Below are positions 1-64,000 of a DNA stretch of 64,000 nt, piece by piece. Below the pieces are notes generated by a model. That model saw only the letters and a program-made list of their open reading frames with translations, was not told the DNA's origin and ran no database searches. The stretch is from a virus. Position 1 is the first letter of the stretch. Each line of letters begins with the position of its first letter. Where the stretch lies: positions 1 through 64,000 of the IMG/VR virus record IMGVR_UViG_3300042384_000211, one strand, 5' to 3'. The position numbers and the translations under genes were made by a program.

Positions 1-1706
1 CCTTCTTCTACTCCTTTACTAACAGAATCATGATAGTATTCAGCACTTGCTACTGCTAAACCATTGGCTTCTGCGTACTGTTTAGCACCTTTGTGTGTGC
101 GGAATTTCTTTTTAACTGTTTTAGTTTTTGGATCGTACACATAGAAATCGTTGTTCCACGTAGTACGTGCTTCCACCACACCTTGATTTTGCTTTTTAAT
201 CCATGCATTGGCTTCTTCAGCTGATTTAAATGGACCAGCAACACTTCCGCCTTGACCATCTTTAAATACACGCCAAACACCGTCTTTAGTTTCACGACCA
301 GTGTAGTTTTCTGCTAGGTCTTTTACTAAACGTACATCTTGTTTAAGCACTACTGCTTGCCCACCATCTTCTAAGTCTAGGTCAAGATATACACGATTTC
401 TTAACTTGTCAGTTTTGATCTGACGAACATATCCAGTTTTACCAGCATCACGACCTTTAACGATAGTAACTTTTTTGTGTAGACCTTTGCTAGGACCACG
501 ACCTTCTGCCATGTTACCATGATCTATGTAAAAGCGTTCGTTGCTACTACCATTAGCCGCTGCATTGTCTTTAGCATTGTTTAAATTTTGTACCAATGAC
601 TCAATACTTTTTGGGTTAAGATTGATTTTTCTGTTACCACGTTCATGTTCGTATGATTTACCAGTTTCTAATGTGTAGCCATAGTATTCAATAAGTTCAG
701 CTAACGTACCTGACTTACTACGCTCTCTACCATTTCTTTCTGATGTTATTGAGTAAACATCAGCCGCACCTTCACCAACTTGTGTATAAGGATGTGGATC
801 GTTTTCTTCTTCGTCACGAGTGCGATCGCGCTCTTGTTCGGCATCAGTTGGAACTTCTTTAGGCCAAGGAATTGATTTTCTTTTTTCAGCACGTTGTTTA
901 GCTTGAGATTTGGCAAATTCTTCCATGCCTTCTCCTAATAAATCTTCGTCGTCATCATGATCCCAGCTATCTTCTTCATCTTCGTCATCATACTCTTCTT
1001 CTTCTGCAGGACCGTAGTCCATAACATCTAAACTATCCCAGTCTGGATTTGGAGTATAGTTACCATTGGCTTTAACTGCAAACTCTACAGCTTTATGTGC
1101 TAGATCATCGTAGCCCGTAACTAGACCAATGTATGGCTCTAATTGATCAAAACTGGCCTCGTTAAATTCATCACCGTCGTTATAGTGACGATAAACAATT
1201 TTACTAGACGCACGTAATACTTCACCTTCAATAGTATCTGCTTTACCTTGACTTGGAACTAATTCTGCATATAAAGCATCGTATTCTTTTTGTAATGCGC
1301 CAGTACCACTCCAATATGTATGCGGACTATCTGGTAATGTTACACGGTCATTGCCTGTGTTCCAACCTTCTTCAACTGTAGTATAACGTTTACTTGGTTT
1401 ACCATGTTTAGTATATTCACGACGTGGACGATCACTCTTACGACCTGGACGTTTAGGCTCTACACCAATGTCATCTTCATTAAAGTTAGCATACGCCTCT
1501 GATAAGTCCCACTCTAGGCTCTTTTCTTCTGAGACTTGACTAAGGCCTTTAAGCATATTGTCCTTGCTGTCGCCAACTAGTTGACCTTTAAAAGGATGTT
1601 CTTTGCCACTTTTAGCAACATCAGTTCCCCGAACTTGATCTCCTGCACGTTGTTTAGGTTCGCCGGCAAATTTAGTTACCGCTTCTAATAGTTTACGCAT
1701 ATCCAT
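1..1706 (-). CDS. Large modular protein, probable capsid-packaged polyprotein (3' partial, at least 568 aa); contains a KOW-like module
   Basis: Missed by the ORF track because it runs off the window. Hand translation from ATG 1706 (MDMRKLLEAV...) is open to position 1. Modules are separated by VEEG, LGEG, VGEG, MAEG, LAEN, VVEA, VEEG. KOW-like segment KKVTIVKGRDAGKTGYV. Confidence 0.85.
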   Translation of the reverse strand, partial: MDMRKLLEAVTKFAGEPKQRAGDQVRGTDVAKSGKEHPFKGQLVGDSKDNMLKGLSQVSEEKSLEWDLSEAYANFNEDDIGVEPKRPGRKSDRPRREYTKHGKPSKRYTTVEEGWNTGNDRVTLPDSPHTYWSGTGALQKEYDALYAELVPSQGKADTIEGEVLRASSKIVYRHYNDGDEFNEASFDQLEPYIGLVTGYDDLAHKAVEFAVKANGNYTPNPDWDSLDVMDYGPAEEEEYDDEDEEDSWDHDDDEDLLGEGMEEFAKSQAKQRAEKRKSIPWPKEVPTDAEQERDRTRDEEENDPHPYTQVGEGAADVYSITSERNGRERSKSGTLAELIEYYGYTLETGKSYEHERGNRKINLNPKSIESLVQNLNNAKDNAAANGSSNERFYIDHGNMAEGRGPSKGLHKKVTIVKGRDAGKTGYVRQIKTDKLRNRVYLDLDLEDGGQAVVLKQDVRLVKDLAENYTGRETKDGVWRVFKDGQGGSVAGPFKSAEEANAWIKKQNQGVVEARTTWNNDFYVYDPKTKTVKKKFRTHKGAKQYAEANGLAVASAEYYHDSVSKGVEE

Positions 1707-1876
1707 TATTGTTTTCTCTTTTTCTTTGTAGGGGTAGGGTTACGTTTCATAAAAATACTGTTGCCAAAGCCGGCTCCGCTACCAGGCATACTTGTAGCTA
1801 CCGCTCCAGATGCTGTGGCACCTACGCTGGCATTTTCTGCAACTGATTGTTTTTGTGTAACTTCTGTAATTTTCAT
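1706..1876 (-). CDS. Small hypothetical protein, 56 aa (MKITEVTQKQSVAENASVGATASG...KKKRKQ)
   Basis: Hand-translated. Its TAA overlaps the next ATG (TAATG). TAAATA motif 5 nt upstream of the ATG. Confidence 0.75.
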   Translation of the reverse strand: MKITEVTQKQSVAENASVGATASGAVATSMPGSGAGFGNSIFMKRNPTPTKKKRKQ

Positions 1877-1884
1877 ATGTATAT

Positions 1885-2223
1885 TTATGCAACTTTGAAA
1901 CTTATCTCTGTCGGAGTGGTACTTACTGTAGTTAGGCTGTAGTTGACTGACTCTATTGATTGCAGGCTAAACTCGGCTTGTTCGGGTATATGGGTTACTG
2001 ATTCTAACTTTAAGGTATGTGTTGGCATACTATCAATACTAATCCATAAATTTTCTTGAAGAAAAGTAGAATCATCCCATATCCATGTACGCTCGATAAC
2101 CAACTCATCATCAATGTAAAGCCTATATCTGCTGTCACGATATTTTTCTTCCCAATGCTGTTTGGCCCAAGTAGGACGAACGCAGTGGACCTCTACTGTT
2201 ATATGTGTAGTAATATCAGACAT
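1885..2223 (-). CDS. Hypothetical protein
   Basis: 112 aa ORF abutting its neighbours in the minus-strand run. Confidence 0.7.
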   Translation of the reverse strand: MSDITTHITVEVHCVRPTWAKQHWEEKYRDSRYRLYIDDELVIERTWIWDDSTFLQENLWISIDSMPTHTLKLESVTHIPEQAEFSLQSIESVNYSLTTVSTTPTEISFKVA

Positions 2224-2937
2224 CTAAATCAAACCAAGTGCCTTCATGTTCTTGTTAGGAGTATCCGGATGTACATCAACAGTAAGCGCATTTGACCAAC
2301 GTGGATCTTTGGCTTCTTTCTTATTCTTTGGAATGTAACCACTGCACTCTAACAACATGCCTTTGCGTACAGCAAGGTATAATGGTTCAGCTAGTTTACC
2401 AGCACCTGTTGCCTGCGCAAATGCAGACAAATCGCCTGCTTTGGCTGCTTCACGAGCCAAACTAGCACTAACACCGACTATACCGTCTGCGTCGGGATCG
2501 CGATCGCCGCTACTAACAAAGTTAATAGAGTCAAACTTGTACATACCAGCAGGTCCTTCTACCCCATTATATTTGGTTAGTAATTCTTTGAAGTTTTCTA
2601 AACGATCACTACCTGCAATAAATGTAACTTTACGATAGCCTTTACTGTATAACCAAGCTGCAACCTGCATGATAGTTTTTAATTGGGTGTCTTCTACTAC
2701 GTGATCTGCGTGTTTAGCAAACATAGCTTTGACAAATTTAATTTTTGTCTGATAGTCTAGGGGATTCTTTTTACTGTCTTGTGTTTGACTAACAAATACA
2801 AAGTAGTCACCACCAGCTGCGGCGTTGGCCACAGTGTTGATCAGTTGTTCGTGCCCAATGGTAGGAGGATTCATGCGGCCAAAGCAAAATGCCGCATGTT
2901 TTTTGTCTATTGCTTCAAATAATTGCTGTAAAAACAT
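2224..2937 (-). CDS. Cytidyltransferase-like (HIGH-family) nucleotidyltransferase
   Basis: FGRMNPPTIGH (HIGH-like), GSDR and SAS motifs. Confidence 0.8.
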   Translation of the reverse strand: MFLQQLFEAIDKKHAAFCFGRMNPPTIGHEQLINTVANAAAGGDYFVFVSQTQDSKKNPLDYQTKIKFVKAMFAKHADHVVEDTQLKTIMQVAAWLYSKGYRKVTFIAGSDRLENFKELLTKYNGVEGPAGMYKFDSINFVSSGDRDPDADGIVGVSASLAREAAKAGDLSAFAQATGAGKLAEPLYLAVRKGMLLECSGYIPKNKKEAKDPRWSNALTVDVHPDTPNKNMKALGLI

Positions 2938-2967
2938 AGTAAACCTAAAGTGTATACTATATTTAGT

Positions 2968-3417
2968 TTATAGTTTTTCTAACAGCCAAATGTAAAATGG
3001 AGTTGAAAATTTTAGTATATAAGTACCATTCCACCCAAGATTTACACATTGATCTAAATGATTAATAGTTTCGCCTTGGAATTCATGTGGTTTGTCTAAA
3101 ATATAAGTAGCATCCCAACATAGGCTGCCTAAACTTATGTCATCAATGATAATGTCTTCAATGTTGAGCAACATGTCTTTGATCACTTCGTCGTCAACTA
3201 CCTTGGTGTCTTGATCTGTTTTATTTTCTAAACGTACCTTTAGTTGATGACTACCTTCATCTAGTTCACGTTTGAAACTAATAGGTTGCGGTACATTAGG
3301 TTCAGCTATTTCAGACTGCACTACAACATGATCGTCTACCCAAACAGAAAACTGGGGCTTTTTGTCCCAGTATGTTCCGCTTAATACTACTTCAAAGGTA
3401 AGCCTTTCTTGTGACAT
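2968..3417 (-). CDS. Hypothetical protein
   Basis: 149 aa, start overlaps the upstream stop. Confidence 0.7.
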   Translation of the reverse strand: MSQERLTFEVVLSGTYWDKKPQFSVWVDDHVVVQSEIAEPNVPQPISFKRELDEGSHQLKVRLENKTDQDTKVVDDEVIKDMLLNIEDIIIDDISLGSLCWDATYILDKPHEFQGETINHLDQCVNLGWNGTYILKFSTPFYIWLLEKL

Positions 3418-4220
3418 TATTTTGGTTGATGTGCGTTAGGATGTTCTGCTTGTTTTTTACCAATTAATACGTCTAGGTCACCAGCAAATTCATAGTGTCC
3501 GCTGTGATTTAACAGAACTTTACTATGTGCGTAGATTTCGCCACCAATAGCTGCCCAGCGGCGACAGAATAACCAATCTTCACTTAGATAGTGACCTTTC
3601 TCATCAATAGCAGTGTCAAAAATACTATACATGTGTGGCTCATATTGTTTACCTAGGCCCACATCATCTACGTATTTTGTTTCTGGATGTGCAGCAATTA
3701 GTTTTTCGTATACATGGCGTTTGAACAACATAAAGCCAGTACCCATAGTGTCTACTGGAAAAATGTCATTGATAATTTGTGTGCCTGGTTTAACATTAAT
3801 TACATAACTAATTGGCAGAGCTTTTTTAGGATACAACCCACCGATAACATCTTTTTCAGTAGTTAACATTTGAAAAATACTTTCTGGTTGAAATCTGATG
3901 TCAGCATCAATAAACATAAAATGAGTGGCTTTATCATTGGTCATCATTTTAGCCATTAAGTTATTACGAGCACGAGTAACTAAACTTTCGTTAACCATAG
4001 TGTCTAAACTCCACTGTAGGCCCATACGCGACGCCAAGAGAATAAAACGTAAAAAACTAGTAAAACATGGTTCTGTAATTTGTCCGCCATAGCAGGGAAT
4101 ACCAAAGTGTACATGGTATTTGCTAAAGTCGTGTTGTTGCGGTTGACCTTGTTGTGGTGCATTTTGTGGGTTAATCATAGGTACTGAATTGGGTTTGATG
4201 CGTTTAGACTGTTTAGCCAT
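3417..4220 (-). CDS. GT-A fold glycosyltransferase-like protein
   Basis: IPCYGG, ESLVTRARN, FIDADI (DxD), GTGFML and SEDWLFC motifs. Confidence 0.7.
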   Translation of the reverse strand: MAKQSKRIKPNSVPMINPQNAPQQGQPQQHDFSKYHVHFGIPCYGGQITEPCFTSFLRFILLASRMGLQWSLDTMVNESLVTRARNNLMAKMMTNDKATHFMFIDADIRFQPESIFQMLTTEKDVIGGLYPKKALPISYVINVKPGTQIINDIFPVDTMGTGFMLFKRHVYEKLIAAHPETKYVDDVGLGKQYEPHMYSIFDTAIDEKGHYLSEDWLFCRRWAAIGGEIYAHSKVLLNHSGHYEFAGDLDVLIGKKQAEHPNAHQPK

Positions 4221-4244
4221 TGAAAATCTCTCTTTTAAATTGAA

Positions 4245-4409
4245 TTATGCTCTTTCGATTTCTACAAGTGTGCCAACACCTGCAAGTTCTTGTACTACTG
4301 CTTCTAAACTTTGCAACACGTCATTACTGACAATTTCTGCTGTAGTTTCACTGTCTTTTAACAGTTTACTTACTTTGATTACTAACACTTCTTCTTGTAA
4401 CTTTGCCAT
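4245..4409 (-). CDS. Small hypothetical protein, 54 aa (MAKLQEEVLVIKVSKLLKD...)
   Basis: Hand-translated. AAGGAG SD and TATAAATA motif upstream. Confidence 0.75.
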   Translation of the reverse strand: MAKLQEEVLVIKVSKLLKDSETTAEIVSNDVLQSLEAVVQELAGVGTLVEIERA

Positions 4410-4413
4410 ATCA

Positions 4414-4451
4414 GACTCCTTAATAATATACTACTATTATTTATAGGAGTC
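4414..4451 (-). promoter_or_regulatory. Late-type promoter (TATAAATA) inside an SD-sequestering hairpin
   Basis: GACTCCT...AGGAGTC inverted repeat with inner AATAATA/TATTATT pairing; TATAAATA at 4438-4445 on the minus strand. Confidence 0.55.
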
Positions 4452-4470
4452 ATTCATGGTGTTAAAATTA

Positions 4471-6780
4471 TTATAATACAATATAACCGTGTTCGTCAAC
4501 TGTTTTATCTTCTAACAACTCCACAGTCACCGGTGGAATAACAATAAATTTTACCTGTTCATCGGCCCAGTCTACAGTAACAACACTGCCTTGGACCATA
4601 TGTTCAAACAACATTTTCTTACTTAACGGAACTTTAATAAGCTCATTGATCTTACGTGACAGCGGACGTGCGCCCATTGCAGGTTCGAAACCGACTTCTG
4701 TTAGATGATCAATCAATGATTCGGTAGCACGTAGTTTGATAGATTTTTCAGCTAACAGTAAGTTAAGTTCATTGATAAACTTAACAACAATTTTTTTCAT
4801 TGAAATTTTGTTTAGGCTATTAAACTTAACCACAGCATCTAAACGATTACGGAACTCTGGGCGGAAGAATTTCTTAACAGCTTCATCGTCTTCACCCGTT
4901 TTGGCCAGATCACGACCAAAGCCAATGTTGTTACGCTCATTGTCTGCAGCACCTAAGTTTGACGTTAAGATTAAGATTGCGTTACGGCAGTCTGCTTTCT
5001 TACCATTGGAACCTGTGATAGTACCTTCATCCATGATCTGTAACAGCAAGTTACTGATATCTGGGTGAGCCTTTTCGATTTCATCTAGCAAGATAATTGA
5101 GTGTGGATTACGTTCAACTTCACTGATTAGTAAGCCGCCGCCTAAGTTGCCATCTTCGTAGCCTACATAGCCCGGAGGAGCACCAATAAGTTTAGCCATG
5201 GCATGTTTTTCTTGATACTCACTCATGTCAAAGCGGATTAGTTTCATACTAAGATTTTCACTTAGTAGTTTACATAGTTCTGTTTTACCAGTACCTGTTG
5301 GGCCTAAGAACAAGAAGTTGCCTACAGGTTTGTTATGTGCTTTCATTCCAGCCTTGGCTACATAGATCTTTTCTAATACTTCTTCGACTGCTGAGTCTTG
5401 CCCATACAAACGATCTTTGATAGTTGATTCTAAGTTAATCAAGTTCTCGCTGGCTTTTTCGCTGACCAAGTTCTCTTTAGGGATCTTAGTGGCTTTAGCA
5501 ATGGTGTCAACAATAGCATCTTTGTCCACAATAAAGTCAGCATTCTTAATTTTTAATCTAGCGCAGCTCATGTCAATTAGGTCAATGGCTTTGTCTGGTA
5601 ATCGTTTGTCTGTTTGATAGCGCATACTTAAATCTACAGCAGCTTCGATAGCTTCGTCTGCAATGGTACCACCGTGGAATTTTTCAAAGTGCTCACGTAG
5701 GCCTGTTAAGATTTCTTTGGCAATGTCTGCGCTTGGTTCGTCAATGTTTAGTTTGTAGAAACGACGCATTAGAGCACGATCTTTTTCAAAGCTCTGAGTG
5801 TATTCTTCGTAGGTAGTTGAGGCAATAACTTTGATTGTGCCGCGGCTTAGAGCTGGTTTAATCATGTTGGCAAAATCTACACTACTTGAATTACCAGAAC
5901 CTGCACCCTGCATTTGATGTGCTTCGTCGATGAATAAGATAGTTTTGCCTTTTTCAGCTAGTGCAGCTAATATATCTTTGAGTTTTTCTTCAAACTCACC
6001 GCGATACTTACTGCCAGCTAACAAATTGCCTATTTCTAAATTGTAGACTGTGTATTCTTTAAGATACTCAGGAACTAGACCGTGAACAATTTTGTGTGCA
6101 AGACCTTCTGCAATAGCAGTTTTACCTACGCCTGGATCGCCAATCATTAGCACATTTGATTTATGACGGCGTGCCAAGACCTGCGCGATTTCTTCAAGTT
6201 CGTATTCGCGTCCAATGACTGGATCTATCTTGCCTTCATTGACCTGCGTGTTAAGATTAGTGCAATATTCGTCTAATATTTGCTCTGATCGATCTTTCTT
6301 AGGTCTATTAGATTCTTTTTTAGTAGCAGACACTAATCTATCTTTATTTTCTTCAGCATAGTATTCTATAAATTGCTTACGATTAATACCATATTTTACT
6401 AAAAAGTATGCCGCGTAACTATTAGTTTCTTGACTAATACTTAGATATAAATCAACAGGCTCCATTTGATCACGAGCACTAAACAGTACCTGAGTAAAAG
6501 CTCGATTAAATACTCTTTCTAAACTGTGTGTTCGTTGTGGTGCAAGATCTTCTTTTTCTGTATTAATTAGATGTTCTTGTTTTCCTAGGTAATCATAAAG
6601 ATCACGTAAAAGATCTTCGACCTCAATACCATAATCGTTTAATGCTTTATTGAAATTTCTAAATTCAACCAATGCTATTAACAAATGTTCAAGAGTTACA
6701 TACTCGTGTTTGTAATCTTTGGCAATGGTACTTGCTGTTTCAATGATATGTTGTATTTCAGGATTTTGATTTAATGACAC
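4471..6780 (-). CDS. clpA: ATP-dependent Clp protease ATPase subunit ClpA
   Basis: Clp N-domain, two AAA+ modules (GDPGVGKT, GPTGTGKT), no ClpB coiled-coil M domain, IGF ClpP-docking loop (NNIGFG). Confidence 0.92.
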   Translation of the reverse strand: MSLNQNPEIQHIIETASTIAKDYKHEYVTLEHLLIALVEFRNFNKALNDYGIEVEDLLRDLYDYLGKQEHLINTEKEDLAPQRTHSLERVFNRAFTQVLFSARDQMEPVDLYLSISQETNSYAAYFLVKYGINRKQFIEYYAEENKDRLVSATKKESNRPKKDRSEQILDEYCTNLNTQVNEGKIDPVIGREYELEEIAQVLARRHKSNVLMIGDPGVGKTAIAEGLAHKIVHGLVPEYLKEYTVYNLEIGNLLAGSKYRGEFEEKLKDILAALAEKGKTILFIDEAHQMQGAGSGNSSSVDFANMIKPALSRGTIKVIASTTYEEYTQSFEKDRALMRRFYKLNIDEPSADIAKEILTGLREHFEKFHGGTIADEAIEAAVDLSMRYQTDKRLPDKAIDLIDMSCARLKIKNADFIVDKDAIVDTIAKATKIPKENLVSEKASENLINLESTIKDRLYGQDSAVEEVLEKIYVAKAGMKAHNKPVGNFLFLGPTGTGKTELCKLLSENLSMKLIRFDMSEYQEKHAMAKLIGAPPGYVGYEDGNLGGGLLISEVERNPHSIILLDEIEKAHPDISNLLLQIMDEGTITGSNGKKADCRNAILILTSNLGAADNERNNIGFGRDLAKTGEDDEAVKKFFRPEFRNRLDAVVKFNSLNKISMKKIVVKFINELNLLLAEKSIKLRATESLIDHLTEVGFEPAMGARPLSRKINELIKVPLSKKMLFEHMVQGSVVTVDWADEQVKFIVIPPVTVELLEDKTVDEHGYIVL

Positions 6781-6810
6781 TATATGATCCTTTTGGATAT
6801 GTTAAAATAT

Positions 6811-7641
6811 TTATAAGTTAGGTTTGATCGTTTTAAGTATGTTTAATTGATCTGCATCTAGTGTTGGAATTTTTATATGTACTGCTACTATCAAATCACC
6901 TCGGACATTGGTATTCATGTAATATAATCCTTGTCCTGCAAGTCCAAATTTAGCATTATACTGGCACGCCTGAGGTATTTTAACTGAAAATTCTTTGCCG
7001 TCAATGCCTTGAATTGTTCGATCGGCTCCAAGCATAGCATCAATTGCATCTATCTCAATGTTAGCAATTAAGTTGTTGCCATTAATTTCAAATCGTTGAT
7101 CGTGTATTACAGTAATAATAACATATAAATCGCCTCTAGTCAATGTCTCAAACATGTTATCTCCCATACCACTGTATTTGATAGTAGTGCCGTTACCGAC
7201 ACCTCGTGGAATGTTAACATCTATGGTGAATCTATCACCTTTGGTAGTTTGTACACTAATTGTGCGTTTTTGGTCGTTTAGGGTATCGCTTAATTGAATT
7301 GAAAGTTGTACCCGTAGGTCTTTGTTTCTGCGTGGCTGACGCTGTTGTTGCTTATGACCAAATCCCTGCTGGAAGAACTGGCCAAAAATATCATGTACGT
7401 CTCCACCGCCAAAGTGATACTCAAATCCACTGCCTTGATTGCCAAACGGGTTGGGATTATCGTGTTGTTGTCGCTTAACAGGATCAGTTAAGGTTTCGTA
7501 TGCACTTTGAATTTCTTGAAACTTAGCAGTATCGCCACCTTTGTCAGGGTGGTGTTTACTGGCCATAGCTCTATAGGCCTTTTTAATTTCTACTTCTGTG
7601 GCGTTTTTTCCTACGCCAAGGGTTTCATATGCGTCTGTCAT
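6811..7641 (-). CDS. dnaJ: DnaJ/CbpA-type co-chaperone without zinc finger; probable start MTDAYETLG at 7641
   Basis: J-domain with HPD motif, G/F-rich region and DnaJ C-terminal domain (GDLYV). Start moved because a promoter lies at 7649-7677. Confidence 0.88.
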   Translation of the reverse strand: MTDAYETLGVGKNATEVEIKKAYRAMASKHHPDKGGDTAKFQEIQSAYETLTDPVKRQQHDNPNPFGNQGSGFEYHFGGGDVHDIFGQFFQQGFGHKQQQRQPRRNKDLRVQLSIQLSDTLNDQKRTISVQTTKGDRFTIDVNIPRGVGNGTTIKYSGMGDNMFETLTRGDLYVIITVIHDQRFEINGNNLIANIEIDAIDAMLGADRTIQGIDGKEFSVKIPQACQYNAKFGLAGQGLYYMNTNVRGDLIVAVHIKIPTLDADQLNILKTIKPNL

Positions 7642-7648
7642 AGTAAGT

Positions 7649-7677
7649 ATTATACAATAAAAAAGGAGAACTGTCAA
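7649..7677 (-). promoter_or_regulatory. Sigma70-type promoter for dnaJ-clpA, overlapping a terminator
   Basis: TTGACA-17 nt-TATAAT; the ATG lies 7 nt after the -10 box. Confidence 0.75.
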
Positions 7678-7688
7678 GCTCTCCTTTA
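7657..7688 (-). terminator. Intrinsic terminator after the lysis operon
   Basis: GGAGAGC-ttgaca-GTTCTCC followed by TTTTTT on the minus strand. Confidence 0.6.
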
Positions 7689-7713
7689 TATTTACTATCA
7701 AATCGATCTGATG

Positions 7714-7953
7714 TTAAGTTTTCTTTCTACGTAACGGTCTATTTGGATCTACAGCTACTGGTTCAGGTGTAACTTCTGCTTCTTGTGGTATTTCTACCAT
7801 TTCCTGACCAACTGCTATTTCCTGTACTTCGTTAACCACTTCTGGTTGATCTGCCGCAACAGGTACGTTATACTCTGGTGCACTTTGACTTAACCATACA
7901 GGCTCTGTTGAAGAACTTAATACCGGGGCGTCTTCAAACCCTGTTACTTTCCC
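7714..7953 (-). CDS. -1 frameshift extension of the holin (77 extra aa, acidic/Pro-rich with a basic end)
   Basis: Frame is open from GGG AAA at the slippery site to TAA at 7714. An in-frame TGA lies just upstream and there is no early start codon. Confidence 0.7.
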   Translation of the reverse strand, partial: GKVTGFEDAPVLSSSTEPVWLSQSAPEYNVPVAADQPEVVNEVQEIAVGQEMVEIPQEAEVTPEPVAVDPNRPLRRKKT

Positions 7954-8234
7954 GAGTCACCTGCTTCGATAGTTGCTACTTTTTCTTTACCACGTGTCCA
8001 AGCTGCAATACCTAAGATAGCACCCATGGAGATATGGTATAAACCACCGCCCTGTAATGTTAACGGTACCCACATACCTACTGCCTGTCCTGGATTCCAG
8101 TATTGAAGTAAGTTGAATAAGATTGGACCTACAATAAAGTCAAACCAAATTGTTGCCATATATGTTACGGCCATTAGTGGACGCCATTTACTGGTCATCC
8201 AATCTTCTGATTTTTTTTCTGCTGCTGTTGCCAT
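7944..8234 (-). CDS. Putative holin (resembles the GTA 3TM holin family)
   Basis: WRP motif, hydrophobic segments, LG..AWTRGKEK C-terminal motif; last gene of the lysis cassette. Confidence 0.7.
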   Translation of the reverse strand: MATAAEKKSEDWMTSKWRPLMAVTYMATIWFDFIVGPILFNLLQYWNPGQAVGMWVPLTLQGGGLYHISMGAILGIAAWTRGKEKVATIEAGDSGK

Positions 8235-8280
8235 ATCATGCTCCTAATTATTATTGTTATTATTATTTATTAGTTTATTG

Positions 8281-8490
8281 TTAACTTACTGCACTGGCTA
8301 CATCAATTAAATCATTGATTATTTCGTTTAACTGACTTAATTTTGCTAAATCGCCAGCTGCCGCTTCGATAACTTTGGTACTTTGTAAATCTTTAAGTAA
8401 TTCTTTATATTCAGTTAACGATAGCTTACCAGCGTTAAATTCTGCTGCTAATGCATGTACTTCCATTACTACATTGTCTACGCTACTCAT
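8281..8490 (-). CDS. Hypothetical protein in the lysis cassette
   Basis: 69 aa, ATGA overlap with the upstream gene. Confidence 0.7.
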   Translation of the reverse strand: MSSVDNVVMEVHALAAEFNAGKLSLTEYKELLKDLQSTKVIEAAAGDLAKLSQLNEIINDLIDVASAVS

Positions 8491-8900
8491 CTTGGTTTGG
8501 CTCCTATTACTGTTTTCATTGTACCTGAACTGTTTTCAATGTTGTTAAATTTAAGTTCGCAGTATTTTTGACTAACTTCGTCACCGCTATCATAACGATC
8601 TTTAAGACCTTTGGTAATGACAGCAAGTTCTGTGGTCATTGTTATTGTAGCTTTGTTCTCAGGAATACTTGCTGAATAGTTACGAAGTTCTATACTCTTA
8701 ACATAAACAGTGTCTACATAGGCTAACACTTCTTTAGTACCGCATTTAGTTACGCCCACTTGTGCTTGTGTATGGATTTGATTAACTAGACTATATTCGT
8801 TGCTGTCAAACTTAGCCATACGGTACGCATCAATTATTGTACTAATACTAGCACAACCTGATAATAGGACTACTAGACTAACTAAGGCCAAGCGTCTCAT
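8487..8900 (-). CDS. Lipoprotein in the lysis cassette
   Basis: Lipobox LLSGC after a basic, hydrophobic signal. Confidence 0.7.
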   Translation of the reverse strand: MRRLALVSLVVLLSGCASISTIIDAYRMAKFDSNEYSLVNQIHTQAQVGVTKCGTKEVLAYVDTVYVKSIELRNYSASIPENKATITMTTELAVITKGLKDRYDSGDEVSQKYCELKFNNIENSSGTMKTVIGAKPR

Positions 8901-9157
8901 TTAACTTCCTCGTAGATACGACGTTGTTCTTTATACCAAATGCCCCATGCTTCGTGTTTGGCCTGGCATTCATAGTAGGTGCTGTAGTTTTCACTTACAT
9001 TGCTCACAACATCACTTAGTTTGCTAGTGTCAGTTGGTAGCTGGGTAAGAACTGGACAATCTATAGCAAGTTCACTAGGAACGTCCGGAAACGGTGCTCG
9101 AACAGGCACCAGAGTTGAACAACCTGAGAGCAATAATACCGCTATTAGATATCTCAT
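8897..9157 (-). CDS. Putative o-spanin (Rz1-like lipoprotein)
   Basis: Lipobox LLSGC, Pro-rich segment, Cys pair; follows the Rz-like gene. Confidence 0.7.
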   Translation of the reverse strand: MRYLIAVLLLSGCSTLVPVRAPFPDVPSELAIDCPVLTQLPTDTSKLSDVVSNVSENYSTYYECQAKHEAWGIWYKEQRRIYEEVK

Positions 9158-9606
9158 TTAGTTTCCTCCTTGCTAGGACCTTCTGCGGCTTTGTTTAGTA
9201 TTTCAATAGCTTCTTTAGGCACTACACATTCACCGTTGATAATCTTTTCTTTCTCTACAATTTCTTTCTGTAGTTGGACCTGTACTTCTTTAATTTTTTT
9301 GATCTTAGTAACTACTTTAGTTTTGATCACTGTGTTTGTTTCTTGGCTTTTAACCACGGCCGCATCTACTTTGGCCTGTAATTCTGCGGCACGAGCACGC
9401 CACTGCATTTCAACTTCGTAGCCGCCTTTAAAATATACACCTGCCACTAACAGCATAATACCCACAACTTGTACTATTAATCGATAGGGTCTAAGGTAAC
9501 TAAAATTGAATACAAAGCCCAATAACGAAGCAATAACGCCAGCATAGAATACACAGTTAACAAACCCGTGTATAATACTATCTGGAATAAATGTCAATAA
9601 CCACAT
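9154..9606 (-). CDS. Putative i-spanin (Rz-like)
   Basis: N-terminal TM segments, coiled coil and C-terminal Cys; directly after the endolysin. Confidence 0.65.
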   Translation of the reverse strand: MWLLTFIPDSIIHGFVNCVFYAGVIASLLGFVFNFSYLRPYRLIVQVVGIMLLVAGVYFKGGYEVEMQWRARAAELQAKVDAAVVKSQETNTVIKTKVVTKIKKIKEVQVQLQKEIVEKEKIINGECVVPKEAIEILNKAAEGPSKEETK

Positions 9607-9607
9607 G

Positions 9608-10453
9608 TTATTCTCCTAGCATCTTACGAATAGTTGCCGGACCTACAATACCATCTGCTGTTAGGCCGTGTGCTGTTTGCCACGCTTTAACTGCCTTCTC
9701 TGTACCCGGACCAAACTTACCATCTGCTGTTTGTCCTAGAGCCTTTTGTACTGCTTTAACTGTGTCGTTATTGCTACCTACACGCACTGTTACGTACTCT
9801 GTAGCTGTAGCAGGTGCAGCATGCGACTCTGCTACGTGTCCGCCACCTAGTAAGTGTTTAGCTTCTTTGTAGTGCGTTGTACGGTCTTCTAAGCCAATTG
9901 TACCACCGTTAATACGTTTGGTCATCTTAACAATATCATCTGTGTCGCAGATAGCGTTTAAGCCATTTGTTTTCCAGAACCAGCATGCTGACTCGATAGC
10001 ACCATCTAATGTTTCTAAGTCTGCCACTGCTTCTTCTACAGTTAAGCCTACTGATTTAGCAAATTTAGTATAGTTGTCACGTCCTGTTAGTTGAATAGCA
10101 CCACGACCACAGAATTTAAATCCATCACCACTAGACTCTGGACCATTGCCCATACGTCCACCGTAGACTTTGTTAGCAATCTTTTCTGGTTGACGATGAT
10201 ATGGTTGAGCACTTGCTAGTGTAGGGAAGTATTTTTTAAAGATTTTGTTTAAACCCTCTGCTGAGTAGTTTAAGTTTTCTTTTAAGATTGTAAAGCCTGC
10301 CGACTCATGTCCGCATTGTGCTAGGAAACCTGCAGCACGATTAACTGTATTAATCTCGTACTTTTCAAATTGCTCTGTAAGTACTTCTGCTAGGTCTTCT
10401 GGATGCTTGTACTTTGGAAATATTGCTTTGATTATACCTGCTGTAATTTTCAT
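9608..10453 (-). CDS. Endolysin: GH19 chitinase/lysozyme-like domain plus peptidoglycan-binding domain
   Basis: FLAQCGHES, ENLNYS, GRGAIQLTG, INGG motifs; C-terminal ADGKFGPGT/ADGIVGPAT PG-binding repeats. Confidence 0.9.
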   Translation of the reverse strand: MKITAGIIKAIFPKYKHPEDLAEVLTEQFEKYEINTVNRAAGFLAQCGHESAGFTILKENLNYSAEGLNKIFKKYFPTLASAQPYHRQPEKIANKVYGGRMGNGPESSGDGFKFCGRGAIQLTGRDNYTKFAKSVGLTVEEAVADLETLDGAIESACWFWKTNGLNAICDTDDIVKMTKRINGGTIGLEDRTTHYKEAKHLLGGGHVAESHAAPATATEYVTVRVGSNNDTVKAVQKALGQTADGKFGPGTEKAVKAWQTAHGLTADGIVGPATIRKMLGE

Positions 10454-10474
10454 TGTTGAAGGTCCTTTAATTTA

Positions 10475-11032
10475 TTATCTTAATCCTGCTGCTATTCTTA
10501 AACTTTCAGTAAATTCATTCTTAGGTGCAGTTGTAGTGACTTCCACACCTGCGGCTGTTTTAAGAGCATCCAATTCCTCTGTGTCTTTTTGGTATTTTCT
10601 ATTGTATGCTTCTGGAGTCAAAGGAATAACTCTTGCCAGCGTTTCTTTGGTTAAATCATAATCGGTAAGACTTTTTTGATACCTAACACGCCAATCGGTT
10701 AGTTCTTGCTTAGTTAAGTTCATTAGATCCTGCATAATTTCAATGATATATTCAGGTAATTCAGGAGTACGATCTAATTCAACAAATACCAAATAGTCTC
10801 CGCCTTCTTTTTCGCCTGAGCTAACATCAGCATCTAATACATAATCATAACCTTTTTCGACAAAACTTACCAGATCTAGACTGGGTTCTTTACCAGATAC
10901 CTTAAAGCTAATCACTGCTACATCAGCATCATCACCCATCTTACTTTTATATTCGTCGATGTGTAGTTCTGCATGTACTAGGCGATTTAGATCGCCCATT
11001 TCTAAATTTTCGTTAAGCTGTGGTTTGTTCAT
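10475..11032 (-). CDS. Hypothetical phage protein; probable start MNKPQLNE at 11032
   Basis: ORF-track frame; the shorter start reduces overlap with the upstream gene. Confidence 0.7.
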   Translation of the reverse strand: MNKPQLNENLEMGDLNRLVHAELHIDEYKSKMGDDADVAVISFKVSGKEPSLDLVSFVEKGYDYVLDADVSSGEKEGGDYLVFVELDRTPELPEYIIEIMQDLMNLTKQELTDWRVRYQKSLTDYDLTKETLARVIPLTPEAYNRKYQKDTEELDALKTAAGVEVTTTAPKNEFTESLRIAAGLR

Positions 11033-11543
11033 TTTCTTGCTCTGAATCATAATTTGCTGTATCATCGGTGCCTTCTTCGTAGGCCTGTTCAATATCTTCT
11101 AAATCAAGTGTAGCACTTTCTAATTCTAAACTACCTTGTTGAATTTCTTGCATTAATTTTTTAGGCATAACAATTTTAACTAACCAAACTGGCTTTTTAG
11201 CCATCTTAGGCATTTTAGTTCCATCTTCAAAGTCATCTGGACTTTTAATGTCAACTGGATATTCAAGGGTATCTTTGCTGTAATATACTTCACAGTCATA
11301 ACTAAGCAAACGTTCTCCGCCTCGGGGATCAGGCATAAGTTTATAAGGCCACATAAACGTACAGTTTACAAAATATTTTTCGTAAATTGGGCCTTCTACT
11401 AGTTCGCCCTCTTTCCAGTGGGCAAATACATATAAGTCTAATTCGTCTAATACACGTTCAAAGTCTAGTAGAGAGTCAAGACTACTATCCGCCATGAATA
11501 TGTCTTTGGTATTGTTAATAATATCTGAAATTGGTTTTGCCAT
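11013..11543 (-). CDS. Hypothetical phage protein
   Basis: 176 aa acidic ORF with a TAAATA motif upstream. Confidence 0.75.
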   Translation of the reverse strand: MAKPISDIINNTKDIFMADSSLDSLLDFERVLDELDLYVFAHWKEGELVEGPIYEKYFVNCTFMWPYKLMPDPRGGERLLSYDCEVYYSKDTLEYPVDIKSPDDFEDGTKMPKMAKKPVWLVKIVMPKKLMQEIQQGSLELESATLDLEDIEQAYEEGTDDTANYDSEQENEQTTA

Positions 11544-11572
11544 AGTTTTAGGTTCTTTATGTTATTTATCTA

Positions 11573-12307
11573 TTAGATGTACAGTCTAGCTTTCAAAAAA
11601 TCAGCAAGATAGTCTGCTACTATATTAGTTCCTTGTGGAGTAGTATGATGGCGAGTAAAAAGATCATCGTGTTCTTGCCAAACTCTCATCTTTTTCTGTG
11701 TTTGTGCGATAATTTCTAGCACAACACTAGGAACATCTTTATAATTTTTATTATTTTTTGTTAAGAACCTAACAACCCATGCAATATATGTGTCATCAAA
11801 ATAATAACAATCTTGATAATCGGGTACTAAAATTTCCGTCGAACTTTTTTTAGTATATATTAAATTAAATTCTTCAGCTAACTGAGTGTTGAGTTTACTG
11901 CAACCACCATGCAATATTATTTTTGCATTTGTCTGATTATTTAATTCTTTTAATTTAGTATAATGATTTATTAGTAGGTAGTGATAGATCTGTGCCATAT
12001 CCATGGTGGTATCGAGAGTTAATTGATTATCATCAATTTTTTGACTTTTATTTCGATGCCACGGAACAAATACGTTTCTTAACGGGTCTGTCTGCAGAAC
12101 AATAACAATATCATCGCTAGACAGTTCTTTTAATTTACTATGTAGGTTATTTAAAATTGTAAAGTTACTAAGTCCACGTTCACAGTGATTTATTACAGTT
12201 GTTTGAATTCTATTGGATAGATAACCTGCCAGATCGACCCCATCGAACTCATCCCGCACTGCGCATTTGTAACTATAGCCCCAACTATCACCAAAAATAT
12301 GAATCAT
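11573..12307 (-). CDS. SGNH/GDSL hydrolase-like protein
   Basis: N-terminal FGDSW, G.SN block and C-terminal HxT..G motif. Confidence 0.6.
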   Translation of the reverse strand: MIHIFGDSWGYSYKCAVRDEFDGVDLAGYLSNRIQTTVINHCERGLSNFTILNNLHSKLKELSSDDIVIVLQTDPLRNVFVPWHRNKSQKIDDNQLTLDTTMDMAQIYHYLLINHYTKLKELNNQTNAKIILHGGCSKLNTQLAEEFNLIYTKKSSTEILVPDYQDCYYFDDTYIAWVVRFLTKNNKNYKDVPSVVLEIIAQTQKKMRVWQEHDDLFTRHHTTPQGTNIVADYLADFLKARLYI

Positions 12308-12954
12308 TTAAGTCCTCTAGAACTCTTGGGTTGTATACCATGCCATACCTGCTGGTCTAACCAATATTCATCTACATGTTTAACATACTTGCTATTAGGG
12401 TCTTCCGTAATAAATTTAAGTATAGTGGGATTGTTGTAGTCTACGGGGAATTTTAGTAGATTACTGGCCCATTTTAAATAGTGATGTTTATGTAGGAAAA
12501 ATGCTTCATTATCTAAGAAATGCACCGGAAAATCGCTGGTTAGTAGGTGATTATAGTAGTATTCTTGTGCTATCGGTAAGGTCACTTCCTTACGTACACG
12601 TAACTGTTGTTCTACTTGAATATTTTGATCACGAACAATAATAGCAATCGTAACTTCTACTCCTAGTGACCTGGCTTGTTGAGCCATTTCTAAGATTTTA
12701 GGAGTTTGTCTAACTCCGTCATAGACAAATGGAACACTGACATTGGCCAACCAGTAATCATATCCGTCAAATGCAGCTGCTGTCAATCGTTCAGGATATA
12801 CCCAATACTCGGCAAACGGTTCTAAATCACTAGGCACCCAATATTCATCTAATAGTTGTTTCCAACCTCCCACTTGCGGATGTGTACTAAACACCCGACT
12901 AAACAAATGATTGCCCGATCCTTGCGGGCCTGTAATAATTAAAAGTTTTTTCAT
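12304..12954 (-). CDS. P-loop kinase/sulfotransferase-like protein (paralogue 3)
   Basis: ITGPQGSGNHLFS motif shared with two upstream paralogues. Confidence 0.6.
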   Translation of the reverse strand: MKKLLIITGPQGSGNHLFSRVFSTHPQVGGWKQLLDEYWVPSDLEPFAEYWVYPERLTAAAFDGYDYWLANVSVPFVYDGVRQTPKILEMAQQARSLGVEVTIAIIVRDQNIQVEQQLRVRKEVTLPIAQEYYYNHLLTSDFPVHFLDNEAFFLHKHHYLKWASNLLKFPVDYNNPTILKFITEDPNSKYVKHVDEYWLDQQVWHGIQPKSSRGLK

Positions 12955-13586
12955 GGTTTGGTTTTGAATGTCACTCCTAACTTGTTTCCATTATCTAATT
13001 CGTTGTGTTCTATGCCATGTATATATTTGGCATTAGCATCGTCTTCGAGTATGCTATCTAATCCGGGATCATTCCATGCAACAGGAATACTAAACGACAG
13101 AGTTTTAAGATAATCACAACGATACAAATACAGCAATTCATAACTTAGGAACGTTGGATTGGGTATAGTCTTTAATTGTTCTAAAAACATAAGCAATGTC
13201 GACTGTGTACGAATACGTGTTTGTTGATTATATAAGATAGTTTGATCGCGACCTATCACAGCAAATTCTACATCGACTCCACAGTCCTTTACTGCATTAG
13301 CAAAAGACATGACATTAGGGTTCCATACAGGATTTACGCCACTACCAATAATACCCAATGGACAGCTAATACTAGTAAAGTAGTAGTCACTTTGTTGCCA
13401 ATTAAATTCTTTTAATAAACTAGGATCACGCCAATACTGTGCAAAGGGTTCCGCAAAACGATGTGCTTCCCAATAATTTTCTAATAGTGTTTTCCACCCG
13501 TATACTTCCGGATGTAAGCTGAATATTTTACTCCATAAATGGTTGCCACTACCTTGTGGTCCTGTAATAATTAATAATTTCTTCAT
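12951..13586 (-). CDS. P-loop kinase/sulfotransferase-like protein (paralogue 2)
   Basis: ITGPQGSGNHLWSKIFSLHP motif. Confidence 0.6.
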   Translation of the reverse strand: MKKLLIITGPQGSGNHLWSKIFSLHPEVYGWKTLLENYWEAHRFAEPFAQYWRDPSLLKEFNWQQSDYYFTSISCPLGIIGSGVNPVWNPNVMSFANAVKDCGVDVEFAVIGRDQTILYNQQTRIRTQSTLLMFLEQLKTIPNPTFLSYELLYLYRCDYLKTLSFSIPVAWNDPGLDSILEDDANAKYIHGIEHNELDNGNKLGVTFKTKP

Positions 13587-14227
13587 GGTTTTTTCGTAAA
13601 TGTTACACCTAATTTATTGCCATTGTCTAATTCATTGTATTCGATACTATGTATATATTTCTCGTTAGCATCATCAGCAAGAATTTCACCAAGTCTAAGA
13701 TCATCCCAGGCTATGGGTATATTTAATTTTAAACTTTTTAAATATTCTTGTTTATATAAGTATAATAATTCATAACTTAGAAATGTTGGGTTTTGTAGTG
13801 TAGGTAACTGAGACAAAAATATAGATAATGTAGTTTCTTCACGAACACGATTTTGTTGATGTTGTAATATATTTTGATCACGCCCTATTACTGCAATTTC
13901 AACTTCTACACCTTGTTCTAATACAGTTCTGGTAAATCCCATGATATCAGCAGTCCACTGAACCCGATCGTTATCTTCAGTGAATCGATATCCTATTGGT
14001 AAACTAATACTAGTAAAGTAGTAGTCACTTTGTTGCCAATCAAACTCTTTAAGTAATTCATGATTACGCCACTGCGTACGGAATGGTTCCGAATGACGAT
14101 GTGACTCCCAATAGTTGTCTAATAGAGTTTTCCACCCGTAGACCGCTGGGTGTAGACTAAAAATTTTACTCCATAAATGGTTGCCAGAGCCTTGCGGACC
14201 AGTCAATATTAACATCTTCTTAGCCAT
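13583..14227 (-). CDS. P-loop kinase/sulfotransferase-like protein (paralogue 1)
   Basis: LTGPQGSGNHLWSKIFSLHP motif; very similar to 12951-13586. Confidence 0.6.
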   Translation of the reverse strand: MAKKMLILTGPQGSGNHLWSKIFSLHPAVYGWKTLLDNYWESHRHSEPFRTQWRNHELLKEFDWQQSDYYFTSISLPIGYRFTEDNDRVQWTADIMGFTRTVLEQGVEVEIAVIGRDQNILQHQQNRVREETTLSIFLSQLPTLQNPTFLSYELLYLYKQEYLKSLKLNIPIAWDDLRLGEILADDANEKYIHSIEYNELDNGNKLGVTFTKKP

Positions 14228-14759
14228 ATAATACCTTTGCTAGATCGTCCAGCAATATTCCCTCAGTCCGCTCCGGATGCCACACCAAGCCCCATATAGG
14301 TAAGTGACTGTGTTTAAATGCTTCAATAGTGCCATCGTGTGGACAAGTTGCCACGGGCATTAAGTCAATTCCTAATTTGCCAATACTATTAGTATGATGA
14401 CTGTTTACGTAGTTTATATTACCGTCGATTTCAATTTCGTGTGCAGTATTGTCGTGCCCATCAATAGGCAGGTTGATGCCGCTATGAAATTCATTAATGA
14501 AAAATGCACCGTGACATACTCCTAGTATGGGTATTCCCTTCAATAGGGCAATATTATAGTACATTGTTTCTGTATGTGTACGGTTTGGGGTTGCATCGCC
14601 ACCCGACAGAATTAACATGTCGAAATCAAGAGGAATATTCGATACATTGGGTATAGGCTCTATATCGCAGTGATTTAATAACCCATACCAACCATGTTCT
14701 AAACAGTCATAGGTGATGTTATTGTGTACTATTTCACGTTGTGAGATTGCTATTTTCAT
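14220..14759 (-). CDS. Class I glutamine amidotransferase / peptidase C26 (gamma-glutamyl hydrolase-like)
   Basis: ILSGG, PILGVCHG (nucleophile Cys), VNSHH and WHPE motifs. Confidence 0.85.
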   Translation of the reverse strand: MKIAISQREIVHNNITYDCLEHGWYGLLNHCDIEPIPNVSNIPLDFDMLILSGGDATPNRTHTETMYYNIALLKGIPILGVCHGAFFINEFHSGINLPIDGHDNTAHEIEIDGNINYVNSHHTNSIGKLGIDLMPVATCPHDGTIEAFKHSHLPIWGLVWHPERTEGILLDDLAKVLYG

Positions 14760-14986
14760 TTGTAATAAGCGAAGTAGATTAATCCAGCAATAATCATAAA
14801 GATCTGCGGCAGAAAATTAGTGATTAAACTTTTTTCGTTCCACTTAAATCCTACGTAGACCCAACCGCAGGCACCAACAATTTGTAATAAGCTGTTCCAA
14901 GGAGTAATACCTAAAATATGCAAGGGCATAGCACATAAAATCATTGTTGCTGAAAACCATTTGACTATCTTTGTATAATCTTTCAT
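14756..14986 (-). CDS. Small membrane protein (about 3 TM)
   Basis: 76 aa, hydrophobic segments. Confidence 0.7.
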   Translation of the reverse strand: MKDYTKIVKWFSATMILCAMPLHILGITPWNSLLQIVGACGWVYVGFKWNEKSLITNFLPQIFMIIAGLIYFAYYK

Positions 14987-15001
14987 TAAAATCCTAGAGG
15001 T

Positions 15002-15025
15002 AAAAAAAGGGACCTAAGTCCCTTT
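15002..15025 (-). terminator. Intrinsic terminator after the ferritin-like gene
   Basis: AAAGGGAC-ttag-GTCCC followed by a T7 run on the minus strand. Confidence 0.75.
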
Positions 15026-15053
15026 AGTTTGAAACTTATACAATTAATTATGC

Positions 15054-15743
15054 TTAGTGAGCAGCATCCATTAATTTTACAGCTTCTGGTGTAGCAGTTG
15101 TGTTCATGCAAGAAATAGCAAACAAATCCATACGCATTGTACGTGCAATTTCTTCAATGCGAGCTTGTGTATCAGCATCAGTTGCTAACAACTCTAATGC
15201 ATGACGACCAATGTTGCTGTGGAAGCCTTCATCTTTAGCAATCTTAGCGTAGGTTGTTGAAATATATTCATCTTTAATACATTCAGCCATTTTGTTCCAT
15301 ACACGTTCCGCACGACCTTCAGCAATGAATTGGTAAGCAGCTAGTGCTAGTGGATCGTTTTGTGCTTCGTACTTAGCTAATAGAGCAGCACCTTTAGCTG
15401 TTGGTTTAGCCGCTTCTGCAGCAATTGCAGCTTCAACGTCAACTTTCTCGCCAGTGATGTGTTCAATAACTTCTTTAACCATACGGAAGTGATTAGCTTC
15501 GTCTAATGCTTGTTTACTTAATAGTGCTAGTGTTTCTACTGATGTATCAGCAGGTGCATTAGCAACTTTAGTTGAGATTTCAACCATGTTCATACGTTCG
15601 TTAACCATACGACCAGTAAAGTGTTCTACTAGAGCTTCTTGGCTAGGATTACTAGCAAAGTATGCTTCAACGTTCATTTCACTTGCTTGAAATAGTGCTT
15701 CATTGTCTTGTGCTAGTTTAGCAACAAATTGTTTTGAGTTCAT
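15054..15743 (-). CDS. Ferritin-like di-iron carboxylate protein
   Basis: Four-helix ligand pattern: E (VNE), DEANH, E (AEG), DEGFH. Confidence 0.75.
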   Translation of the reverse strand: MNSKQFVAKLAQDNEALFQASEMNVEAYFASNPSQEALVEHFTGRMVNERMNMVEISTKVANAPADTSVETLALLSKQALDEANHFRMVKEVIEHITGEKVDVEAAIAAEAAKPTAKGAALLAKYEAQNDPLALAAYQFIAEGRAERVWNKMAECIKDEYISTTYAKIAKDEGFHSNIGRHALELLATDADTQARIEEIARTMRMDLFAISCMNTTATPEAVKLMDAAH

Positions 15744-15764
15744 TATATTTTCCTTTTAATAACG

Positions 15765-16349
15765 TTATTTTTTAATCAATGTAACTAGTATATCTGGCCA
15801 GACGTTAGTTACCTTGACATCTGCGTCGAAGTTTTCTTTAACCCACCCGGATGTAAAGTACTCCCACTTACAGTTATTTATCATTGCAAATTCTAATATG
15901 GCTTTGTTCTGTGCTGAAATTTCAGCCAACATACCCACGCTGTCCTTATACGCATCGTAACAAGGATACTTAATCTGAAATCCGCCAGCTTCGTGCCACC
16001 AAGCAAAACTGCTCATGTCTGGTCGATAAACTAACATAATCCAAATATCTTTTATCATACTAACATTATTTAATTGATATGCCCAGTCGTGGCTTTTAAC
16101 TAATTTGCATCCGCCGGGCTCAGTCCATGCAGTGTCGATATAGTCTGTATCTAAAATGGTGCTGAATTCCATATTGCGACCAAAATATGCACCTTTATGT
16201 CCTGTATAACTATGATGGTCATACTCTCGAGCAGGAGTTCGATCACTAGTATTCATTCCGGGTATGGTTTCGATAATCTGCGCTATGCCGCTCCATCGAC
16301 TTCCGGGCACCCCGGTAAAAAATATATAATTAGGTAAGAGTGTTGACAT
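15765..16349 (-). CDS. P-loop/sulfotransferase-like protein
   Basis: FTGVPGSRWSG, KSH and YRPD motifs. Confidence 0.55.
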   Translation of the reverse strand: MSTLLPNYIFFTGVPGSRWSGIAQIIETIPGMNTSDRTPAREYDHHSYTGHKGAYFGRNMEFSTILDTDYIDTAWTEPGGCKLVKSHDWAYQLNNVSMIKDIWIMLVYRPDMSSFAWWHEAGGFQIKYPCYDAYKDSVGMLAEISAQNKAILEFAMINNCKWEYFTSGWVKENFDADVKVTNVWPDILVTLIKK

Positions 16350-17220
16350 ATAATTTTTTTAAATCTTCTGTATTTATTGGAAATACGTTTAAGTTGTAAC
16401 ATCGAAGTTCTATATTGTGTAATCTTAAAAAATACTGTACAAGTGCTTCGTCGGCAAGGGTTAAATTTTTATCATGCCAGCTATAAAATCTGTTATTTAA
16501 AAGACTATCAATAATTTTAAAAATTAAATCATCCTTAAATATATGATGTTGATTTTCTAACCAAGTAGAATGTATATAATCAAGAGTTTCAATTCTAATA
16601 GGAGTAATTTCGCAATAATTTAATAAACTGCAAATAGTATTATTGAAATTATTTTTAAAGTCTTCTAAAGTTATTATATGTAGTACATTATTTAAATTTT
16701 CATAATTATCAAGAATATCTTCTAAATCAACTTCTGCTAAATGTTGTTCGTACATAAAAAACGATAAAAATTCTCTGAATTCCCACCTATCTAATTGATC
16801 ATAACTATCACACGACTTCCATTTTCTAATGTTTTTATTCATTTGATCATCGGTTGTAATAGACCAAAAACGGTCGCCCCATATTTTTTCTAATTTGTTA
16901 TTTATATTCCAAGCAAATGTATCTTTAGTTGGAATTATAAGTACAGTTTTTTTAAAGTGGCGACTAATTAATTTTAAATTATCTACCACATTTTCCTGAG
17001 CAAGCATTTTAGGATGACATCTAACAAATGAAAATTCTTTATCAGAATGTATGTATTCTAACCAGCATTCAACAAGGTGATTGCCGTTGAATAAATGAGC
17101 ACTTCCTACTTTTGTAAAAGGTAAGTCTGTGGGAAAGGAAGGGTCACTAAAATAATTTAAACACCATTCTGTAAAGGTGCCATAACAACCGCCGCTAAAT
17201 ACAATACAAAGATTTTTCAT
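16330..17220 (-). CDS. Hypothetical protein, possibly sulfotransferase-fold; probable start MKNLCIVF at 17220
   Basis: FSGGCYGTF N-terminal loop; very AT-rich; a longer start would overlap the divergent gene. Confidence 0.6.
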   Translation of the reverse strand: MKNLCIVFSGGCYGTFTEWCLNYFSDPSFPTDLPFTKVGSAHLFNGNHLVECWLEYIHSDKEFSFVRCHPKMLAQENVVDNLKLISRHFKKTVLIIPTKDTFAWNINNKLEKIWGDRFWSITTDDQMNKNIRKWKSCDSYDQLDRWEFREFLSFFMYEQHLAEVDLEDILDNYENLNNVLHIITLEDFKNNFNNTICSLLNYCEITPIRIETLDYIHSTWLENQHHIFKDDLIFKIIDSLLNNRFYSWHDKNLTLADEALVQYFLRLHNIELRCYNLNVFPINTEDLKKLYVNTLT

Positions 17221-17234
17221 AATATAATGTATAT

Positions 17235-17762
17235 ATGCCTCAACCTCAATTAAACAAATATTTTTCAACATTCTGGCAGAGTAATTTTGATCGCTACATT
17301 TATTCTGGGTGGGCATTAGTAGACAAGATTGTTCCCGGAGAAGCAGTTTTAGATGTTGGATGTGGATTTAATGAGTTTAAAAATAGTATTGTTAATCTTA
17401 TAGGCATTGATCCAGCAAACGATCAAGCCGATATTAAAGTGCCTATTGAAGAATATAAATCTACAAATAAATTTGATGTAGCTTTTTGTTTAGGTAGCAT
17501 TAATTTTGGCAACGAAGAAACAATACTAAATCAAATTAACTGCGTGGTCGATTGTCTCAAACCCAATGCACGTATCTATTGGCGATGTAATCCGGGATTA
17601 GCAGATCACAACAATAAAGAATGCAACAATATAGACTTTTATCCCTGGACTATTGCTAAACATGCAGAGTTTGCTGAAAAGTTTGGGTTTAGGGTAAATG
17701 TTGCACGTTGGGATACCCATAATAGGATCTATGCAGAGTGGTGCAGACAGTCTAATACTTAG
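17235..17762 (+). CDS. Class I SAM-dependent methyltransferase
   Basis: VLDVGCG motif I, GID, FDVAFCLGSINF. Confidence 0.85.
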   Translation: MPQPQLNKYFSTFWQSNFDRYIYSGWALVDKIVPGEAVLDVGCGFNEFKNSIVNLIGIDPANDQADIKVPIEEYKSTNKFDVAFCLGSINFGNEETILNQINCVVDCLKPNARIYWRCNPGLADHNNKECNNIDFYPWTIAKHAEFAEKFGFRVNVARWDTHNRIYAEWCRQSNT

Positions 17763-17865
17763 CCTAGATCTTTTCGACTTAACTGCTCACTTTCAAAACT
17801 TTTTTTGCTCTTAAATATTTGTGTAGATGCTTATAATCTACAACACACTTTAAAGGAGCATTAAC

Positions 17866-18618
17866 TTGTCAAGACATCGCAGATCGGCAGCACGTAGCAA
17901 TAACGTAAACTCATTCGCAACACAACAAGATAATACAGTAGTAAGTTTTAACAATTATGTACAAAGACAAAAAACAGTTCATCTAATACCAAAAAGCATT
18001 AACCAAGAAGCATATATTGACCTATTGACCGACGATTCTAAGTGTATCGTTTTCGCCACAGGTCCTGCCGGCACCGGCAAAACAATGTTAGCTATGTTAG
18101 CTGGCATTAAAGCATTTAAAGAAGGACAAGTAAGTAAATTAATTCTAACACGTCCAGCGGTAGGAGTGGACGACGAAAAGCATGGCTTCCTACCAGGTGA
18201 TATTAATGCTAAGATGGAACCATGGACTAGGCCGCTATTTGATGTCATAGCGGAATACTATAGTCCAAAAGAAGTAGCACGTATGCTAGAAGAACAGGTG
18301 ATTGAGATAGCTCCACTAGCATTTATGAGAGGTCGTACATTTAAGGGCTGTTGGATAGTAGCAGATGAAATGCAAAACGCCACCCCTGGACAGATTAAGA
18401 TGCTCCTTACACGACTCGGCGAAGGTTCTAAAATAGTAGTAACAGGCGACACACGTCAAGCAGATAGACGAGACCCGGATAATGGCTTATTAGACTTCAA
18501 ACGTTTGTTTGATGGTTTTAAGAATAGCAAATATATTGCAGGTGTTGAGTTTGCGACTAAAGACATAGCACGCCATCCAGCTGTTGCGGAGGTGCTACGC
18601 CTATACGGAGAAGATTAA
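17866..18618 (+). CDS. phoH: PhoH-like ATPase
   Basis: GPAGTGKT, LTRPAV, GFLPG, RGRTF, DEMQN and GDTRQ motifs; AAGGAG SD before a TTG start. Confidence 0.92.
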   Translation: MSRHRRSAARSNNVNSFATQQDNTVVSFNNYVQRQKTVHLIPKSINQEAYIDLLTDDSKCIVFATGPAGTGKTMLAMLAGIKAFKEGQVSKLILTRPAVGVDDEKHGFLPGDINAKMEPWTRPLFDVIAEYYSPKEVARMLEEQVIEIAPLAFMRGRTFKGCWIVADEMQNATPGQIKMLLTRLGEGSKIVVTGDTRQADRRDPDNGLLDFKRLFDGFKNSKYIAGVEFATKDIARHPAVAEVLRLYGED

Positions 18619-18621
18619 CAC

Positions 18622-18942
18622 TTATAACATAAACTTATCTGAGGGGATACTTGGGGTCTTGATAGTTACGATTTGAGTGTCCTCCAGATATTCAATCTGA
18701 CTAATGTCGCCTGGTTCTAATATACAAATATCACCAGCCGAAAATATTTCACCATTGCAGACTTGACGTCCGCTGATAACCAATGTAATTTCTGTAACTA
18801 TTTTGTGTATATGTGTAGCAGGTTTACCGCGAGGATTGTGCTGATAGCAGACTTCAAAGTCTTTAGTTTGATGCACAGCTGATTCAAAGTCTCCTATGAA
18901 CCAACCTCGGGCACCTGCATCACTTAGTTTGTAACGCTTCAT
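18622..18942 (-). CDS. Cupin-like protein
   Basis: RGWFIGDF, HIHK..TE and KTPS motifs. Confidence 0.6.
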   Translation of the reverse strand: MKRYKLSDAGARGWFIGDFESAVHQTKDFEVCYQHNPRGKPATHIHKIVTEITLVISGRQVCNGEIFSAGDICILEPGDISQIEYLEDTQIVTIKTPSIPSDKFML

Positions 18943-19234
18943 TTAATGTGTTTACACAATCATCAATATATTCAGCATAACCCTCGTAGTAGTGAGTAAA
19001 TATTTCTTCGAAATTACTGCCTGAATTGAAGTTGTTTTTGACGATTTTTTCTTCGGTTAGGTTCAAAATTACTTGATTTTGAAGGTCTTTGTCTCGGAGT
19101 CCTCGAGAGATGTATACTTGTTCTTCGTATTGTATATTATTAGGATCCTTCATATATCCTGGCCTAACAGTCTGCTTTGGATCTTTAGGTTGCCCTGTGT
19201 ACTTTGCTATTAAATAGATATTATTATTTGCCAT
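18920..19234 (-). CDS. Hypothetical protein
   Basis: 104 aa ORF in the operon. Confidence 0.7.
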   Translation of the reverse strand: MANNNIYLIAKYTGQPKDPKQTVRPGYMKDPNNIQYEEQVYISRGLRDKDLQNQVILNLTEEKIVKNNFNSGSNFEEIFTHYYEGYAEYIDDCVNTLNEALQTK

Positions 19235-19235
19235 A

Positions 19236-20159
19236 TTATTTTCCTATTTGAGCAAGTTCAACTAAGCAAGCTGCAAGATTGATCTCTTGATCAGCAACCA
19301 ACGGGGCATTTACTACTGCTTTACGAATAACAAGGATAGCTTCATCTTGGCCTTCTTCTGAAGCACTCCACATAGACAGGTTATCATATAACCAACGGAA
19401 GATTTCTTCCATTTCTTCTGGGCGAGCCTGCTCGCATAATAGTTTGCGTGCTTCACGGATTTTACCATTCTTAAACAGGTCAACCATGGCCAATTTATAA
19501 TCAGCAGTGCCTTGTCCTGTTTCGTTTGGTGCTTTTAATTTACCATCGACGCTGTTCATCTGTAGCAAGTTTAAACACTTACGCAGATCCGGATAGGTTG
19601 CTTTAACATAAGAATCTAATGTGTCTAAGTCAAAGTCTACACCTTCTGTGACTAACACAGTGGCCGCACGTGCTGTAAACTCTGTGTGGTCAACTTTTTC
19701 AATGTGGAAACCTTGACAACGACTGTGCAGTGCTGGAATAATCTTGTGTGGATAATTACAGGTTAAGATAAAACGTGCAGATTCACTGTAGCTTTCCATG
19801 ACACCACGTAGGGCTGCCTGCGCATTAGGGCTTAGATAATCAGCTTCATCTAATAGGACAACTTTGAAACTACCAAAGGGCATAGTCTGCACAAAGTTAG
19901 TAATACGATCACGAACAGTATCAACATTGTTTTCACGTGACGCATTGATCTCTAATACATCATACTCGTCAATGCCTAATTGATTGATAAGGATCTTAGC
20001 CAAGGTAGTTTTACCAATACCTGCTGCTCCTGAGAACAGTAAGTGTGGGATACTACCTTCTTTAATCCATTGTTTGACCTGTGTGCGCTGTGCTTCATCG
20101 CGAAACACATAACCGTCTACATCACTTGGTCTAAATTTTTCTACCCATAATTGTTTCAT
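19236..20159 (-). CDS. Sliding-clamp loader AAA+ subunit (RFC small / T4 gp44-like)
   Basis: LWVEKFRP, GIGKTT, EINAS, LDEAD and SRC motifs. Confidence 0.92.
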   Translation of the reverse strand: MKQLWVEKFRPSDVDGYVFRDEAQRTQVKQWIKEGSIPHLLFSGAAGIGKTTLAKILINQLGIDEYDVLEINASRENNVDTVRDRITNFVQTMPFGSFKVVLLDEADYLSPNAQAALRGVMESYSESARFILTCNYPHKIIPALHSRCQGFHIEKVDHTEFTARAATVLVTEGVDFDLDTLDSYVKATYPDLRKCLNLLQMNSVDGKLKAPNETGQGTADYKLAMVDLFKNGKIREARKLLCEQARPEEMEEIFRWLYDNLSMWSASEEGQDEAILVIRKAVVNAPLVADQEINLAACLVELAQIGK

Positions 20160-20320
20160 TGATCGCCTTTGGCTGTTGATGGTTTAAGTGGACTGTTAAG
20201 TGTGGCCAATTTGTCAGCTATTCTTCGCATTTCTACAGTAAGTTTACATTGCCCGAACGCTTCTTCTACTCGACGTGCAAGATTATGTTGTTCAATAATT
20301 ACTTGATCTAAATCGTTCAC
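20156..20320 (-). CDS. Small hypothetical protein (54 aa, GTG start)
   Basis: Hand-translated; 4-nt overlaps at both ends. Confidence 0.55.
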   Translation of the reverse strand: MNDLDQVIIEQHNLARRVEEAFGQCKLTVEMRRIADKLATLNSPLKPSTAKGDQ

Positions 20321-20475
20321 ACAAGTTCCTCTACAATCCCTAATATTTCAGCTAGGATAAACAATACCCCAGCACTTACTAGTATATTAGCACAAAGAAA
20401 GCCACCTGCCAAGATACGTAAGGCACTTTTGGCAAAACTTACTACTTGATGACGCCACGGGTCTGGATGTCGCAT
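20317..20475 (-). CDS. Small membrane protein, 52 aa (MRHPDPWRHQVVSFAKSALRI...EELV)
   Basis: Hand-translated; translationally coupled at both ends. Confidence 0.65.
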   Translation of the reverse strand: MRHPDPWRHQVVSFAKSALRILAGGFLCANILVSAGVLFILAEILGIVEELV

Positions 20476-20831
20476 TATAGCCCCCTTCCTATTGTTTCAT
20501 CTTGCACAGGCTCATCACTAACCAACAGAATATCATTTTGATCAATTCTACGTAGAGTATGCCGTTGACCTGCATCATCTTCAATTTCGACTCCGCGAGT
20601 CCAACGTCCGTGTTTAACCAGTACATATTGCCCAACGGTAATGTCTTTTTGTCGACTACCAATAGCATACACTCGAGCCCAACGTGGATGAATGCCTTCT
20701 AACTTACCATCACTGTGGGGAATAACAATACCACCATGGCTGATTTTTTCTTTAAAATTCATATCAGTAATTAAGACATGATCTTGTAATGCTTTAATTG
20801 ATTTAATTTTTCGAGGGTCAAATGAACTCAT
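20475..20831 (-). CDS. Divergent GroES-like co-chaperonin
   Basis: KALQDHVLI, GGIVIP mobile loop, VYAIG, VGQYVLV and DILLV pattern. Confidence 0.75.
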   Translation of the reverse strand: MSSFDPRKIKSIKALQDHVLITDMNFKEKISHGGIVIPHSDGKLEGIHPRWARVYAIGSRQKDITVGQYVLVKHGRWTRGVEIEDDAGQRHTLRRIDQNDILLVSDEPVQDETIGRGL

Positions 20832-20838
20832 AATTTTC

Positions 20839-21261
20839 CTAAATGCGTTTAATGCCGGTTGATTTGTTACTGCCAGTTAATGATGTGGGATCAAGCAACT
20901 CAGTTTTTACTTCAGTTTCACTAGCCACAGCTTCTGCAAAACTACCTCGAGGTTTAACATAATTAGAACTTTCTGCTACGGGTATATCTTCAGCTGTAGG
21001 TTGCAGCAGAGGTACCTGCAATTGATTTACTACACCGGCACTTTCTGCTACAGCAGTATCATTATCTGCTACAGGTGTGTTAAGTTTATAATATTCTTGT
21101 TGTAGCTGTGCTCGAGTTTTGATTACTTTACCGCCAGGCCCAAGTTGATCGCCTCTAGCATTAGTTCTTGTATTACCAATAGCGATAGTATTTTCGTTTG
21201 ATAGTCGTAAACGATCTATATCAATAGCACCACCCATTGCAGTTCTTCTAACGTTTGCCAT
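20839..21261 (-). CDS. Hypothetical phage protein
   Basis: 140 aa; AIGN..TNARGDQLGPGG; SD and TAAATA upstream. Confidence 0.75.
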   Translation of the reverse strand: MANVRRTAMGGAIDIDRLRLSNENTIAIGNTRTNARGDQLGPGGKVIKTRAQLQQEYYKLNTPVADNDTAVAESAGVVNQLQVPLLQPTAEDIPVAESSNYVKPRGSFAEAVASETEVKTELLDPTSLTGSNKSTGIKRI

Positions 21262-21286
21262 TTTGTTTCTCCTATTATATGCGTAT

Positions 21287-21802
21287 TTATTTCAAAAATT
21301 CTTCAATATCTAAAGAATAGAATATACTATTAATTTTATGTACCCCTAATAAAAACAATACATAACTTGCTACACTACTTCCTCTACCTACACCCCAAAC
21401 TAGATTATTTTTACGTAGGGTATCTACTAGATATTTTAAGTAACGCAGTAGATTAAATAGTTCACGTTCTTGGTACAGTAATAATTCTTGCCCTACACGT
21501 TGTAGCTCATAGTCTTCTCGGCACAAACTTAAAATATATGCTGCAATATCTAATTCTGCATACTCTTTAGGCATACGCCAGTGTGTTTGCATAGCAAGAT
21601 CAAATTCGTCAACGTTTATGCCTGTTTGTGCAATATACGGCATTACTGGTTCAAGTTCAGCGTGCAGTTTAGCTATGCTGATATTAAACTCATTGGGATC
21701 CTCAACTTGAAATAAATTAATACTTAAATCAGGTTTAGCATACAACAGATCACACAGCTCGGCTGTGGTTGTGTAGGCCTGTCCATATAGGTCATATTTC
21801 AA
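21287..21802 (-). CDS. Stand-alone fragment of DNA polymerase III alpha (DnaE)
   Basis: WGVGRGSSVASYVLFLLGV matches the DnaE GxGRGSxxGSLVxYxLGIT motif; only 171 aa. Confidence 0.75.
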   Translation of the reverse strand: MKYDLYGQAYTTTAELCDLLYAKPDLSINLFQVEDPNEFNISIAKLHAELEPVMPYIAQTGINVDEFDLAMQTHWRMPKEYAELDIAAYILSLCREDYELQRVGQELLLYQERELFNLLRYLKYLVDTLRKNNLVWGVGRGSSVASYVLFLLGVHKINSIFYSLDIEEFLK

Positions 21803-22047
21803 TTTGTAATGTCTTTTGCTGAGTTATCGTTGTTGTTTATTCGCCCGCTTTTCTGCGCCTGATCTAACATTAACTGATTCCGTCTTTCAACTTCCATAGC
21901 GTAATCTTGTAGTAATAGTTGCAGTTGACCTACCATATCTGCACTGCCAAATTTATATGCCTGACTCATTCGAGTCTGTAACTCACCTCGTTTAGTGTGA
22001 AGTTCATCATCAGTTAATTTACTTAGGTCTGGAGCTAGAGGGTGCAT
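21799..22047 (-). CDS. Hypothetical protein
   Basis: 82 aa, coupled to its neighbours. Confidence 0.7.
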   Translation of the reverse strand: MHPLAPDLSKLTDDELHTKRGELQTRMSQAYKFGSADMVGQLQLLLQDYAMEVERRNQLMLDQAQKSGRINNNDNSAKDITN

Positions 22048-22454
22048 TATAAATCTCCGTCTTGACGATACTCGCTGTAGTGTGCGTCAAACTTACCGCC
22101 CGGGTAACGACTTTCTAACTTGCGCACATTTTCAGCAATAACATCATTTGGGTCTAGATTAAGTGCGCGACAAGCGTTGATCCAATACCACATGATATCA
22201 CCTAGCTCACGCTTCATGTGAAAGATGTTTTCTTCGTTTACTGGTTTACCTTGAAATATAATCTTCTTAGGAATCTCGACAAACTCACCTCCTTCTGCAG
22301 CTAACCCCATTGCGGCTGTTAATAACAGTGCTGGATTAATGGTTGTAGTGTCGTTGATTTCTTTAATTCTAGATATAAAATCGTCTGGATAGTTTGATTC
22401 TTTGCTGGTTACTTCACGGACAAAGTTTTGATATTTGTTTAAGTCAATTTGCAT
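22047..22454 (-). CDS. mazG: MazG-like nucleotide pyrophosphohydrolase
   Basis: GLAAEGGEFVE, ELGDIMWY and N..KL..RY motifs. Confidence 0.85.
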   Translation of the reverse strand: MQIDLNKYQNFVREVTSKESNYPDDFISRIKEINDTTTINPALLLTAAMGLAAEGGEFVEIPKKIIFQGKPVNEENIFHMKRELGDIMWYWINACRALNLDPNDVIAENVRKLESRYPGGKFDAHYSEYRQDGDL

Positions 22455-22478
22455 AAAAGAAAACTCCTTGTATTACTA

Positions 22479-22507
22479 ACTATACATTAGTTTTTACAAG
22501 GAGTCAA
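22479..22507 (-). promoter_or_regulatory. Sigma70-type promoter inside an inverted repeat
   Basis: TTGACT-17-TATAGT; ACTCCTTGTA/TACAAGGAGT repeat at 22463-22504. Confidence 0.55.
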
Positions 22508-22521
22508 TGATTTTGGTATTA

Positions 22522-23412
22522 TTAACCTTGTCTATACCATTTGTTTGTTGATGTTTTGTAGATATACTTAGCTGGAGTAGTTACACCAGCGGTAGTTAGT
22601 CCGCCTAATACTGTTGCACCATTACCAAATAGCGTAAGTGCGGTAATTGTTGCACCAAAAGCAAAACTAATAGTTTGCCCATCACTAACAGTAGTATTGC
22701 CTGGCAATGAAATATTAGCTATAGCAATAGTACCTGCTGGGTCTACTACTACTGTAGAAACAGTAGGACTAACATTTGATAGTGAAGCATTGGCTGGTGT
22801 TAAGTATTGATAGTCAACAACACGCAGGCTACGATTACGTGTCAATTCTTGTGCAAATATAGTCGCTCCACTGTTGAATGTACTAAATTCAAATATAGTC
22901 ACTCCAGTAGTTGGCGGAGTATATACTAATCCATTCATACCAAGAATAGAAGACAACCCAACGCTGACAGCACTAGGAAAAGTAATAGTTGAAGCAGCAT
23001 TAGCAACTAACACTTCTAAACGTAGTTTTGTATGTAGTTCAGCCCCAGGCCATCCAGTAAAACTTAATGTTAGATTAGTATCACTTAAGAATAAACGTTG
23101 ATGATTTCCATCCTCCCAACTAATAGTTGGAGTTGCAGTACTTGGTACTGTATTAGCTGTTCTTTCAACAGTTCTTGTCAGCTGTGCTTCTGCTAATATT
23201 TCATAGTTTAAGATATTAGTAGTTGCTGTTTGTCCTGCTGTACCTAACGGCGCTTTTAACACAGCTTTTTGTTGTAGATCAGCAAGCTCGGCCTGTGCAA
23301 ATGTTAGATTGTTTTTAATATTGGTAAAATTATCGCGGAACCCTTGGCTGTCATTGTCTTGACCTGCAATAGGATATGCGCCGTCGATGTTGTTGGGATT
23401 AATGCTGCTCAT
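22522..23412 (-). CDS. Putative virion structural (baseplate/tail-associated) protein
   Basis: YPIAGQDNDSQGFRDNF N-terminus; Thr/Ala-rich beta C-terminus. Confidence 0.6.
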   Translation of the reverse strand: MSSINPNNIDGAYPIAGQDNDSQGFRDNFTNIKNNLTFAQAELADLQQKAVLKAPLGTAGQTATTNILNYEILAEAQLTRTVERTANTVPSTATPTISWEDGNHQRLFLSDTNLTLSFTGWPGAELHTKLRLEVLVANAASTITFPSAVSVGLSSILGMNGLVYTPPTTGVTIFEFSTFNSGATIFAQELTRNRSLRVVDYQYLTPANASLSNVSPTVSTVVVDPAGTIAIANISLPGNTTVSDGQTISFAFGATITALTLFGNGATVLGGLTTAGVTTPAKYIYKTSTNKWYRQG

Positions 23413-26400
23413 TATGTAAATACTCCAGTTTTGGCAAATTTTATATATTTATCACCTGATTGCGGTGTAGTGTACTCATCTCGATTACTGATAAATCTTG
23501 TTCCGTTTCCGTCAAATATTGTACCTCGTATATCAACTTGTTCAGGAATAATACTATAGTTAGGTATTAAGTTTCTAGGTTTAACTGCGGGATCATAGAA
23601 TATGTTAGTTCTACCAAAGGTAAACCCTCTGCGCACAAAAAGTCTATTATAGAAGCTGACAGTTCGTTCAAAAATCAAAGTCACAATACCTGCATTGTCG
23701 ATATTGATTCGCCATATACCAATACGTCTATTGTCTACAGTAGGATTCAATAAGTTTTCATTATATCCTGGCACATAGGAACTAAAGTCCCAAGGATCAG
23801 AATCCCATGCTAGACCCGGAGTTGGGTCTAAATTTGGATCTGAAGTGTCATTATCGGACACATCAGTGTTTTTAGCCCACAATGTACGAACATCAGTCCA
23901 TCCTTGATTATAGGTATCACCTACACTAATACCTGTTCTAAACTCTTGCTGAGCAAATACAATAGTCTCACCGTTTGCAAAATTGGTAATACTATCTAAT
24001 CCCCCGAGTGCATTAATATCTGCAATAGATCGATTGTTGATACTTTCATACGGAATACGTACTGCATAATCCACAGTACCTATAGTTGCAAAAATTAAAC
24101 TGGCTGGAGGGTATCGATCGTACGTAGTTTCTTCGCCGCCGATAAATTCTTCCTCTGCAATATTGTAATTGTCAGTGTATATATTATCAAGTTGATATCT
24201 ATCAACGGTAAAATCTAGTGCAGTTAAATTAAATCTACGTTGGCCAAAGCGCCAAGCTACTGCTTCACCTGCTCCAGGTATAGTGTAGGCTAATACTACT
24301 GCACGTTTGAATCCTAATACAGTACCATTCGGTTGTAGTGAAGTCATCCAGTCCGGCAATGCTCCTTTGTTGGCATATCCCAATTGTAAAACTATTTTTG
24401 TCTGCATGTTACTAAAGGCATTAGGATATGCTATGCTGTAACTATTGCCGTTCTCGTCAAGGTATGGATTAACAAGCTGACTGGTTAAATCAATTGTGCT
24501 TGCTGGTCCAAATGAGCCTGAGGAATTTGAAATAGTATTATCGTCGTTGATTTCAACATATACTACTTCATACTTGATCTGTTCTTCAGTTAATTGTGTA
24601 CCAACTGGAATATTAGTATCTGCAGTATACCCGGAATTAAGATCCGACGGAGCGAATCCAATTTCATCCTCAAAAGTACCAATTATCTGACCAGTACCAA
24701 TCTCAGCAACATCATATGCTCTACTTCTAACCACAGCCGTTTTTACCTGGCCGAATGTAATACGTTTATTAAAGTGATTAGTTTCGACAGCTGCAGCATA
24801 TTCACTTAAAAAGCTAGGGTTAATGCCGGCTAAAAATAAGGCTTTAACATCAGAAGTAACACCATAATACGGATCTTCGATTCGATATATCAATTCAGTA
24901 GGAAATACTGTAGGATCCTGCACTATGTCCTGGAATTGACTACGTTGCTCTAAAGACAGCGCAGCTTTTAAATATAAGTTCTCATAAGGGCTTGTATTAC
25001 GCTCATTTACTCTGATAGTGAACTCTCTAGTTGCACTAACACTTCCATCGTAGGTATAAGCAGTTATACTAAACGAATAGGTATCATCGAACGTAGTAGA
25101 TCCCCCATCAATGGTTGTTAATCCTTGATCTAGCGTAAACAATTGGAAACTAACTCGACCTGAAATAAGTCCGTTGCTTAGTAATAATAGTCCCTGCGGT
25201 AATCTTTTAAATACATTTGGAGTTAGCTCGTAGTACAATGCTTTGCCTTTGCTGCTAACTGCTTTAACATACAAATCACTAACCTTGCCATTGTCGATTG
25301 ATCCGAGATAACTTGGAGTTAACCAAGAAACGCTGTTATCTAAATCGCCTAATACTGTTAGAGTGAAAATTCTACTTGTGGCATAAATTGGTTCATCTCG
25401 TTTGAATACACTAATTTCGAATTCGTAATTGGTAGTGTTATCAGTGAGTTCTGGCAGAAATCCTGTAATCCATCCGCTGTTAGCGTCAATAACGCTGGTT
25501 TGCCCACTTAGTAGGGTTAGAGGTAATATCAAGATACCTTGATCAAATTTTCCTTCGTCGTATCCTACTGCAGCGGGTGCAGTAGTTTGATCAACTACTG
25601 CTCCTATATTAACTCCTACACTGGTAATAGTTAACGGTCTTGAATTTGTACTGATTCCAGCAATATTTGCTATGCCTGTTGGAGCTACGGTATTAAATGT
25701 AAATGTATTAGCATTGTTATATACACAACCTATATCAGTAAAGTAACTGGCCGATACTGGAGATGCGTTGGCATTAACACCGTTGACAAAAATATTACCA
25801 CCTGTCGAACTAAATGTACCTGTCAGGTGTATTACTTGTACAGACGAAGTATAAACTGATGTAGCTGTTACTACAGCATTTGCTGAGCCTTGAGTAACGA
25901 AAGCTCCCACATTAGCCAACACTAGATTGCCGACTAATGTAATAGTTCCGAAAGTTGAACTAATATTACTAATTGTAGCGTTCGCGCCACTGAGTTGTTG
26001 CGTTAAAAAATCACCAACATTACCAGTTACTGGTGAATTACCGAAAAGTCTCACTGTGGTAAAATTACTAATACTAGCACTATACCAAGTGACCTCATTA
26101 GTGGTTAATGGGCTAGAATATAATACTTGAACCTGGTCACCAGGAATTAGTGCTGGTTTTGATGTTGAGGTTGGTGAAGTTATTCCTACGTATAGATTAC
26201 CGTCATCGACAATTTGATTGACATAAGGTAAATCATTATTATTAACGTGTTCATCAAATGCCCCAGTAGATACTGCCGGCATTGCATATTGCAATATGTC
26301 GCCGTTAAGATCAATGGCTTCGATTTGAAATGCATAGTATCCGCCTTGGCGTTCTACAACCATGTCAGCTTGCGTAGTAAGTATAATTGGAAAATGTTTA

Positions 26401-27125
26401 GGTAGTACGTTGATATTGACAAAACTATTGTCGGCAGTTAATGAATCTGTTGACGCAATCAAAGACCGTCTAGGATATACATCTAAGATATATGTACTAG
26501 CATCAGTATTTGCACCATCAGTGACTTCTATAGTAAATGTAAATAATTTTCTAACAGAGCCAACTAGGAAGTCCCACCCTAATAAATCCCATGGGGTATC
26601 ATCCCAATCAGGATCACTGCCTGGACCTATAACAGGTGTTGGTCGTATAAAACCTGATAATAATCCGTCTTGACTAAGTGAAATGCCCGGAGGAAGTTCA
26701 CCACTTTTTAAACTCCAAACTAGATTATCTTCTACTACGAATTCTATAGCCTCAAGTTGAATATTAACTGTACTACCATCATAGAACAGTCCTAGATTAA
26801 CGTTTCGAGGAATAATAATAGGAGGTGCAACATTGGTAATAGTCAGCGAAAATGTTCGATCTGCTACACTACCAGTAGTGGTATTGGTAACTCGTATAGT
26901 GAATGTATATGTTTGGTTAGTATCCGGAACTGCTTCACTTATAGGAACTCCTTGCAATACCCCAGTACGCACAACCTGAATACCTGGAGGTAGTCTTCCG
27001 GAAACTCTATTGTAAACTAAGGTTCCGCCACTGGCATCACTGGCCTGTAGAGGAAGCTGATAAAATTCCAGTGCAGGTACAACACCTAGATTTCCTGCTG
27101 GGGTTGCCCACTTAGGTACGGCCAT
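23412..27125 (-). CDS. Large virion protein with putative Ig-like repeats (baseplate wedge-like)
   Basis: Repeated SGxLPPGIxL...GxLSG Ig-like motifs; 1237 aa. Confidence 0.65.
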   Translation of the reverse strand: MAVPKWATPAGNLGVVPALEFYQLPLQASDASGGTLVYNRVSGRLPPGIQVVRTGVLQGVPISEAVPDTNQTYTFTIRVTNTTTGSVADRTFSLTITNVAPPIIIPRNVNLGLFYDGSTVNIQLEAIEFVVEDNLVWSLKSGELPPGISLSQDGLLSGFIRPTPVIGPGSDPDWDDTPWDLLGWDFLVGSVRKLFTFTIEVTDGANTDASTYILDVYPRRSLIASTDSLTADNSFVNINVLPKHFPIILTTQADMVVERQGGYYAFQIEAIDLNGDILQYAMPAVSTGAFDEHVNNNDLPYVNQIVDDGNLYVGITSPTSTSKPALIPGDQVQVLYSSPLTTNEVTWYSASISNFTTVRLFGNSPVTGNVGDFLTQQLSGANATISNISSTFGTITLVGNLVLANVGAFVTQGSANAVVTATSVYTSSVQVIHLTGTFSSTGGNIFVNGVNANASPVSASYFTDIGCVYNNANTFTFNTVAPTGIANIAGISTNSRPLTITSVGVNIGAVVDQTTAPAAVGYDEGKFDQGILILPLTLLSGQTSVIDANSGWITGFLPELTDNTTNYEFEISVFKRDEPIYATSRIFTLTVLGDLDNSVSWLTPSYLGSIDNGKVSDLYVKAVSSKGKALYYELTPNVFKRLPQGLLLLSNGLISGRVSFQLFTLDQGLTTIDGGSTTFDDTYSFSITAYTYDGSVSATREFTIRVNERNTSPYENLYLKAALSLEQRSQFQDIVQDPTVFPTELIYRIEDPYYGVTSDVKALFLAGINPSFLSEYAAAVETNHFNKRITFGQVKTAVVRSRAYDVAEIGTGQIIGTFEDEIGFAPSDLNSGYTADTNIPVGTQLTEEQIKYEVVYVEINDDNTISNSSGSFGPASTIDLTSQLVNPYLDENGNSYSIAYPNAFSNMQTKIVLQLGYANKGALPDWMTSLQPNGTVLGFKRAVVLAYTIPGAGEAVAWRFGQRRFNLTALDFTVDRYQLDNIYTDNYNIAEEEFIGGEETTYDRYPPASLIFATIGTVDYAVRIPYESINNRSIADINALGGLDSITNFANGETIVFAQQEFRTGISVGDTYNQGWTDVRTLWAKNTDVSDNDTSDPNLDPTPGLAWDSDPWDFSSYVPGYNENLLNPTVDNRRIGIWRINIDNAGIVTLIFERTVSFYNRLFVRRGFTFGRTNIFYDPAVKPRNLIPNYSIIPEQVDIRGTIFDGNGTRFISNRDEYTTPQSGDKYIKFAKTGVFT

Positions 27126-27137
27126 CGATTATTCCTA

Positions 27138-27437
27138 TTACCATGCCACTAAATTGGCACGTTTCCAAGTATTTGTTGCAATGCATACGTAAAGATAGTC
27201 GCTATCCCAGGTTAATTGTCCGATGCTGCCTGTACTATTTGCAAGAGTGGGTACATTTGTACTAGATATGCCTAATCTGTTGGTAATTACAACATTTGGA
27301 AAACTAATTCCTGTTGATACTATATTACTAAAGTTATTATTTACTGTAACAAATGCCGAACGAAGGTCGTCCCCTGTGCCGTCATTGGCACTTGATCCGA
27401 CATTTACATTTGCAAAACCTGCTGTTGTGATAGTCAT
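27138..27437 (-). CDS. Small virion structural protein
   Basis: NVGSSANDGTGDDLRSAF N-terminus (T4 gp9/gp10-like) and WDSDYLYVCIATNTWKR end. Confidence 0.65.
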   Translation of the reverse strand: MTITTAGFANVNVGSSANDGTGDDLRSAFVTVNNNFSNIVSTGISFPNVVITNRLGISSTNVPTLANSTGSIGQLTWDSDYLYVCIATNTWKRANLVAW

Positions 27438-27499
27438 AGTTGCTCTCTAAATACTTACTTCAAGTATTTATCTAGAGTGCAACTAAATGAATTGAATGA

Positions 27500-27823
27500 T
27501 TAGGCTGAGAAGCTACTTCCGCAACCACACGTAGTTGTGGCCTGTGGATTTTTGATACTAAAGTTACTACCTGCTAGAGTTTCGACGTAGTCAACTTCGG
27601 CACCTTGTAGATATTGACTGCTCATAGCATCAACTAATAGGTGTACACCATCGAATTCTAAGTCAAAATCATCTTCGTTAACAGTTTCATCAAAGGTAAA
27701 ACCGTATTGAAATCCACTGCATCCGCCACCTTGAACAAACATACGCAGTTTTAGATTAGGATCATTCTCTTCTAATAGTAGTTCTTTGACTTTTTTTACA
27801 GCGTTAGGTAATACAGTAACCAT
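27500..27823 (-). CDS. erpA: A-type Fe-S cluster carrier ErpA/IscA
   Basis: [11 protein letters not shown] and CGCGSSF motifs. Confidence 0.9.
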
Positions 27824-27825
27824 CT

Positions 27826-28041
27826 TTATCTCCGATAGACAATCCGTGCTTTACTAAGATCATAAGGAGACATTTCAATATCTACTCGATCACCTTGAAT
27901 AATTTTGATAGTAAACTTACGTAACTTTCCACCAATATACGCTGTTACCATGTGGTTGTTTTCTAATTTAACCCTGAACATGGAATTGCCTAATACTTCT
28001 TCAACAACACCTGCCATTTTTATTACTTCTTCTTTTGCCAA
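27826..28041 (-). CDS. infA: Translation initiation factor IF-1
   Basis: MAKEEVI..G.V.E.L, GK.RK..I.I..GD.V..EMSPYDL.KARI.YR. Confidence 0.92.
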
Positions 28042-28059
28042 AACCCTTCCTCTAATACA

Positions 28060-28329
28060 CTATTTAGTTGCTAGTGTATTCCACATTAACCATTGTTTGA
28101 ATGCTGTATACACTTGTTCTGCTTCTTTGGCATCTGCGTCTACTTTTACTCCTCGCACGTAGAACCCGTCTTGAGCTATACGTAGCATTTCACTATTTTC
28201 GCCAGCACCGCTGTTAAATGTAATAATGTCATTGTACGTAGTTTTAGTATTGTAGAATGCTTCATCCCATTCATCTTTGACTATGGTTTTATATTCATCT
28301 TCCCAATACCATTGCTGTTCTTCACCCAT
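28060..28329 (-). CDS. Hypothetical protein; probable start MGEEQQW
   Basis: ORF-track frame 28060-28377, trimmed to the start that overlaps the upstream stop. Confidence 0.55.
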   Translation of the reverse strand: MGEEQQWYWEDEYKTIVKDEWDEAFYNTKTTYNDIITFNSGAGENSEMLRIAQDGFYVRGVKVDADAKEAEQVYTAFKQWLMWNTLATK

Positions 28330-28507
28330 TAGTTTCTCTCCACGGACCATTGGCACCGGCCCAATCTTGTATGTCATAACTCCAGACCATCAACCGATTA
28401 TACACAGGATATAACCACCACCAATCAATATAGTGCATAGGTTTACTCACTAGATCACCTAACCAGTATAGTACCCAACTTACTACATAACCTATAAACT
28501 TTTTCAT
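28322..28507 (-). CDS. Hypothetical Trp-rich small protein
   Basis: 61 aa, coupled. Confidence 0.6.
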   Translation of the reverse strand: MKKFIGYVVSWVLYWLGDLVSKPMHYIDWWWLYPVYNRLMVWSYDIQDWAGANGPWRETNG

Positions 28508-28902
28508 TATCCACGTCTCATTTTACTAATATCAATAGCATCTTCCTGACGGAATACAGGAATACCATTTGACTTATGTAAGACACTTACACCTAACATA
28601 GCATCACCTGTGTAGACTTTGTCTGCTGGACGAGCCGCTAGACCTTGCCCAGTATCCAAGCTAGGAATATGGCGGGTACTGCGCTTAGGATCATTGAAAG
28701 GAGAATAACCACTAGTTGTAGCCACTCGGGCAGTTGGTCGTACTTTGGTAACTTCATCTTTTATCTCGTATTTGTCTAACAGTGCTCTCCACGATTCAGC
28801 ATTCTGACGTGCCTTATTTGCTGCAGCAGCGGTACGATGTTTCTGTTTACCTTTACGTTTACCTGTGGTAGTAAGATAAGGACCAACCATATGCATTGTC
28901 AT
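28507..28902 (-). CDS. Hypothetical basic phage protein
   Basis: C-terminal YTG..MLG...LHKSN..PVF......DISKMRR motif. Confidence 0.7.
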   Translation of the reverse strand: MTMHMVGPYLTTTGKRKGKQKHRTAAAANKARQNAESWRALLDKYEIKDEVTKVRPTARVATTSGYSPFNDPKRSTRHIPSLDTGQGLAARPADKVYTGDAMLGVSVLHKSNGIPVFRQEDAIDISKMRRG

Positions 28903-28924
28903 ATTTTTTCCTTGCTACCTAATA

Positions 28925-29113
28925 TTATTCTTCTATATCTTCGTCGTCGGTTAATTGATCAACCATATCACACATTGAACTAAAACACCACGGACAAAAC
29001 GCAACAGGCAACATACCAAAGTGACCTAACACTCCACCTTCGTCATCTGTGAATTCGCTTGAACAAACATTACACTTATGTTCTTCACCAACATGATCAA
29101 ATCCAACTATCAT
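28925..29113 (-). CDS. Small zinc-ribbon-like protein
   Basis: CxxC...CxxC. Confidence 0.6.
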   Translation of the reverse strand: MIVGFDHVGEEHKCNVCSSEFTDDEGGVLGHFGMLPVAFCPWCFSSMCDMVDQLTDDEDIEE

Positions 29114-29307
29114 ACGTTAGTACCTGCGGTTGCAATTAAGTCTCGCTTAATCATGTTGTATGCAGTGCGCTCTTGTTTGTCCAAGTCATCCCAATTCTTT
29201 TCCATGCTGTCTAACGCACCCCAAAGATTGCGCTGTCCGTATGCTTCGCCTGCCCACTGTACAATGCTGTATGCTTGTTCAATATCCATATACACAGGTG
29301 TGCTCAT
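29110..29307 (-). CDS. Hypothetical protein
   Basis: 65 aa, downstream of a sigma70 promoter. Confidence 0.65.
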   Translation of the reverse strand: MSTPVYMDIEQAYSIVQWAGEAYGQRNLWGALDSMEKNWDDLDKQERTAYNMIKRDLIATAGTNV

Positions 29308-29339
29308 AATTAGTACCTTTCTTAATTATCAATACAAGT

Positions 29340-29368
29340 ATTATACAGTAAAATCAGTTAGTTGTCAA
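29340..29368 (-). promoter_or_regulatory. Sigma70-type early promoter
   Basis: TTGACA-17-TATAAT. Confidence 0.75.
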
Positions 29369-29676
29369 GTGTTAATATAGCGTAGTAATGACTTGCCAGG
29401 AAACATTGCTTCAGCTGTGGTCCATAGTGCTTCTTCTGTGTCGGCTTGGCAGATAAATGCATGTGTTACAGCATCATACATCATCACCCGATCCTCTACA
29501 ACTTCAACACTGACTAATTTAACTGTTGAAATATCGGGTTGGGTCGAAGGTTTAATTTTAGCAACTTCTTTTCGATAGTTAGAATAAAATTTAACAATAA
29601 AGAATGTTGTAAACAGTACACAAAATGTAATATATCCTGTTATTATTATATTAAGTATTGATATTATTAAGTCCAT
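29365..29676 (-). CDS. Hypothetical membrane-anchored protein
   Basis: N-terminal TM segment. Confidence 0.6.
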   Translation of the reverse strand: MDLIISILNIIITGYITFCVLFTTFFIVKFYSNYRKEVAKIKPSTQPDISTVKLVSVEVVEDRVMMYDAVTHAFICQADTEEALWTTAEAMFPGKSLLRYINT

Positions 29677-30494
29677 AACGATTTCCTTAATTTAACTAAC
29701 CGAATTAACATAGCTTCATCTTCTGAATCGTACTGTTTTTCAAGACGATCCATGGCATCTAAGATAGCTTTACTACGTTTTTTATCTTTCTTACTTTCAT
29801 TACCAAAGATCCAATCTTCCCCTTCTTTGACTCTAGTGTCTTCACAGTATTGTGTCCAACCACAGTAGTCATAGGCATCAGCACGTTGTGGACGAACATG
29901 TTTCCACCAGTAGTATAATTCCCATTTTTCTTTAGCGGCTTCTGCTTGCGGTGTGGGTTTACCGTATAATGGATCTTTCTTCTTTGTCCATTCGTCGTTG
30001 TACTTAAGAGTCATTTCCCACTCTAAGTGCGCAATAGATGCTTCTGGACAGCGCCACTCTGCAAACCAACGAGTGTACCACTGTGCTCTCCACCATGGCA
30101 TACGATATTTTGCACGTTCTTCTTTACTGCCCCAACACACATGACTCCATGCTGTTTCAATTTCGATAAAGTCAACAAAACTGTCAAAAGATGAATGTAG
30201 TAAGCGTTCTTCAAACTCGTGCCATTGCCCACGTTTAAGTCTGCTGGTAAGTGCGTGTGTTCGAGTAGTGTAGCGATTGTTTAGGTAGTAGCGTACATCG
30301 TTAATACGTTCTGGAATATAGCACCAAACATCTTGCGCCCGGCTCAATGCTGTTTCTACTAACCAATAGCGAAATGGATGGGTAGTTTTGGCTAACTTTG
30401 TCCAAGCATTCCATTCTTCGCCTGTGCCACTGTCGATACTTTTTGTGCCGCGAAGCCAATCCGCAAACTTCCCAATTGTCCAATAATTTCTCAT
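29667..30494 (-). CDS. Hypothetical Trp-rich phage protein
   Basis: 275 aa; ends EDEAMLIRLVKLRKSLWT. Confidence 0.75.
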   Translation of the reverse strand: MRNYWTIGKFADWLRGTKSIDSGTGEEWNAWTKLAKTTHPFRYWLVETALSRAQDVWCYIPERINDVRYYLNNRYTTRTHALTSRLKRGQWHEFEERLLHSSFDSFVDFIEIETAWSHVCWGSKEERAKYRMPWWRAQWYTRWFAEWRCPEASIAHLEWEMTLKYNDEWTKKKDPLYGKPTPQAEAAKEKWELYYWWKHVRPQRADAYDYCGWTQYCEDTRVKEGEDWIFGNESKKDKKRSKAILDAMDRLEKQYDSEDEAMLIRLVKLRKSLWT

Positions 30495-30501
30495 ATTATT
30501 C

Positions 30502-30747
30502 CTAGTGTGCTAACACTGCCATTAAATGTATCTGCGGATCGTTAAATTCAAATTTATAATGTAGTGGACTCATCGACAACATTTTTAAATTCCACTCATT
30601 GTTATTTAAGTTTTTTTGACACCAATCAATACATTTGGCAGTACGGGCAACATCACTGTATATATCAATCTTGTGAGTCATTTTCGGTACCGTGTAGTAA
30701 TGCTTCGAGTGTTTTGTAGTGATCGAATGCCTGCTGTAATGCTTCAT
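30502..30747 (-). CDS. Hypothetical protein; true start probably near 30681
   Basis: ORF track; fills the gap in the minus-strand run. Confidence 0.45.
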   Translation of the reverse strand: MKHYSRHSITTKHSKHYYTVPKMTHKIDIYSDVARTAKCIDWCQKNLNNNEWNLKMLSMSPLHYKFEFNDPQIHLMAVLAH

Positions 30748-31054
30748 ACTTGGCTAACAATTCAGGTTTAGGTTCAAGTATGCTAAGACGTTGCTCTACT
30801 TTCTGCATCCATGTTACCATACTTTTATCACCAATCACAATATCTGGCTCAAATCCCTCTAGATGCAGCTGACCGTTGGTAGTTATTTTGGATGATGTTG
30901 AGTTAGCCCAATTAGTACTAGCACCACCGGACATTAACCCACTACTTGAATTACCTGCGCCGGCTACACTAACAGTACTAGTGCCAGCGCCTAATGTTAC
31001 ATTGCTGTAACTACCTGCGCCCGAAGTACTGCTAGCCGGAATATAAACTGCCAC
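30665..31054 (-). CDS. Hypothetical protein
   Basis: Ser/Gly-rich N-terminus and helical C-terminus. Confidence 0.65.
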   Translation of the reverse strand: MAVYIPASSTSGAGSYSNVTLGAGTSTVSVAGAGNSSSGLMSGGASTNWANSTSSKITTNGQLHLEGFEPDIVIGDKSMVTWMQKVEQRLSILEPKPELLAKYEALQQAFDHYKTLEALLHGTENDSQD

Positions 31055-31209
31055 TAGTTTTTACCTTTGCAATCACAGTTACGGCCTTGATTACAGTTGC
31101 CCGTACAATTAGTGTCAACCTCGCTGCCGTGTGGCCCAAACACCATATAAACTAAACCTAAACCAATTGCCGCAAGTACAGCCATCGCTAATATTAAGTA
31201 TTCTAACAT
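31054..31209 (-). CDS. Small membrane protein with a Cys-rich tail; start MLEYLIL
   Basis: TM segment plus CTGNCNQGRNCDC. Confidence 0.6.
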   Translation of the reverse strand: MLEYLILAMAVLAAIGLGLVYMVFGPHGSEVDTNCTGNCNQGRNCDCKGKN

Positions 31210-31210
31210 A

Positions 31211-31915
31211 TTAATCTTCCTCCTCGTCATCATTGTAGTCATCTTCGTCACGTTCTTCGCCTTGATAGACTGGTTCTCCACCTACGATAATCCATTTGTT
31301 CTCACTCCACTTACCGTTGGTATCGTAGTCATTACCATCAATGTCTTCACCATCATATTGCACACCACTAGTAAGTTCCCAGCCATCCATGTCTTCATAT
31401 AATACACGTAGTTTACTAGGATCAAACGGAGCTTTGAGCTCAAATTCATTACCGAAGAACGTGCCCTTTTCACCCTGAGCACCCCAGAATACCACAGTAC
31501 CCGCAGGATAATCATTGATATACTTTTCATCAATACAATCACTTTCGGCTCCGTTGTCACTTAATGCACTACCTAGTGGACTAGTCCAAACCTCAGCACC
31601 AGTTTCATCATAGACTGTAATGTTGCTAGAGTCATCGAATGTAGCACCAGCCGTGTGCCCATCGCGATCACATTCATCCGGACTACCCGGGTCGAATGGA
31701 CGCATATCAAATGGAACATCGTCCCACATACGCTCTTCCCAACTACCAGCATACTGTTCAATGTCGATCTCTTTAGATTTGAAGAAATCGTAAATTTTAC
31801 GGTCAACACTGCCCCAATAGACTTCACCACCACGGCCCCAAATTTCCACACGATAGTTGCGTGGTGTAAATTTAAGTGTCTGCAATAACTCTTCTTTTTC
31901 TTGTTCAGTTGCCAT
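31211..31915 (-). CDS. Hypothetical acidic protein
   Basis: 234 aa, AGGAG SD. Confidence 0.75.
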   Translation of the reverse strand: MATEQEKEELLQTLKFTPRNYRVEIWGRGGEVYWGSVDRKIYDFFKSKEIDIEQYAGSWEERMWDDVPFDMRPFDPGSPDECDRDGHTAGATFDDSSNITVYDETGAEVWTSPLGSALSDNGAESDCIDEKYINDYPAGTVVFWGAQGEKGTFFGNEFELKAPFDPSKLRVLYEDMDGWELTSGVQYDGEDIDGNDYDTNGKWSENKWIIVGGEPVYQGEERDEDDYNDDEEED

Positions 31916-31918
31916 TGT

Positions 31919-32173
31919 CTACTCCTTAAATTGATACTTAATTAAGCCATTATCATCACTGCCATATTTCTTATTGGCTTTTTGCAGGGCATTGATACCA
32001 CCTACAAGATCTTGCAGATATTCGCTGTCGATGTGAAACTCTTGATCATCTTCACAGTCAATTAGTCCTTGATCAATAAATGAACGTAGACTTTCTATCA
32101 AGTTTACCATATCTTCCTTGTCAAGGTGTTCTTGAACTAATCGGTCAAATACAAATATAACGCGATTTCCCAT
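31919..32173 (-). CDS. Hypothetical protein
   Basis: 84 aa, coupled. Confidence 0.65.
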   Translation of the reverse strand: MGNRVIFVFDRLVQEHLDKEDMVNLIESLRSFIDQGLIDCEDDQEFHIDSEYLQDLVGGINALQKANKKYGSDDNGLIKYQFKE

Positions 32174-32403
32174 TATACTGTCTTTCCTAAAACGCTGTAG
32201 ATCAGCTGATTTACTAATTGATCGTAAGGTTGACCGCGCACATGTTTAGCCAAATAAATTTCATTAACTAAATCAACAGCGTTCGCTGAGTCAACGTGAG
32301 CAGGCATCGATTCTTTGCGACTTTTAAGCTCTTCAACTAAATCTTCAGTGTTAAAATCATCTAAGTCAACCCAACCACTTTCTTCAATAGTTACATATGG
32401 CAT
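32173..32403 (-). CDS. Hypothetical protein
   Basis: 76 aa, AAGGAG SD. Confidence 0.7.
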   Translation of the reverse strand: MPYVTIEESGWVDLDDFNTEDLVEELKSRKESMPAHVDSANAVDLVNEIYLAKHVRGQPYDQLVNQLIYSVLGKTV

Positions 32404-32417
32404 GATAACTCCTTAAA

Positions 32418-32786
32418 TTATTTAACTCGATTATAAATATCTACAGGAAAACAATTATTACTACTAGTATCAACTACTATAGATAGACCGCTGTTAGTTA
32501 CTTTAAGCTGGTAATCAGTTCCAAAAAATTCGTTTCCTGTAGCTGAAATAGTAGGAACATTTTCATTTTTTATACAAAGACTTGATACAAATACGTCTTC
32601 GCCGCGATGCCCTACGGTCTTAAAAATGTAGTTATTAGTTTTAGATTTCCACACACCATCATAAATTCCTCTAACAACAAATTCTTTAGGAATAGGTTGA
32701 TAGTCAGCTGAATAGGCTTGTCCTATTACAATAGTTAAAATCGTTAACGAAAATAATATACGCTTTAACATAAACATATTATACAC
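32418..32786 (-). CDS. Hypothetical secreted protein
   Basis: Signal-peptide-like N-terminus. Confidence 0.55.
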   Translation of the reverse strand: MYNMFMLKRILFSLTILTIVIGQAYSADYQPIPKEFVVRGIYDGVWKSKTNNYIFKTVGHRGEDVFVSSLCIKNENVPTISATGNEFFGTDYQLKVTNSGLSIVVDTSSNNCFPVDIYNRVK

Positions 32787-33223
32787 TAAAACATTTCTTC
32801 TGTCAAGTACTCAGCGTATACACGATCAACAGCATCGTTCAATTGGTCCAAACTAATGCCGTGTTCTTCATAACCATCTGCTACCATATTGTAGTAGCTA
32901 TTACTTGGTAAGCTAAGTTGCTCATCTGGATACATTAAGTAGGTCATAGCAGTATGAGTCACACCATCAATTAATACTGTGACCAACTGTTTAGTGTAGA
33001 ACTTTGGAAATCCTTCTAAACGGTCTAATGCCTGTTCGCAGTCTTTGGTAATTTCCCAACCCACACCTAAGGTAAAATTGCCCGTATCAGGAACCACAGT
33101 GGCAAACTGCTTAAACTCAAAGCGAAAGTCTGGTAACACCGCGGCACCTAAACTTTGAGCTTTAGGGCAACGAAATCTCATCTCTTCTAAATTGGTATTC
33201 ATACCATATGCTAGATATTTCAT
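32786..33223 (-). CDS. Gamma-glutamylcyclotransferase-like (AIG2-like) protein
   Basis: YLAYGMN, RCP and LDRLEGFP..Y motifs. Confidence 0.8.
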   Translation of the reverse strand: MKYLAYGMNTNLEEMRFRCPKAQSLGAAVLPDFRFEFKQFATVVPDTGNFTLGVGWEITKDCEQALDRLEGFPKFYTKQLVTVLIDGVTHTAMTYLMYPDEQLSLPSNSYYNMVADGYEEHGISLDQLNDAVDRVYAEYLTEEMF

Positions 33224-33810
33224 AATTTAAGTGTACCGCCTTTTGCCTGTGTGTAAAAAATATGACGTCCTACTTTGGTAGTGCGTTTTGTATGGTCTGC
33301 CCAATATGGGTCTTTGATATAGTCTGCATGGTAGAATAAACTGGTTTTAAGTGTTGGAATTCTAATGCCTTGATCTAATACCTCTGCTGCTACCTGCCGA
33401 CTTTCGACCCAATTAGCACCAGTATTCTGCAACCAAGCACGTCGTTTGACTCGAGTCCATGAAAACTGTGCAGGAGCATAAACTACTTTACAAATATCTC
33501 GCCCCCAATAGCCAGTGCGCGAACGATTTAGTGTAACCTGTGCTACTGCTATTTTACCTAACTTATCCTCTACTCCGGCTTCATAGTAGATGTTGCGTGC
33601 TAAACAGTCAAACTCCTGTTTAGAGTATTTAATTACTGCACGATCTTGTTCTACAATCACTGCTTGTTTAATATCTTGAACATCTTCTGCGATGGCCACT
33701 ACTGCATCTTCTATCACTGCTATGCGCTCATCAGTGATCCATTGATGATATAGAACCTGTGCTACAAATATTGCCACTCCTGCTGCTAAATACTTTTGAT
33801 TTAATGTCAT
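33220..33810 (-). CDS. SleB-like cell wall hydrolase (Hydrolase_2)
   Basis: CLARNIYYEAG.E...GKIAVAQV..NR, QFSW, YHADY and GRHIFY motifs. Confidence 0.85.
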   Translation of the reverse strand: MTLNQKYLAAGVAIFVAQVLYHQWITDERIAVIEDAVVAIAEDVQDIKQAVIVEQDRAVIKYSKQEFDCLARNIYYEAGVEDKLGKIAVAQVTLNRSRTGYWGRDICKVVYAPAQFSWTRVKRRAWLQNTGANWVESRQVAAEVLDQGIRIPTLKTSLFYHADYIKDPYWADHTKRTTKVGRHIFYTQAKGGTLKL

Positions 33811-33843
33811 TATTAGCTTTCTTAACTGTTTAAGACAAGTACT

Positions 33844-33872
33844 ATTATACTATCGTGTTATCAAAAAGTCAA
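33844..33872 (-). promoter_or_regulatory. Sigma70-type promoter
   Basis: TTGACT-17-TATAAT. Confidence 0.65.
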
Positions 33873-33909
33873 TCAAATTTGATAAATATTTGATATAGGA
33901 ACAAACAAG

Positions 33910-34365
33910 ATGTCAGCAAAAATTATACAAACTATGGTCAGACCTAATTTGGAAAGTATATTTTTTAGAGAATTACGTGACGATTTTCTATTAAACAAAA
34001 ATATAGATTTTCAGGACGATAGATTATTTGTTCAACCAGAATTACGTGAGTGGCTTGAGGAAATTTCATTAGATGAGATTTATCTTCGACAAGATGAACT
34101 AAGACCGGATTTACGATTAATAATTGCAGATATCAAAAATAATGAAAATTTCGATGAGTTAGTTCCTGACTTCAATCCCTTTTCGTTAACTGACACAAGA
34201 ATACAACTATTTAATTCAGAATCTGATATGCGACTATCGGGACGAATACTTAAATGCATTCCGATAATATCGGAATGCATCGATGACATAAGAAAATTAG
34301 AAAATACTATAACGTTACAATTTTTTATCGACGATCAATTAATAGAAACTATTGAGTTTAAATAA
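33910..34365 (+). CDS. Hypothetical protein (AT-rich, opposite strand)
   Basis: 151 aa; TAAATA and AGGA upstream; ends at a bidirectional terminator. Confidence 0.65.
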   Translation: MSAKIIQTMVRPNLESIFFRELRDDFLLNKNIDFQDDRLFVQPELREWLEEISLDEIYLRQDELRPDLRLIIADIKNNENFDELVPDFNPFSLTDTRIQLFNSESDMRLSGRILKCIPIISECIDDIRKLENTITLQFFIDDQLIETIEFK

Positions 34366-34388
34366 AAAAGCCCCGCAAGGGGCTTTTT
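34364..34388. terminator. Bidirectional intrinsic terminator
   Basis: AAAAAAGCCCC-GCAA-GGGGCTTTTT between convergent genes. Confidence 0.85.
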
Positions 34389-34412
34389 ATGGGTCTGTAG
34401 ACTTACTGCTGA

Positions 34413-34661
34413 TTAAGCAATAAATGCGCGAGCACGTGAACCGTTAACATCACGAGCAGTCACAGTGTACGCAGTTTTACCTGTTGTGTTCACTGTAGTT
34501 TTAACATTCAAACCACATTTACGGAACTCTGACATACGAGCTGGTAAGTTTTTAATACCATAGTTAGCCGACGCTTGAGCTGCAGTTAAAGTCTTACCTG
34601 TACCACGTAAATACTTTTCTAAGAATGCTACTTGATTTGTTACTTTAGCTAAATTTGCCAT
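34413..34661 (-). CDS. Small winged-HTH-like DNA-binding protein
   Basis: LTAAQA..NYGIKNL.ARMSE.R..GL pattern. Confidence 0.55.
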   Translation of the reverse strand: MANLAKVTNQVAFLEKYLRGTGKTLTAAQASANYGIKNLPARMSEFRKCGLNVKTTVNTTGKTAYTVTARDVNGSRARAFIA

Positions 34662-34718
34662 TAGTTATTTCTCCATAACGATTAATAAAAGTTTTGCTTA
34701 AACCTTAAGCATGTGTAC

Positions 34719-34747
34719 ATTATATACTCAGATAATGACTTTGTCAA
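34719..34747 (-). promoter_or_regulatory. Sigma70-type promoter
   Basis: TTGACA-17-TATAAT. Confidence 0.75.
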
Positions 34748-34754
34748 CCACTTT

Positions 34755-35789
34755 TTAATCAAAATTTAACTTAAATTGATCTCGAAATTCTTGGCTTAAA
34801 AAGTATTCAGAATTTTGTTTTAATCTAGGTTTAATGCAATTGTATAATTCTACTAGATCCATCTCAACCAAACGATCCACTTGGATTAATGCTAATTGAA
34901 TGCGTTGTCGTGTATTCAATACTGAATCATAACCATGATCAATAATATCATCAAATGTATCTATACCAATATTTCTAAGAAATTGCACCGCACCTGGACT
35001 AGCAATTAACACAAATAGTTGTCCTGTTACAATAGGCTTAAATGTCTTTTCACTAAGCATACAGACATTATTGCTAATTGTAGTTTCTGTAACTAAATTT
35101 ACATATGATTCTAAGAATGCTGGGTGATTGACACTGATGTCAATTCCTTTAGTAGCATCTTCTGCTACGAAACTAACATTATCAGGTAAAGACTTATACG
35201 CTTCACGTTCTTCGTTGGTTAGTAATTCTCTAACGTGATGGTGAGGGTATGGGCGGTTACCAAAAGAAAATACTAGGTCTTTAAAATAAGGTTTATCTTT
35301 GAGATATAGATATGTTAATATTCTATGTTCATTTGTAGTACCATTTAAGCAACTAATTTTATGTTTTTTTATTTTGTTTGAAAATTGATGCCAAAACAAT
35401 TTAGGGTCATAAGAAAACGCCGTTGTATTTGGTGAACTTGTCCAGACCGCCCAAAAAGGAAAAAATCTAATCATAGGATCACATTGTGAATTTTTAAAAT
35501 AACTATAATCGCTAGTAATTACAAATGTTTTTTTAGATAGATTTAATTTCTTAATTTCTTCTAAAGCATTATCCGCTTTAAAAGTATTAACAGCACAATC
35601 AACTATTACATTAGTGATTTGAGGGTTGTTCTGAAGTATTTTTTCTAAATTTAAATCTTGATATGCAACATCTGAATTAAGTATAACTAAACTGTTATCA
35701 GGCAGAAATCTCATCCACAAATATTCTACATAATCAGTTTTTATGTCAATTATTGTGTGTATATTTTGTGTATCTAAACAATAGATCAT
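34755..35789 (-). CDS. Glycosyltransferase-like protein
   Basis: CLNG...HR, NLVTET, SEKTFKPI and GIDTFDDIIDHGYD motifs. Confidence 0.5.
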   Translation of the reverse strand: MIYCLDTQNIHTIIDIKTDYVEYLWMRFLPDNSLVILNSDVAYQDLNLEKILQNNPQITNVIVDCAVNTFKADNALEEIKKLNLSKKTFVITSDYSYFKNSQCDPMIRFFPFWAVWTSSPNTTAFSYDPKLFWHQFSNKIKKHKISCLNGTTNEHRILTYLYLKDKPYFKDLVFSFGNRPYPHHHVRELLTNEEREAYKSLPDNVSFVAEDATKGIDISVNHPAFLESYVNLVTETTISNNVCMLSEKTFKPIVTGQLFVLIASPGAVQFLRNIGIDTFDDIIDHGYDSVLNTRQRIQLALIQVDRLVEMDLVELYNCIKPRLKQNSEYFLSQEFRDQFKLNFD

Positions 35790-36115
35790 ACTGTGGTGGG
35801 CATACCTATCTGAATATTAATCTCAGTTACACTATCTACACGGAAACTGCGCCAAGCCTGTTTGTCTATACACCATACGCTAAGTGTAGCAGATTCCTTT
35901 TCAGTAGCTTCTTTAACCGGTGTTTTACGCTCATACGCAGGCACAAGGTCTGCTCTAAGGGTACAGGGCATAGTACGCACCTCACCGTTTACTTTGGTGA
36001 ATGTTACTTCGCATACACGGTCTCTTAATTTTCCTAACAATTCTTCTTTAGTCAGTTTCATACGATTCCTTTCGATTGATTTGGTAAATGCACCCATGCC
36101 CCATCCTAATAACAT
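35786..36115 (-). CDS. WYL-like SH3/Sm-fold protein; probable start MKLTKEE
   Basis: VTFTKVNGEVRTMPCTL...WRSFRVD. Confidence 0.65.
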   Translation of the reverse strand: MLLGWGMGAFTKSIERNRMKLTKEELLGKLRDRVCEVTFTKVNGEVRTMPCTLRADLVPAYERKTPVKEATEKESATLSVWCIDKQAWRSFRVDSVTEINIQIGMPTTV

Positions 36116-36564
36116 TATTCTGCCGTTCCTTTCAACGTCTCAAATGTAATTTCTTTGGCACGCTCGTCTAATGCTTTGCGTTCTAGTTCGGCTACAGTAC
36201 GCAATAGGTCCTGCATTAGATCAACAATAACCTCGCGGCCATCTGCTGTTAAATGACAATATTCACGCCCGACTGGACTACTGTGCCATAGTTTGGAGTT
36301 GGTAATTAATCCCTGTAATGCACCGTACACAACATCTTTATTAGCCTGCTGGGCTAGTTTGTAATTCTTTGTCATAATTGCGTCCTTAAACTTTAAATTA
36401 TACAAATCAAGTGACTTAGTTGGTTTTCTCAGTCGCTGGAGTCGTTGCCATAGTCGCACATATCGCCATAGTTTATCTAATAGTATCATGCTTACCCACA
36501 TAACACTTAATCCAACTGCTGTTACTAGAATTAGCCCCAATGTCGACCATAATCCACTGTACAT
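36115..36564 (-). CDS. Hypothetical membrane-anchored protein
   Basis: N-terminal TM segment; AGGAG SD. Confidence 0.6.
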   Translation of the reverse strand: MYSGLWSTLGLILVTAVGLSVMWVSMILLDKLWRYVRLWQRLQRLRKPTKSLDLYNLKFKDAIMTKNYKLAQQANKDVVYGALQGLITNSKLWHSSPVGREYCHLTADGREVIVDLMQDLLRTVAELERKALDERAKEITFETLKGTAE

Positions 36565-36594
36565 AATGTTCTCCTACATTACATTAATATACTA

Positions 36595-37941
36595 TCATTT
36601 AATGGCATTGTCAAATTGTTCGATAACTTTTGCTAAATCATCTGCTACTTTCTTGTCTGTTCTAAATTCAGCAAAGCGTGGTAGGAATAATGAATATTTT
36701 GTGTTGTTACCCGTTGGGGGCATAATGCTGTTGCCTTTAACTGTGACAATCGTACCTATTAATTTATCACGATTGTTATGTACTTCTAAACGTACTTCAT
36801 CTGTAAAGCCACTGATGTTTACTTCAAGTAAACCATCGCTTGATTGGCAAACAATAGAACCAAACGTTGCTTCGTTTTTACCATTGCCAGCATTAAATCC
36901 CATTATAACCAAATCAACGTCGATATCAAGTTTCATTTTAACTTGGTCTTTGCTGGTGGTATCTTTCCAAATACCTGTAGCATTTTTAATAATTGTACCT
37001 TCCATGCCAAGGTCTAACATTTCACGATAGTGAGCAAGTGCTTCTTCCATGTTGTGTACAATACGTGTGTCGATAAGCTCAATACATTCTGCTCGTAATG
37101 TTTGTATCGCTAATTCAGCAAAGCGAAGTTGATAAGGTACATTATAAGTACCTTTAGAAACTACTGAAGTTAGAGCTATTTGGTCCCATACTAGGTATAC
37201 AATCTCATCGTTTGACCCAATATCGCCACCTTTTTGTACCTTATTTAAGATACCATTGCCAATTTGACGTGGTAGAACTACACCATCACGTTTAACTAAC
37301 AATTCACCGTGTGACTGTGTACCTACTGGGAATGTTTTTTGTACGTCAGCAATTAAATGTGCAAAGTGTTGCTGTGGAAATAATGAACCTGCACGACTTA
37401 GAATTTGTACTTCGCCATCTGCTGTGTGATTTACATTGGCAAACATACCATCTGCTTTAAGCTGACTATAAACGCCATTTGCCCAACTAAACTCATCTAA
37501 CTTGGCAGCTTTTGGTAGTGCGCAACGCATATACGGAAACTCTGGAATTAAATTCTTCCATACTTTATTGGCTGTTGACTCACCGAAGCCAGCACGCAGG
37601 TCACGATCCACAACCTTAGCAATTACTTTTGCATTGTCTGCTGATACACATTCGAGTATAAGTTTAAGCTGATTAATACCAGCGGTGCCAGTAATTTGGC
37701 GTGTGCTTAACGTTTCTAATAACGAAAATGCTTCTGACATGGTCATGAAGTCAATGCGCATTTTAGTTTCGTACGGGGGGATTTTCTTAATGTAGAAGTT
37801 TACAGTTGGGTCGTAGGCAAGGCGAACAACTTCTTGTAATTCTCGATTGTCTTTATGCTGTGTAAGGATAGCAATTTTTGCATTCTTACTAGGTTCGTTA
37901 GCAACTTCTTCTAAAATAGCGTTTATCATGTATACACTCAT
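36595..37941 (-). CDS. lig: ATP-dependent DNA ligase
   Basis: Motif I QLKADG, GEL, EGTIIK, K.K, OB-fold and SLFLPRF..FRTDK. Confidence 0.9.
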   Translation of the reverse strand: MSVYMINAILEEVANEPSKNAKIAILTQHKDNRELQEVVRLAYDPTVNFYIKKIPPYETKMRIDFMTMSEAFSLLETLSTRQITGTAGINQLKLILECVSADNAKVIAKVVDRDLRAGFGESTANKVWKNLIPEFPYMRCALPKAAKLDEFSWANGVYSQLKADGMFANVNHTADGEVQILSRAGSLFPQQHFAHLIADVQKTFPVGTQSHGELLVKRDGVVLPRQIGNGILNKVQKGGDIGSNDEIVYLVWDQIALTSVVSKGTYNVPYQLRFAELAIQTLRAECIELIDTRIVHNMEEALAHYREMLDLGMEGTIIKNATGIWKDTTSKDQVKMKLDIDVDLVIMGFNAGNGKNEATFGSIVCQSSDGLLEVNISGFTDEVRLEVHNNRDKLIGTIVTVKGNSIMPPTGNNTKYSLFLPRFAEFRTDKKVADDLAKVIEQFDNAIK

Positions 37942-37959
37942 TTATTAATTTATAAGTGT

Positions 37960-37988
37960 ATTATACAGCCATTTTGCCATCTTGTCAA
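37960..37988 (-). promoter_or_regulatory. Sigma70-type promoter for the ligase
   Basis: TTGACA-17-TATAAT. Confidence 0.75.
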
Positions 37989-37989
37989 C

Positions 37990-38166
37990 CTAAGATTTGC
38001 CCCAGTTGACCTGTAACCATATACGTTCCATTACGTAATGAAGTGCCGCTAACACTATATGAATTGCAATTGCTTGCCCGAGTCCTGTCCACAATGCTGT
38101 AATTGCCAAAGCCGCAAATCGATAACTTAGTGTGCGAGCAAGGGTTCGTATATGTGTTTCTGTCAT
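37990..38166 (-). CDS. Small membrane protein, DUF2061-like (58 aa)
   Basis: Hand-translated MTETHIRTLARTLSYR...HYVMERIWLQVNWG; ATGA overlap with the halogenase. Confidence 0.7.
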   Translation of the reverse strand: MTETHIRTLARTLSYRFAALAITALWTGLGQAIAIHIVLAALHYVMERIWLQVNWGKS

Positions 38167-39767
38167 TTATATATTGTGCTTTTTAGAAATGCGTAATGTG
38201 TAGGTAATGCATCGACAACTTTAACAGTTTGTGCTCGGTGTTCGCGCCATGTGTTCCATGTATTAGTAGCCATATCAACGGGTTCGCTGTACTGATTATT
38301 ATTAAAATCTACTCTGCTACTATCAATAACGTTGTGCCCCATGCCTGCAATGATATATGCTATTCCGCCCATGTCGTTGCCTACTACACGCGACCTATGA
38401 AGTCGATATGCAATGTCATTGTATGAACCTAATACGCCAGCTTTAAAATCATACATCTGTTGTGAATATGTAGTTTCTTCACTAACATGATTCCAGTATG
38501 CACTATCATTACGCATAGACAAGGCATAGTGCTGACTGATAAAGTCTTTAAATCCTGTAATTTGTTCACGAAATGCAAAATTAAATGCATCAACATCAAA
38601 CCGCGTAACTCTGCCATTGCGCATTTTGAGTAGATTTACCATCTTAATAATACATTCATGTGTAAGCATTAAACCAGTTGATTCAAGTGGCTCAATGAAT
38701 CCATTTGATAGACCTATACCAATAACATTCTTTTCCCAGGTACGTTCATGTACACCATGTTTAATAGCAATATGTCGAACTTCCATTGCGTCAACACGTG
38801 CAACATCTTGTACTGTCATTCTATTAGATTTTAAATGATTTTTAAATTGTTCTTCTGCTTGTTCTTTTGTTGCAAATTTACTTGAGTAAACATACCCCGT
38901 GCCAAGTCTATCCCACAAAGGGATATTCCAAACCCATCCTGCTTCAATTGCAGTACAACTTGTAACGCACTCCATTTCTTTATCTTTATCGATATATGGA
39001 ATAACACCTGCTACTGCGCTATCATTTAATAGTGTGTCATGGAATGATATGAATGGAACTTTTAATGTTTGTTCGAGTAACAGTGATCTAAAACCCGTAC
39101 AGTCAATAAACAAATCTGCTGTTAGCTCACCATTCTTTTCAGTTACAATAGTATCAATGTGTCCTTTTGCATCCATTGTTGCGGTTAACACGTTATCTAG
39201 AATATGTGTCATACCCACCGGCAAACATAAATGGTCACGTAGATAATTACCAAATAGAGTTGCATCCATATGATATGCTGTGTCGGATTTAAAATTAAAT
39301 CCACGTATTAGATGATCCTCATTCTTTGTCATTTTATTTGCATCAGTCATTATAACCTGATCGTGATAAAATTCTGCAAATGAATATGGATCAATATTAG
39401 GTAGTGTTGCGGCACCAATAAACCATTCCATTAGACCTCTGGGCTTATCAGTAAAGTCATATCTACCAAACGGGTAATGAAATACTTGTGGCTTTTCTGT
39501 TGGGTTTTCTCTAAAATCGATAAACTTAATTGATGTCTTATATGTTGCGTTACAGTGCTTCATCCAATCTTCATCTTTAAGACCAAGATAGTGAAGGAAT
39601 TCGTTTATCTGTCCGATTGTACTTTCGCCTACTCCAATTGTTGGGATATTGGGCGACTCGATTAGAGTAAGTTTAACGTGTGGTAATTGTTTTGATATAG
39701 CAGCCGCTGTCATCCATCCCGAACTGCCACCACCTACAATAGTTATTCTTTCAATTTTGTTTCTCAT
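38163..39767 (-). CDS. Flavin-dependent halogenase (tryptophan halogenase family)
   Basis: GGGSSG, GVGEST, catalytic-Lys region ATYK, FIDCTGF, WVWNIP and FIEPLESTG. Confidence 0.88.
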   Translation of the reverse strand: MRNKIERITIVGGGSSGWMTAAAISKQLPHVKLTLIESPNIPTIGVGESTIGQINEFLHYLGLKDEDWMKHCNATYKTSIKFIDFRENPTEKPQVFHYPFGRYDFTDKPRGLMEWFIGAATLPNIDPYSFAEFYHDQVIMTDANKMTKNEDHLIRGFNFKSDTAYHMDATLFGNYLRDHLCLPVGMTHILDNVLTATMDAKGHIDTIVTEKNGELTADLFIDCTGFRSLLLEQTLKVPFISFHDTLLNDSAVAGVIPYIDKDKEMECVTSCTAIEAGWVWNIPLWDRLGTGYVYSSKFATKEQAEEQFKNHLKSNRMTVQDVARVDAMEVRHIAIKHGVHERTWEKNVIGIGLSNGFIEPLESTGLMLTHECIIKMVNLLKMRNGRVTRFDVDAFNFAFREQITGFKDFISQHYALSMRNDSAYWNHVSEETTYSQQMYDFKAGVLGSYNDIAYRLHRSRVVGNDMGGIAYIIAGMGHNVIDSSRVDFNNNQYSEPVDMATNTWNTWREHRAQTVKVVDALPTHYAFLKSTIYK

Positions 39768-41008
39768 ACTACTTTCCTTAGTTGCAATGCAGAATCGATA
39801 TCATCTGTACCAAATGTACGTTCGCATTGATGACAATCCCAACACTGATTTCTACACGTTGTTAATAGTTTCTCTAACTTCTTACCCGGAGCAGTCGACC
39901 ATATGCCAGTATAAATTGTGTAAGTTGTTTTATAATCTTCTTTAGTAAATCGTGTATCAATCCAACCAGGAATCCAATCGTGTAACGGTGCAAGATTATT
40001 ATCGACTATATCTTTATAGTTATCTGCGTATACTGTGTTGCCAATATTTGTGTTCTGTTGATCTAGTTTTTGTGTCTTATAAAACCATACTGCTTTAGCA
40101 TACTTGGCATCTTTAGCAAGGAATGGTGCTTGAGTTAATCGTCCGGAGAATTTAAATATATCAACTAGATCTAAAAATTGATTTAATGTTTTTGCATCAA
40201 CAGCAACTAAGTCAATGCCCACTCGCGGTAATTGTTTAAATGCTTCCGAACCACGCCAGCCATTACACGAAAGATTGGCGGCATCTCTAAAATACTCAGT
40301 GCTTATAACTTCGCCTACGCTATCGTGTTCTTTCTTAAACGGGCAATGGTAAACACATGCTTCGGCAATCAGCAATGATGTTAGTAATTTCTTTTGGGGG
40401 TTTTTGCCATTAAGATAGTCCTGTGCCTTCTTAATCTTTTTAAGTTCTTTAATGTTTCTATTTAAACTTCTGTCTAATAAAATAGTATTGTATCCAAGAT
40501 ACGCATAGTCAATAAATTGCTGTGCGTCGGATACAATTTGATTTACTGTGCTTTTCCATCGCATATCAGGGCAGCGTGTTTGTAACTCACCTGTACGCAA
40601 TATGTGTTCGCTTGACATAGTACAACTACGTAATCCACGATCATAATATGAACCAATCCATTGCACAAACTGTTGTCTAATTTCGTAATTGAATATTACT
40701 TCGTGCGGTACTTCAACAGTGTTAAATGTAAGTGATATTTCAACACCAAGTTCTTCTTGTATTTTAAATAGGTAATCAATGTGAGTGTCCGATGCTTCGA
40801 CTCCCATTGGATTTCCACATCGTTTATCTACACCATTGTAATTATAGTAAAAGTATTTGCCAAAGTAGATATCGTGAATATTGTCTAAAAATTCAGGACT
40901 TGCATTCTTAAACATTGTATAATAAGCATCAGCATGTTCTTCTGAGAGTCTATCCCAGTGTGCCATTGAAAATCGTTTCGAGTATGTGGTCATACTAATA
41001 TTATACAC
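39764..41008 (-). CDS. U32-family ('peptidase U32', Fe-S) protein
   Basis: LDRSLNR, LLIAEACVYHCPF...H, FKFSGR and C-terminal CRNQCWDCHQC. Confidence 0.6.
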   Translation of the reverse strand: MYNISMTTYSKRFSMAHWDRLSEEHADAYYTMFKNASPEFLDNIHDIYFGKYFYYNYNGVDKRCGNPMGVEASDTHIDYLFKIQEELGVEISLTFNTVEVPHEVIFNYEIRQQFVQWIGSYYDRGLRSCTMSSEHILRTGELQTRCPDMRWKSTVNQIVSDAQQFIDYAYLGYNTILLDRSLNRNIKELKKIKKAQDYLNGKNPQKKLLTSLLIAEACVYHCPFKKEHDSVGEVISTEYFRDAANLSCNGWRGSEAFKQLPRVGIDLVAVDAKTLNQFLDLVDIFKFSGRLTQAPFLAKDAKYAKAVWFYKTQKLDQQNTNIGNTVYADNYKDIVDNNLAPLHDWIPGWIDTRFTKEDYKTTYTIYTGIWSTAPGKKLEKLLTTCRNQCWDCHQCERTFGTDDIDSALQLRKVV

Positions 41009-41029
41009 GAAACGATTGTGTATTACAAC

Positions 41030-41437
41030 CTATTGCGGGTTATTTGCTTGCACCTGTGCAATATTCCACGCTAGTACTGCGGCAGGATCATCTTTTGGTA
41101 TTGCACCTTTAACTGCTGTTATGTGTGTTGACCACGGACCAACATTGCTAATTGTACCCGTTGCTTGCAATTCTTTATATAACATATCCAATTGATTACC
41201 AATGTCTGTATATGCAATCGAACGTGCAATTTTATATGCATTTTCAGTAAACCCCGGCATTGATAACATATCAAATGCTTTAAATGTCTGTGTGTCTGCA
41301 TCATAGGTGTGCGATGATGTTGTATCGTCTGGGCAATCAATCCAACTAAAATCTGGGGATACTTCAAATTCACTACCAATCTCTACTACGTCACAAACTC
41401 TACCTAATTCTGCACTATGTATTAATGCTCTTTTCAT
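41030..41437 (-). CDS. Putative tail fibre assembly-like protein
   Basis: WIDCPD and R..AY..IGNQLDMLY...W..HI.AVK..IPK; follows fibre-like genes. Confidence 0.55.
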   Translation of the reverse strand: MKRALIHSAELGRVCDVVEIGSEFEVSPDFSWIDCPDDTTSSHTYDADTQTFKAFDMLSMPGFTENAYKIARSIAYTDIGNQLDMLYKELQATGTISNVGPWSTHITAVKGAIPKDDPAAVLAWNIAQVQANNPQ

Positions 41438-41451
41438 TTTACTGCACTCCT

Positions 41452-42114
41452 TTATTTATATTCCCATACAACTACTAGCCCATTCATCCCACCTTGGCCA
41501 CCTAAATTTTCGTTTGTAACACCGCCTGTACCACCTGCTCCAGGTGCCGCTGTTCTTGTTCCACCAGGATTTTGATGTCGTCCAGTTAAATTAGAATTTC
41601 CGCCCCAATAACTAGGGCCGCCTTTACCTATTGCTCCGTTGCCCATAGAATTACCATGACCGGTTCCGGATCCACCGTATAGATTAATATCGCCGCCAGA
41701 TCCAACACCACCAAACCCACCTGTATGACCAAGATTCTGATTAGATCCATATCCACCAGTGGCAGAACAGTATGCACCAAATGAACTTGTACCACCAGCG
41801 TTGCCGCCAGAATAAGCTGCTAATAGGCCGCCGCCACCTACTGTAACTGCAACAGTAGAAACTGCGGTTACATCCAGCCTCTTTTCACTAAATCCACCAC
41901 CACCACCACTTTCACAGTATGATGACCCACCACCACCACCACCAACAACTTTAACTACAATATTCGTACAGCCAGATGGTTTAGTCCATGTGCCTGATGC
42001 TGTAAAGGTCGATATAGATAATAACTTACCTGTACTAATCGAGCTGTCAAAATTAGATAATTGTATCGAATTATCTGAAAAAGTAATACCATTCATACCT
42101 AATGTGATTGCCAT
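41452..42114 (-). CDS. Glycine-rich virion/fibre-tip protein (paralogue 3)
   Basis: FTASGTWTKPSG, VVGGGGGG and GLVVVWEY. Confidence 0.7.
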   Translation of the reverse strand: MAITLGMNGITFSDNSIQLSNFDSSISTGKLLSISTFTASGTWTKPSGCTNIVVKVVGGGGGGSSYCESGGGGGFSEKRLDVTAVSTVAVTVGGGGLLAAYSGGNAGGTSSFGAYCSATGGYGSNQNLGHTGGFGGVGSGGDINLYGGSGTGHGNSMGNGAIGKGGPSYWGGNSNLTGRHQNPGGTRTAAPGAGGTGGVTNENLGGQGGMNGLVVVWEYK

Positions 42115-42123
42115 GTTATTCCC

Positions 42124-42795
42124 TCAACTATATGCATAAACGATAACAAGACCGGACTCGCCATTTGCAATACCAGCGCCGCCGCTGCCATCATTTGTTC
42201 TACCACCAGGCCCGCCTGTTCCTGGTGATCCGTTATATAATTTATTACTTGTGGTGGCTCGATTTACTGTGCCACTCGACCCAAAGAATGTTCCGCCGCC
42301 TTGACCACCAGGGAAATGGCCACCACTATTTGTGTGACCTGTTCCGACTCCGCCATATAGATTTATACTTCCGCCACTGCCTAATCCCGGGTTGCCGCCA
42401 CAGTGAGAACCTCCTGTATTTGCACCATCACCACCAGTTGCAGAACAGTATGCACCAAATGAACTTGTACCACCAGCTGCGCCAGCTGCGTAGTAACTAA
42501 CCGAGGAACCACCACCGCCTACTGTAACTGCAACTGTGGCAACTGCTGTGACATCAATAACCTTTTCCGAATAACCGCCACCGCCACCACTTTCGCAATA
42601 CCCAGCGGCGCCACCGCCACCGCCCACAAGTTTAACTAACACAGACGTACACCCAGCAGGTTTGGTCCAAGTACCCGTTGTAGTAAATGAAGTTATATTA
42701 ATAATTCTACCCTCATCTATCGTACTGTCAAATTTGGTACTTTGACTCGTAGAATCAGGAAAAGTGATTCCTGTTGCGGTTAATGTAATTGCCAT
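42124..42795 (-). CDS. Glycine-rich virion/fibre-tip protein (paralogue 2)
   Basis: Same architecture as its neighbours. Confidence 0.7.
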   Translation of the reverse strand: MAITLTATGITFPDSTSQSTKFDSTIDEGRIINITSFTTTGTWTKPAGCTSVLVKLVGGGGGAAGYCESGGGGGYSEKVIDVTAVATVAVTVGGGGSSVSYYAAGAAGGTSSFGAYCSATGGDGANTGGSHCGGNPGLGSGGSINLYGGVGTGHTNSGGHFPGGQGGGTFFGSSGTVNRATTSNKLYNGSPGTGGPGGRTNDGSGGAGIANGESGLVIVYAYS

Positions 42796-42804
42796 GATAA
42801 TTCC

Positions 42805-44124
42805 TTATCTATATTCATATACAACAACTAATCCCGAGGCACCTGCACTGCCTACCCATCCTTGCATTGCTCCGCCACATCCACCAGCGCCAGGCGCTGA
42901 ATAGCCAACATCAGCATTAGTGGAATGTGATGCTCTTTTTCCGCCACCCCAATAACCCGCTCCGCCGGTGCCAACTGCTTCTCTGCCGCCAGTATCTCCG
43001 TGGCCAGTCCCTGTGCCACCTAGAAAGTTGACATCACCACTAGAACCAACCCCACCGTGGCCACCTGTATGACTTGCATGTTGGTTTGCTCCATACCCGC
43101 CGGTGGCGGAGCAGTAAGACCCAAATGAACTTGTACCACCGTTTCCACCTGCTGCGTAGTAACCAACAGCACTCCCACCGCCGCCTACTGTAACTGCAAC
43201 AGTAGATATTTGTGCAACATCTATTACTTTTTCTGAGTAACCACCGGCGCCGCCACTTTCGCAGTATGATGCTGCGCCGCCACCGGCGCCGACTACTTTA
43301 ACAATAATTCGAGTACACGCCGGTGGTTTAATCCAGGTACCTGAACTCGTAAATGTTGTAGTAGACATTAGTTTTCCGGCATCTTTTGCACTGTCAAAAT
43401 TAGTACTTTGACTCGTAGAATCAGGAAAAGTAATTCGTTCCGAATCAGATGGATTAGACAATAACCTCTGCATTGACGGGTGTGTTCCGTCAATGCAGTC
43501 GATCCTCGGATAGAAAAATTCAAGATGGGTAGTAGCCTCTGCACAATAGTAATGATATGTTCGATGCACCGCAGTAGTTGTTCCTGCTACCCACCTACAA
43601 TCGTTTGGTACATTACCTGCATTCCACCCAACTCTTCCTGAGGTGGTATAATATCCACTGTCGTCGTGTGGCAACCGACTATAATATGTTGCTGGATAAC
43701 AATGACCCACAAAAAGATACCATTGATTTTGTGTTAACGCAGAAGTTCCGCGATAATCAAAATATGGGTTGGTATTTACAACATCATTATCTAATCCTAC
43801 TGTAGAACCCGAACTGCTTTGTAGACCAAAGTAGAATGTTCCGCCGCCAGTTGCTGATGTTCGTTTAACCCAGACAGAAAATCTATATAATTTAGATGAA
43901 TCGATAGATACTCCACTAGTGTTCCATCCGCCGTCGGCTCCACTATTGCCCGATGGAACTGATTGCCAAACCATTGCAGCATTGCCCCAGGGATCCGTGC
44001 CAATATATCTGTTTTGTTCTCCAGTATCACCATTTGCAGAAAATATACCAACACTGCCAGATCCAGCAGTCCAAGATGATGGGTCTAATAGATTATAGTT
44101 AGAAGTAGTTAAGCTAACTGCCAC
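42805..44124 (-). CDS. Glycine-rich virion protein with an extra N-terminal aromatic-rich beta domain (paralogue 1)
   Basis: About 220 aa insertion before ITFPDSTSQST, then the Gly-rich domain. Confidence 0.7.
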   Translation of the reverse strand: MAVSLTTSNYNLLDPSSWTAGSGSVGIFSANGDTGEQNRYIGTDPWGNAAMVWQSVPSGNSGADGGWNTSGVSIDSSKLYRFSVWVKRTSATGGGTFYFGLQSSSGSTVGLDNDVVNTNPYFDYRGTSALTQNQWYLFVGHCYPATYYSRLPHDDSGYYTTSGRVGWNAGNVPNDCRWVAGTTTAVHRTYHYYCAEATTHLEFFYPRIDCIDGTHPSMQRLLSNPSDSERITFPDSTSQSTNFDSAKDAGKLMSTTTFTSSGTWIKPPACTRIIVKVVGAGGGAASYCESGGAGGYSEKVIDVAQISTVAVTVGGGGSAVGYYAAGGNGGTSSFGSYCSATGGYGANQHASHTGGHGGVGSSGDVNFLGGTGTGHGDTGGREAVGTGGAGYWGGGKRASHSTNADVGYSAPGAGGCGGAMQGWVGSAGASGLVVVYEYR

Positions 44125-44125
44125 G

Positions 44126-44884
44126 TTAAAGTCCTTTTAACTGATTTACTTCAGCCCTTAATTCTTTAATTGCTTCGATTAATAACGGAATTAATTTTTC
44201 GTATTGTACAGTAAGGTAGTTTTCGCCCGAACTACTTGTACCATCTTCAGCAATATCAAATGGAGCAGGTTTGACTGCTTCTGGTTGTACTTGTTGTACA
44301 TCTTGTGCAAACACGCCAACTTGTTGTGAGTAATCATTATACCCAAACTGTTCAGCTAATGCATTTTGTGTGTACATTAGTCCAGTAAGTTGATCTACTT
44401 TGTCTAATGGGTTTTCAATTGTTTTGAAATTTGTTTTTAATCGTTTGTCTGAATAAAATGCTGTAATGGCATTTGTTGCACGTATCTCACCTGTTATTCC
44501 ACTTGCAGCAGTACCTATACCAAGTGACTGCACTTGCGTTGTACCTGATGCCACTATTGTTGCTGTAGATAAAGATGCGGCTGTTGCAGCGGCAAGCGAC
44601 GAAGTTGTACTAACTGTAAGCGTAGTTACTCCTAATGTAGCAATGTTTATTGCTCCAGCAACATATAAATTACCGCCAATGCCCACACCGCCTGTTACTA
44701 TTAAGGCACCCGAGGCCGAACTAGTACTTGCTGTACTATTTGTAACTGCTAAACTTGCCGCTGTTAAGTTTGTACCAGCTGTAGTATTGCGCACCCAAGC
44801 TGTTTTGGTACTATTATAAGTGTATGTAATTCCATTTGCTGTTACTTGTTGCCCATTGGTTGGACCAGTTGGAAATCCTGCCAT
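44126..44884 (-). CDS. Tail fibre protein with a C-terminal intramolecular chaperone (peptidase S74)
   Basis: FYSDKRLK cleavage motif, GVFAQDVQ and YEKLIPLLIEAIKEL. Confidence 0.8.
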   Translation of the reverse strand: MAGFPTGPTNGQQVTANGITYTYNSTKTAWVRNTTAGTNLTAASLAVTNSTASTSSASGALIVTGGVGIGGNLYVAGAINIATLGVTTLTVSTTSSLAAATAASLSTATIVASGTTQVQSLGIGTAASGITGEIRATNAITAFYSDKRLKTNFKTIENPLDKVDQLTGLMYTQNALAEQFGYNDYSQQVGVFAQDVQQVQPEAVKPAPFDIAEDGTSSSGENYLTVQYEKLIPLLIEAIKELRAEVNQLKGL

Positions 44885-44886
44885 GA

Positions 44887-47733
44887 TTAAAATCTTCCTA
44901 TTGCTACTTCAATTAATTTAATTTCGTTAGTTTCGATTGTTTCTAAGCTCTTACCTATTATACAACCCGGAGTATATTCACTCATACTTAATCGTTGTGC
45001 TGTACCATGAGTGCTACTGGAAACTAATCTATCACCTTTATTTACCGGCCCCTTTACTTGACATGGTACTCTTCCGGTTAGTGCAACTGCTACTCCGATA
45101 ATATCATTATTCATTAGATATGCAGGATTTGTAGTTACGACCCCAGCAACCGTAGGATCATGCGAGTTGGTTGATATTGTAACTTCCTGTAATCCTCCAA
45201 ATATTAAAACAGTACCTGGGTTATACTCATTATCTGATGTATATTTTTCTGCCAAATCGGCATATTGAGCCGAAGTTGATTTTGCAAATATAGTATTAAA
45301 TGTAGCACCACTAGCTCCGATATTCCCTACTCCATTTGTACCACCATTAATAATGGCAGTAGTAGGACTACCAGTAATAGTATGTGCTCCAGAACTAAAT
45401 GTAGTACCTATAGATCCGGCGCCCGAAATACTTAACGTGGTTCCGGTTACCGTAGATACTGCAACATTTAGCGGAGTTGATGTTATATCAACCCATTGGC
45501 TACTATCGCCATCATTTACATATGAGAATGTTATATCTGTTGCAGTATCGTACCATACATCATTTGATTTTGGGCTACTTGGAGCAGTGATACCAGCAGT
45601 ATAGACAGGTATTGCGGCATTGGCACCAGTAACTGAATTAGTAACTGTGGTAATTGCGGCATCAGTATAACCTTTAAGTGCTGTGTTAGCAGTAACTATA
45701 GCAGCATTGGCACCTGCTATTTGATTTGACTGTATAGTATTAGCCGCATCAACATATCCTTTCATGTTGGTGTTGGCTGTGGTTACTGATGAACTAGTAG
45801 TCGATATCTGACCATCAACATAACCCTTCATGTTGGTGTTTGCTGTAGTGACATTTGCCTGTACGTTGCCAATCATTGATGTCAGTGATGCACTTAAATT
45901 AGCATCATTACCTAATGCAGCTGCCAGTTCATTTAATGTGTCTAATGTGCTCGGAGCGCCATTAACTAAACTAGTAATCTGGCCGTCAACATAACCTTTC
46001 ATGTTAGTGTTGGCAGTGATTATTTGACCGTTTTGAGTTGCAGCATTTGAGGTTAATGTGGTATTGATAGCATCAATATAACCTTTCATGTTGGTATTAG
46101 CAGTTGTGATTGCACTCGAAGTAGTTGATATCTGTTCGTCAACATAACCTTTCATGTTGGTGTTAGCAGTGGTCGTGGTACTTATTTGTCCGTCAACATA
46201 CCCTTTCATGTTAGTATTAGCTGTGGTAACTAAATTATCAGTATAGCCTTTGAGATTGGTATTAGCAGTTGTGATTGCACTCGAAGTAGTTGATATCTGT
46301 TCGTCAACATAACCTTTCATGTTGGTGTTAGCAGTGGTCGTGGTACTTATTTGTCCGTCAACATACCCTTTCATGTTAGTATTAGCTGTGGTAACTAAAT
46401 TATCAGTATAGCCTTTGAGATTGGTATTAGCAGTTGTAATACTTGAGTTTACTGTAGTAATCTGCCCATCAGTATAACCTTTTAAATTAGTATTAGCTGT
46501 GGTAAATGCTGTTGACAGTGTGGTGATTATAGAAACGCCGTTAGCGTAATTATGCGCATCTGAATATAGTGCACCTGCAAATATATTACCAGCTACACCT
46601 ATGCCACCAACTATCTGCATAGTGCCCGTAGCAGTGCTTGTACTAGCAACTTCGGCGTTGGCTAAAACTACACCATTACCTGAGAAATAACGTAAACTCG
46701 CTGCACCGCCAAACGCAGAAGAATTGTTAAATTGTATTTGTGAATCTGCTCCCCCTGGAGTGCCGCCGCCAGCAGCTAAGTTAGTACCTACACCTGCACT
46801 TAATCCTGATAGATCAAAATATCCGCCGCGAGCTGTTCCGCCTCCTTCGAAAATTCTTAATCTATTTTGGAATACATCAATAACAACATTGCCAGCTAAA
46901 GTAGTATTGGTCGCTGACGGAGCTAGGTTAAGTTGTCCACCCTCGTCACCACCCGGGGATGTAACAAATAATTCTGTAGTCGTAACTGGTCCGGAGAATG
47001 TTGCACCACTCAGATTTGCCTTAGTTGTATTCAGCGATGCTATTGATGCAGACTGTGCTCCGGCATTAGCAAACAATGTGGCTATGTCACCTGCTTGTAC
47101 AGCGGCATTTGATGTGAGTGTTGTTAGTGACCCTGCTTGCACACCTGCATTAGCAAATAATGTAGCAATATCTCCTGATTGAACAGCCGCATTTGATGTT
47201 AATGTAGCTAATGATCCGCTTACTGTACCTAGGTTAGAAGTTAGGGTAGAATTAATTGCATCAACATACCCTTTCATTGCTGTGTTGGCTGTGGTGACGT
47301 TTGATTGGACATTAGAAATTAATGATGTTAATGTAACACTTAAATTGGCATCACTACCGAGAGCATTAGCAATTTCATTTAATGTATCTAAGGTTGCGGG
47401 AGCACCGTTAACTAGATTAGTAATTTGTCCGTCAATATAACCTTTTAATGCAGTGTTGGCAGTTACTATTTGCCCACTTAATGCTCCTGCATTAGCTATA
47501 ACCCCTGCTAATATACTAACACCATTGGCATAATTGTAATTTGCTGCTGATATATTACCAGTTACAACCAGCGAGCTTAATGTACCCACAGAAGTAATAT
47601 TACCCTGCGTATTTGCTGACAAATTACCAGATACTGTAGGGGTACTAGTTGATCCATCGGATACTACCTGCCCTGCAATAGATATTTTCTTTGATACATT
47701 GTCAAATTTAAATGAACGTATACGTGACGACAT
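44887..47733 (-). CDS. Long tail fibre with coiled-coil TANTNMKGYVD repeats and a C-terminal autoproteolytic-chaperone-like domain
   Basis: More than 10 repeats, GAPxTLDTLNE motifs and YADLAE...GRVPC...IIGK C-terminus. Confidence 0.8.
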   Translation of the reverse strand: MSSRIRSFKFDNVSKKISIAGQVVSDGSTSTPTVSGNLSANTQGNITSVGTLSSLVVTGNISAANYNYANGVSILAGVIANAGALSGQIVTANTALKGYIDGQITNLVNGAPATLDTLNEIANALGSDANLSVTLTSLISNVQSNVTTANTAMKGYVDAINSTLTSNLGTVSGSLATLTSNAAVQSGDIATLFANAGVQAGSLTTLTSNAAVQAGDIATLFANAGAQSASIASLNTTKANLSGATFSGPVTTTELFVTSPGGDEGGQLNLAPSATNTTLAGNVVIDVFQNRLRIFEGGGTARGGYFDLSGLSAGVGTNLAAGGGTPGGADSQIQFNNSSAFGGAASLRYFSGNGVVLANAEVASTSTATGTMQIVGGIGVAGNIFAGALYSDAHNYANGVSIITTLSTAFTTANTNLKGYTDGQITTVNSSITTANTNLKGYTDNLVTTANTNMKGYVDGQISTTTTANTNMKGYVDEQISTTSSAITTANTNLKGYTDNLVTTANTNMKGYVDGQISTTTTANTNMKGYVDEQISTTSSAITTANTNMKGYIDAINTTLTSNAATQNGQIITANTNMKGYVDGQITSLVNGAPSTLDTLNELAAALGNDANLSASLTSMIGNVQANVTTANTNMKGYVDGQISTTSSSVTTANTNMKGYVDAANTIQSNQIAGANAAIVTANTALKGYTDAAITTVTNSVTGANAAIPVYTAGITAPSSPKSNDVWYDTATDITFSYVNDGDSSQWVDITSTPLNVAVSTVTGTTLSISGAGSIGTTFSSGAHTITGSPTTAIINGGTNGVGNIGASGATFNTIFAKSTSAQYADLAEKYTSDNEYNPGTVLIFGGLQEVTISTNSHDPTVAGVVTTNPAYLMNNDIIGVAVALTGRVPCQVKGPVNKGDRLVSSSTHGTAQRLSMSEYTPGCIIGKSLETIETNEIKLIEVAIGRF
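46091..46437. repeat. Exact 165-bp tandem duplication inside the tail fibre gene
   Basis: Units start at 46091, 46256 and (partial) 46421. Confidence 0.85.
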
Positions 47734-48698
47734 TATTCTGCTACCTCAATTGTTTTAACCACTGCGGTCCAGCGGATTGTTTTATTTGCTGCACCTGTAA
47801 CATACAAGTTTATACTATTATTTGTGTCGTCTGCTCTAGCATCAACATCCCACGTTGCATCATCTTGTGCTACAACAATTTCGTACACATCGCCAACGTC
47901 AGCTACTGTACCTGAAAAATTATCCGCACAGCCTTCTAATTCCCATGCGGCAGATTCACCGGTGGCATCAGTTCTTCTTGCTACGATATGTATATCATAC
48001 AGTACCGTGGTATTTGTATTTACAGGCATTCTTGTACCTGCACCTACTGTTAGTATCTCTGTTTCTGTAGCATTAGTTGTTGTGCCGTGTAGGACATATT
48101 GACGTGTTACATACGTTCCTGTTCCCTGTGACACAAACCCAGTGACATTAATACTACCTGCGGTAACTGCACCAGAAACGTTTGCATTGGGCGGATTGAA
48201 ATCATTATTTTTACCTAACTCTACAGTGGTTCCATCACTGGTAAACATCCATTTACCATTGGTGTCTACACTGATAGATTCACTACCGATGTGGATTGTA
48301 CTACCGCTAAACCACCCCTCACGCCAACGTTGGGTTGGGCTGCCTAGATCAAACGTGACATTTGCTGCAGGTAGCAGACTGCCAGTAACATAGACATTAC
48401 TTAATGTACTTCCGCCGCCAATGTTACCAAATATTGTACCTGCTTTAATATTAGCATATTCACTAATTGTAATATTAGCATCAGTTCTACCCGAATTCGT
48501 AGTAAATGCTGTAGCAAAAGTATTAGCACTTTCATCCCAAAATAGTGCTATATTAGCCACTGTACCATTGGTACGATTCATTACAAAACCAATATCAATA
48601 TTTGCCTCAGTGCTGTTTTTATTCAACACGGTGATGGGATCTGAAATCGTGGTAACGACTGTGTTAATTTGATCTAAGCGCGGTCTGGTTAATGCCAT
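47733..48698 (-). CDS. Putative tail fibre/virion structural protein
   Basis: MALTRP start, LLPAANVTFDLGSPTQRWR motif, Thr/Asn-rich. Confidence 0.65.
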   Translation of the reverse strand: MALTRPRLDQINTVVTTISDPITVLNKNSTEANIDIGFVMNRTNGTVANIALFWDESANTFATAFTTNSGRTDANITISEYANIKAGTIFGNIGGGSTLSNVYVTGSLLPAANVTFDLGSPTQRWREGWFSGSTIHIGSESISVDTNGKWMFTSDGTTVELGKNNDFNPPNANVSGAVTAGSINVTGFVSQGTGTYVTRQYVLHGTTTNATETEILTVGAGTRMPVNTNTTVLYDIHIVARRTDATGESAAWELEGCADNFSGTVADVGDVYEIVVAQDDATWDVDARADDTNNSINLYVTGAANKTIRWTAVVKTIEVAE

Positions 48699-48736
48699 TG
48701 TATATGCTCTTTATCTTATTGTAGTATTTATACGAG

Positions 48737-48758
48737 AATAGGACCCGAAGGTCCTATT
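48737..48758. terminator. Hairpin, probable terminator
   Basis: AATAGGACC-CGAA-GGTCCTATT; U-tract is weak. Confidence 0.55.
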
Positions 48759-48777
48759 GTCTATAACAATATTACTA

Positions 48778-51700
48778 TTACGCTTGTGATTCTGTAAACG
48801 AAATTTGAATTTCTCCGCTGGCTGCAGTAGCAGTAATTGATGTAATGTTAATAGCCAATATCTCTGGACCATCTGGATAAACACCATTACCTGGAATTGC
48901 CGAAGTAACTAATTGTTTAACACGACTTAAATCCAGCACCCCAGAGTTCGTTTGGTTAACCGGAATAGCAAACAAACGTTCACCACCCGAGGCATACGTA
49001 CCACTTATGTACGACGGACTAGTTGAAAATTGAGTGAAACTTGGTTGAAATCCATTTGCCGCAGTATTTAAGTTAATCCATGTTGTTGCAGTAGCAGTAA
49101 TATTAGTTGGATTTAGAATACCTTCAATTAAGAAACGTGCGTTAGTACCAGTGTAGTTAACAACCATATCATTTAACTCTAATTGCGCACGATTAATTAA
49201 GTCACGTGTACCTAAGTCACCAATAATTGTATTACTTACACTAGGTGTTAAACGCATCAAGAATGCTGTTTTAACTCCGTTAGTTGTTGCTGGGAATGTA
49301 TAGTTCTGCGCACTGTAAGTAAATGAATAGCCTCGATCTTCATCAAATCCACCATCCATAATTACTGCAGAACCCCAGTGGTTTAACGTTGGTGCTGAGG
49401 TACAACTTAATACAGTTACCCCAGTACCCTCAGTATGACTTTCAGCAGTACCCATAGTAAATGATTTACTACTACCATCTTGCCATAGTGTAAATGCCGA
49501 TGCGCGAGTTAAATTGCCTAATCGATTTAAACTATAATCAATTGATGAATATTTAATAACTTCATTATCAACTACTACGTATACTGGATATGCCACTGAT
49601 GCTGGCGGAAATTGTGTTGCATCAACTAAATCCATTGATGTATCACCTGCAGAAATTGTAGCAATTAATTTATCTGTTGCGCTTTCATTATTTGCTGCAT
49701 AACGTACCGGTAAATTACCGGAACGCATATATGCTTCGTCATTCACGTTATTGTTTTTAATACGATGAACCATGATAAATGCACCATTCGGCCCACGTAA
49801 ACCATACTCAACAAAACCAGCACCGTACCACGCATATTGAATCATTAACATCTGCATCTTTGTTATATCGAGTTGGAAACCACTCGGACCAGTACCATCA
49901 ATTTTATCTAAATTAAACTGAGATTGTGGAATACGGAATTCATTTACTAATGCCATTTTAACACGAATTTGATTAGATGCGCCACGCCACGGTGGACTAA
50001 CTGTCATAGTATTGTTATCTGTGATGCTTGTAACAATATGACCCATGCCACGAATAACTACGCGACTATATTTGGTTAATTGTTCTGCAAAACGACATGT
50101 GCCATCACCAACAATTAAATTACTGCCAACTTCTGTAGTAACAAATCCGCAAAGTTGTAATGTGGCTGAACGTAATACTACATTTAAATTAGTACCAGTG
50201 TATTCCCAATATGCACCATTTTGATCATCATATATACCAGCACGTACAGTAGCCCCGTGCCAGCTAGCTAAATTAACTTTTGGTTGTACATCCATTTTTG
50301 GAGTTGCTGATCCTAACGTTTCTTGAGCAGTAACAGTAAATGAAGAATCACTTGTGATACTAGTTACACGATAATAATTATCATATCCACTTGTTGCAAT
50401 ATTGTTTAATTTAATATTAGCACCGATTTGTAAATAATGTTCATTTTCTGTAGTAATAGTAATAGTACTACTTAATGCAGTTGTACCATCGGCTGATATG
50501 TTGGCTACATCAAAGTTAGTTGATAATAGTGTACCTGAGCTCCAAAATAATCCCTTGCCAGATTGATAACGGAAGTATTTTTTACTTTGTCTTGCAGCCA
50601 TTGCGCCATGATGTGGAGTACCTGAACCAATATTTACACCGCCATCAAACGGTCTATGAATAAAGAAAGCACTTGCTTTAATATAGATTTTAGCAGTTAA
50701 ACTACCAGACACAGCAGCTCCGGATTTTCCTTGATATGTAAATGTAGTTGGAGTAGGGATACTTAAGATTGTAAATGAGCCATCACCCCATGCTACGTTA
50801 GTACCAGATAATAAATCAACGTTGATTGGTGTACCTGGACTCATACCGTGCGCATATGGTGTTGTGACTGTAATTGTACTCGGTGTTGCTTCATCACTAA
50901 CAATAGTTGATAATGGAATTGCAGCACCAGTAAATAATGCCGCCTTACGAATTTGTGTATCGTAACGATTCAATTGATAACCGATATTTAAATTAGTTGT
51001 TCTACGTGGATAATAGAACATATGATTAGTCTCAGCTGTCTGAAGTTGATACATCCCTTCCGTGTTAGCATTACTATGATTTGTTGTACTTATAAATGAA
51101 TGACTAACACCACCGTGTGCATTAACATTCATTCCAATTTGTGGAACGTATGTGCTACCAGCTTGATATAAACCAGTCATTCGTATAGCAATACTTCCTA
51201 CTGGAGCTGCCGAAATAGCAGTAGTTCCTACAGTACCACGACTAATTGTGGCGGCATTGGCTACTGCTGTTCCGATTGTAGTAGCTTTAACAATTTCAAC
51301 GTTTGATCCAGATCCTGTTAATGCATCAAAGTTAAGTTTTTGGATTACTGATCCTGATAATAAATTATCAGCACCTACAGTATTCATCCAACTACGATTT
51401 ATTGACATGTTAACATTACTTTCGATACTTGTAATAATACCAACTTCAACATTGCTTATTAAACGTACACTTTGACCACTTGTAATGTTAACATTACCGG
51501 AGTTTGTATTTAAACGTCGACGGGTAACTGTTAAATTTGTTGATGTACCGCCAGCAGTTACAGTCATCAATTCCCATAGGTCAGTAGTATCGGTTTGAAC
51601 CATAATAGTCGCACCTGTGGCAATAGCTGTACCGGATCCAACTACCAATGTAGTTGTAGCACCAGACGAAATTGTAGTTGTTACTGTTGTTGTATCAGCG

Positions 51701-52446
51701 AGACCCAGATATGCTAATAATAGTTGATCGTTTACAGCAAATCCAGCAGTATTAGCTACTGTTAGACTACGTTGATTACTATTAATTACGTTAGCTGTAG
51801 TATATGTTTGAACGTTTGCGCCTGCTACATATGGATTAACAATTAACATGTAATCATTTTGTGTCCAGTTTGGTGACGCAACACCGGTTTGATTCATTAA
51901 CGTAATACTTGTTGTACCAGTACTTGTAATTGGAGTTTGTCCAATAAATGTTACATACCCTGCGGTATTAGAAGTAAGTTCACTACCCGGTAATTCATAT
52001 AAACTTGGAATATCGTTATTTAAAAATATCGATTGCCATTTAGTATTTTGTAACCCATACTCAAAGTCAGCATCGATTAATGATTTTGGGTTTGATACCC
52101 GCATCCGTTCAATAGCATCAGTACCAAATGGCCATGGTCGTATTGTTTGACTTTCTGCTTCGACGTATACACCTAGACTATCAGCTGCACTCATCGTGGC
52201 GGTACTGGTTGTAAATATTAGGGTAGTGACACCATCTTGCCCTTGCGGGAAATCTGCATCATATGCCGCTGACCATGTTACTACGCCGCCTAATAATGGA
52301 TCAGCAAAGTTATATATAAAAGTTTGATCTGTAGCATTTAATATTGTTAAAATATCTGAAATATCATAATTGCCTGATATTTTAACTTTTCCAACTCCTG
52401 CGCCACCTGGTGTAAATACGTAATTTTTAATTTGTTGTCTTGCCAT
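48778..52446 (-). CDS. Large virion structural protein (1222 aa)
   Basis: Thr/Gly-rich beta protein in the structural block; RMRVSNP.SLIDADFEYGLQ and RQSKKYFRYQSGKG. Confidence 0.7.
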   Translation of the reverse strand: MARQQIKNYVFTPGGAGVGKVKISGNYDISDILTILNATDQTFIYNFADPLLGGVVTWSAAYDADFPQGQDGVTTLIFTTSTATMSAADSLGVYVEAESQTIRPWPFGTDAIERMRVSNPKSLIDADFEYGLQNTKWQSIFLNNDIPSLYELPGSELTSNTAGYVTFIGQTPITSTGTTSITLMNQTGVASPNWTQNDYMLIVNPYVAGANVQTYTTANVINSNQRSLTVANTAGFAVNDQLLLAYLGLADTTTVTTTISSGATTTLVVGSGTAIATGATIMVQTDTTDLWELMTVTAGGTSTNLTVTRRRLNTNSGNVNITSGQSVRLISNVEVGIITSIESNVNMSINRSWMNTVGADNLLSGSVIQKLNFDALTGSGSNVEIVKATTIGTAVANAATISRGTVGTTAISAAPVGSIAIRMTGLYQAGSTYVPQIGMNVNAHGGVSHSFISTTNHSNANTEGMYQLQTAETNHMFYYPRRTTNLNIGYQLNRYDTQIRKAALFTGAAIPLSTIVSDEATPSTITVTTPYAHGMSPGTPINVDLLSGTNVAWGDGSFTILSIPTPTTFTYQGKSGAAVSGSLTAKIYIKASAFFIHRPFDGGVNIGSGTPHHGAMAARQSKKYFRYQSGKGLFWSSGTLLSTNFDVANISADGTTALSSTITITTENEHYLQIGANIKLNNIATSGYDNYYRVTSITSDSSFTVTAQETLGSATPKMDVQPKVNLASWHGATVRAGIYDDQNGAYWEYTGTNLNVVLRSATLQLCGFVTTEVGSNLIVGDGTCRFAEQLTKYSRVVIRGMGHIVTSITDNNTMTVSPPWRGASNQIRVKMALVNEFRIPQSQFNLDKIDGTGPSGFQLDITKMQMLMIQYAWYGAGFVEYGLRGPNGAFIMVHRIKNNNVNDEAYMRSGNLPVRYAANNESATDKLIATISAGDTSMDLVDATQFPPASVAYPVYVVVDNEVIKYSSIDYSLNRLGNLTRASAFTLWQDGSSKSFTMGTAESHTEGTGVTVLSCTSAPTLNHWGSAVIMDGGFDEDRGYSFTYSAQNYTFPATTNGVKTAFLMRLTPSVSNTIIGDLGTRDLINRAQLELNDMVVNYTGTNARFLIEGILNPTNITATATTWINLNTAANGFQPSFTQFSTSPSYISGTYASGGERLFAIPVNQTNSGVLDLSRVKQLVTSAIPGNGVYPDGPEILAINITSITATAASGEIQISFTESQA

Positions 52447-52448
52447 TT

Positions 52449-52853
52449 TTATGTCCCGAAAATAATAGAATTTGCTAACAATCTAGCTTTTAATGTTGCT
52501 GATAATTTATCGTACTGTAATGTTGAATCTGTTAATTTAGCATTTGTGATAGTTCCGTCACTTGGTATTCCAGAATCTAATACATCACCATATACTATCA
52601 CGTGCCATGTATTTAACCATGCACTCGTTGGTGCTGTATTAAATACGATGGTGGCATTATTGAAATAATAATCTACCCCAGGAATTAATACGTTGCCTAC
52701 TGCCACTGCAATAGTAGCATTGGGATTACTAACTGTGTATGCTTGTCCGGATACAGTAGTGTTAAATGTTGATAAATTTCCATTAAATTGAGAAGAAATA
52801 TTATCTAACTTAACAAAATTTCCTACCTGTGGTGTTTGACCTATGTAAGCCAT
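52449..52853 (-). CDS. Virion structural protein
   Basis: MAYIGQTP..., DYY...IVF..AP pattern shared with the next gene. Confidence 0.6.
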   Translation of the reverse strand: MAYIGQTPQVGNFVKLDNISSQFNGNLSTFNTTVSGQAYTVSNPNATIAVAVGNVLIPGVDYYFNNATIVFNTAPTSAWLNTWHVIVYGDVLDSGIPSDGTITNAKLTDSTLQYDKLSATLKARLLANSIIFGT

Positions 52854-52861
52854 ATATTCTC

Positions 52862-54793
52862 CTAAACTCTACCAACAACTACTTCAATTACGCCTTCCGG
52901 GCCATCAAAGTTTTCTAATGCTTTACCAATTACTGATCCAACATGTGGATTGGCTTCTGCTCTTGCTCGGCCATTGCCTGCACTTACCATCATGTCACCT
53001 TTGCGCACAGTACCTTGTACTAGGCATGGAACACGACCTGTTAATGCTAGTGCCACTACATTATCACCCACTAATCCAGTGTTCATTAAGTGCGCTGGTG
53101 CAGTAGATACTACTCCTGCAACACGTGAGCACATGTCTGTGTCACATTGTAAAACTTCAAACTCTCCACCAAAGTGTAATACTGTACCCGGAGCATAGGC
53201 TGCATCTGCTTGATAATTTTCTGCCAAGTCAGCGTATTGTGCTGATGTTGCTCGAGCATGCACAGTGTTAAATGTCGACCCAACTGCACCAATATTACCT
53301 ACACCAGTTGTGCCGCTTTTAACGATTGCTGGAGTAGTAATTTGAGTAGTAAATGTTGGGCTTGTACCAAATACTAACGCACCTGTACCAGTTTCATCTG
53401 TTACAGCAGCTAATAAGTTAGCACTTGATGGAGTTCCTAAGAACGTTGCTATACCTGTACCAAAGCTAGTAATACCAGTACCACCACTTGCAACCGGTAA
53501 TGTGCCTGTGGTCAATGCACTTGTACTTGTTGCGTATACTGCGCCACCATTTGTAAATGATGTTAAACCAGTGCCGCCTTGTGCTGTGCCTACTGCGGTA
53601 AATCCTGTGCCTAATGCACCACCTGTTAATGTGCCAACACTTGTAATGTTAGTTTGTGCAGCTGTTTGTAATGTACCTGTTAAGTTTGTTGTGAAGATAT
53701 TACCTGCATATACATTACCTACAACACCCACGCCACCTTTAACCTGCAATGCACCTGTGGTAGTCGACGTTGACGTAATTGTACTGTATACAAAATTAAT
53801 GCCATAGCTAGATATCGTAGTTTGTACACTTAGGTTAGCTAAGTTACCAACTGTAGTAATACTAGTACCACCAGCAATTGTACCAAAAATATTATCAGCA
53901 GTAATATTACCAACTATTAGATTGGCATAGTTAAAACTAACATTGCCAGTATCAATAACCGTAGTTGGTTGTACAGTTAAATTATCAAATAATTTATAGT
54001 CACCATCTGTAATATCACGGAACAAACCTGTGTATCGTTGTGTACCATCATTGTATGTACTTGTGAATCCAGTATCTAAGCTATCACCTAAGTTGTTATT
54101 GGCCAAGAACACAAACGGAGTATCAATAATTAAACTATCAGATGATGTAGTATTAAATGCACCAGCTACTGTAAACGCACCAGCTACATCTAAACTGCCA
54201 CCAACAAATATATCTTTTGTAACACCAACACCGCCACCAACTATTAATGCTCCGGTAGTAGTATTGGTTGATTGAGTTGTACCTGTTGCATGTATAGTAC
54301 CACCAACATGCAATGCCTGACTAATACCTGCGCCGCCGGTGACTACTATTGCACCAGTTGTAGTTGATGTTGACGTTGGGCTGTCTGTTACTTTTAATCT
54401 AGTATTGCCCGATACAGTAAGTCCTAGTGTAGTTGTACTCGGCCAGTATATACCTGTTGATGGTGCATCAGCTGCACGAATTGACGGATCAACTGTAGTA
54501 CCTACAGGGAAAGAATTTGACGTAAGATTAATTGTAGTTAATGCACCAGCTTTATAACTAATATTAATATTGTTTGTGCCACTAGCTGGAGCAGAAACAA
54601 ATAATAAAGTTTTATTCTGCGCTGTGTAATCAACTTCTGGAACCTGCACAGTACTGCCAACAAATACTAGTATATCTGCGGCTTTACTAACTGCACGATT
54701 TAACGTAAATTCAAGGTCAGAGGCATTCCCGCTAAGTTGTTGGGTACTGGTAGCAACCGTAGATTGCTGAGGTTGTAAACCAATATAAGCCAT
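52862..54793 (-). CDS. Tail fibre protein with a C-terminal autoproteolytic-chaperone-like domain
   Basis: STTTGAL.V.GG.G repeats; C-terminal domain homologous to that of 44887-47733. Confidence 0.75.
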   Translation of the reverse strand: MAYIGLQPQQSTVATSTQQLSGNASDLEFTLNRAVSKAADILVFVGSTVQVPEVDYTAQNKTLLFVSAPASGTNNINISYKAGALTTINLTSNSFPVGTTVDPSIRAADAPSTGIYWPSTTTLGLTVSGNTRLKVTDSPTSTSTTTGAIVVTGGAGISQALHVGGTIHATGTTQSTNTTTGALIVGGGVGVTKDIFVGGSLDVAGAFTVAGAFNTTSSDSLIIDTPFVFLANNNLGDSLDTGFTSTYNDGTQRYTGLFRDITDGDYKLFDNLTVQPTTVIDTGNVSFNYANLIVGNITADNIFGTIAGGTSITTVGNLANLSVQTTISSYGINFVYSTITSTSTTTGALQVKGGVGVVGNVYAGNIFTTNLTGTLQTAAQTNITSVGTLTGGALGTGFTAVGTAQGGTGLTSFTNGGAVYATSTSALTTGTLPVASGGTGITSFGTGIATFLGTPSSANLLAAVTDETGTGALVFGTSPTFTTQITTPAIVKSGTTGVGNIGAVGSTFNTVHARATSAQYADLAENYQADAAYAPGTVLHFGGEFEVLQCDTDMCSRVAGVVSTAPAHLMNTGLVGDNVVALALTGRVPCLVQGTVRKGDMMVSAGNGRARAEANPHVGSVIGKALENFDGPEGVIEVVVGRV

Positions 54794-54794
54794 A

Positions 54795-55127
54795 TTATGT
54801 TATCTCCATGATGCTCAAAACTGCGTCAAGTGATGATGCCGAATCACTTTTAATTTTAACTGAATCACCTTCAGCTAAAATAATTTTTTGTTCGCCGCCA
54901 ATCGGCACTAACGCACCACCCGCGGATATCGGAGCAGCTTTAACAACGTAATGTTCGTTTGTTCCGTCATTTACTGTAATATCAACTGCTACCGTAGCAC
55001 CCGATGTATTACAAACAGTTAGCCCAACTATTACCGCAGTGGTATCTGCTGCAACAGTGTAGCCGCCAATTGCCGTTAATGATGTACCTACGTTTCTACT
55101 TAATTTTCTATAAAATGTATTTGCCAT
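54795..55127 (-). CDS. Small virion structural protein
   Basis: MANTF...KIIL..GD.VK...SIMEIT. Confidence 0.6.
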   Translation of the reverse strand: MANTFYRKLSRNVGTSLTAIGGYTVAADTTAVIVGLTVCNTSGATVAVDITVNDGTNEHYVVKAAPISAGGALVPIGGEQKIILAEGDSVKIKSDSASSLDAVLSIMEIT

Positions 55128-55131
55128 ATAA

Positions 55132-56592
55132 TTATCCTAATGCGATCGCTAAAGCGGTTGCGTCATCCGTTGTTGCTACTATTGCTCCACCTACTGTAAT
55201 TTGGTTTGTAGTGTCGTTAAAAGTTAAATTTGCGCTACCACCAAAATCGTTTCCGTTATTATATTGTATGTATGAATCCGAACCAGCTACAATAGCAGCT
55301 TTTGTTTGTGTGCCACCGCCACCAAATGTAATCTCTGGTGCATTTATAGTACCGGTGCCATTTAAATTAAAATCTATATTACCGTCTGTGCTTGCTGACA
55401 ATGTAATAGTTGCACGACCTAAATCTCTATTAGTAGATAATACTAAATTGTATGCACCAAAACTTGAAATATTAGCTGCTGTACTACCATCACCTACATA
55501 AAGATGTGATAGTGCAGTAACAACGCCTATTCCGCTTGGGTTAAGTTCAATGTTACCATCATCACTTTGTACTAATGTAATTTTTGGAGCATTTGCACCT
55601 GTGTCATTGGTAGTTAACGTTAAATCATAACTACCTTTAGATGTAACTACGCCAGCGGCACTACCACTACCAACAGTAACATTTCCTGTAACTGCAAGTG
55701 CTGTTAATGTGCCCACGGCGGTAATTGCTGTTTGACTTGCAGTTTGTATATTACCAGTTAAATTAGTTGCATAGACTTCAGCCCATTTCTGATCGGCGCT
55801 ACCTAACTGATAAGTTGAATCTGTATTCGGAATAACATTGCTGTTTACATCTGCACCAAATACAACATTATCTGTATTACTATCACCAAGTGTTAGTGTG
55901 CCACCGTTGAGTGTGCTTAAACCATGTACAGTTAAATTACCTTGTACTGTTGCATCACCAGCAACACTTAATGATGTTAAGTTACCAACTGTGGTAATAT
56001 TTGTTTGACTTGCTGTTTGAATTGTGCCTGTTAGATTAGTAGCAAACACATTGGCCCATTTCTGTCCCGAGCTGCCTAAATGATAAGTTGCATCCGTGTT
56101 TGGAATAATACTACTATTAATATCAGCACCAAATACAACATTATCAGTATCAGTATCACCAAGGGTTAGTGTCCCACCGTTGAGAGTAGTTAGACCTTGT
56201 ACTGTTAGGTTGCCAAAGACTGTAGCAGCACCTGCAACACTCAATGATGTTAAGTTACCAACTGTGGTTAAACTTGAATTTACCACTGCTGCACCAAGTG
56301 TGGTTGCATTTAGAACTGATGTACCGTTAATGGCGTATCTATTACCTGCGGCTAAACTAACACCATCTGCGTCAACTGTATGTTCAGTCGTGCCATCCAC
56401 AACAATATAAACTGTTGACCCACTGCCAGTGTCGTTGATAGAAATACTGCTGTCGTTTTTTGTAATCTGACTAACGCCAACACTACCTGAGATGTTTACG
56501 TTACCGGATGTATTGATATCGCCTGTTGCGGCATCGATTGTTAGGGCACCGACCGTGAGTCCGTTGTGGACCACGAAGTTTTTGTTAGCCAT
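55132..56592 (-). CDS. Tail fibre-like protein; probable start MANKNFVVHNGL at 56592
   Basis: Internal duplicated segment (GGTLTLGD..TDNVVFGAD.NS..IPNTD); ends ALAIALG; the ORF-track start falls in a terminator. Confidence 0.7.
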   Translation of the reverse strand: MANKNFVVHNGLTVGALTIDAATGDINTSGNVNISGSVGVSQITKNDSSISINDTGSGSTVYIVVDGTTEHTVDADGVSLAAGNRYAINGTSVLNATTLGAAVVNSSLTTVGNLTSLSVAGAATVFGNLTVQGLTTLNGGTLTLGDTDTDNVVFGADINSSIIPNTDATYHLGSSGQKWANVFATNLTGTIQTASQTNITTVGNLTSLSVAGDATVQGNLTVHGLSTLNGGTLTLGDSNTDNVVFGADVNSNVIPNTDSTYQLGSADQKWAEVYATNLTGNIQTASQTAITAVGTLTALAVTGNVTVGSGSAAGVVTSKGSYDLTLTTNDTGANAPKITLVQSDDGNIELNPSGIGVVTALSHLYVGDGSTAANISSFGAYNLVLSTNRDLGRATITLSASTDGNIDFNLNGTGTINAPEITFGGGGTQTKAAIVAGSDSYIQYNNGNDFGGSANLTFNDTTNQITVGGAIVATTDDATALAIALG

Positions 56593-56662
56593 TGTTCCAT
56601 ATCTCCCAAATGTGCTATTTGCTTTATAGTTATTTATACAAATCAACAAAGTAATAGAGGTC

Positions 56663-56691
56663 AAAAAAATAGCACCCGAAGGTGCTATTTT
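56663..56691 (-). terminator. Intrinsic terminator after groEL
   Basis: AAAATAGCACC-ttcg-GGTGCTA followed by a T7 run on the minus strand. Confidence 0.85.
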
Positions 56692-56715
56692 AAGAACAAT
56701 TAACTAGTCAGTTAA

Positions 56716-58631
<1,916 letters not shown>

Positions 58632-58632
58632 T

Positions 58633-58689
58633 TCTTACTCCTTTATTAAGCAAATAAAATTTTCGTTCCGCCCTATTATAGGCACGAAA
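58633..58689 (-). promoter_or_regulatory. Putative ROSE-like RNA thermometer in the groES 5' UTR
   Basis: UUAUUU(G)CUU pairs with AAGGAGUAA, leaving a bulged G opposite the SD; a second hairpin lies upstream. Confidence 0.55.
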
Positions 58690-58694
58690 CAACT

Positions 58695-58723
58695 AGTATA
58701 TACTAGAAAAATATTTATGTCAA
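58695..58723 (-). promoter_or_regulatory. Sigma70-type promoter for groES-groEL
   Basis: TTGACA-17-TATACT. Confidence 0.65.
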
Positions 58724-59223
58724 CTGTTTTTGATTAATTTATAATTAGAAAACTGTCCAACAATCAACGGTAATATTTCGTCAGCGTGTTCATCGGTTAA
58801 GTTGCTTAAGATACGATTTAAGTAAGCAGGCAACACCTGAAAATTGTCTGGATGGTTAATTTGAGCATCAGTCCAACCAAGTGCCTTGGCTCTAGATTTA
58901 GGAACAATATGATCCAATTGCGGCTCATGCCATTCCCATTCGCAACCGGTTTCTACTTTGTTGTCGCCGCGACCCCAATCATACAATCGAATAATTCCTG
59001 TACCACTGGTCCAAGTATCTGGTGCCTTTTGGTACATAAGTTCTGTTTCGGCATCTGTCCAGCGATACTTAGATTTATAGTATCCAAATATCACTACACG
59101 TTTCAAATCACGAGTCTCGCAAAATTCATTAAACAGATCGATTGTATAATACGTACTGTCGTCAAAACTTGTACAAGGCTCGCGATTTACAATGCTCTCA
59201 TTGATTATATCGTGCTGTTTCAT
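58720..59223 (-). CDS. HNH-type endonuclease-like protein
   Basis: QLDHIVPKS...DNFQVL...LN...SN. Confidence 0.65.
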   Translation of the reverse strand: MKQHDIINESIVNREPCTSFDDSTYYTIDLFNEFCETRDLKRVVIFGYYKSKYRWTDAETELMYQKAPDTWTSGTGIIRLYDWGRGDNKVETGCEWEWHEPQLDHIVPKSRAKALGWTDAQINHPDNFQVLPAYLNRILSNLTDEHADEILPLIVGQFSNYKLIKNS

Positions 59224-59224
59224 A

Positions 59225-60427
59225 TTAGACCAATGCTAGTTTAAACTGTTTAAATCCAGTTGGCCAAGTTGGTTCTGTCCAATTAATTTCTGGAGCATAT
59301 TTCTTACAAACTTGCCAAATGCCGTGCGCAATAATCATTTCCTCTGGAACACGGCTGTTATTATAATCACTCCAAGTTTGATGTTTGTAAGCATCTTTGA
59401 TATTTTTGTGTAACTGGTTACCCATGTTATTTTTCTGCCAACGTTTACGTAATGCATTCATTAACGCATAATCAACGACATCATCTGTTTCAACAATTCG
59501 TTGGTATTTAAGAAATTCACTAATACCCCAAGTATTAGCAGTTTGGAACTTGCTAGTTGGAAATAACTGCGCATTTAATGTTGTAGCACGTGTAAAATGA
59601 TCTTGGCCATACCTGATACGATAATTAATCATGTTACCGATGCCAGTAAGTACTAGTGCAAAGCTACCCGTACTCTTGTCTGTTTTTTCAGTAACAGTTA
59701 CTCCTAAATTAGCAAACAATTCGCTAAGTTCATAACTAATTGCATCTTCTGCTTCACTAGGCATGCCTGCATCACGTGCAGCTTGCTCACGTTGCACACG
59801 GATACGATAGCGGTCAAACTCACTAGCAACCAAGCTGTGAATGTTAATAGCTGCGTACTGTGCTACGTCCCAAAACTCATCATCACTTTCAATATAGCTG
59901 ATAGGCACTTGCTCAATACCTAATATAATACAAGCCAAAATACGGTGTTGAGCATCGTTAACAAACAAACGGCCGTTACTGTCTAACCGACCAACGCCAG
60001 GTAATACCAGCCCTGGATTAAAACGGAAGATAATATCACCAAAGATATGACGCAAGAATACGTCACGTTGTTTTTCAGCATTTTTAACTAGAATTACAAT
60101 ATCATGCAAACTAGTTGGATCATAGTTAAGTGGTTTTGTTTCAAGTTTTTTAGCCGCATCTGCTAGGCTGTTGTACTCCGGCAAATCAATGCCCAGTAAT
60201 GGATTGTCGGTACCCATCAGTACTAACTTATTAAGTGAAAAGATTACTACTTCTACAAGAGTAGGACGCTTTCCTAGCGACCGAGTATTAACATACTCCG
60301 GAATACGTGCTAGACGAGCTTTTTGTTCTGTTAAGGTCAACGAGTTCCATGGCACACGGTTTGCTTTTGGGCCAAGTACTTTGAATAAGTCCGCACCGAA
60401 TTGTGCTGAGATTTTTGGATGGTACAT
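59225..60427 (-). CDS. ParB/Srx-like (DGQHR-type) domain protein
   Basis: GRLFVNDAQHRILAC..LGI..VPI followed by QY..IN. Confidence 0.6.
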   Translation of the reverse strand: MYHPKISAQFGADLFKVLGPKANRVPWNSLTLTEQKARLARIPEYVNTRSLGKRPTLVEVVIFSLNKLVLMGTDNPLLGIDLPEYNSLADAAKKLETKPLNYDPTSLHDIVILVKNAEKQRDVFLRHIFGDIIFRFNPGLVLPGVGRLDSNGRLFVNDAQHRILACIILGIEQVPISYIESDDEFWDVAQYAAINIHSLVASEFDRYRIRVQREQAARDAGMPSEAEDAISYELSELFANLGVTVTEKTDKSTGSFALVLTGIGNMINYRIRYGQDHFTRATTLNAQLFPTSKFQTANTWGISEFLKYQRIVETDDVVDYALMNALRKRWQKNNMGNQLHKNIKDAYKHQTWSDYNNSRVPEEMIIAHGIWQVCKKYAPEINWTEPTWPTGFKQFKLALV

Positions 60428-60517
60428 ATAATTTCCTTTATATAAAAGTACGCTTGATCAACAATGCGTATTACTGCAATTAAAAATAAAGTGTTTGATA
60501 TCACAAACACAAATACA

Positions 60518-60545
60518 ATTATACACGATTTTGCATAATTGTCAA
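60518..60545 (-). promoter_or_regulatory. Sigma70-type promoter for the ParB-HNH pair
   Basis: TTGACA-16-TATAAT. Confidence 0.65.
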
Positions 60546-60560
60546 CCTCTTTTTGGTCGT

Positions 60561-60583
60561 AAAAAACCCGCCGAAGCGGGTTT
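60561..60583 (-). terminator. Intrinsic terminator after the tmRNA coding piece
   Basis: AAACCCGC-ttcg-GCGGG followed by a T6 run on the minus strand. Confidence 0.85.
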
Positions 60584-60952
60584 GGTTATTTCTGTTGCCA
60601 GGTAAGTCCTACCCCGGTTGTTTTAGACTAAGCTAAAACAGCAGCATCAGTACGTGAACCGAAGCGGAAGCCACGACCCATAGATACTTTTGCTACACCA
60701 TTTGTATTTGCTTTTTCTGCATTTACGATTTTTGCATTTAACGTGACCCCACGTGTTGCCCTTTATCCTATCTCACGCTGTCGAAACCTGGTCAGGCCCA
60801 TTAGTAAGTACATTAACCCGTTTGCGCTACGGTAACCCGCGGAAGGTCGTCATCTAGAATGACTCCGCATATATTGATTAAGTGGCATTAATGTACTTAC
60901 TGGTGGACCTGGGCGGAATCGAACCGCCGTCCAACATGCCTTACTTTAAGAG
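60584..60952 (-). ncRNA. ssrA: Circularly permuted (two-piece) tmRNA: acceptor piece about 60952-60901, intervening sequence 60900-60800, coding piece 60799 to about 60584
   Basis: The 3' end (GGACGGCGGTTCGATTCCGCCCAGGTCCACCA) precedes the 5' end (GGGCCTGACCAGGTTTCGAC). The acceptor stem has G3.U70. The tag ORF at 60720-60628 ends in a hairpin loop. Outer boundaries are approximate. Confidence 0.9.
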
Positions 60953-60968
60953 TTATACAACAATTTCT

Positions 60969-61211
60969 TTAATCAGTTGCCTTTTCCATGTAAGGAAGTT
61001 TACCCAACATGTGTAAACGCAACATTTGATGTTTTTTGTCAACCGCCACTTCTTCTGTTACACTAGCACCTTCGAGAACTTCTTTATCTTTAACAGGTGC
61101 CGCATATGAACGTTTGGCTAGTTGCTGTTGATTAACAACATTGCTCTGTTCATCTGCCTGTGCTACACCTACTGCTAATAGTGCTACGAATACTAAACTA
61201 CGTGCTAACAT
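60969..61211 (-). CDS. Small secreted/periplasmic protein
   Basis: Signal peptide (..VAQA|DE); two similar motifs, LAKRSY and LGKLPY. Confidence 0.7.
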   Translation of the reverse strand: MLARSLVFVALLAVGVAQADEQSNVVNQQQLAKRSYAAPVKDKEVLEGASVTEEVAVDKKHQMLRLHMLGKLPYMEKATD

Positions 61212-61311
61212 TTCAACTTCTCCTCTGTGTATACTATTAATTATACACAGACGAGGCCGAAAATCATGTGTTAGCTAACATACATCAGTATATGCTACTC
61301 AGCATACTAGA

Positions 61312-61383
61312 TTACTTAGCACAAATAGGACAGGTACACTCTAGCTTATGCCATAACCAAAATTTGGTCTGTTTAGATTTCAT
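61312..61383 (-). CDS. Micro-ORF, 23 aa (MKSKQTKFWLWHKLECTCPICAK)
   Basis: ATGA-coupled to the upstream micro-ORF; H..ECxCxxC. Confidence 0.4.
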   Translation of the reverse strand: MKSKQTKFWLWHKLECTCPICAK

Positions 61384-61445
61384 TTACTCTTTCTACGTGC
61401 AGTAGCACGAATACTTCTTGGGTGATGCGCTCTGAATTTAGCCAT
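61380..61445 (-). CDS. Micro-ORF, 21 aa, basic (MAKFRAHHPRSIRATARRKSK)
   Basis: GGGAG SD 6 nt before the ATG; TAAATA motif upstream. Confidence 0.5.
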   Translation of the reverse strand: MAKFRAHHPRSIRATARRKSK

Positions 61446-61477
61446 GTCAATCTCCCGGATTATAAAACTATTTAGTA

Positions 61478-61789
61478 TTAACTAGTGATGCCAGCACGGG
61501 CTTTAATAGCTGCCAAACTTAAGTTTGGTTTGGTTAACTTAACAGCATAGTTAAGATTGTATTTCTCATCTGCTAGAGTAATAGCTTCTGCAAATTTAGG
61601 ATTCTGCATTAACTCAGTTGTTTTAAGATAGGTCACAGCATCGGCCTTAGACATTGCTTCTGGAAGTTCCATAAGCTCAATATCGGTATGCCCAGCTTTA
61701 ATTAACATCTTAACACGGCTTACAAAGTCATTAGCAAAACGTACTTTAGTAAGACCATCTTGAGTTGAAACACCTGTTACTTTAAACAT
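61478..61789 (-). CDS. Hypothetical protein
   Basis: 103 aa, AGGAG SD. Confidence 0.75.
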   Translation of the reverse strand: MFKVTGVSTQDGLTKVRFANDFVSRVKMLIKAGHTDIELMELPEAMSKADAVTYLKTTELMQNPKFAEAITLADEKYNLNYAVKLTKPNLSLAAIKARAGITS

Positions 61790-61800
61790 AATTACTCCTA

Positions 61801-61989
61801 TTAATTAAGGTCCATCGTGTTATATTCTTTGATTAGGGCCACTAACTCATCTTCAGTATTACACATGACTTTAGCAGTTTTCCAATCTTCTTTTTTGTCG
61901 TTACCACTGACTTCTACCATCCAACCGTTGTCATAACGATAAACAGTAAAACTGTCATTTACCTTTGCTAACTTAGTTAATTTTGCCAT
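61801..61989 (-). CDS. Hypothetical protein
   Basis: 62 aa, SD present. Confidence 0.7.
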   Translation of the reverse strand: MAKLTKLAKVNDSFTVYRYDNGWMVEVSGNDKKEDWKTAKVMCNTEDELVALIKEYNTMDLN

Positions 61990-61999
61990 TTACTTTTCC

Positions 62000-62194
62000 T
62001 TAGTTAATTTGAACTGCACGTTGAACATGGCAGTGATTTGCACCACCATTCATGTTTTTAACCAATTGTTCGGCCGCACCTTGATAAGGAGCATCTACCA
62101 CAGTGGTATAGTTACTAGGACCCGAACTCATCCAAGCACCACCTTCATTAATATTATTAGTAAGAACTTTATATGTAACTTCAAATCTTGGCAT
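62000..62194 (-). CDS. Hypothetical protein
   Basis: 64 aa, AGGAG SD, promoter upstream. Confidence 0.7.
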   Translation of the reverse strand: MPRFEVTYKVLTNNINEGGAWMSSGPSNYTTVVDAPYQGAAEQLVKNMNGGANHCHVQRAVQIN

Positions 62195-62229
62195 TTTTAT
62201 CTCCTGTTGTTTAATTAACTTACAAACCT

Positions 62230-62258
62230 ATTATACAATCATTTAACCATTTTGTCAA
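62230..62258 (-). promoter_or_regulatory. Sigma70-type early promoter
   Basis: TTGACA-17-TATAAT; nearly identical to 63630-63658. Confidence 0.8.
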
Positions 62259-62264
62259 CCAAAA

Positions 62265-62885
62265 TTAGCGTTTAGTAATAACCTCATCTGCTAGACCATA
62301 TGCTACTGCTTCGTCGGCACTTAAGAACGTATCAAACTTCATTGCTTCGTAAAGTTCATCATATGTTTTGCCAGCCGTGTTATGACGTGCATATAGTTCT
62401 GTTAAGCGTTTGTTAATGCGCACTGACTCTTCAAAGCTACGTTTAGCATCTTCAAACTGTAGATCTTGTACGTGTACTGAACCACGTGTGCCCGGAGTAC
62501 CCGAACTAACACGGTGAATCATTGTACGTGCTTCTGGCAATACAATACGCTTGCCTGCGGCTCCTGCTTGAGCTAAGAAACTACCCATTGAACATGCTTG
62601 TCCAAGTACAATAGTTGATACATCACATTTAATAAACTGCATTGTATCATAAATTGCTAAGCCAGCAGTTACGCTACCACCCGGGCTATTGATGTAAAAC
62701 AAAATGTCTTTCTCTGGGCTTTCGCTTTCTAAGAACAGCATCTGCGCTACAATTAAACTAGCAGTATGCTCGTTAACATCAGTATCCAACATGATGATAC
62801 GATCTTTAAGTAAGCGTGAATAAATGTCGTAGCTACGTTCGCCTTGACTTGTACGTTCTACTACCATTGGGACTAAAGTTGACAT
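62265..62885 (-). CDS. clpP: ATP-dependent Clp protease proteolytic subunit ClpP
   Basis: LVPMVVE...[30 protein letters not shown] (Ser), MIH (His) and FDTFLSA.EA..YGL. Confidence 0.93.
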
Positions 62886-62995
62886 GTAATTCCTTTTGTT
62901 GAAATAAATCTACCATTGGTATCTCTTGGACGCATCCGTGCCCAAAACGATTTTGGTGATAGTGACATTAATTTTTTATAATCACTTAATAACAT
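62873..62995 (-). CDS. Small hypothetical protein, 40 aa (MLLSDYKK...RDTNGRFIS...)
   Basis: Hand-translated; AAGGAG SD. Confidence 0.55.
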
Positions 62996-63008
62996 ATTGC
63001 TCCTTTAT

Positions 63009-63260
63009 TTAATGACGTTCCTGACGCTCTTTACAAAAAACACAAAGACGCACACCTGGAATTGCAAGACGTCGTGCTAGCGGAATCTCATCACCGCATT
63101 CTTCACACTCTTCTGCACTGGGTTCTGCGGCTTGTTTAGCCAATTGACGTCGAACATTAGCAATAGCATTCATGTTATTATGAATAGCATGAAGTTGTCC
63201 CATTTCTGCTTCTTCTTCATTATTATACGAGAAATCGTCTTGCAAGTCTAGTTCTTTCAT
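63009..63260 (-). CDS. TraR/DksA C4-type zinc-finger protein
   Basis: CEECGDEIPLARRLAIPGVRLCVFC. Confidence 0.85.
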   Translation of the reverse strand: MKELDLQDDFSYNNEEEAEMGQLHAIHNNMNAIANVRRQLAKQAAEPSAEECEECGDEIPLARRLAIPGVRLCVFCKERQERH

Positions 63261-63275
63261 TTACTTTCCTTCTAA

Positions 63276-63596
63276 TTAGTCGGCACGTGAACCAGCATAA
63301 GCACGGAAGCCATATTTAGTTAATACGTCCGCATAAGCACGTGCACCTTCTTCTAACACATCCATACTTTGACCATGGTAGTTACCTGGGCTCCACAAGT
63401 TCAAACATTTAGGACGATAGTCTTTCTTAAAACCAACACCAAGTAAGCCTTTAGCTTCTGTTGAGTTAGTACGGTCTACGTACACGTTAACCCAAGCAAA
63501 ACCACAGTAGGCCATTTCGCCGTGTGTTTTAAGAAAAGCGTTTTGAGCGTTAGTTGCTGCTGTTTGTGCTTCGTTGTGAATAGCTTGAAAGTTCAT
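63276..63596 (-). CDS. Hypothetical phage early protein
   Basis: CGFAWV, QSM...E.GA.AYA.VL and SRAD; promoter and SD upstream. Confidence 0.75.
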   Translation of the reverse strand: MNFQAIHNEAQTAATNAQNAFLKTHGEMAYCGFAWVNVYVDRTNSTEAKGLLGVGFKKDYRPKCLNLWSPGNYHGQSMDVLEEGARAYADVLTKYGFRAYAGSRAD

Positions 63597-63629
63597 TTAT
63601 TGCTCCTGTGTTGTTAGTGTATGTGTAAC

Positions 63630-63658
63630 ATTATACATTCATTTAACCAAAATGTCAA
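63630..63658 (-). promoter_or_regulatory. Sigma70-type early promoter
   Basis: TTGACA-17-TATAAT. Confidence 0.8.
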
Positions 63659-63729
63659 CCAAAATCTTACATACTCCAATATGTTCAGTTGTATAAAATT
63701 TGTATAAATAATACTACAAAGGAGTCAAA

Positions 63730-64000
63730 ATGTCAACTATTCCGTTCAGTTATTATCTCTATCATAGACTAACAGGTCTAAAATATTATGGCATTAAACA
63801 TGCTAATGGTTGTAATCCATCTGATCTGTGGACTAAATATTTTTCTTCTTCAATCAGAGTAAAACAATTAATTACAGAATACGGCAAAGATTCGTTTGAT
63901 GTAAAGATACGCAAAACATTTAACTCGTCGCATGACGCATTGATTTGGGAACATAAAGTTTTACGTAGACTCAACGCATCACAAAACCCTACATGGATTA
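63730..64000 (+). mobile_element. Free-standing GIY-YIG (Seg-like) homing endonuclease gene, 3' partial
   Basis: Hand translation MSTIPFSYYLYHRLTGLKYYGIKHANGCNPSDLWTKYFSSS...YGKDSF...A..WE; TATAAATA and AGGAG upstream; open to the window end. Confidence 0.7.

Follow-up and report, generated by a model that had tools for sequence, protein, structure and literature searches.

A probable programmed −1 ribosomal frameshift in a holin-like gene of a phage lysis cassette, and relatives in which its polarity is inverted

A holin-like gene in the lysis cassette of uncultured giant phages was found to end at a slippery heptamer, G GGA AAG, which is followed by a pseudoknot and by a −1 frame that stays open for 77 codons. 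Comparison of relatives supports the claim of an earlier note on this DNA that the gene is read by programmed −1 frameshifting into forms of 96 and 173 aa. That ribosomes do slip at the heptamer is considered very likely, and the explanation taken whole, in which a pseudoknot-stimulated shift yields two membrane forms, is rated likely. Among close relatives the same pseudoknot also occurs with inverted polarity, the long form being encoded in one frame.

The window, that is the whole stretch of DNA analysed, comprises the first 64 kb (64,000 nucleotides) of a 140.8-kb virus record estimated to be 40% complete. The gene and its signals lie on the minus strand:
8241..8245, minus strand: Shine-Dalgarno sequence AGGAG, 6 nt 5' of the ATG (from sequence)
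7944..8234, minus strand: holin-like ORF, 0 frame, 96-aa short form with two long helices in a helical hairpin (Pfam, PHROG, AlphaFold)
7957..7959, minus strand: TGA closing the −1 frame upstream (from sequence)
7947..7953, minus strand: slippery heptamer G GGA AAG (conserved in short-form loci)
7942..7946, minus strand: 5-nt spacer including the 0-frame stop TAA at 7946-7944 (from sequence)
7909..7941, minus strand: H-type pseudoknot (covariation in 35 sequences)
7941-7938 with 7929-7926, minus strand: stem 1 of the pseudoknot, GGGT/GCCC
7936-7931 with 7914-7909, minus strand: stem 2 of the pseudoknot, TGAAGA/TCTTCA
7714..7947, minus strand: −1 frame extension of 77 codons, a low-complexity Pro/Glu/Val tail with the basic motif D-P-N-R-P-x-R-R-K-K at its end (selection, homology)
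7662..7687, minus strand: intrinsic terminator-like hairpin that shares sequence with a predicted dnaJ promoter (7677-7649; 12/12 match to the sigma-70 consensus)

The ORF ends TCG GGA AAG TAA, with the heptamer directly before the stop and in X XXY YYZ phase, as the earlier note had read it. Its account of the −1 frame is likewise borne out: the TGA shuts this frame just upstream and limits the shift to a 3-codon window, the open codons run from 7947 to 7717 with a stop at 7716-7714 (96 + 77 = 173 aa), no early start is present (the first GTG is codon 36 and the first ATG codon 49, neither conserved), and the terminator-like hairpin lies downstream. Only 0.4% of shuffles of the extension stay open, and of the 149 minus-strand ORFs of the genome this gene alone combines a heptamer at its end with a long −1 frame and a pseudoknot. 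No in-frame dual start was found at the ORF; a single ATG follows the Shine-Dalgarno sequence, and the ATG further upstream, at 8239, lies in another frame.

Relatives were gathered by protein patterns that exclude the slip site, and a locus was taken as short-form when no more than 12 tail residues followed the RGKEK motif (68 loci and 58 distinct sequences, the window included). G GGA AAA or G GGA AAG lies at or just before the stop in 68/68 of these loci, and the −1 frame extends for 62-93 codons in all complete cases except one (L080). An X XXY YYZ heptamer before the stop together with an open −1 frame, as the earlier note expected of homologous holins, is thus the rule among short-form relatives. 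The Gly codon of the slip site is GGA in 58/58 sequences, against a background of 14%. The codon before it is GCG, TCG, CCG or ACG, encoding Ala in 37 cases, Ser in 17, Pro in three and Thr in one; its third position is always G, and such codons account for 0-21% in the gene body, where invariance is limited to 1 of 23 four-fold sites. The 0-frame stop itself is variable (TAA or TAG, 0, 1 or 3 codons after the heptamer), while the distance from heptamer to pseudoknot stays constant as the stop shifts position. Judging from this codon choice, the slip motif is kept beyond protein constraint and against codon usage.

A few sequences depart from the pattern. In L080 (1773-2030) the heptamer is intact, TAA stands at codon 5 of the −1 extension and one stem 2 pair is broken; the tail beyond the TAA looks intact, and the stop is either a recent or natural loss or a sequence error. 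Gene calling joins the upstream 69-aa ORF to the holin-like gene in P0029 and P0057, and P0034 enters the +1 frame past the slip site; as each is found on one contig, these three may be errors.

The stimulator was examined in an alignment of 35 signal sequences. Stem 1 has invariant GGG and CC cores and begins 5 nt 3' of the heptamer; two registers are possible for it, and its core pairs are invariant. Its loop pairs with sequence lying about 10 nt farther downstream, forming stem 2. Both partners vary at five of the six pairs of this stem, where 93% of cells are paired, compared with 35-71% in slid controls. The covariation score of stem 2 was reached in 0 of 500 shuffles, although the cells are related sequences and not independent events, and protein constraint does not explain it because the changes alter the encoded residues. 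Both stems are short, at 4-5 and 5-6 bp, with about −4.5 to −4.9 kcal/mol for each on its own, and a pseudoknot of equal score follows 1.7% of random genome positions. No Rfam match to the pseudoknot was obtained at E values up to 5, and inspection of the relatives disclosed no obvious conserved SD-like stimulator upstream. The earlier note had drawn a hairpin here from ACAGG/CCTGT and TTGAAGA/TCTTCAA; its inner stem survives as stem 2 of the pseudoknot and its outer stem does not. The long hairpin is possible on paper, but its folding is not superior to that of shuffled sequence (z about −0.1), and in the outer stem 54% of cells are paired, with three of the five pairs broken in 21-29 of the 35 sequences.

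The extension behaves as coding sequence. In 21 disjoint close pairs, with the pseudoknot excluded, changes at codon positions 1, 2 and 3 numbered 108, 92 and 245, and single changes in the 21 pairs were synonymous in 183 cases and non-synonymous in 87, a pattern that indicates purifying selection. Each of the other two frames has at least three stops across the extension. The tail is 50% identical to the in-frame tail of the long relative P0132 (E 9e-18), and the terminal D-P-N-R-P-x-R-R-type motif occurs in 53/53 relatives. It had been described as an acidic, disordered tail with a basic tip; the disorder and the tip motif (53/53) are the conserved part, while acidity holds here (14 D/E) and not across relatives (5-17 D/E).

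Many relatives that are 80-88% identical in the core carry the long form in one frame, and in those having the pseudoknot-encoded residues Phe-Asn or Phe-Ser stands directly before these. In the first such loci G GGT TTT, A CCT TTT or A TCT TTT was followed immediately by a −1 stop and by the same pseudoknot. The prediction, made before further contigs were fetched, was that NNT TTT A[A/G] would stand in the other long forms and that Ser would be encoded by AGY. It held in 7/7 newly fetched motif-bearing contigs, with a 6-nt spacer and an intact stem 1 (L125 and L126 have a stem 2 mismatch), and the motif-less control L130 showed no slip signal. In all, the inverted type comprises 20 loci and 14 distinct junctions, and the motif, the 6-nt spacer and the same stem 1 are present in 14/14. 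Phe is preceded by Gly, Pro, Ser, Asp or Asn, in each case with a codon ending in T, and where Ser follows Phe its codon is always AGY. At these loci the long form would be the default, and slipping is predicted to yield a short form of similar length, with 10-16 residues (in one case 22) beyond the RGKEK motif against 8-11 in the forward type. For either polarity, gene callers annotate one product per locus.

Forward and inverted types interleave in the core tree (228 columns, unrooted), with about nine changes of which at least three are forced by well-supported branches; the tree is weak and does not orient the polarity change, and recombination, which is likely, could be an alternative source of the same pattern. 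Two inverted loci, L015 and L016 (about 3282-3340), have a pseudoknot that is strongly diverged yet fully compensated. Their tail tip also differs, ending PQPEL as in some non-shifting relatives, suggesting tail exchange via recombination.

More distant relatives (47-78% identity) in many cases have no slip signal and are short-only or long-only, so that two forms are not needed family-wide. Short-only L146, L136, L175 and L209 and long-only L141, L154 and L158 occupy the same cassette or dnaJ/clpA slot. The cultured homologues in PA5oct, Phosso and Atu_ph07 have neither an in-phase heptamer near the stop nor an open −1 frame. Tandem short and long paralogues replacing the frameshift were found in no locus, nor in the genome of record.

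The 96-aa ORF is the last gene of a minus-strand block and is followed by the terminator-like hairpin, dnaJ and clpA. The upstream lysis cassette was delineated by profile matches (Pfam, PHROG) and synteny, and its genes follow in block order:
8281..10453, minus strand: upstream lysis cassette, whole extent
10453-9608, minus strand: GH19 endolysin with a PG-binding domain
9606-9154, minus strand: i-spanin-like gene
9157-8897, minus strand: LysC o-spanin
8900-8487, minus strand: 137-aa putative lipoprotein
8490-8281, minus strand: 69-aa ORF

Spanins imply a Gram-negative host. The best cultured matches of a neighbouring virion gene are the jumbo phages PA5oct, Phosso and Atu_ph07, at 30-36% identity. 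In 48/48 forward-type loci the genes for the 137-aa putative lipoprotein and the 69-aa ORF separate the spanin genes from the holin-like gene, whereas some other loci (L015, L016, L130) lack them; neither product has a family match, and they are possible accessory lysis regulators. Downstream of the gene come phage dnaJ and clpA, in 52/52 and 15/15 of the shifting loci whose flank is long enough, as tested for dnaJ; in the window they occupy 4471-7641 on the minus strand, and GroEL is encoded at 56716-58335. The tail tip could be a candidate protease or chaperone signal. A perfect sigma-70 consensus, TTGACA-17-TATAAT, lies inside the terminator hairpin (window 7687-7649, minus strand), with the −35 in the loop, and comparable terminator/promoter overlaps before dnaJ recur among relatives; the late-operon terminator is predicted to serve also as the dnaJ-clpA promoter. 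Elsewhere on the minus strand are three tandem paralogous ORFs of 211-216 aa (12304-14227), with near-identical N-termini and a P-loop-like motif, and a tryptophan halogenase family gene (PHROG 2928; 38163-39767) amid tail-fibre-like genes.

It seems rather probable that the gene product is a holin. The short form passes the Pfam cutoff for PF11351 (GTA_holin_3TM) narrowly, at 28.3 bits against 24.8 (E 2.7e-6), and the match covers only profile positions 56-117 of 123. It also matches the PHROG 3427 holin family (E 7.8e-8), as do 51/52 relatives. In the AlphaFold model residues 4-46 and 60-90 form a helical hairpin (pLDDT 79); two helices are predicted and not three, with modest hydropathy (peak 1.6, about 1.1 in the second helix). 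ESM Atlas and Foldseek matches are to the GTA_holin_3TM family, the fold search returning only same-family predicted models, and the Pfam, PHROG, ESM Atlas and Foldseek results are one line of evidence, not four. Endolysin or spanin genes lie upstream in 63/63 shifting loci with enough flank (48/48 forward and 15/15 inverted), and no better holin candidate was found beside the endolysin in a genome that is only about 40% complete.

These same data bear on a reading in which the frameshift is real and the protein is a virion-associated, assembly or envelope membrane protein made as structural variants at a set ratio, as with T7 gp10A/B or Lactobacillus phage A2. The homologue in the Pseudomonas phage PA5oct (33% identical) lies outside any lysis cassette and is annotated 'structural protein, ESI-MS/MS', those of Phosso and Atu_ph07 adjoin a DNA ligase gene and not lysis genes, cassette genes are missing from the surroundings of several non-shifting copies, and known phage frameshifts mostly concern structural or assembly proteins (PMC5009743). 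Set against the shared holin-family assignment and the constant place of shifting loci after endolysin or spanin genes, such a role is considered unlikely.

Expression probably proceeds as follows. Ribosomes reaching G GGA AAG would pause at the pseudoknot 5 nt downstream, tRNA-Gly and tRNA-Lys would re-pair on GGG AAA, and reading would continue through Val-Thr-Gly-Phe to give the 173-aa product; non-slipping ribosomes would terminate at once and release the 96-aa form. By E. coli rules the level of slipping is probably between a percent and tens of percent. The two forms would share the two-helix membrane core, with a topology inferred as N-in/C-in, so that the long form would add a disordered cytoplasmic tail with a basic tip. 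There is perhaps an even chance that mixed tailed and untailed subunits tune oligomerisation, stability or triggering time, both being lysis-competent and neither a pure inhibitor.

A strict holin/antiholin pair would make different use of the same two products: one of them would be lethal and the other its inhibitor, in a ratio set by the frameshift, as the dual start sets it for lambda S105/S107. Antiholins from the holin gene itself are established (PMC9636201), this gene has no dual start and no paralogue in the genome of record, and two forms are kept under both polarities. However, short-only and long-only relatives lacking slip signals are found in the same cassette or dnaJ/clpA slot, so that each form apparently works alone, and if it is a holin this makes a pure antiholin less likely than tuning by a cytoplasmic tail. 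In E. coli the best heptamer reached 54% with the IS3 pseudoknot and tetramers 0.26-5.6% (PMC4066793); the T TTT type, at 5.6% or less, would thus give a mostly long mix, unlike the forward type. These efficiencies indicate that the two polarities probably give different mixes, though host tRNAs may differ. The strict pair is accordingly held to be improbable, and tuning by mixed subunits is preferred.

Three readings without ribosomal frameshifting fare much worse. A separate small gene or re-initiation product, with no fusion, might use the GTG at codon 36, which in the window opens a 41-aa ORF, but no start is conserved in the −1 frame, several relatives have no start codon there, conservation begins at codon 1 and in-frame fusions exist; it is highly improbable. 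Equally far-fetched is a frame change by slippage during transcription or by readthrough of the stop codon: the site does contain short A or T runs and the stop lies beside a structure, yet the runs are only 3-4 nt against about 9 in bacterial examples (PMC5009743), and in nearly all relatives readthrough would end at a further stop within 5-13 codons, in one within 29. The +1 frame is likewise shut early in nearly all of them. That the break is an assembly error, a concern of the earlier note, or marks a gene in decay through a fixed 1-nt indel would be in keeping with the existence of in-frame long relatives, but is scarcely credible when the same layout and break recur in 58 distinct sequences of 77-99% identity from independent assemblies, with downstream selection and a conserved signal, and when the closest long relatives have their own slip signal.

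The heptamer of lambda G/GT, G GGA AAG, is identical to the one described here. As in lambda, the phage ORF would end in a −1 shift that yields a C-terminally extended product at a set ratio, but lambda G/GT is a tail chaperone before the tape measure gene, whereas here the gene is a lysis-cassette membrane gene between the spanin genes and dnaJ, with a covarying pseudoknot and with polarity inversion among relatives. The lambda ratio is 30:1 (PMC5009743). In the IS3 family a slippery motif is followed by a pseudoknot 5-8 nt downstream, and both heptamers and U_UU.Y tetramers are used; G_GGA_AAG is among the three most efficient motifs in E. coli, and U_UUU is functional with a pseudoknot (PMC4066793). 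The present signal is of the same build (spacer about 5-6 nt), but involves no transposase, no Rfam match and no obvious conserved SD-like stimulator. The dnaX gene likewise gives a short and a long product (gamma and tau), and species with apparently reversed polarity are described (PMC5009743), making it arguably the best precedent for the inversion. It differs in using A_AAA_AAG with a stem-loop; here the inversion swaps the slippery motif (Gly-Lys to X-Phe) and keeps the pseudoknot, in phage genes 80-88% identical in the core. Dual-start holins (lambda S105/S107, phage 21 S68/S71, SPP1 24.1 and 26) also make two products per gene (PMC9636201, PMC6316719), but through initiation and with a few N-terminal residues of difference, as opposed to 77 C-terminal residues through putative recoding.

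Reviewed phage frameshifts concern tail chaperones, extended capsid or tail subunits, or a repressor variant (PMC5009743), and holin control is described as dual starts or separate antiholins (PMC9636201, PMC6316719). Holins are not mentioned in the accessible parts of the 2016 frameshifting review (PMC5009743), nor frameshifts in the holin review (PMC9636201). No frameshift report was found for the PF11351/PHROG 3427 family, and a full-text literature search, with most subscription papers outside it, returned by title or abstract no paper on a −1 frameshifted holin. The mechanism would be an ordinary −1 frameshift, whose motif most resembles that of lambda G/GT, its stimulator that of IS3 and its polarity reversal that of dnaX; new are the gene context, a lysis-cassette membrane gene, and the relatives of inverted polarity.

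Bacterial pseudoknot stimulators sampled this well are rare, and the one at this locus shows natural covariation and is missing from Rfam. The locus is also a clear case of reversed polarity between near relatives, and its signal, of about 50 nt, is testable in E. coli without phage culture. More tentatively, lysis timing in this giant-phage lineage may be set by frameshifting in the holin gene, the pseudoknot acting as a portable dial and the default form having been flipped repeatedly by exchange of the slip site alone. If true, this would be a new mode of lysis control, tied to translation conditions such as the supply of tRNA-Lys or tRNA-Phe. With this new holin regulation, the relatives would form a natural allelic series from short-only through mixed to long-only, which would link frameshift efficiency to latent period and burst size.
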